From assembly GCF_044324785.1 (NCBI RefSeq), contig NZ_CP172127.1: a DNA stretch of 64,000 bases; one strand, 5' to 3'. The notes beneath the pieces were generated by a model. That model ran no database searches. It saw only the letters and a list, made by a program, of their open reading frames with translations, and was not told the DNA's origin. Source of the DNA: Escherichia coli. GTDB taxonomy: Bacteria > Pseudomonadota > Gammaproteobacteria > Enterobacterales > Enterobacteriaceae. The translations under genes were made by a program, and so were the position numbers. Of the stretch, positions 1-64,000 are shown piece by piece. Position 1 is the first letter of the stretch. The number at the start of each line of letters is the position of its first letter.

Positions 1-17535: not shown

Positions 17536-18490
17536 ATCCTTTCCAGTCTAACGTGACAGGTTCGCCGTCACGAATAAAACAAAGCCCTTCGATATCGGCG
17601 GTCATTTGCCCGATACAGGTAAACGGTACGCCCAGGTGTCCGAGAGCCACATCCAGCGCGCCACGGTTCAGTTCCGGCACCGTGAAACACAACTCGTAAT
17701 CTTCACCGCCAGAGAGCGCCCAGCGCAGCGCCTGTTCCGGTTCAACATGGCGAGAAAGCGCATCAGAAAACGGCAGCAATGCCAGGTCAATACGTGCGCC
17801 GCAGTCGCTGGCTTTCACGATATGCCCGAGATCGGAAATCAGACCGTCAGAGAGATCGATAGCTGAATTTGCCAGATCGCGCAGTGCCTGTCCCTGTAAA
17901 ATACGCGGAGATGGACGGAGATGACGTTTGATCAAGTAGTCCGCATCTTTAATATCGGCAACCTGCAAACGGTTTTGCAAAATCGCCAGCCCGGCGGCGC
18001 TATCGCCCGGTGTACCGGTCACATAGATCCAGTCACCCGGTTTCGCCCCAGCGCGCGTTAAGGCTCGTCCCATCGGAACAAAGCCGTGGATACCCAGCGT
18101 CATTGATAATGGCCCACGCGTGGTATCGCCGCCAATGAGTTGCATATCGTAATAATTGAGAAGATCAAACAAACTGTCGCTGAATGACTCAAGCCACGCT
18201 TCGTCTACGTCCGGTAAGGTTAATGCCAGCGTCAGCCAGGCCGGATCGGCCCCCATCGCTGCCAGATCGCTTAGGTTCACCGCCAGTGCTTTATACGCCA
18301 GATCAGCAGGATCGATATCAGGGAGGAAGTGGTTGCCCGCCACCAGCGTATCAGTGCTGATCGCCAGGGTCTGTTTCTCGGGGATATTGAGAAGTGCGCA
18401 ATCGTCGCCGATGCCCAGTTCGACATCAAGACGAGAACTTCTTACACGGTCAAAATAACGGGCAATCAGGGAGAACTCGCCACATGCCAT
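17513..18490 (-). CDS. thiL: Thiamine-monophosphate kinase
   Basis: ORF track 325 aa; overlaps pgpA start; operon nusB-thiL-pgpA. Confidence 0.93.
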
Positions 18491-18567
18491 ACGTTATGCC
18501 TCAGCAGGTAAAAAAGAAAAGGCCGGCGATCGCGGAACGGTCTTCCGTGAATCTACCGGCCTGGATA

Positions 18568-18987
18568 TCACTTTTTGTTAGGGCGAATCACAGGTGCTGC
18601 TTTATCGAGTACGCCGTTGACGAACTTATGGCTGTCTTCTGCGCCGAACGATTTCGCCAGTTCGATCGCTTCGTTAATGGCCACTTTGTATGGCACATCG
18701 CTACGTTTAGACAGCTCGTACAGCGCAATGCGCAGTACTGCTTTTTCTACCTGGCCCAGTTCTTCCAGCAGACGGGACAGGTACGGCTTCATCAGTCCGT
18801 CGAGGTATGCGGTGTTAGTCGCCACCCCGGCCAGCAGCTCACGGAAGTACAGGACGTCAACGTCTTTTACATCCTGTTCAGCCAGGAACTGGTATTCAAC
18901 ATCAGCGATGTCGTTCTGGGACAACTGCCAGGAGTAGAGCGCCTGGACGGCACACTCACGAGCGCGGCGACGAGCAGCAGGTTTCAC
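18568..18987 (-). CDS. nusB: Transcription antitermination factor NusB
   Basis: ORF track 139 aa. Confidence 0.95.
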
Positions 18988-19006
18988 GGATTTCCCCTTA
19001 CTAATT

Positions 19007-19477
19007 TCAGGCCTTGATGGCTTTCAATACATTAATCATTTCAAGCGCGGTCAGTGCAGCTTCTGCACCTTTGTTGCCAGCTTTGGTGCCAGCACGTTCG
19101 ATCGCTTGTTCAATGCTTTCAGTGGTCAGAACACCAAAAGCAACCGGAATTTCGCTGTCCTGGGCAACATGCGCCAGGCCGTTGCTTGCACCACCAGCGA
19201 CATATTCAAAGTGGGCAGTGCCACCACGAATAACCGTACCCAGTGCAATCACCGCGTCGTATTTACCGGTTTTAGCCAGTGCACCCGCCGCCAGCGGCAG
19301 CTCATAGGCACCAGGCACCCAAACAACGGTAATGTTTTCATCTTTTACCTGACCGATACGTTTCAGTGCGTCAATTGCACCTTCCAGCAGGCTGTCATTG
19401 ATAAAGTTGTTGAAACGCGCGATGGTGATGGCGACGCGAGCGTCCGGGGTAGCAACGTTAGCTTCAATAATGTTCAT
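19007..19477 (-). CDS. ribE: 6,7-dimethyl-8-ribityllumazine synthase
   Basis: ORF track frame trimmed to [23 protein letters not shown]...; 156 aa (also called ribH). Confidence 0.92.
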
Positions 19478-19565
19478 TTTCTTCCTTCGGGTTCGAGTAT
19501 GGCCCCGCAGGGGGGCGGATTTTAGCATAATATTTCGTGCGCTGCTTCCCTTTCGAGCCGGGAGA

Positions 19566-20669
19566 TCATGCACCCACTAAATGCAGGCAAACATCCGGGC
19601 CTACATGACGTATCTCTTTGAATTTAAATTGGGGGGCGTCGGCTAATTTCTCAAGTCCTGGCAGCGTGCATAATCCACGGGCGTCGTTGCCTAATAGTTT
19701 AGGTGCGATATAGACAATCAGCTCATCAACTAAACCAGCCTGTAGCAATGCGCCAGCGAGCGTTGGCCCCGCTTCCACCCAGATGCTGTTAATTTGCTGT
19801 TTACCCAATTGCATCATCAGTACAACCAGATCCAGATGACCTTTATGCTCTGGAATCAGCAAGGTACGCACCGTTTCCGGCCACTCACGAGAATCTTCCT
19901 GCGTACGCGCGAACCAGGTTTCGCCGGGCTGCTGCACAATGCGATGTTCCGGCGTCACGCGATTTTGGCTATCAATCACAATACGTACCGGCTGGCGGAG
20001 ATTGTGTTGCGGGTAGAGCCCCTGAGTTTGTTCATCCAGTTCAGACCAACGCACCGTTAAGGCTGGATCATCCGCCAGCACCGTGGCGCTGCTGGTTAAA
20101 ATGGCATGACTTTGCGCGCGCAGTCGTTGTACATCACGCCGCGCCTGGGGCGAAGTGATCCACTGGCTTTCGCCGCTCGCCATCGCCGTGCGACCATCAA
20201 GCGATGCGCCAAGTTTTAACTGAATATAAGGAAAGCCGGTGCGCATCCGCTTGAGAAAGCCTTTATTCAATTGCTCGGCTTCACTCATCATCAGGCCGTG
20301 GCTGACGTCAATGCCAGCCTGTTGCAGACGGTAAAGTCCACGCCCAGCGACCTGCGGGTTAGGATCTTGCATTGCGGCAACCACGCGCGCTACGCCAGCG
20401 GCGATGAGTGCGTCACAGCACGGTGGCGTACGACCATGATGGCTACAGGGTTCGAGTGTGACATAGGCGGTCGCACCTTTGGCTTTTTCACCCGCCATAC
20501 GCAACGCGTGTACTTCGGCATGTGGTTCACCCGCTCGTTGGTGGTAACCTTCACCGACAATTTCGCCATCTTTGACAATGACGCACCCGACATTCGGGTT
20601 AGGATGCGTGGTAAAACGCCCCCGCTGCGCCAGCTTAAGCGCCCGCGCCATGTAATACTCGTCCTGCAC
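19566..20669 (-). CDS. ribD: Bifunctional riboflavin biosynthesis deaminase/reductase
   Basis: ORF track 367 aa; zinc deaminase motif HAEV...[11 protein letters not shown]. Confidence 0.95.
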
Positions 20670-20672
20670 GGC

Positions 20673-21158
<486 letters not shown>

Positions 21159-21409
21159 TTACCCTGAACTGACGATACAACAAAGGCGCAACGCTTTTGA
21201 GATAAAGGATCGATGCTTTCACTGCTTTTACCCTCTACCATTAGGCTAATTGCGACGAGAAAGGGACGACCTATGAATACTAACGTTTTTCGACTGCTCC
21301 TGCTGGGAAGCCTGTTCAGCCTTAGCGCCTGTGTGCAGCAAAGCGAAGTGCGACAGATGAAACACAGCGTCAGCACGCTGAACCAGGAGATGACGCAACT
21401 CATTGACAT

Positions 21410-21434
21410 CCTCCACGCCCTGAAGGACGTGGAT
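21410..21434 (+). repeat. Subterminal hairpin of the IS (left copy of 14-nt direct repeat cgccctgaaggacg)
   Basis: Read directly; forms ccacgccc-tgaa-ggacgtgg stem-loop with one mismatch. Confidence 0.6.
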
Positions 21435-21445
21435 CCCTGCTACGT

Positions 21446-22653
21446 TCAGGCTGTCGCCTGAATCATTTCGGTGGGTTCCTGCTTCAACGGGCGGCCTGAC
21501 TGCACCATCCCTCCACAGGCAAGAACGGCGTGCCCCGCCGCTAAAATGTTACGAGCGCCATTTACATCGGCGTTCGCTGTATATCCACATACCTGGCATC
21601 TGAATTTACTTTGTGACAGGCGATTTTCTTTCGCTGTATGACCACAGCACGTGCAACGCTGGCTTGTGTACGCTGGCGAAACAGCAAGCACCTGACCGCC
21701 ACGCCAGAGCTGCTTGTACTCAAGCTGGCGGCGCATTTCATACCAGCCCTGATCCAGTATCGAACGGTTTAAACCTGATTTGCCCGGACATTGCGCCCCG
21801 GCTGGCTGACCGTACCCGCTGCTGACTTTGACATGTTGCTGACCTTCAAATCCTCAATGACTATCATTGCGTGGTTTTTGCTGACGGTCGTTGTGACTTT
21901 GTGAAGGTAGTCCCTGCGGATATTTGCGATACGGGAATGCAGTCGCTGTATTTTGCGTTTCTGCTTCTGCCAGTTGTTGCTGAATTTGACCTTGCGGCTT
22001 AACTGTCGCTGAAGTCTCGCCAGCGTCTTCTGGTTTTTCTGAAAACTGTTTACAGGCTCAAAGACTGTGCCATCTGACAGCGTGGCGAGTTTAGCCACGC
22101 CAGCATCCAGCCCGACCATTGATGCTGAAGGGTGAACCGGAGTTGATACTTCACTTTCTGTCTGAATACTGATGTACCACTTACCGCTGGACTGGCTGAC
22201 CGTGACATTTTTCACAACTCCCGTGACCTGACGGCTGTTCCGGTAGCGCATCCAGCCAAGTTTCGGCAGAAAAATACGGCTGTTTTCCTGATCGAGCTTA
22301 ACGCCCTGCGGGTAGCGGAATGCATCATTCTGTCCCCGCTTTTTGAATCGGGGAAAAGCAGCCCGCTTCCGGAAGAAGTTTTTGTAAGCCCGCTCAAGGT
22401 CTTTCAGTGACTGTTGCAATGGCTGTGAGGGCGAATCTTTAAGCCATTGCGTTTCAGTGGCGTTTTTCCACTCAACCAGCCAGGAAGCCATTTTCCCGTA
22501 AGGGATGTATTTATTACCGGCCTCATGATTCTCATTCTGAAGCGCCAGAGCACGATTGAAAACGAAACGACATGCGCCTGCGAAGCGCCTCATTTCACGC
22601 TCCTGTTGACCACCGGGTCTTAACTGGAATTTAAATGCCTGTAGTCGTTTCAC
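21446..22653 (-). pseudogene. tnpB: tnpB (OrfB, RNA-guided nuclease family) with -1 frameshift near 21780
   Basis: ORF track 21769..22653 (294 aa) and 21446..21736 (96 aa, zinc-finger CTCCGH...CQVCG) are contiguous TnpB sequence in different frames; plus-strand TTT run at 21779-21781 is one base short of the reading ...NVRAKSGLNRSILDQGW. Confidence 0.8.
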
Positions 22654-22675
22654 AGGTCAAATTATATTTTGGTCT

Positions 22676-23187
22676 GTGAAAAAAGAAACCGATATCCGGC
22701 GTGGAAGGCATTGTGTTTTCCTGATGCATGTTCACCTGGTCTTTGTCCCAAATACCGACGCCAGATTTTTGACCATGACGCGACAGAAAAACTACGCACT
22801 TACTTTTCAAATGTATGTGCTGATTTTGAAGCTGAACTGGTTGAAATGGATGGCGAACCAGATCACGTCCATTTGTTAATTAACTATCCTCCCAAACTGG
22901 CGATATCCAGTCTGGTAAACAGCCTCAAGGGCGTATCGAGTAGGTTACTGCGACGAGATCGACCAGATATTGCAGTCAGGTATTACGACAAAGGCGTTTT
23001 GTGGAGTCCTGGCTATTTTGTCAGTAGCTGCGGAGGTGCGCCAATATCCGTCATCCGCCAATACATTGAACAACAGCAAACACCTGGTCAGGTGAAAAAC
23101 CGCGCCTTATATCCCCGCCCTGAAGGACGGGGTTTTACGGCGCACCGGATAAAGAAACAGTCAAAATCACTCAGCAAAACAGGCTGA
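22676..23187 (+). pseudogene. tnpA: tnpA (IS200-type HUH/Y1 transposase) with frameshift near 22748-22752; 3' extent uncertain
   Basis: ORF track 22676..22879 carries ...HVHLVFVP, ORF track 22669..23187 carries KYRRQIF...DHVHLL...WSPGYFVSSCGG...YIEQQ; a single base is missing in the ccc/aaa homopolymer. Frame runs past the likely IS end. Confidence 0.7.
23112..23131 (+). repeat. Subterminal hairpin of the IS (right copy of the 14-nt direct repeat), followed by TTTT
   Basis: ccccgccc-tgaa-ggacgggg then tttt, read directly. Confidence 0.6.
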
Positions 23188-23856
23188 ATGCAAAATCCAG
23201 CAGTGGGGTTTACCTTCTGCCTGGAGCGAAAACACCGGCAAGACTGGAAAGCCAGATCGGTACTTTACGTATGTCGCTGGTGAATATTACGCCTGATACA
23301 GATGGCACCACCCTGACGCTACGTATTGAGGGCGAGTCGAATGATCCCTTGCCCGCATTCAGCGGAACTGTTGAATATGGGCAAATTCAGGGAACAATAG
23401 ACAACTTTCAGGAAATCAATGTGCAGAATCAATTGATTAACGCCCCTGCCAGCGTCCTCGCCCCCAGCGATGTTGATATTCCGTTACAGTTAAAGGGGAT
23501 TTCTGTGGATCAATTAGGCTTTGTACGTATCCACGACATTCAACCTGTTATGCATTAAACGTATTGCGGGGCAATTTTGTGCGTCCCGCAACATCTTTTC
23601 CCGTCATTTTGTTACTCCGCTTACATCACCTGGATTGATAGTAAAAGTTTGCAACAAGGGTGAAAGTCAGTACAATCCCCGCCCGAATGTGTGTAAACGT
23701 GAACGCAATCGATTACGTAAATGATAGAACTGTGAAACGAAACATATTTTTGTGAGCAATGATTTTTATAATAGGCTCCTCTGTATACGAAATATTTAGA
23801 AACGCAATTTGCGCCTTTTTCACTCCCGCAAGGGATTTTCAAACAGTGGCATACAT

Positions 23857-24741
23857 ATGAAAAAAACATTACTGGCAGCCGGTGCGGTACTGGCGCTCTC
23901 TTCGTCTTTTACTGTCAACGCAGCTGAAAACGACAAACCGCAGTATCTTTCCGACTGGTGGCACCAGAGCGTTAACGTTGTCGGAAGCTATCACACCCGT
24001 TTCGGACCGCAGATCCGCAACGATACCTACCTTGAGTACGAAGCATTCGCTAAAAAAGACTGGTTCGACTTCTATGGTTATGCGGATGCGCCGGTATTCT
24101 TCGGCGGTAACTCCGATGCAAAAGGTATCTGGAACCACGGTTCTCCGCTGTTTATGGAAATCGAACCACGTTTCTCCATCGACAAGCTGACCAATACTGA
24201 CCTTAGCTTTGGTCCGTTCAAAGAGTGGTACTTCGCGAACAACTACATTTACGACATGGGTCGTAATAAAGATGGTCGCCAGAGCACCTGGTACATGGGT
24301 CTGGGTACCGATATCGATACTGGCCTGCCGATGAGCCTGTCCATGAACGTCTATGCGAAATACCAGTGGCAGAACTATGGCGCAGCGAATGAAAACGAGT
24401 GGGACGGTTACCGTTTCAAAATTAAATACTTTGTGCCGATTACCGATCTGTGGGGCGGTCAGCTGAGCTACATCGGCTTCACCAACTTCGACTGGGGTTC
24501 CGATTTAGGGGATGACAGCGGTAATGCAATCAACGGTATTAAGACCCGTACCAATAACTCTATCGCTTCCAGCCATATTCTGGCTCTGAACTACGATCAC
24601 TGGCACTACTCTGTCGTAGCTCGTTACTGGCACGACGGTGGTCAGTGGAACGACGATGCAGAACTGAACTTCGGCAACGGCAACTTCAACGTTCGCTCTA
24701 CCGGCTGGGGTGGTTACCTGGTAGTAGGTTACAACTTCTAA
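23857..24741 (+). CDS. tsx: Nucleoside-specific outer-membrane channel Tsx
   Basis: ORF track frame trimmed to [22 protein letters not shown] (signal peptide); 294 aa; C-terminal ...VVGYNF. Confidence 0.93.
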
Positions 24742-24751
24742 TTGTGAGAAT

Positions 24752-24777
24752 GCCGGATTTCATATCCGGCATTTTTT
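24752..24777 (+). terminator. Rho-independent terminator after tsx
   Basis: GCCGGAT-ttcat-ATCCGGC then attttttat, read at 24752-24777. Confidence 0.8.
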
Positions 24778-24778
24778 A

Positions 24779-25126
24779 TCACTTCTTCTTATTCATCATC
24801 GCTTTTAAATCAGCGAATGGGTTGTACTTCGCTTCACCGACATCTTTCTGCGCATCTTCCCCTGCGATAACGGTCGTACCATACTGATCTGCTTCGGTAT
24901 ATTTCGAATGCTCATGATCGTGGCAATAGAGACAAAGCAATTCCCAGTTACTGCCATCTTCCGGGTTATTGGTATGGTCGTGATCAATGTGGTGAACGGT
25001 AAGTTCACGCAGGTTGGAATAAACAAACTCGCGGGAACAGCGACCGCAGACCCACGGATAGATTTTTAATGCTTTTTCGCGATAACCGCTTTCTAACCGC
25101 GCATAGTTTTTTGGGATTATAGCCAT
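24779..25126 (-). CDS. yajD: HNH nuclease family protein YajD
   Basis: ORF track 115 aa; HNH motif (HHIDHDHTNN...CLYCHDHEH). Confidence 0.92.
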   Translation of the reverse strand: MAIIPKNYARLESGYREKALKIYPWVCGRCSREFVYSNLRELTVHHIDHDHTNNPEDGSNWELLCLYCHDHEHSKYTEADQYGTTVIAGEDAQKDVGEAKYNPFADLKAMMNKKK

Positions 25127-25254
25127 GAAAAGTTACCTGGATGAAATGTAGGGTTACGCGCAGTTTCCCAAGATGCGGGGATTTTCGCAATCTCCATACA
25201 TCAAAAAAAATCCCGATCTTCTGACCGGGATTTTCAACATCAACGGGAACTTGA

Positions 25255-26226
25255 TTACGGCAGAATTGACGGCTGATCCGCCCCTTCTTTCTCCACTTTC
25301 TGTTGCAGCATATGCTCACGCTTCATACCCAATTTCAGGGCCAGCGCCGATGCCACATAGATGGAAGATGCAGTACCGATGGAAACACCGATAAGCATGG
25401 TCAGCGAGAAGCCTTCCAGTACCGGACCACCGAAGAGGTACAGCATCAGGATAACCATCAAGGTAGTACCGGATGTGATCAAGGTACGGTGCAGCGTCTG
25501 GGTCAAGGACACGTTAAAGATTTCGTAAGGCGTACCGCGACGGATCTTGCGGAAGTTTTCACGAATTCGGTCCGATACCACGATACTGTCGTTAAGCGAG
25601 TAACCGATAACCGACATCAACGATGCCACAATGGTCAGGTCAATCTCGATATGGAATAACGACAAAATACCCAGCGTAATGATAACGTCGTGCGCCAGCG
25701 CAATAACCACCCCTGCCGCCAGTCGCCACTCAAAGCGGAAACCTACGTACACGAGGATAGACAGCAGCGCTGCCATCAACGCCATCGCACCGGTTTGCGC
25801 AAGGTCTGCCCCCACGCTCGGACCGACGAACTCAATACGCTTCACTGCTGCATTCTGATTGGTGGATTCGTTAATCACCTTCAGAACCTGGCTGCCCAGC
25901 ACCTGACCGCCGGTTTCGCCTTCAGCAGGCGGCATACGGACCATGATGTCGTGGCTGCTACCAAAGTTTTGCAGCATCGGCTCTTCAAAACCGGCTTTTT
26001 GCAATGCATCACGCATTACGTCAATTTCAGCCGGTTTTTCGAGCGTAATTTCGATAACCGTACCACCGGTGAAATCCAGCCCCCAGTTAAAGCCGCGCAC
26101 GCCCATAATAACGATAGCGGCGATTAACAGCAGACCAGAGATGCCGAAAGCCCAGTAGTCCCAGCGCATAAAGTCATAGACTTTACGGCCGTGGTTTAGT
26201 TGTTCAACAGTATATTCCTGTGCCAC
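25255..26226 (-). CDS. secF: Protein translocase subunit SecF
   Basis: ORF track frame trimmed to GTG start ([16 protein letters not shown]...); 323 aa. Confidence 0.9.
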
Positions 26227-26236
26227 ATCGCACTCC

Positions 26237-28084
26237 TCAGATTGACAGCTTCTTGACGCGCTTGCCGCCATATAGCAGGTTTACGATGGCACGCGTACCG
26301 ACAATCGCGGTAAACATCGACGTCGCCACACCGATACCGGTAGTAATCGCGAACCCTTTAATTGCCCCGGTACCCACTGCGTACAGGATGATGACTTTAA
26401 TCAGCGTGGTGATGTTCGCATCGAAGATAGAACTGAATGCGCCACGATAACCTTCATCAATTGCCTGTTGAACAGTACGTCCGTTGCTCAACTCTTCTTT
26501 AATACGTTCGTTGATCAGTACGTTCGCATCGACCGCTACCGCAAGGGTTAAGACGATACCCGCGATACCTGGCATACTCAGCGTTGCGCCTGGCAACAGC
26601 GACATAATACCGACGATCAAGATCAAGTTGGCAATCAGAGCACTGGTCGCAATCAGACCAAACTTCTTATAGAAGATGATCATAAACAGAATAGAAACCA
26701 GCAGACCGGCAAGGCAAGCCTCCAGCCCCTGTTCAATGTTCTGCATACCCAGAGTCGGGCCAATGGTACGTTCTTCAACAATCTGAATTGGCGCGATCAA
26801 CGCACCGGCACGCAGCAAAAGTGAAAGCTGACGGGCTTCGTTCGGGTTGTTAATACCGGTGATACGGAAGCTGTTACCCAGACGAGACTGGATGTTAGCG
26901 ATGTTAATCACCTCTTCCTGTTTCACCAGAACCGCACGACCGTTTGCATCTTTCTTACCGCTGTCTTTGTACTCCACAAACAGGGTCGCCATCGGTTTGC
27001 CGATGTTGTCCTTGGTGAAGTTAGACATAATGTTGCCACCTGCGCTGTCGAGCGAGATGTTAACCTGCGGCTGGTTGTATTCGTCCTGGCTGGAAGTGGA
27101 GTCGGTGATATGGTCACCGGTCAGAATTACGCGTTTGTACAGCACAACTGGCTGACCTTCGCGGGTCTGTTTCACTTCAGAGTCGCCAGGTACGCGACCG
27201 GATGCCGCTGCGGCCTGATCAACGTTAGTGTTTACCAGACGGAATTCCAGCGTTGCCGTCGCACCCAGAATCTCTTTCGCACGCGCGGTGTCCTGAATAC
27301 CTGGCAGTTCAACAACGATACGGTCAGCACCCTGACGCTGAACCACCGGCTCCGCCACACCAAGTTGGTTTACACGGTTACGCAGGATATTAATGTTCTG
27401 CTGCACCGCATATTCACGCGCTTCACTCAGGCGAGCATCGCTCATTACCGCACGCAGCTGGTTGCTGCCCTGGCTACTAATCACCAGGTCCGGATGACGC
27501 TTGCTCAGATACGCAATGGCTTCATCACGAGCTTTAGCATCGCGGAAAGTGATGCTCAGGCCGTAGTTGTTTTCTTTACGAACGGTGGTATACGGGATGC
27601 CCTTTTCGCGCAGGTCGCTGCGCAGGCTATCGATATTTTGTTCCTGGAGTTTGCCAAGCGCGGTGTCCATATCCACTTCCATCAGGAAGTGAACGCCGCC
27701 ACGCAGGTCAAGGCCGAGCTTCATCGGCTCAGCGTGAATAGCTGCCAGCCAGCGCGGCGTTGCCGGGGCAAGGTTAAGCGCCACGACGTATTTGTCACCC
27801 ATAACGCCCATTAATGCTTCACGAGCGCGCAGTTGGGTGTCAGTGGAGTCGAAGCGCGCAAGAATAGCGCCCTCTTCCAGTGCCACAGACTTAGCAGTTA
27901 TTTTTTCTTCTTGTAACGTTTTCTGGACCTGGATCAGCGTTTGCTCACTGGCGGCGACTCCGCGCGCACCAGTGATCTGAACAGCCGGATCCTCACCAAA
28001 CAGGTTGGGAAGCGCATACAGCAGACCGATGACAATCACCACGATCAGCATGACGTACTTCCACAAAGGATAACGGTTTAACAC
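26237..28084 (-). CDS. secD: Protein translocase subunit SecD
   Basis: ORF track 615 aa; GTG start. Confidence 0.95.
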
Positions 28085-28111
28085 GGCAATTCCCTTAGGG
28101 AAAAATTTTAA

Positions 28112-28444
28112 TTACAGCGCCTTCATGGTGCCTTTCGGCAGGACGGCAGCTACGAAGTCACGTTTAATAACTACTTCAGTGGTGTCATTCAGCGCGATAG
28201 CAATGTAGCCGTTTTCCGCTACTTTGGTTACGCGACCGACCAGGCCACCGTTCGTCAGAACTTCATCACCTTTGGCAATGGAGTCCATCAGCTTTTTGTG
28301 TTCTTTGGTGCGCTTCTGCTGTGGACGCAGGATCATGAAATAGAAAATCAGACCGAATACCACCAGCATCAAAATCAAAGACATCGGGCTACCTTGCGCC
28401 GGTGCACCCGTTGCCGCTACCGCATCAGAAATAAAAAAGCTCAT
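28112..28444 (-). CDS. yajC: Sec translocon accessory subunit YajC
   Basis: ORF track frame trimmed to MSFFISDAVAATGAPAQG...; 110 aa. Confidence 0.92.
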   Translation of the reverse strand: MSFFISDAVAATGAPAQGSPMSLILMLVVFGLIFYFMILRPQQKRTKEHKKLMDSIAKGDEVLTNGGLVGRVTKVAENGYIAIALNDTTEVVIKRDFVAAVLPKGTMKAL

Positions 28445-28466
28445 TAAATTTCCCTCATTATTAATA

Positions 28467-29609
<1,143 letters not shown>

Positions 29610-29648
29610 TCAGAAAAACAGTCCAACGTTTAAACCAGCGCCGCGGAA

Positions 29649-30719
29649 TTACTCCCCGACGCGCTCATTAATTGCCTGCGGATTGTACGTGATAAACATC
29701 GCATCACCGTAACTAAAAAAGCGATATTTCTCTTCTACCGCCGCTTTATAGGCATTCATGGTGTGTTGATAACCGGCAAAGGCCGAAACCAGCATAATCA
29801 GCGTCGACTCTGGCAAGTGGAAGTTCGTCACCAGCGCATCGACCACTTTGTACTGAAAGCCCGGATAGATAAAGATTTGGGTGTCGTCAAAGAACGGTTC
29901 GATGAGATCGTTTTTCGCCGCCTGAGCCGCGCTTTCCAGTGAACGTACCGAGGTGGTGCCAACCGCAATCACCCGGTTACCGCGCGCTTTCGCCGCCAGT
30001 ACCGCGTCTACCACATCCTGCGGCACTTCAGCGTATTCCGAGTGCATGATGTGATCTTCAATGGTGTCGACGCGCACCGGCTGGAAAGTACCCGCACCAA
30101 CGTGCAACGTCACAAACGCCATCTCCACGCCTTTGGCGCGCAATTTTTCCAGCAAAGGCTCGTCAAAATGCAGACCAGCGGTCGGGGCTGCAACCGCGCC
30201 CGGTTTTTCGCTATAAACTGTTTGATAAAGTTCGCGGTCAGCGTCTTCGTCCGGACGGTCGATATACGGCGGCAGTGGCATATGGCCGATGCTGTTGAGG
30301 ATATCCAGTACCGAACGATCATCATTAAATTCGACTTCAAACAGTGCGCCGTGGCGCGCAGTCATCGTTGCGTTGATACTTTCGTCATCGCCCAGCAGCA
30401 GTTCTGCGCCAGGTTTTGGCGCTTTCGAGGCGCGAATATGCGCAAGAATGCGTTTGTCGTCGAGCATCCGTTCAACCAGCACTTCAATCTTGCCGCCGCT
30501 GGCTTTACGCCCAAACAGGCGCGCCGGGATCACGCGGGTATTATTAAAAACCAGAAGATCGCCGGGGTTGAGCTTATCGAGTAAATCGGTGAAAGTACCG
30601 TGCGTCAGCGCGCCCGTCGGCCCGTCCAGCGACAGTAAACGACAGCTACTGCGTTCAGGCATCGGATAGTGGGCAATCAGGGATTCGGGCAATTCAAAGG
30701 AGAAATCGGTAACGCGCAT
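29649..30719 (-). CDS. queA: S-adenosylmethionine:tRNA ribosyltransferase-isomerase
   Basis: ORF track 356 aa. Confidence 0.95.
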
Positions 30720-30811
30720 GACACTGACTCAGACTAAAATAAGAGGCGGGTAGTCTAGTGCCGGGGCGCTCTCCCTGCAACCTTTACCCCCCTTTGGATA
30801 GAATATAATCG

Positions 30812-41689: not shown

Positions 41690-44600
41690 AAATTCTCAGC
41701 CTGCGCCTGAAAAACCTGAACTCATTAAAAGGCGAATGGAAGATTGATTTCACCCGCGAGCCGTTCGCCAGCAACGGGCTGTTTGCCATTACCGGCCCAA
41801 CCGGTGCGGGGAAAACCACCCTGCTGGACGCCATTTGTCTGGCGCTGTATCACGAAACTCCGCGCCTCTCTAACGTTTCACAATCGCAAAATGATCTCAT
41901 GACCCGCGATACCGCCGAATGTCTGGCGGAGGTGGAGTTTGAAGTGAAAGGTGAAGCGTATCGCGCGTTCTGGAGCCAGAATCGGGCGCGTAACCAGCCC
42001 GACGGTAATTTGCAGGTGCCACGCGTAGAGCTGGCGCGCTGCGCCGACGGCAAAATTCTCGCCGACAAAGTGAAAGATAAGCTGGAACTGACGGCGACGT
42101 TAACCGGACTGGATTACGGGCGCTTCACCCGTTCGATGCTGCTTTCGCAGGGGCAATTTGCTGCCTTCCTGAATGCCAAACCCAAAGAACGCGCGGAATT
42201 GCTCGAGGAGTTAACCGGCACTGAAATCTACGGACAAATCTCGTCGATGGTGTTTGAGCAGCACAAATCGGCCCGCACTGAGCTGGAGAAGCTGCAAGCG
42301 CAGGCCAGCGGCGTCGCGTTGCTCACGCCGGAACAAGTGCAATCGCTGACAGCGAGTTTGCAGGTACTTACTGACGAAGAAAAACAGTTACTTACCGCGC
42401 AGCAGCAAGAACAACAATCACTAAACTGGTTAACGCGTCTGGACGAATTGCAGCAAGAAGCCAGCCGCCGTCAACAGGCCTTGCAACAGGCGTTAGCCGA
42501 AGAAGAAAAAGCGCAACCTCAACTGGCGGCGCTTAGTCTGGCACAACCGGCACGAAATCTTCGTCCACACTGGGAACGCATCGCAGAACACAGCGCGGCG
42601 CTGGCGCATACTCGCCAGCAGATTAAAGAAGTAAATACTCGCTTACAGAGCACAATGGCGCTTCGGGCGAGCATTCGCCACCACGCGGCGAAGCAGTCTG
42701 CAGAATTACAGCAGCAGCAACAAAGCCTGAATGCCTGGTTACAGGAACACGACCGCTTCCGTCAGTGGAACAACGAACTGGCAGGTTGGCGTGCGCAGTT
42801 CTCCCAACAAACCAGCGATCGCGAGCATCTGCGGCAATGGCAGCAGCAGTTAACCCATGCTGAGCAAAAACTTAATGCGCTTGCGGCGATCACGTTGACG
42901 TTAACCGCCGATGAAGTTGCTACCGCCCTGGCGCAACATGCTGAGCAACGCCCACTGCGTCAGCGCCTGGTCGCGCTGCATGGACAGATTGTTCCCCAAC
43001 AAAAACGCCTGGCGCAATTACAGGTCGCTATCCAGAATGTCACGCAAGAACAGACGCAACGTAACGCCGCACTTAACGAAATGCGCCAGCGTTATAAAGA
43101 AAAAACGCAGCAACTTGCCGATGTGAAAACCATTTGCGAGCAGGAAGCGCGCATCAAAACGCTGGAAGCTCAACGTGCACAGTTACAGGCGGGTCAGCCT
43201 TGTCCACTTTGTGGTTCCACCAGCCACCCGGCGGTCGAGGCGTATCAGGCGCTGGAGCCTGGCGTTAATCAGTCTCGATTACTGGCGCTGGAAAACGAAG
43301 TTAAAAAGCTCGGTGAAGAAGGTGCGACGCTACGTGGGCAACTGGACGCCTTAACAAAGCAACTTCAGCGTGATGAAAACGAAGCGCAAAGCCTCCGACA
43401 AGATGAGCAAGCACTTACTCAACAATGGCAAGCCGTCACGGCCAGCCTCAATATCACCTTGCAGCCACAGGACGATATTCAACCGTGGCTGGATGCACAA
43501 GATGAGCACGAACGCCAGCTGCGGTTACTCAGCCAACGGCATGAATTACAAGGGCAGATTGCCGCGCATAATCAGCAAATTATCCATTATCAACAGCAAA
43601 TTGAACAACGCCAGCAGCAGCTCTTAACGGCATTGGCGGGTTATGCACTGACATTGCCACAGGAAGATGAAGAAGAGAGCTGGTTGGCGACACGTCAGCA
43701 AGAAGCGCAGAGCTGGCAGCAACGCCAGAACGAATTAACCGCGCTGCAAAACCGTATTCAGCAGCTGACGCCGATTCTGGAAACGTTGCCGCAAAGTGAT
43801 GATCTCCCGCACAGCGAAGAAACTGTGGCGCTGGAAAACTGGCGGCAGGTTCATGAACAATGTCTCGCATTACACAGCCAGCAGCAGACGTTACAGCAAC
43901 AGGACGTTCTGGCGGCGCAAAGTCTGCAAAAAGCCCAGGCGCAGTTTGACACCGCGCTACAGGCCAGCGTCTTTGACGATCAGCAGGCGTTCCTTGCGGC
44001 GCTAATGGATGAACAAACACTAACGCAGCTGGAACAGCTCAAGCAGAATCTGGAAAACCAGCGCCGTCAGGCGCAAACGCTGGTCACTCAGACAGCAGAA
44101 GCGCTGGCACAGCATCAGCAACACCGACCTGGCGGGTTGGCTCTCACTGTGACGGGGGAGCAGATTCAGCAAGAGTTAGCGCAAACTCACCAAAAGTTGC
44201 GTGAAAACACCACCAGTCAGGGCGAGATTCGCCAGCAGCTGAAGCAGGATGCAGATAACCGTCAGCAACAACAAACCTTACTGCAGCAAATTGCTCAAAT
44301 GACGCAGCAGGTTGAGGACTGGGGATATCTGAATTCGCTAATAGGTTCCAAAGAGGGCGATAAATTCCGCAAATTTGCCCAAGGACTGACGCTGGATAAT
44401 TTAGTCCATCTCGCTAATCAGCAACTTACCCGGCTGCACGGGCGCTATCTGTTACAGCGCAAAGCCAGCGAGGCTCTGGAAGTCGAGGTTGTTGATACCT
44501 GGCAGGCAGATGCGGTACGCGATACTCGTACCCTTTCCGGTGGCGAGAGTTTCCTCGTCAGTCTGGCGCTGGCACTGGCGCTTTCAGATCTGGTCAGCCA

Positions 44601-44829
44601 TAAAACGCGTATTGACTCGCTGTTCCTTGATGAAGGTTTTGGCACGCTGGATAGCGAAACGCTGGATACCGCCCTTGATGCGCTGGATGCCCTGAACGCC
44701 AGCGGCAAAACCATCGGTGTGATTAGCCACGTTGAAGCGATGAAAGAGCGTATTCCAGTGCAGATCAAAGTGAAAAAGATCAACGGCCTGGGCTACAGCA
44801 AACTGGAAAGTACGTTTGCAGTGAAATAA
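41686..44829 (+). CDS. sbcC: Nuclease SbcCD subunit C (SMC-like ATPase)
   Basis: ORF track 1047 aa; Walker [10 protein letters not shown]; long coiled coil; ATGA overlap with sbcD. Confidence 0.95.
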
Positions 44830-44954
44830 CTATTCAGCAGGATAATGAATACAGAGGGGCGAATTATCTCTTGGCCTCGCTGGCCGTTATCCTGCAAGCT
44901 ATCACTTTATTGGCTACGGTGATTGGTAGCCGTTCTGGTGGTTGTGATGGTGGT

Positions 44955-46139
44955 ATGAAAAAAGTCATTTTATCTTTGGCTCTGGGCACGTTTGGTTTGG
45001 GGATGGCAGAATTTGGCATTATGGGCGTGCTCACGGAGCTGGCGCATAACGTAGGAATTTCGATTCCTGCTGCCGGGCATATGATCTCGTATTATGCGCT
45101 GGGAGTGGTGGTCGGTGCGCCAATCATCGCCCTCTTTTCCAGCCGCTACTCACTCAAACATATCTTGTTGTTTCTGGTGGCGTTGTGCGTCATTGGCAAC
45201 GCCATGTTCACGCTCTCTTCGTCTTACCTGATGCTCGCCATTGGTCGGCTGGTTTCCGGCTTTCCGCATGGTGCATTTTTTGGCGTCGGCGCGATCGTGT
45301 TATCGAAAATTATCAAACCCGGCAAAGTCACCGCCGCCGTGGCGGGGATGGTTTCCGGGATGACAGTCGCCAATTTGCTGGGCATTCCGCTGGGAACGTA
45401 TTTAAGTCAGGAATTTAGCTGGCGTTACACCTTTTTATTGATTGCTGTTTTTAATATTGCGGTGATGGCATCGGTCTATTTTTGGGTGCCGGATATTCGC
45501 GACGAGGCGAAAGGAAAGCTACGCGAACAATTTCACTTTTTGCGCAGCCCGGCCCCGTGGTTAATTTTCGCCGCCACCATGTTTGGCAACGCAGGTGTGT
45601 TTGCCTGGTTCAGCTACGTAAAGCCATACATGATGTTTATTTCCGGTTTTTCGGAAACGGCGATGACCTTTATTATGATGTTAGTTGGGCTAGGGATGGT
45701 GCTGGGGAATGTGTTAAGTGGCCGGATTTCAGGACGTTATTCACCACTGCGCATTGCGGCAGTAACTGACTTTATTATTGTGCTGACACTGCTGATGCTC
45801 TTTTTCTTCGGCGGCATGAAAACAACGTCGCTTATTTTTGCATTTATTTGTTGCGCGGGATTATTTGCCCTTTCAGCACCACTGCAAATATTGTTACTGC
45901 AAAATGCCAAAGGCGGAGAGTTATTAGGTGCCGCTGGTGGGCAAATAGCGTTTAACCTCGGTAGCGCCGTCGGCGCATATTGCGGAGGTATGATGCTGAC
46001 GCTGGGGCTGGCATATAATTACGTGGCGCTGCCTGCCGCCCTGCTTTCGTTTGCTGCGATGTCATCGTTGCTGCTGTATGGTCGCTATAAGCGCCAGCAA
46101 GCGGCGGATAGTCCGGTGCTGGCGAAACCACTGGGGTAG
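44955..46139 (+). CDS. araJ: MFS transporter AraJ
   Basis: ORF track frame trimmed to MKKVILSLALGTFGLG...; 394 aa. Confidence 0.9.
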   Translation: MKKVILSLALGTFGLGMAEFGIMGVLTELAHNVGISIPAAGHMISYYALGVVVGAPIIALFSSRYSLKHILLFLVALCVIGNAMFTLSSSYLMLAIGRLVSGFPHGAFFGVGAIVLSKIIKPGKVTAAVAGMVSGMTVANLLGIPLGTYLSQEFSWRYTFLLIAVFNIAVMASVYFWVPDIRDEAKGKLREQFHFLRSPAPWLIFAATMFGNAGVFAWFSYVKPYMMFISGFSETAMTFIMMLVGLGMVLGNVLSGRISGRYSPLRIAAVTDFIIVLTLLMLFFFGGMKTTSLIFAFICCAGLFALSAPLQILLLQNAKGGELLGAAGGQIAFNLGSAVGAYCGGMMLTLGLAYNYVALPAALLSFAAMSSLLLYGRYKRQQAADSPVLAKPLG

Positions 46140-46164
46140 ATTACTGTCACGGTGCGCGTTGCTT

Positions 46165-46270
46165 ATTGCCGGATGAGGCGTGAACGCGTTATCGGCCTGC
46201 GGTTCCGGCACATTTTGCAGGCCTGATAAGACGCGGCATCGCATCAGGCATGATGCGCCAATTGCCTACG
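46165..46270. repeat. REP cluster (BIME) between araJ and mak
   Basis: tgccggatgaggcgtgaacgcgttatcggcctgc and gcctgataagacgcggcatcgcatcaggc read directly. Confidence 0.8.
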
Positions 46271-46274
46271 TTTT

Positions 46275-47183
46275 TTACTCTTGTGGCCATAACCACGCAG
46301 CGCCGCGTACGCCGCTGGAATCACCGTGCTTCGCCTTACGCACCGGCGTTTCACATTCGCCGCCGAAGACAAATTGTTTAATCAACTGCGGAACCGTTTG
46401 ATATAAACGGTCTACATTGCTCATCCCGCCCCCCAGGACAATCACATCCGGATCGAGAATATTCACGACATGTGCCAGCGATTTTGCCAGCCGCAGCTCG
46501 TAGCGACGCAATGCCAGTTCCGCTACCGGATCACTTTCTTCAACCAGGCGGATAATTTCACTGCCTTTCAGCGCATGTCCGCTCAAACGACGATAATCCG
46601 TCGCGAATCCCGTGCCCGAAATAAAGGTTTCAATACAACCTTGTTTACCGCAATAACAAGGGACTTCCTCGCGATAACGCAGTTCGTCTTCGTCCATCCA
46701 CGGTAGCGGATTGTGTCCCCACTCACCTGCCGTGCCATTGCCGCCGATATGCGCCCGCCCATTGAATGCCACGCCCGCGCCGCATCCCGTGCCGATAATC
46801 ACGGCAAATACCGTCTGCGCTCCCGCTGCCGCGCCATCTACTGCTTCTGAAACCGCCAGACAGTTAGCGTCATTTGCCAGCCGCACTTCCCGCTGCAACC
46901 TCGCGCTTAAGTCTTTATCGAATGGCTGACCGTTGAGCCAGGTTGAATTGGCATTCTTCACCACACCGGTGTAAGGCGAAATTGAGCCAGGAATGCCCAT
47001 ACCTACCGTTCCGCGCTGCCCCGTCGCCTGCTCCGCCATATCAACCAACGTGGCGATCGTTTCAATAGTCTGCCAGTAATCATCACGCGGCGTGGGCAGA
47101 CGATGGCGGTACAACTGCTCCCCTGCATCGCCCAGTGCAATCACTTCAGTTTTGGTGCCGCCTAAATCGATACCTATACGCAC
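46275..47183 (-). CDS. mak: Fructokinase/manno(fructo)kinase (ROK family)
   Basis: ORF track frame trimmed to GTG start ([14 protein letters not shown]...); 302 aa. Confidence 0.9.
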
Positions 47184-47307
47184 GGTACTCTCCTTATTTT
47201 TTTCAATATCAATAGCGTAGAGACGGACAACCGGATTGGCAATGCAAGGCCGCCGACAATTCGTTATCATGCCCGCTAAATTTAACGACAAGGCCGTGGA
47301 AATTATC

Positions 47308-48219
47308 ATGCTGTGGTTCAAAAATTTAATGGTTTACCGTCTTAGCCGCGAGATTTCGCTGCGTGCAGAAGAGATGGAAAAACAGCTAGCCTCGATGGCA
47401 TTTACCCCATGCGGCAGCCAGGACATGGCGAAGATGGGCTGGGTTCCTCCGATGGGATCGCACAGCGATGCGTTAACGCACGTTGCCAATGGTCAAATTG
47501 TTATCTGCGCGCGCAAAGAAGAAAAAATCCTCCCGTCTCCGGTGATTAAACAGGCGCTGGAAGCGAAAATCGCCAAACTGGAAGCGGAACAGGCGCGTAA
47601 GCTGAAGAAAACCGAAAAAGATTCGCTGAAAGACGAAGTGCTGCATTCTCTGCTGCCGCGTGCTTTCAGCCGTTTTAGCCAGACAATGATGTGGATCGAC
47701 ACGGTTAACGGTTTGATTATGGTGGACTGCGCCAGTGCCAAAAAAGCGGAAGATACGCTGGCATTACTGCGTAAAAGCCTGGGGTCGTTACCGGTTGTAC
47801 CATTGAGCATGGAAAACCCGGTTGAACTGACGCTGACCGAATGGGTACGCTCCGGCAGCGCAGCACAGGGCTTCCAGCTGCTTGATGAAGCCGAGCTGAA
47901 ATCACTGCTGGAAGATGGCGGCGTGATCCGCGCGAAGAAACAAGATCTGACCAGCGAAGAGATCACCAATCACATTGAAGCCGGAAAAGTGGTGACTAAA
48001 CTGGCGCTCGACTGGCAGCAGCGCATTCAGTTTGTGATGTGCGACGATGGTTCGCTCAAGCGTCTGAAGTTCTGCGACGAGCTGCGCGATCAAAACGAAG
48101 ATATCGACCGTGAAGATTTCGCCCAGCGTTTTGATGCCGATTTCATCCTGATGACTGGTGAACTGGCAGCGTTAATTCAAAACCTGATCGAAGGATTAGG
48201 TGGCGAAGCTCAACGTTAA
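47308..48219 (+). CDS. rdgC: Recombination-associated protein RdgC
   Basis: ORF track frame trimmed to [26 protein letters not shown]...; 303 aa. Confidence 0.92.
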
Positions 48220-48237
48220 TTGCTGATTTTCCTTTAA

Positions 48238-48275
48238 TGCCGGATGCGACGCCTGCCGCGTCTTATCCGGCGTAC
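48238..48275. repeat. REP element downstream of rdgC
   Basis: tgccggatgcgacgcctgccgcgtcttatccggcgtac read directly. Confidence 0.8.
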
Positions 48276-48296
48276 GAAGCTACACCAGGCATATAA

Positions 48297-48752
48297 TTAT
48301 TCGCTACGGCGGGCAATAATTTTTAGCGCAGCAATATTATGCGTTTTACGCCGTAACTGATCTAATCGTCTCATCCCTATTCGCCTGTCAGCAGCACGCA
48401 GAATATTCACTAACCCCCATTTATCGCTGGTAAATTGTTTTGTTAACAGCTCCGCTTTTGGAGTATCAATATATTCACGCAATAAATCTGAAATTGAACA
48501 AATATCCGTCAGGTATGGATACCAGCAAGTTTCACCGTGAAAATTACGCACTCCACCGTTACCTGCAATAAAGTCTTTCGGGTAATCCCAGATCACGTTT
48601 TTATCCAACGTGATCCAATAACGAGGTAAATCGGTGCTTCCACCATTTTGGCTGCGCATGGGATAACGGGTACAGTGAATTTGCAGGTTGATCGTTGGCG
48701 TCAGTATGTCATAGATCTCCCGTTGTAACTTGCTCCATGGGCGTTGTGTCAT
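48297..48752 (-). CDS. Accessory gene: hypothetical 151-aa protein, translationally coupled to the upstream 762-aa gene
   Basis: ORF track 151 aa; ATG overlaps upstream stop (ATGA at 48749-48752); SD GAGGA in the upstream gene's last codons; may correspond to the short K-12 remnant ykiA (recollection, unverified). Confidence 0.7.
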   Translation of the reverse strand: MTQRPWSKLQREIYDILTPTINLQIHCTRYPMRSQNGGSTDLPRYWITLDKNVIWDYPKDFIAGNGGVRNFHGETCWYPYLTDICSISDLLREYIDTPKAELLTKQFTSDKWGLVNILRAADRRIGMRRLDQLRRKTHNIAALKIIARRSE

Positions 48753-51037
48753 TGTTTTTCCTCAAGCCGGTGACGCGCTTCACTGCGAATTTTCCGCGTT
48801 GCCCCTGTTTTCACTAAATCACGTAACAGCGAAAGATCGGGTTGATCGACAAATAAGAGTAATGATGGATCCTCTTTTAACCACGTCGTTTTCACATCGG
48901 CAGCCAACTGTGGATTATTAATAACCAACGCCCGATCCTGAGGCTCAGTCAATGTCGTTAACAAAGACGCCGGGGTATGTGCGTTGCGCAATGCCGTTTG
49001 GCGCAAATGATCATTGCGACTTTGCAGCAATGCACGCCACCATTCATCATCTGATTTATCTTTTATCGTAGCCAGTTCCGCAAAAATATCGCTATCCTCA
49101 CTGTTCCAGCGGTGTAGTCCTCTTTCACTTTGCCTACGGGTGCTATTTTTCATACTGACAACAGCCAGCGCCCAGTCAGAGTTGAAGCGATACTGTTGAT
49201 CGAGTTTGTTGATAATTCCGGAAGGTAAATCTTTATTATCAAATAATTGGTTACGCATTCGATAGCGGTATTCAGCGGGTAAATCAACCAGTAAATCAAT
49301 GGCATTATTTAACATCTCTTCGTCAACAACACCATTATCAATCAGCGCCAGCTGTACTTCATAGACTTGCTCTTGATCTTCTTGCCGTTTGCTCATCATT
49401 AAATTTAATGTGCGTTGCCATAATTGTTTTTTATATTCCAGCGGCAACAATTTATCGCGTGCCAGCTCATCCCAGACGGAGGGAATATCATGCTGAGTGA
49501 GTAGATAACTAATCACTTCCTTCGACGTCAGATAACGCGCACCTTCGCGTAAATTGTGCACATCTTCCTTTGCCAGAGACAGTTGACGCGACTCAGGTAA
49601 CGCTATCAATAACGCCTTCACGATATTTTTATTTTCTTTATTATCCAGATACATTTGTTCTGCGATACGTTCAATATCCTCTGTACGCAGGGTTGCTGAC
49701 AGTTGAGTAATTTTTAGTTCAGTAAGCGTCCGGGCTAATGCTTCACGAACTTTGAGTGATTTATCTTTACTCAACATCACAGCTTGTTGTGCGATTAAAT
49801 CTGCTCCGGTAATTCTTTCGCGTAACTCCGGGTCTTCACTATTTATCAACTCATCGACCACTGCAGTCGGAACCAGCCAGGCGTAATCGTAATGGCTAAT
49901 TAATGTCTTGCGCACACTGAGAAAAGGGCTATGACTTAATGCCGCAACAATATCAGGAGAAAGATTATCCTGTCTGGCCTGCTCCAGCTGTACGCTCTCG
50001 ACGGGTACAGACATTAATTTTTTATTCACTTCGGCGGAAATGTTACTGTTTTTAACCAGCCCTCTGGCAACAGCTTCATCTTTAATTAATTCATCGGTAA
50101 GCAAATGCATCTGTTGAGCGGGCCAGGACTGCGCCATCGATTCACGCGTCTGGTCATCGGGGTGCTGTAGCAGTTGCAGCATAACGGCGGTTGACAAACT
50201 TTCTATATGAGTCAGAAAACGTGCCACCAGTGGATCTTCATGCTTTATTTTATCCGCAGGGAAATTATCGAGTTTCCCCGTTTCAATCCATTTTAATTTC
50301 TCATTAATTTCAGGAGCGGCTTTATCTCGAAAAAGAGGTAAACCCTGAACGATATTGTCTGCGACGCTGTCATAGTCAGGATACGCATTGGAAATATTAT
50401 CGGTTTCGATTTCACTATGATCATAAAGATTAGGCGTCACCAGTGAATAGGCTTTTTGAATATTCTCATCCCAGTTATATTCTTCACCACTTCCATCTTC
50501 ATTGATATAAAATTCAGCTTTAATGACTTCAAATTGCGTTGCTTTATCGGAAACAATAATGCCTCGCGCACTAATTCCCTTCATCACTTCAAAGTTATGA
50601 TCATTGTAATCAGCATAAACTAAACCTTTCGCTGTCATCTGTCCTTTGACATACGCGAAATCATGATTAATAAAGTTATCGACAATAACATTACCTAATA
50701 CAATCAGATGACCATTACCTGACAGATAATCATCATAATCGCCGGAAATCGTTAAATTACCGTTCACCACCAGTTTATTTTGATTGCTGAAGTTAGCGGG
50801 TAATGATAGGTCACCATTATGATAATACCAGCGGATATTATCTTTTAGCATATAAGCAGCTTCCATACTATCGTCGGTTGCCGCTTTAACCACGTTGCGC
50901 TCATCTGCCGTCATAAGATGAAAGTCAGAGGTGATAAGGTCCTCGCTACTGATCCACTCTGTGGCACATGCATTGCCAGTCATAAAAAACACGACCATAC
51001 AGATGACCAATATTTTAATTCTATTCATAATCTTCAC
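48749..51037 (-). CDS. Accessory gene: hypothetical 762-aa exported protein (Sec-type signal peptide, Asn/Gly-rich beta-rich N-domain, long alpha-helical repeat C-domain)
   Basis: ORF track 762 aa; first codon is GTG, ATG at 51028 gives MNRIKILVICMVVFFMTGNACA|TEW; AT-rich relative to neighbours; not present in the K-12 rdgC–ppnP interval as recalled. Confidence 0.75.
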   Translation of the reverse strand: MKIMNRIKILVICMVVFFMTGNACATEWISSEDLITSDFHLMTADERNVVKAATDDSMEAAYMLKDNIRWYYHNGDLSLPANFSNQNKLVVNGNLTISGDYDDYLSGNGHLIVLGNVIVDNFINHDFAYVKGQMTAKGLVYADYNDHNFEVMKGISARGIIVSDKATQFEVIKAEFYINEDGSGEEYNWDENIQKAYSLVTPNLYDHSEIETDNISNAYPDYDSVADNIVQGLPLFRDKAAPEINEKLKWIETGKLDNFPADKIKHEDPLVARFLTHIESLSTAVMLQLLQHPDDQTRESMAQSWPAQQMHLLTDELIKDEAVARGLVKNSNISAEVNKKLMSVPVESVQLEQARQDNLSPDIVAALSHSPFLSVRKTLISHYDYAWLVPTAVVDELINSEDPELRERITGADLIAQQAVMLSKDKSLKVREALARTLTELKITQLSATLRTEDIERIAEQMYLDNKENKNIVKALLIALPESRQLSLAKEDVHNLREGARYLTSKEVISYLLTQHDIPSVWDELARDKLLPLEYKKQLWQRTLNLMMSKRQEDQEQVYEVQLALIDNGVVDEEMLNNAIDLLVDLPAEYRYRMRNQLFDNKDLPSGIINKLDQQYRFNSDWALAVVSMKNSTRRQSERGLHRWNSEDSDIFAELATIKDKSDDEWWRALLQSRNDHLRQTALRNAHTPASLLTTLTEPQDRALVINNPQLAADVKTTWLKEDPSLLLFVDQPDLSLLRDLVKTGATRKIRSEARHRLEEKQ

Positions 51038-51171
51038 TGATATTTATATCAACCTTGATGAATTATGAATATATCGGAAATCGAAAAAATCCCAGCAAAG
51101 GAAATATTATTATGGGTTAAAGAGAGGACATTTCAGAAAAATGCCCTCCCGTTCAAGGGGAAGGCGAGGAA

Positions 51172-51456
51172 TTACAGATAGCGGCACAGATAAGAGGTGG
51201 GTTCGGCAACTTGCAGATGAAACTCGCTGTGACCGGGAACATTAAACACCGAACCGGCTTCATACACCTGCCAGTCGGTCGCGTCAGGCAGTAACACATT
51301 CAGAGCGCCACTGATTACCGTCATCTCTTCCGGCTCAGCGGTGCTGAAGGTGTATTCGCCTTCAACCATAACACCCACGCTGGCGCGACCAGTGCTGCTG
51401 CTGGAAAAGCCGATCGATTTCACTTTGCCGGAAAAGTACTCATTACTTTGAAGCAT
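51172..51456 (-). CDS. ppnP: Pyrimidine/purine nucleoside phosphorylase
   Basis: ORF track 94 aa (formerly yaiE). Confidence 0.92.
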
Positions 51457-51527
51457 AAACTGGCCCTGTCTGGTAGTTGAACATCTACTTCACTATAGGG
51501 GCCAGAGGCGCTGGCTGTCACGCAAAA

Positions 51528-52205
51528 TTACACCAGTAATTCCGCAGCTAGCCGTGCAATCAATACGTTAGACAGCAAGACAGGAACATCGAGCTGTTTT
51601 TGCAGTAAATCGCGATGACGCTGGTTAAATCCCAAACAATCCAGCATGATGACATCAGCCCCTTTTGCCAGTAATTCTTTCCCGGCATCAATGATTTTTT
51701 GTTCCGAATCATGAATGGGGTTACCCAATGAAAATACTGGCGGTTTCTGCAAAATTTGCCATTTTTGCGCCTGAACGGTCAGCAACTCCTCAACCGGTAC
51801 GATAACCCCCACCTGATGATCTTCAACAATAGAGGAAACCAGCGGTGGCAATATCCGCGACGGCTCAAGAAAGATCGTATTACGCGCGGTCATACTACTA
51901 ATGTTTGCTGTACTCATTAATATAATGACGTCGTAACCCTGATTATCGAGCACTTCAACCACACCTTGCAGGTCTCGTTCCACTTTACGACGCGAAACAT
52001 GGGCCAGCTGGTTGTCATTTAATAATGTGAGAATTGTGTCTTCGCCTGCTTCTGGCGCGTACTCCGCCATCACTTCTTCGCGGCTTAACTTCCCCAGCAG
52101 GCTATGATGGGAAATATTATCTTCGTCAATGTATTCTGTCAGGAGCGGCAAAACTTCCTGCATAGGTACAATGCCGATGGTCAGGATCGCCAACGACGCA
52201 CTCAT
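51528..52205 (-). CDS. aroM: Protein AroM
   Basis: ORF track 225 aa; aroL-yaiA-aroM order. Confidence 0.92.
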
Positions 52206-52462
52206 TGTTCTTCCACCTTACTTTTATTTCGTCGTTAATTACCGGGCAAGCGCTAAGCACCACTGCTGACACTTACCTGTGCTACAAATGACAAAAAGCG
52301 TAGCAGCAGACCTGCACGGCATAATGTAAAGATTCCAAATGATTCCAGTAATGGATTGTTATTGTTTAATATTCTAATTATTTGAAAAACATGAATTGTG
52401 AAAAATGTGACGCAGATCCCTTGTGGTGGCACTCAGAATCCCTTCCGAGCAGTCTGATGCGG

Positions 52463-52663
<201 letters not shown>

Positions 52664-52703
52664 TTATTTCACGGGATGAACGTTAAGTATAGGCGCTCGA
52701 AAA

Positions 52704-53228
52704 TCAACAATTGATCGTCTGTGCCAGGGCACTGCGAATTTCAGAAATCACCTGGCTGGGTTCGTTTGTTGCGTCGATGATAATATGCGCAACTTCGCGA
52801 TAAAGCGCATCGCGTTCTTCCAGCACTTCCTGAACTTCTTCGCTCAGCGGTTTCCCCGTTAAGGTTGGCCGTAAATCTTCTTCCGGTGCAGCTTGCAGTC
52901 GGTTAACCAGGACTGATACTGGCGCACACAAATAAACCACGATCCCGTTATTTTGCATGAAGTGACGATTAAATTCCGTCAGAATAATGCCGCCGCCTGT
53001 AGCGATAACGGTGGATGGCGCAGTTACCGCTTCCAGCGCCGCCGTTTCTCTGGCGCGAAATCCCGCCCACTCTTCCCTTTCGACGATCTCCGCGACCGTC
53101 ATATTGAGCTGTGATTGCAACCACTGATCGGTATCGACAAACCGACGGTTAAGCGAATCGGCAAGGGCCATTCCGACCGTTGTTTTACCACAGCCCCGAG
53201 GCCCGATCAGAAAAAGAGGTTGTGTCAT
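52704..53228 (-). CDS. aroL: Shikimate kinase II
   Basis: ORF track 174 aa; Walker [10 protein letters not shown]. Confidence 0.95.
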
Positions 53229-53391
53229 CGTGGGTTTTCCCCAATAGGTCGCAATGCGGCGAAAGCCGGTGTCATGAGAATAGCGATCATACCATCAAAC
53301 TAGTACAATTTCGATTGTAAAGAAAAAATTCCACTTAAAGTGAAAATCTCAATACATCCCTTACTATACCAATAAATATTCAAGAATGAAG

Positions 53392-53409
53392 TGTAAATAA
53401 TAAATTACA
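53392..53409 (-). promoter_or_regulatory. Candidate TyrR box upstream of aroL
   Basis: TGTAAAtaataaATTACA matches TGTAAA-N6-TTTACA in 11/12 half-site positions; aroL is a known TyrR target; position unusually far upstream. Confidence 0.35.
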
Positions 53410-53410
53410 T

Positions 53411-53869
53411 TCAGCCACGACTACGTTGCACTTCCAGCCACCACTTCTCCAGCTCCGCGGCAAAGGCCTGGCGGTCACGTTGTGAAAGGCTATCTGGTCC
53501 CCCGGTCTGGATCCCACTGGCGCGTAAGGTATCCATAAAATCGCGCATCGTCAGGCGCTCACGAATGGTCGCTGGCGTGTAACGTTCGCCGCGCGGATTA
53601 AGCGCCGCAGCGCCTTTCTCGATGGCTTCAGCAGCCAAAGGTATATCTGCGGTGATCACCAAATCGCCCGCTTCACACTGCCGGACAATTTCGTTATCGG
53701 CAACGTCGAAACCTGCCGCGACGCGCAGCGTACGAATAAATCGCGATGGCGGCACGCGTAAACTCTGGTTTGCTACCAGTACCAGCGGCATCTGCATACG
53801 TTCCGCCGCGCGATACAAAATCTCTTTAATTACATTGGGACACGCGTCGGCATCCACCCAAATTGTCAT
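53411..53869 (-). CDS. yaiI: UPF0178 protein YaiI
   Basis: ORF track frame trimmed to [18 protein letters not shown]...; 152 aa. Confidence 0.9.
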
Positions 53870-53988
53870 AAAGTCATCCTTTGTTGGGTAATCCTCTATT
53901 GTGTCGCGCTTTTGCCTTCCGGCATAGTTCTGTTTATGCTTCTGCCAGCGATTATCAAAACAATGAATTTCACGGCAGGAGTGAGGCA

Positions 53989-64000: not shown

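Follow-up and report, generated by a model that had tools for sequence, protein, structure and literature searches.

The element inserted in yajI in this stretch of Escherichia coli DNA (contig NZ_CP172127.1; the window hereafter, meaning the whole 64,000 nucleotides that were analyzed) is very probably IS609, a member of the IS200/IS605 family, present as a defective copy that was inherited vertically; the assignment comes from sequence comparison. The copy is 97.7 to 99.3% identical over its full length to IS609 copies. The name was taken by proxy from the O157:H7 copy, which is 97.7% identical and whose tnpA carries the RefSeq label "IS200/IS605-like element IS609 family transposase." A preliminary description, made from the letters of the window, had recognized an IS200/IS605-family element with tnpB and tnpA that splits yajI, and the alignment to K-12 and the protein family matches given below bear this out. 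It had missed that both genes are pseudogenes in the window copy and that the element is IS609, annotated at the same yajI site in 340 complete genomes.

IS609 was present in 5015 of the 5426 complete E. coli genomes searched, at a median of 2 places per genome, and its recurrent loci are ydcO (as in K-12), ytfB/tetR, yeaQ, yedK, and yajI. In the 340 genomes that have the yajI insertion in common, the annotation shows a DUF3251/YajI fragment on either side of insQ/TnpB and tnpA; the feature was known before this analysis and is annotated in hundreds of genomes. IS609 regularly appears in inventories of insertion sequences in E. coli and Shigella (PMC7373316), and no dedicated functional study of IS609 or insQ with TnpB was found in the literature searched. 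A second IS609 end was looked for within the window, and none was found. Relatives of the tnpB 3' end plus right end of IS609 (70 to 95% identical) occur in 2298 plasmid records; Klebsiella, Escherichia, and Salmonella account for most of these and Erwinia and Xylella for some, and many of the stretches lack annotation or are tagged "hypothetical protein."

The window is a core Escherichia segment (cyoA ... ribD-nrdR-yajI-tsx ... sbmA) that is collinear with K-12 from 452 to 396 kb. The region upstream of tsx had been expected to be unaffected by the insertion, and the 298 bp in front of this gene (tsx, 23857 to 24741) are indeed collinear with K-12, Tsx itself being 100% identical. No genome among the 5426 is more than 98.2% identical to the window over 20 kb, an unusually low figure for E. 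coli by which the source would seem to belong to a poorly sampled lineage; among the nearest matches and the other genomes with yajI::IS609 are YDC107, WCHEC isolates, and 28Eco12. About 2 kb between yajO and pgpA (15035 to 17023) is missing from K-12 and contains a 525-aa pentapeptide-repeat open reading frame (ORF) (15266 to 16843, plus strand) whose similarity to two type III effectors, PipB2 (E = 1e-7) and PipB (E = 9e-6), is weak and falls far short of the family cutoffs. The adjoining yajO gene (14007 to 15034) is 95.6% identical to K-12 in its DNA, compared with about 98.3% for its neighbors, and its protein is 100% identical, so that the approximately 45 DNA differences are all synonymous. 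K-12 also lacks about 1.7 kb found here between acpH and malZ (31397 to 33106), with a 501-aa ORF (31414 to 32919, minus strand) that contains an internal IAETIAKKNAK-type repeat and has no credible family match. K-12 has nothing but the ykiA pseudogene at the place that corresponds to 48297 to 51037, where the window encodes on the minus strand a 762-aa ORF with no NCBIfam match (48749 to 51037) and a 151-aa SF0329-family protein (48297 to 48752).

Junctions, ends, and target site

The alignment with K-12 yajI runs through native sequence to position 21402 and resumes at position 23149, placing the break inside codon 44, with 1746 bp of foreign DNA between the two parts. The element had been described as spanning 21400 to 23160; it does lie there, with its left end off by 3 nt and its right end by 12 nt. 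Between the start codon at 21273 and the end of the stop codon at 23558, as given by the ORF list of the window, the two parts of yajI contribute 130 and 410 nt, which add up to the 540 nt of the K-12 gene exactly, and joining them in silico restores a complete 179-aa YajI with no internal stop. Over 120 nt, the rejoined empty site matches yajI of strain Ecol_316, which is uninterrupted, at 100% identity. The halves rejoin without gain or loss of a base, and yajI::IS609 shows no target-site duplication. Comparison with an uninterrupted gene had been proposed as the means of locating the junction and the target motif, and it fixes the former at 21402/23149 and the latter as TTAT.

The two parts of yajI lie in one frame, the length of the foreign segment being a multiple of 3, as the preliminary description had noticed in estimating an insert of about 1.75 kb and a YajI of 179 aa. 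This shared frame is a coincidence, because intact IS609 copies are 1748 bp long and the window copy has lost two single nucleotides. The 5' fragment of yajI holds the signal peptide and lipobox and then reads through 19 codons of the insertion sequence before reaching a stop at 21461; IS609 has inactivated yajI in the source strain. Coordinates of the features are collected in Table 1.

Table 1. Features of the yajI::IS609 locus, in window coordinates
Feature	Position	Strand	Basis
IS609 copy, 1746 bp	21403..23148	-	Ends conserved at five loci, with flanks that differ beyond them
yajI 5' fragment (codons 1 to 43 and first base of codon 44)	21273..21402	+	K-12 alignment, ORF list, rejoined ORF
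yajI 3' fragment (last two bases of codon 44 to stop)	23149..23558	+	K-12 alignment, rejoined ORF
TTAT target/transposon-adjacent motif (ATAA on plus strand)	23149..23152	-	yajI sequence abutting IS609 left end
Left-end subterminal hairpin, CCCCGTCC-TTCA-GGGCGGGG	23113..23132	-	DNA fold; 16 nt inside left-end boundary
Right-end subterminal hairpin, CCACGTCC-TTCA-GGGCGTGG	21413..21432	-	DNA fold; 10 nt from TCAA cleavage end
tnpA pseudogene	22661..23091	+	Copy alignment; NF033573 match
tnpB (insQ) pseudogene	21446..22653	-	ORF list, profile matches, copy alignment
tnpB -1 frameshift site, T3 versus T4 (A4 to A3 on coding strand)	21779..21781		Alignment of 9 copies
Predicted omega RNA scaffold	21403..21549	-	Last ~100 nt of tnpB plus 43-nt noncoding right end
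Predicted guide, yajI flank directly 3' of right end, TGAGTTGCGTCATCTCCTGG	21383..21402	-	Right-end boundary from copies at 5 loci

The transposing (top) strand of the IS609 copy is the minus strand of the window. Read on that strand, the left end begins CCGGTGCGCC at 23148 and the right end finishes GGAGGATGTCAA at 21403, its last four bases being TCAA, which gives the layout TTAT / CCGGTGCGCC ... GGAGGATGTCAA / flank. On the plus strand, the copies at all five loci start with TTGACATCCTCC and finish with ...GGCGCACCGG, beyond which come ATAA and locus-specific sequence. The element has a subterminal hairpin near each end, both on the same strand, and no terminal inverted repeats. In the predicted folds, the minus strand of each hairpin forms an unbroken stem with a closing G-T pair, and on the plus strand the stem is interrupted at the corresponding position, a strand asymmetry of the kind expected for the IS200/IS605 family. 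The right-end hairpin (helix 7 of the RNA consensus described below) shows compensatory changes in relatives. Because tnpB is encoded by the top strand and tnpA by the other, the two genes are divergent.

IS609 entered in single-stranded style, 3' of TTAT in yajI on the minus strand of the window, with no duplication and with a site that is restorable. At each of the five loci examined, TTAT adjoins the left end. K-12 yajI has TGAT at the target position, and the mismatch between this sequence (TTGAT/TGAT) and TTAT reflects a C/A polymorphism of the gene, uninterrupted alleles with ATAA being found in other genomes. The allele of yajI that received the insertion therefore had TTAT, with Lys rather than Gln at codon 45. 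The exact 41-nt empty TTAT site occurs in 28 complete genomes, compared with the 340 in which the yajI site is occupied; these empty alleles could represent either the ancestral state or the products of precise excision.

Decay of tnpB and tnpA

The tnpB gene is represented by two ORFs in different frames, a 294-aa ORF (22653 to 21769) that makes up the N-terminal part, with the RuvC-I Asp and the RuvC-II Glu, and a 96-aa ORF (21736 to 21446) with the zinc finger and the RuvC-III Asp. The pieces match the RNA-guided TnpB family NF040570 with E values of 2e-79 and 1e-24. Of the nine copies compared, only that of the window has the deletion that separates them, which falls after residue 291, between RuvC-II and the zinc finger/RuvC-III part, and no single polypeptide of the window copy combines the three RuvC residues with the zinc finger. 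Adding back one base yields a clean 402-aa TnpB that keeps the RuvC D, E, and D residues and the four zinc-finger cysteines (CxxC...CxxC). The gene is a member of the TnpB family by descent and a pseudogene here. Across copies at several loci, tnpB has a pN/pS of about 0.3, which indicates that the gene is generally maintained and that the lesion of the window copy is recent in appearance; strain 2012C-4221, which has the same yajI insertion, encodes an intact 402-aa tnpB. A lesion of this kind, one base lost from a short homopolymer, may revert or be bypassed by slippage.

The window piece of tnpA matches NF033573 (IS200/IS605 transposase; E = 2e-37). The intact O157:H7 ortholog matches the TnpA structures of IS608 and ISDra2 (E = 1e-17 to 1e-20) and carries the HVH motif and the Tyr within RQYIEQQ; the element is thus of the kind that encodes a Y1 HUH TnpA, and its gene is a pseudogene in the window. 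The start codon has changed from ATG to ATT (22661 to 22663), one base is lost after 22747 (GTCACC to GTCCC), and the TAG stop of O157:H7 is CAG here (23089 to 23091), with the frame continuing to 23187 in yajI. A deletion within an A-run was considered for the second of these lesions and was ruled out by inspection, the change from GTCACC to GTCCC involving no homopolymer.

The IS609 copy has a mosaic structure. Between 21403 and 22187, the private frameshift is its only difference from the yajI-locus copy of 2012C-4221, whereas from 22188 to 23148, it has 21 differences from that copy and 7 from the copy at the ytfB/tetR locus of GN25, an independent assembly. The right 960 bp resembles the GN25 copy more than the other yajI-locus copy, and the ATT start and the deletion after 22747 are both shared with GN25. 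Judged by these differences, the pattern suggests gene conversion among IS609 copies at separate loci.

The predicted omega RNA and its guide

In elements of this family, the sequence flanking the right end forms part of the guide RNA (PMC10055086). The preliminary description had placed an omega RNA at 21400 to 21550 on the minus strand, reading into yajI, and the alignment of 13 related right ends (70 to 99% identical, drawn from plasmids and chromosomes of E. coli, E. albertii, Salmonella, Klebsiella, and Xylella) agrees with that placement. A conserved structure extends from the tnpB 3' end to the right-end boundary (21549 to 21403), closed by a long-range helix of ACAUUUU with AGGAUGU, and is followed by the yajI flank as the predicted guide. 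The similarity of all of the right ends is lost directly after TCAA, where the predicted guide would start. The consensus comprises 39 pairs, with 93.5% of cells paired (40 to 54% in slid controls) and compensatory change in 8 pairs (0 to 5 in slid controls and 0 of 500 shuffles), a conservation that is partly other in cause, as most of the region codes for tnpB and helix 7 doubles as the TnpA hairpin. In the window copy, this region has no private mutation, and two copies whose tnpB is intact have the identical sequence there.

The covariance-model search that had been proposed as a check for an omega RNA yielded sub-threshold matches only. In an Rfam search run in E-value mode, no family reached its gathering score, and the three matches on the minus strand, to HgcC (21513 to 21390; 23.8 versus 50 bits), RAGATH-18 (21519 to 21476; 28.1 versus 44.9 bits), and sot0042 (21573 to 21412; 17 versus 88 bits), were used for positional support only. 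HgcC and sotRNAs have been linked to tnpB 3' ends, and both have a right-end-like UUCA tetraloop (PMC4615843). The loop of the IS609 right-end hairpin is exactly UUCA. A transcript overlapping tnpB in the sense direction has been reported in E. coli K-12 data (PMC4615843), and one report describes TnpBs that are guided by RAGATH-18-derived RNAs (PMC11061315). Supplementary file 2 of another lists an IS609-like TnpB that was purified, with a target beginning TTAT supplied (PMC12781874). A promoter scan gave nothing beyond shuffled expectation; terminator-like matches exceeded expectation, and none was positioned to mark an end of the RNA.

Activity of the copy and comparison with known systems

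By family resemblance, an intact IS609 would move by a peel-and-paste mechanism. TnpA, a Y1 HUH enzyme, would bind the TTCA-loop hairpins of both ends in the top strand, with cleavage following TTAT on the left and TCAA on the right, and would reseal the donor precisely. By analogy with IS608 and ISGst, excision of the single strand would leave the donor resealed as TTAT plus TGAGTTGCG.... TnpB would load an RNA made up of the tnpB 3' end, the right end, and about 16 to 20 nt of flank and would cleave the empty site after resealing (TTAT and then TGAGTTGCGTCATCTC...), and recombination would then copy the element back.

As predicted from its genes, the window copy is incapable of moving or of defending itself alone, because tnpB is frameshifted and tnpA lacks a start codon, a continuous frame, and its stop. 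The ends, the hairpins, and the guide-RNA region are left intact and could act only if another IS609 copy, located outside the window in the same genome, supplied TnpA or TnpB. It is unlikely, though conceivable, that the dead copy makes a working guide RNA with which the TnpB of an intact IS609 cuts incoming or restored yajI alleles that bear TTAT. In that case, living relatives would keep a dead element at its locus, and the resulting breaks could drive gene conversion between IS609 copies, as suggested by the mosaic.

The idea that there is no insertion, with the intervening DNA being native yajI or a chance pair of ORFs, can be dismissed: 5084 of the 5426 genomes match at least 80% of the 120-nt rejoined site and thus have yajI uninterrupted there, the 1746 bp recurs at many other loci with the same ends, and both ORFs match their families very strongly. 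It is very improbable that the copy is still autonomous, making functional TnpA and TnpB, with its frameshifts being sequencing errors or bypassed by slippage. The tnpB lesion, a single base in a run of four A's whose repair gives the 402-aa ORF with all catalytic residues, would allow this, as would the general maintenance of the gene seen in its pN/pS, but tnpA has three separate defects, including the lost ATG and a deletion outside any homopolymer. Assembly error is an unlikely source of the frameshifts, as the window's 53 remaining K-12 core genes all have their full length and no frameshift and two of the tnpA lesions recur in the independently assembled GN25. Zero new IS609 insertions were recorded in K-12 mutation-accumulation lines, where the element never transposed (PMC5009759), which also argues against autonomy.

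Hardly any weight can be given to co-option of the remnant, in which either the truncated 294-aa TnpB and the guide RNA would serve as a TldR-like, nuclease-dead binder of DNA that is guided by RNA or transcription from the right end would alter nrdR-ribD. The truncated protein lacks only the zinc finger and RuvC-III, the region of the guide RNA is intact, and nrdR (21122 to 20673) is codirectional with tnpB about 280 bp past the right end. However, the frameshift is private among nine copies and the yajI-locus tnpB of 2012C-4221 is intact, so that the truncated TnpB shows no sign of conservation. Furthermore, the sole match to TTAT plus guide would be the empty yajI site, which is absent from the source genome, and the evidence for promoters does not rise above the shuffled background.

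Taken as a defective, vertically inherited IS609, yajI::IS609 is a lineage marker, and neither of its genes should be annotated as functional. It offers a natural example of an IS200/IS605 element in which the proteins have decayed while the ends and the guide-RNA region have been kept, and such copies would be a substrate for trans-mobilization or trans-guided retention, if those occur; beyond correct annotation, its importance is small.

The closest known systems are the other IS609 copies, such as that of O157:H7 beside ytfB and the insQ copy of K-12 beside ydcO, which are the same element, with the same ends, the same divergent layout, and TTAT at the left end; the window copy differs from them in lying in yajI, in being 1746 rather than 1748 bp long, and in having both genes inactivated. 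IS608 of Helicobacter pylori has a Y1 HUH TnpA (PDB 2a6m and 2vjv) that matches the IS609 ortholog at E = 7e-19. The two elements are also alike in their subterminal hairpins and in insertion 3' of a tetranucleotide without duplication. The right end of IS608 reportedly finishes in TCAA as well, 10 nt after its hairpin. The target of IS608 is TTAC, and its tnpA and tnpB are codirectional, whereas IS609 uses TTAT and has divergent genes, as in IS605. TnpB of ISDra2 from Deinococcus radiodurans (8bf8, 8exa, and 8h1j) aligns with residues 3 to 376 of the repaired TnpB (E = 4e-56). The RuvC D/E/D residues and the zinc-finger cysteines are conserved between them, and in both elements the guide RNA, predicted in the case of IS609, lies at the tnpB 3' end and right end. 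The motif of ISDra2 is TTGAT, compared with TTAT for IS609, and the TnpB of the window differs in being frameshifted. In ISGst of Geobacillus stearothermophilus, TnpA excises the element precisely and TnpB cuts the resealed joint, with one motif serving both proteins (PMC10055086); this model has been demonstrated experimentally for ISGst and is extended here, by analogy, to IS609 and to the window copy.

Follow-up and report, generated by a model that had tools for sequence, protein, structure and literature searches.

Two similar hairpins, 1700 nucleotides apart and in the same orientation, lie within an interrupted yajI gene in the 64,000-nucleotide stretch of Escherichia coli DNA analysed here (the window). 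Are they the ends of a mobile element, RNA signals of its genes, or part of the host gene? The original prediction regarded them as subterminal hairpins of the type that Y1 transposases of the IS200/IS605 family recognise, and our comparison with related sequences supports this assignment. The repeats are very probably the subterminal imperfect palindromes of the left end (IPL) and the right end (IPR) in an IS609 element inserted in yajI.

The repeated hairpins and the IS609 copy in yajI

The 14-mer CGCCCTGAAGGACG is present on the plus strand at positions 21416–21429 and 23116–23129, where it had first been noticed, and the two copies form a direct repeat with a spacing of 1700. They are its only occurrences in the window when both strands are searched and up to two mismatches are allowed, and an exact match arose in none of 100 dinucleotide-preserving shuffles. 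The similarity is longer than the 14-mer, with 19 of 21 bases identical between 21412–21432 and 23112–23132. Folding of both ends gave a hairpin for each copy as single-stranded DNA, on either strand (z of about −2.2 to −2.8). The left hairpin (21413–21432) pairs ccacgccc (21413–21420) with ggacgtgg (21425–21432), and the right one (23113–23132) pairs ccccgccc (23113–23120) with ggacgggg (23125–23132), each around a tgaa loop. The GC stems described earlier are thus real 8-bp stems but imperfect ones: pair 6 of both is mismatched, as C·A on the plus strand and as a T·G wobble on the minus strand. Stem position 3 shows a compensatory difference, an A-T pair in one copy corresponding to C-G in the other.

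Junction alignment and the empty yajI allele delimit an IS609 copy of 1746 bp (21403..23148, minus strand), which has the canonical order LE, tnpA (antisense), tnpB (sense), RE on the minus strand. It is 97.6–98.7% identical to 1748-bp E. coli IS609 copies at five different loci, and the matched copies carry RefSeq/PGAP annotation as IS609 and InsQ; in NZ_CP028680, for example, tnpA is annotated as "IS200/IS605-like element IS609 family transposase". The K-12 copy adjoining ydcO also matches the window element. E. coli IS609, with its IS605-type divergent tnpA and tnpB (the latter being insQ in K-12), shares gene order, ends and the TTAT target with the element described here. Alignment to intact yajI places a 5′ fragment of the gene (codons 1–43; 21273..21402, plus strand; compared with L001 and MG1655) and a 3′ fragment (23149..23558, plus strand) on its two sides, and the yajI::IS609 insertion is common to 340 of 5426 complete E. 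coli genomes. Both hairpins lie inside the element; rather than flanking it, as had been proposed, they are subterminal, 10 and 16 nt from its ends.

Uninterrupted yajI reads CTCA|ATAA at the insertion point, with a single TTAT and no target-site duplication. ATAA, which is 5′-TTAT-3′ on the minus strand of the window, abuts IS609 in all five independent E. coli insertions; each of these lies 3′ of TTAT, and the flanks on the other side are unrelated. The presence of this motif at every junction points to the minus strand as the active "top" strand. Read in the canonical orientation of the element, the repeat copy on the left of the window belongs to the right end (RE) and that on the right to the left end (LE). 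The ends show no terminal inverted repeats. The top strand is here the lagging-strand template, a position expected for the IS200/IS605 family (PMC5027513). With the boundaries (21403–23148) and the TTAT target now fixed and the active strand predicted, the disruption of yajI can be annotated correctly.

Both genes of this copy are pseudogenes. tnpB (insQ; 21446..22653, minus strand), aligned to intact 402-aa InsQ copies, has a 1-nt deletion near 21778 that leaves two ORFs of 294 and 96 aa, and carries the Pfam domains HTH_OrfB_IS605, OrfB_IS605 and Cas12f1-like_TNB. tnpA (22661..23091, plus strand), which encodes a Y1 HUH transposase and was aligned to the 143-aa IS609 TnpA of L008, starts with ATT at 22661 in place of ATG and has a 1-nt deletion near 22747. 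Its frame matches Pfam Y1_Tnp (PF01797) with an E-value of 3.9e-38, compared with 1.8e-41 for the intact L008 protein. The two deletions make this copy 2 nt shorter than other IS609 copies, from which it also differs in the ATT codon and in its location in yajI. In most E. coli IS609 copies examined, tnpA is annotated as a pseudogene.

The position of the hairpins relative to the genes differs in part from the first description. The left hairpin, reported to lie within the 3′ end of tnpB, begins 13 nt past the tnpB stop codon (21446–21448). The right hairpin does lie in the extended tnpA frame, as stated; the suggested cause, the frameshifts, does not hold, because the frame runs through the hairpin and on to 23187 owing to a CAG at 23089–23091 in place of the reference TAG stop. 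The same CAG is found in six of seven other E. coli copies examined.

With a 1-nt deletion in both genes, the copy is non-autonomous and could move only with proteins supplied in trans; the window contains no second IS609 and no other TnpA or TnpB gene as a source of them. Its hairpins have the consensus form, whereas the copies of K-12, L005, L006 and L008 bear uncompensated hairpin mutations. With its ends intact despite the dead genes, the element might in principle still be moved by proteins acting in trans, or leave by a precise excision that restores yajI. The single K-12 copy showed zero transposition in mutation-accumulation lines (PMC5009759). We found no experiments on IS609 TnpA in the searchable literature, and IS609 ends or an InsQ omega RNA appear there in catalogue-type mentions only. 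The two hairpins are very probably the standard end structures of a decayed copy of the known element IS609, an ordinary finding, and their analysis leaves the current understanding of the IS200/IS605 family unchanged.

Proposed guides and cleavage sites at the two ends

In a comparison with the characterised member IS608, cleavage-site and guide tetranucleotides appear at the positions given by the IS608 model. At LE, the top strand reads TTAT^ (target and left cleavage site, CL; 23149..23152, minus strand, present once in the empty allele), followed by a 16-nt linker that ends in the left guide AAAA (GL; 23133..23136, minus strand; TTTT on the plus strand), and then by the window-right hairpin, IPL (CCCCGTCC-TTCA-GGGCGGGG; 23113..23132, minus strand, from folds). 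By the IS608 pairing rule (PMC5934647), GL AAAA predicts a target TT.T, with which the observed TTAT agrees. At RE, the right guide GGAT (GR; 21433..21436, minus strand) stands directly 5′ of the foot of the window-left hairpin, IPR (CCACGTCC-TTCA-GGGCGTGG; 21413..21432, minus strand, from ssDNA and RNA folds); 10 nt from the other foot of IPR, the element ends right after TCAA^ (right cleavage site, CR; 21403..21406, minus strand), as placed by the junctions of the five insertions. GR and CR pair by the same rule (GR1:CR2, GR2:CR1 and GR4:CR4), with GR2:CR1 being a G·T wobble here versus A-T in relatives, in which CR is kept as TCAA or TCAC. A second LE hairpin, CACCTG-AC-CAGGTG (23081..23094, minus strand), recognised in the sequence and flagged in a scan for terminator-like structures, is internal to IPL, in a position analogous to that of the second hairpin in IS608, ISDra2 and IS605 (PMC5934647).

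IS609 thus resembles IS608 of Helicobacter pylori in its direct-orientation subterminal imperfect palindromes with guides 5′ of the hairpin feet (PMC3201880, PMC5934647), in a TCAA cleavage site 10 nt 3′ of IPR (PMC3201880), and in insertion 3′ of a tetranucleotide without duplication (PMC3201880, PMC5934647). The two differ in target and left guide (TTAT/AAAA versus TTAC/AAAG in IS608), in the distance from CL to the foot of IPL (16 versus 19 nt), and in GR (GGAT versus GAAT; PMC5934647). The hairpin sequence also differs, its irregularity in IS609 being a T·G mismatch, and tnpA is inverted relative to tnpB, unlike in IS608.

From the mechanism shown for IS608 and ISDra2 we infer the TnpA binding, cleavage positions and strand specificity of IS609. 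When the minus (top) strand is single-stranded, each hairpin would fold and occupy one site of a TnpA (Y1 HUH) dimer. The cleavage tetranucleotides would pair with the four bases on the 5′ side of the respective hairpin foot: at LE, TTAT, located 16 nt upstream in the flank, with AAAA; at RE, TCAA, which ends 10 nt downstream from the foot of its hairpin, with GGAT. Cuts after TTAT and TCAA would then free a single-stranded circle and reseal yajI exactly, and the same left guide would choose new TTAT targets.

Relatives of the element conserve both the hairpin and this guide logic. The stem is kept in Pelistega, Burkholderiaceae, Streptomyces, Chromatiaceae and haloarchaea, and an alignment of 12 related right ends has 99.2% of cells paired and compensatory changes at seven of the eight stem pairs, a set found in part through a pattern fixing the inner 14 nt, which limits variation at the inner pairs. 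None of 500 shuffles matched the observed values, and slid controls were 39–50% paired. Among right ends, GR4:CR4 covaries (U-A in eight sequences, G-C in four), and the guide and cleavage site covary overall in 12 of 14 right ends and 17 of 24 left ends, as read from the sequences. In these 17, applying the IS608 rule to GL yields a CL that is found 15–19 nt upstream, and six covarying GL/CL types occur, with TTAT, TGAT, TGAC, TTAC, TCAT or TCAC as CL. IS609-like elements with the order LE, antisense tnpA, tnpB start with an identical LE hairpin in Pelistega, Burkholderiaceae and Streptomyces. This natural covariation across bacteria and archaea lends sequence-level support to the IS608 guide/cleavage-site rule in the IS609 group.

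A genome-wide pattern scan agrees with a link to these transposons. Among the at least 120 matches listed, 33 have Watson–Crick complementarity at both free positions (7.5 expected), 12 of them no more than 2.5 kb from a TnpA or TnpB homologue; three further listed matches, which form the hairpin although one free pair is non-complementary, are also that close to one. About three quarters of the 120 matches listed, in GC-rich coding sequence and with non-complementary free positions, were set aside as chance.

The right end as part of a predicted omega RNA, and other readings of the hairpins

The right end may have a second role. The ISDra2 reRNA comprises the 3′ end of tnpB, RE and some 16 nt of flanking sequence, and the TAM is identical to the target of TnpA (PMC8612924); the sot RNAs belong to the omega RNAs and contain a hairpin of the right end (PMC12558985). 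A consensus fold with relatives predicts a similar scaffold that overlaps both RE and the 3′ end of tnpB (21403..21519, minus strand; RNA fold z −2.76), and the RE hairpin is predicted to be the last stem-loop of an omega RNA guiding TnpB (InsQ). In extent and in ending with the RE hairpin, this predicted scaffold would resemble the ISDra2 reRNA, HgcC (RF00062), sot0042 (RF02656) and RAGATH-18 (RF03064). Rfam searches of the window returned HgcC (E 0.0095), sot0042 (E 0.18) and RAGATH-18 (E 0.017), each on the tnpB strand and below threshold, and nothing in the window passes at curated thresholds (23.8 versus 50, 28.1 versus 44.9 and 17 versus 88 bits). The window element differs from those families in scoring below every gathering threshold and in its frameshifted tnpB. 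Two haloarchaeal loci with the same hairpin exceed the RF02656 gathering score, the hairpin being the last helix of the model.

As in the flank-derived guide and the shared TAM and target of ISDra2 (PMC8612924), the predicted 16-nt guide TGAGTTGCGTCATCTC (21387..21402, minus strand) is the yajI flank adjoining RE and, in the empty yajI allele, is immediately preceded by TTAT. These neighbouring yajI bases would serve as guide and TTAT as TAM, making the empty yajI site a nuclease target. For the E. coli InsQ nuclease, this provides a prediction of TTAT as TAM, together with a scaffold.

Such a role raises the question of whether the hairpin has been conserved solely as an RNA element bound by TnpB and not for DNA recognition by TnpA, which we regard as unlikely. 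The RE hairpin does match the terminal helix of the Rfam omega RNA models HgcC and sot0042, most relatives among the matches listed have tnpB without tnpA, and the mismatch is, on the tnpB-sense strand, a G·U wobble that RNA tolerates. However, the LE copy, which shares the sequence of the RE copy and is conserved to the same degree, is not part of any omega RNA, and the covariation of guide and cleavage site at both ends obeys the TnpA DNA rule. The RNA and DNA roles are compatible rather than mutually exclusive.

Each hairpin also stands just 3′ of a gene end, and the plus-strand RNA around the right copy folds at −23.1 kcal/mol and is followed by UUUU. On this basis, the hairpins could be intrinsic terminators, the right one with its TTTT ending tnpA transcripts (as had been suggested) and the left one ending tnpB, with their similarity incidental to transposition. 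Several observations make this quite improbable. Neither hairpin was called in the terminator-like scan; the run after the right copy has only four T, and the plus-strand stem contains the C·A mismatch. The T run is accounted for as the complement of the guide AAAA, and is replaced in relatives by CTTT, CTTG and others that track their target sites. The sequence after the left copy on the tnpB strand, AGGAUGUCAA, has no U tract, and a stop there would cut the guide off the omega RNA. Finally, the tnpA frame reads across the right copy in most copies. A terminator function of the right copy and its TTTT is thus unsupported.

Two further explanations have next to no probability. Like a target-site duplication, the repeats stand on both sides of the interruption in direct orientation, but the uninterrupted allele (L001), set beforehand as the test of whether they are native to yajI, reads GCAACTCA|ATAAAGAAAC at the insertion point and contains neither repeat, which rules out native yajI sequence as their source, and the same repeats accompany IS609 at four other loci. 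Similarly, REP-like extragenic palindromes processed by a RAYT (TnpA-REP) resemble IS200/IS605 subterminal hairpins (PMC3333891), but there are just two copies in 64 kb, both within the IS609 boundaries and neither of extragenic origin, they travel with IS609 between loci, and a BIME-like arrangement is absent.

A possible larger structure at the left end

Beyond IPL itself, ssDNA and RNA folds predict an outer helix at LE (23102..23143, minus strand), whose arms on the plus strand are GCGCC (23102–23106) and GGCGC (23139–23143) and which encloses GL and IPL. Its arms covary in relatives of several phyla (GTGCC/GGCAC, GAGCC/GGCTC, CGTGC/GCACG, GCTCC/GGAGC, CCGGC/GCCGG and TGCGC/GCGCA). Because spacer lengths at LE vary, we compared matched with mismatched flanks in place of column-based covariation: an outer helix of at least 5 bp occurs in 12 of 24 matched flanks versus 12.5% of mismatched controls (p 2e-4), a weaker test than a column-based one, as many arms share GC-rich motifs. 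We tentatively propose that the LE hairpin may belong, as its inner portion, to a larger, conserved and undescribed structure, in which the 5-bp outer helix would clamp the guide and the bases 3′ of the hairpin in an internal loop, pre-organised for capture of TTAT; hybrid hairpins might point the same way.

Such hybrids are found singly in some genomes and combine a left-end 5′ flank with a right-end 3′ flank. They could be minimal mobile units, or products of deletion between the two direct repeats.

Repeat hairpins and boundaries of the IS609 copy in yajI

The 14-nt repeat CGCCCTGAAGGACG occurs on the + strand at 21416–21429 and 23116–23129 exactly as originally predicted, with a spacing of 1700 and with 19 of 21 bases identical when the repeat is extended. 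No further copy was found in the window on either strand with up to two mismatches allowed, and no exact match arose in 100 dinucleotide-preserving shuffles. Each copy forms the core of a hairpin with a GC stem and a tgaa loop, also as described, at 21413–21432 (ccacgccc tgaa ggacgtgg, + strand) and 23113–23132 (ccccgccc tgaa ggacgggg, + strand). Folded as ssDNA, both ends form these hairpins on either strand (z about -2.2 to -2.8). The two stems differ only at position 3, where the change is compensatory (A-T in one, C-G in the other), and pair 6 of both is mismatched on the + strand (C.A) and a wobble on the - strand (T.G).

The locus corresponds to E. coli nrdR-yajI-tsx, reversed relative to MG1655 coordinates. 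A megablast comparison with 5426 complete E. coli genomes revealed an interrupted yajI of the same form in 340 of them; in many genomes the 1.75-kb insert is found elsewhere, and in many yajI is uninterrupted. The genes of the insert are annotated as "RNA-guided endonuclease InsQ/TnpB family protein" (Pfam HTH_OrfB_IS605, OrfB_IS605 and Cas12f1-like_TNB) and "IS200/IS605 family transposase" (Pfam Y1_Tnp), the latter appearing in one record as "IS200/IS605-like element IS609 family transposase". In the uninterrupted allele GCAACTCA runs straight into ATAAAGAAAC, and in the window these two segments flank an insert that begins with TTGACATCC and ends with GCGCACCGG. The alignment thus places the element at 21403–23148 without target duplication. 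It also shows that neither repeat is native yajI sequence, as the uninterrupted allele lacks both, and the reading as IS ends stands.

The best match to 21150–23600 (yajI::IS609 and flanks) among the 5426 genomes is only 98.7% identical, and the window's own strain is not one of them. Given this divergence and its presence in 340 genomes, the insertion appears to be an old one, passed down vertically within a single lineage. It also creates an 82-aa ORF (21213–21461, +) in which the first 43 yajI codons (signal peptide and lipobox region) are joined to 19 codons from the IS right end, stopping at 21461; a truncated lipoprotein might be made from this fusion.

Active strand, guides and cleavage sites

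We compared five independent insertions (ydcO/ydcL, yajI, ytfB/tetR, yeaQ and yedK). The flanks adjoining TTGACATCC are unrelated, and the opposite end is flanked by ATAA in all five. Read on the minus strand, the element invariably follows 5'-TTAT-3' and terminates in TCAA, which identifies the minus strand as the top (active) strand in the IS608 sense. On this strand, with ^ marking cleavage, the left end reads TTAT^, CCGGTGCGCCGT-AAAA, the hairpin CCCCGTCC TTCA GGGCGGGG, then ATATAAGGCGC; the interior carries tnpA (antisense) followed by tnpB (sense); and the right end reads GGAT, the hairpin CCACGTCC TTCA GGGCGTGG, then AGGATG-TCAA^. In this order, the window-right repeat is the left-end imperfect palindrome (IPL) and the window-left repeat its right-end counterpart (IPR). 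The window maps to 0.43 Mb of MG1655 coordinates, reversed, and the GC skew of its + strand is negative over most of its length. From the E. coli replichore layout, we take the minus strand to be the lagging-strand template. Members of the IS200/IS605 family excise from and insert into this template (PMC5027513).

In IS608, TnpA recognizes both subterminal imperfect palindromes on the top strand. Its cleavage sites follow TTAC, 19 nt upstream of the IPL foot, and TCAA, 10 nt downstream of the IPR foot; they are located by base pairing with the tetranucleotide 5' of each foot (left guide GL AAAG, right guide GR GAAT), G1 with C-3, G2 with C-4 and G4 with C-1 (PMC3201880; PMC5934647). Comparison with these characterized ends shows that the window copy shares TCAA at 10 nt, whereas its GR is GGAT (pairing G:C, G.T, T:A) instead of GAAT. 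Its GL is AAAA, 16 nt from TTAT (A:T, A:T, A:T), so that the target shift from TTAC to TTAT is paralleled by a guide shift from AAAG to AAAA. A second left-end hairpin (23081–23094, CACCTG-AC-CAGGTG) is placed as in IS608, ISDra2 and IS605 (PMC5934647). The proposed reading as same-orientation end hairpins of IS200/IS605 type is supported, with guides and cleavage sites that fit IS608 and stems that covary in relatives. What they represent is the textbook arrangement of ends in an element that is already catalogued, IS609. The TTTT following the right copy, suggested to act in a terminator, complements GL AAAA; different bases stand there in relatives with other targets, and a terminator scan did not call the right copy with TTTT.

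Relatives, covariation and a putative omega RNA

Scanning one genome per species for CNNCGTCCTTCAGGGCGNNG yielded at least 120 matches. Both free pairs are Watson-Crick complementary in 33 of the 120 matches listed (7.5 expected); the others listed are mostly chance occurrences inside GC-rich coding sequence. Among the matches listed, the hairpin opens the IS609 layout (hairpin, antisense tnpA, sense tnpB) in Pelistega indica, a Burkholderiaceae MAG and Streptomyces kebangsaanensis, precedes a lone tnpB at other loci, and lies just after tnpB in Halobiforma, Chromatiaceae and other genomes. Twelve related right ends, found by their position after tnpB, were aligned: 99.2% of cells are paired, with compensatory changes at seven of eight stem pairs, although five of the twelve came via a pattern fixing the inner 14 nt, which limits inner-pair variation. 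None of 500 shuffles reached the observed values, and slid registers were 39–50% paired. The pair between the fourth bases of GR and of the right cleavage site alternates between U-A (GAAT with TCAA) and G-C (GAAG with TCAC). Of 24 left ends, 17 carry, 15–19 nt upstream, the tetranucleotide that the IS608 rule predicts from their GL; six types occur (TTAT, TGAT, TGAC, TTAC, TCAT and TCAC).

From E. coli through Betaproteobacteria, Actinomycetes, Chromatiaceae and Halobacteria to a Methanomicrobiaceae MAG (loci L009–L128 among the matches listed), there is hardly any change in the 20-nt hairpin CCCCGTCCTTCAGGGCGGGG or the right-end tail AGGATGTCAA, a cross-domain conservation that is unusually strong for a 30-nt DNA motif. 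Two further observations go slightly beyond the descriptions that we found. A predicted outer helix of 5 bp surrounds the left guide together with the left-end hairpin (23102–23106 with 23139–23143) and recurs at the related loci L054, L026, L027, L035, L013, L022, L053 and L062. Its arms vary between relatives with complementarity kept, seven arm types being observed, and at least five Watson-Crick pairs form in 12 of 24 left ends versus 12.5% of mismatched controls (Mann-Whitney p 2e-4); we found no description of it in the literature examined. Furthermore, the loci L044, L069 and L127 in other genomes hold single hairpins without genes between, combining an LE-type 5' flank (e.g. TTAC-CACAAGCACCGT-AAAG) with an RE-type 3' flank (AGGATGTCAA or AGAACGTCAA). 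They could be deletion products between two direct-repeat hairpins or minimal one-hairpin elements.

The right-end hairpin may also serve in the TnpB guide RNA. Sub-threshold Rfam matches on the tnpB strand comprise HgcC (21390–21513, E 0.0095), RAGATH-18 (21476–21519, E 0.017) and sot0042 (21412–21573, E 0.18). The HgcC and sot0042 matches span the repeat and finish at or just past the IS end, and in the HgcC alignment the repeat forms the last helix of the model. The hairpin is likewise the final helix at two Halobiforma loci that match RF02656 with 98 and 96.5 bits, above the gathering score of 88. RF02656 RNAs are omega RNAs, with a right-end hairpin among their characteristic features (PMC12558985). 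The reRNA of ISDra2 is made up of the 3' end of tnpB, the RE and a guide of about 16 nt taken from the flank, and the TAM is the TnpA target (PMC8612924). A consensus fold of seven relatives retains the hairpin and a long-range CCUG/CAGG stem, and a z of -2.76 was obtained for the fold of the 117-nt window RNA. The predicted IS609 omega RNA would finish with the guide TGAGTTGCGTCATCTC (21402 down to 21387). This sequence lies directly 3' of TTAT in the empty yajI allele, from which we infer that intact InsQ, the IS609 TnpB, would cut the empty site.

State of the genes and ends in the window copy

Compared with seven further E. coli copies (1748 bp), tnpB lacks one base near 21778, giving ORFs of 294 aa and 96 aa, and tnpA lacks one base near 22747, past codon 29, and starts with ATT, not ATG. 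The window contains no second gene for TnpA or TnpB, and both hairpins, guides and cleavage sites have the consensus form. Judged from its sequence, the copy is therefore non-autonomous with intact ends.

Two remarks on gene overlap in the original prediction need revision. The left copy does not lie inside tnpB, whose stop codon is at 21446–21448; the hairpin begins 13 nt past it. An extended tnpA frame does run through the right copy, but frameshifting is not the cause: the TAG stop of the reference 143-aa IS609 TnpA (L008, another E. coli copy) is CAG at 23089–23091, and likewise in six of the seven further E. coli copies compared, and the frame consequently continues through the left-end hairpin and over the junction into flanking DNA, to 23187.

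Single uncompensated stem mutations, in one or both end hairpins, occur in the copies of K-12 (LE, GGATGGGG), L005 (RE, TGACGAGG), L006 (both ends) and L008 (RE, CCAAGCCC), consistent with decay of immobile copies; the K-12 copy did not move in mutation-accumulation lines (PMC5009759). Finally, a spacerless palindrome with 17-nt arms (TTTCACAGGTCAAATTA / TATTTTGGTCTGTGAAA; 82% complementary) at 22648–22681 covers the start codons of the divergent genes tnpB (22653) and tnpA (22661); it could be an operator common to both, or a structure occluding the start sites.

Follow-up and report, generated by a model that had tools for sequence, protein, structure and literature searches.

In this strain of Escherichia coli, IS609 interrupts yajI, a lipoprotein gene (DUF3251, SadB/YajI family); it is the sole insertion sequence seen in the window—that is, the whole 64-kb stretch of DNA that we analyzed. 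Alignment to the uninterrupted yajI of E. coli KE55 reveals a clean insertion of 1,746 bp, with no overlap and no target duplication (Table 1). The inserted DNA is 97.8% identical over its full length to the K-12 MG1655 feature annotated "insertion sequence:IS609," above the >95% nucleotide identity to a reference copy that is the usual ISfinder rule for assigning the same element. The K-12 copy measures 1,748 bp, and the 2 bp by which the window copy is shorter are exactly its two deletions. All the hallmarks of the IS200/IS605 family are present: a Y1 (HUH) transposase TnpA, a TnpB/OrfB protein with HTH, OrfB_IS605, and zinc-ribbon TNB domains, imperfect hairpins near both ends, and insertion on the 3' side of a short conserved motif. 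In keeping with the family, the copy lacks terminal inverted repeats and duplicates no target sequence. The element is the catalogued IS609, in an ordinary decayed copy; annotation of IS609 copies with a tnpA pseudogene is routine, yncK of K-12 being one example.

Table 1. Features of the yajI locus and its IS609 copy, with positions in the window
Feature	Position	Strand	Basis and details
yajI, 5' part	21273..21402	+	Alignment to intact KE55 yajI; partial DUF3251 pseudogene in annotated E. coli genomes with the same insertion
Complete IS609 copy (IS200/IS605 family), 1,746 bp	21403..23148	- (element orientation = tnpB sense strand)	Boundaries from the empty yajI site of E. coli KE55
Probable guide-RNA (omega-RNA) scaffold region, inferred	21390..21573	-	Overlaps tnpB 3' end and RE; Rfam matches all sub-threshold
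RE hairpin	21412..21433	-	TCCACGTCC-TTCA-GGGCGTGGA; 9 nt before the terminal ...GTCAA; single-strand DNA fold -14.6 kcal/mol, z = -4.11
tnpB 3' part, out of frame	21446..21778	-	Zinc-ribbon/TNB domain and third RuvC motif; Pfam Cas12f1-like_TNB 3.2e-23
tnpB frameshift site	21779..21781	-	Plus strand TTT vs. TTTT in other IS609 copies (gene sense AAAA to AAA); alignments
tnpB (insQ) 5' fragment	21769..22653	-	GTG start, 294 codons: 1-291 native, then 3 out of frame before the stop (ORF list)
tnpA 5' fragment	22676..22746	+	GTG start at 22676; first 24 codons MKKETDIRRGRHCVFLMHVHLVFV
tnpA frameshift site	22746..22749	+	GTCCC vs. GTCACC in intact copies; lone A lost (frame shift at 22746/22747)
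tnpA remainder, shifted frame	22747..23187	+	HUH motif (DHVHLL) and catalytic Tyr (IRQYIEQQ); Pfam Y1_Tnp 3.9e-38
LE hairpin	23102..23143	-	Core stem-loop CCCCGTCC-TTCA-GGGCGGGG at 23113-23132; single-strand DNA fold -14.7 kcal/mol, z = -2.88
TTTAT, insertion target	23149..23153	-	Directly 5' of LE; same pentamer beside K-12 IS609 at a different locus
yajI, 3' part	23149..23558	+	Alignment to intact KE55 yajI; annotations as for the 5' part

Read on the minus strand, IS609 starts CCGGTGCGCCGTAAAACCCCGTCC... straight after TTTAT and finishes ...GGAGGATGTCAA, the last letters being GTCAA, and the sequence GTCCTTCAGGGCG is common to the hairpins at its left (LE) and right (RE) ends. The TTTAT pentamer at which the element inserted is probably also its TAM, the motif for recognition by the TnpB nuclease.

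Both genes of this copy are frameshifted, each by the loss of a single base. An earlier note on this DNA had located the two lesions at the TTT of positions 21779-21781 in tnpB and in a CCC/AAA tract at 22747-22752 in tnpA, and alignment to other E. coli copies of the element confirms both positions. The note had further ascribed both to base losses within homopolymers. For tnpB this is right: TTTT is present in three other yajI copies (L001, L002, and L006) and in the K-12 copy, and it has become TTT in the window. For tnpA it is not, as the missing base is the lone A of GTC-A-CC. Because that A stood between C's, the CCC run was made by the deletion and is not what remains of a longer homopolymer.

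The codons at this site are GTC ACC AAA TAC in the yajI copy of L001 and GTC ACC AGA TAC in K-12, as against GTC CCA AAT AC in the window, L002, and L006. Intact copies read GTCACCAAATAC in L001 and GTCACCAGATAC in K-12, between ydcL and ydcO, and the window has GTCCCAAATAC; the reading VFVPKYRR with which the earlier note had restored tnpA needs correction, since intact copies have VFVTKYRR, with T in place of P. Beyond the deletion the shifted frame reads KYRRQIF...DHVHLL...IRQYIEQQ, so that the HUH motif and the catalytic tyrosine both lie downstream of the lesion, and the repaired TnpA aligns to the IS608 TnpA structure 2a6m (E=1.2e-21). The frameshift at codon 25 is the only obvious lesion in the window's tnpA. 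No exact match to the 172-aa tnpA ORF was found in the protein collection. The tnpA frame meets no stop codon within IS609: it continues through the LE hairpin and reaches its end 39 nt inside yajI, so insertions at different sites would give TnpA different C-terminal tails.

What does the frameshifted tnpB still encode? Its ORF ends ...PGRNVRANQV before the stop codon and retains two Pfam domains, HTH_OrfB_IS605 (2.5e-14) and OrfB_IS605 (8.2e-35), and the part beyond the shift enters the ORF list as a 96-aa frame (21446-21736) that starts at an internal ATG. Adding one base yields a 402-aa TnpB reading ...RAKSGLNRSILDQGW... across the site, residues 3-376 of which align to the ISDra2 TnpB structures 8bf8/8exa/8h1j (E=2.8e-56). 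RuvC motifs one and two (GLDAG and VIEDL) align upstream of the frameshift, whereas the third (NADVN) and the CxxC...CxxC zinc ribbon fall beyond it, out of frame. The native reading stops after residue 291, and no single polypeptide contains the complete RuvC D-E-D triad together with the zinc finger. Because the stop precedes the zinc ribbon and the third RuvC aspartate, the encoded TnpB is without part of its active site, and its nuclease activity has probably been lost. On the tnpB strand, Rfam matches pile up over the 3' end of the gene and RE, with HgcC (E=0.012), RAGATH-18 (E=0.022), and sot0042 (E=0.23) all sub-threshold and no family at its gathering threshold. This placement fits where the guide RNA of TnpB would be expected; sot0042 is described as a sense-overlapping transcript.

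How widely are the two deletions distributed? The tnpA allele, searched for as an exact 81-mer across the site, is shared by 209 complete E. coli records, with IAI39, SMS-3-5, and CE10 among them, and RefSeq labels tnpA "frameshifted" in L002 and SMS-3-5. The tnpB allele was found in 0 of 5,254 matching E. coli records, and exact 41-mer scans of GTDB representative genomes and JGI metagenomes did not find it either. An exact-protein look-up of the truncated ORFs led to ENA/Logan contigs, with a further 19 similar places beyond the matches listed; all five contigs examined among the matches listed (L003, L004, L008, L009, and L010) carry both deletions. These contigs were assembled independently from different samples (ERR11474860, ERZ21846171, ERZ28576316 [a 362-kb scaffold], ERR11819501, and SRR9971503). 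Four of them match the window at 100% identity over 1.0-6.3 kb; the remaining one, L003, differs at 5 of 1,659 positions. The comparison with further copies of the element that the earlier note had proposed thus supports the first of its two readings, genuine inactivation of the element, as each of the one-base deletions recurs in independent genomes or contigs.

The insertion itself occurs in a minority of the species. An 80-mer specific to the yajI-RE junction is present in 340 of 5,426 complete E. coli genomes, and most E. coli genomes carry IS609 at ydcL-ydcO, not in yajI. A 2-kb query had initially pointed to a near-universal yajI insertion, with 4,307 genomes at >=80% coverage; 87% of that query is IS sequence, and the count is uninformative about the yajI site because any IS609 copy in a genome adds to it. 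SMS-3-5, TUM1886, and Z1323HEC0462 have the insertion at the same site and in the same orientation. A literature search on yajI or insQ together with TnpB found no study of the yajI IS609 locus.

We hold with high confidence that the locus as a whole is an immobile fossil, an IS609 copy in yajI that decayed in two separate steps. In the sequence of events that we propose, IS609 would have inserted 3' of TTTAT in an ancestor common to a minority of E. coli lineages. A single A would then have been lost from codon 25 of tnpA (GTC-ACC to GTC-CC), an old and inherited change that broke the Y1/HUH transposase. With tnpA broken, the copy would no longer be self-mobile, and it is predicted from the frameshift to be unable to transpose; its ends and hairpins are intact, and at most it might be mobilized by TnpA from elsewhere. 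Truncation of TnpB/InsQ, the RNA-guided nuclease, would have followed later, when the A run at tnpB codons 291/292 contracted from A4 to A3 in the clone to which the window belongs. Loss of the transposase would thus have left the copy immobile, and its remaining gene would have decayed. The order of the two deletions is read from their distribution: the tnpA deletion is probably old because it is wide among the lineages that bear the junction, and the tnpB deletion is probably recent because it is confined to the window's near-clonal lineage, in which tnpB has only two other lineage-specific codon changes. The loss of both activities is likewise what the sequences imply.

Was the tnpA deletion inherited only once? 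TnpA is inactive in all five IS609 copies that we compared (the window's at 22676-23148, L001, L002, L006, and L007), with three lesions in differing combinations: stops at codons 70 and 90 and the codon 25 frameshift. The codon 90 stop is found both in K-12, at ydcL-ydcO, and in SMS-3-5, at yajI; L001 and L002 both have the codon 70 stop, and only L002 of the two has the frameshift. Because the lesions are mixed in this way, recombination or recurrent mutation among copies has probably taken place, and the pattern suggests gene conversion between IS609 copies. The shared frameshift might by the same token have arisen several times or spread by conversion, and not through descent of a single yajI::IS609 copy. 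We consider this unlikely, although it has the mixed lesions in its favor, because the deletion lies in an identical context, within the same yajI copy, in every case examined (L002, L006, the window, and the Logan/ENA contigs), and exact repetition of a one-base deletion outside any homopolymer is itself improbable. Vertical descent of the tnpA deletion appears to be the simplest reading, if an unproven one.

The other four copies retain an intact tnpB of 402 aa, which hints that tnpB may persist without a transposase of its own. Pairwise dN/dS for tnpB is 0.14-0.33 over the five copies (the window's after repair), a sample too small to separate present from past selection on the gene. That insQ is under purifying selection across E. 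coli despite the dead tnpA of the five copies examined is a doubtful proposition on these numbers; if true, TnpB would have a function independent of its own transposase, and the clone of the window would be a natural knockout.

Could the interruptions themselves be functional? Slippage by the ribosome or RNA polymerase might restore full-length TnpB or TnpA, or the 291-residue TnpB might act as a TldR-like, nuclease-dead, RNA-guided DNA binder, an idea to which the retained HTH/WED/REC region and first two RuvC motifs lend some appeal. Known TldR proteins have reportedly lost RuvC active-site residues. We regard either possibility as very improbable. Neither site has an X-XXY-YYZ slippery heptamer, and the A/T runs are too short for transcriptional slippage; we rejected programmed frameshifting for want of a slippery motif. 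The truncated allele, in turn, is confined to one near-clonal lineage and absent from the 5,254 E. coli records counted above, and therefore shows no sign of selective retention. A TldR-like derivative would be expected to be conserved between lineages in its inactivated form and tied to a target gene of the host, whereas the truncating allele was seen in a single near-clonal set of contigs. Moreover, the only match for a guide drawn from the RE flank would be an uninterrupted yajI site, and this genome has none.

Finally, the second reading offered by the earlier note, that the frameshifts stem from miscalled homopolymers in the assembly of an element that is really intact, is scarcely credible: it can appeal to the short T run in tnpB, to the resemblance of the tnpA site to a CCC/AAA tract after the deletion, and to the absence of the tnpB allele from all complete E. 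coli genomes, GTDB representatives, and JGI metagenomes searched, but against it stand the 209 complete genomes with the tnpA allele, the five independently assembled contigs in which the two deletions occur together (four match the window at 100% identity), run lengths of only 3-4 bases, a tnpA loss that lies outside any homopolymer, and a window in which no other annotated CDS compared with KE55 is frameshifted. A systematic error common to the independent contigs is very unlikely, because they come from different runs and assemblers and the runs concerned are so short. As for the other genes, the earlier note had called the neighbors of the element intact, and the comparison with KE55 agrees, with no net frameshifting indel in any other annotated KE55 CDS over the aligned parts of the window; indels within genes are limited to in-frame repeats or to compensated pairs in one divergent gene. 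On this evidence taken together, both deletions are genuine, and the assembly is not prone to homopolymer errors.

Several other differences from known genomes lie elsewhere in the window. The core genes from cyoABCDE to nrdR that flank the element at positions 1-21400 have at most 98.3% identity to any of the 5,426 complete E. coli genomes and match several ENA/Logan contigs at 100% identity; the lineage of the window seems to be absent from the complete RefSeq E. coli genomes. Given this distance from complete E. coli genomes, a Shigella origin was considered; it is unlikely, since IS609 is the one insertion sequence seen in the window and none of the annotated KE55 genes compared is frameshifted. 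Positions 30812-32042, inside a gene for a "hypothetical protein" (KE55 locus 29787-31244), have 93.6% identity to KE55, with neighbors at ~98%, and contain paired compensating indels. On the minus strand at 48297-51037, a 762-aa ORF lies beside a 151-aa ORF; the longer is largely missing from KE55, which has only a truncated DUF2773 pseudogene at the matching position. At 16300-16310, a GCAGAC hexanucleotide repeat within a pentapeptide-repeat gene (annotated EspY3 in some strains) has two extra in-frame insertions of three bases relative to KE55.

For annotation, the locus is best recorded as a split yajI containing an IS609 whose two genes are pseudogenes; at the positions of the tnpA and tnpB deletions the assembly is trustworthy. 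The exact boundaries, the TTTAT target, and a natural tnpB-null allele may be useful for work on InsQ/TnpB in E. coli, and the two deletions, being of differing ages, could serve as lineage markers.

How does this copy compare with known elements? The closest reference, the IS609 of K-12 MG1655 (1503161-1504908; yncK is the tnpA pseudogene and insQ is tnpB), has the same termini (CCGGTGCGCC...GGATGTCAA), the same 5' flank TTTAT, the same divergent arrangement of tnpA and tnpB, and likewise a tnpA pseudogene. It differs in its locus, ydcL-ydcO instead of yajI, and in how its genes have fared: the tnpA lesion is an in-frame stop (codon 90) in K-12 and the frameshift at codon 25 in the window, and insQ is intact in K-12 (402 aa) but frameshifted in the window. 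The single K-12 copy showed zero transposition in mutation-accumulation lines (PMC5009759). Among yajI::IS609 copies, those of SMS-3-5, IAI39, CE10, and others—the 209 records described above—share the one-base tnpA deletion. The yajI copies of TUM1886, Z1323HEC0462, and SMS-3-5 have an intact tnpB and an additional internal stop in tnpA, whereas the window copy has a frameshifted tnpB and no tnpA stop. The mechanistic models of the IS200/IS605 family are IS608 of Helicobacter pylori and ISDra2 of Deinococcus radiodurans. The window copy resembles them in its Y1/HUH TnpA (E ~1e-21 to IS608 TnpA, 2a6m) and TnpB (E=2.8e-56 to ISDra2 TnpB, 8exa), in the hairpins near both ends, in the lack of target duplication, and in insertion 3' of a short motif; the right end of IS608 likewise finishes in TCAA. 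It is unlike them in that tnpA and tnpB are divergent, as they are in IS605, and not co-directional, in that its target is TTTAT (that of IS608 is TTAC), and in that both of its genes are inactivated.
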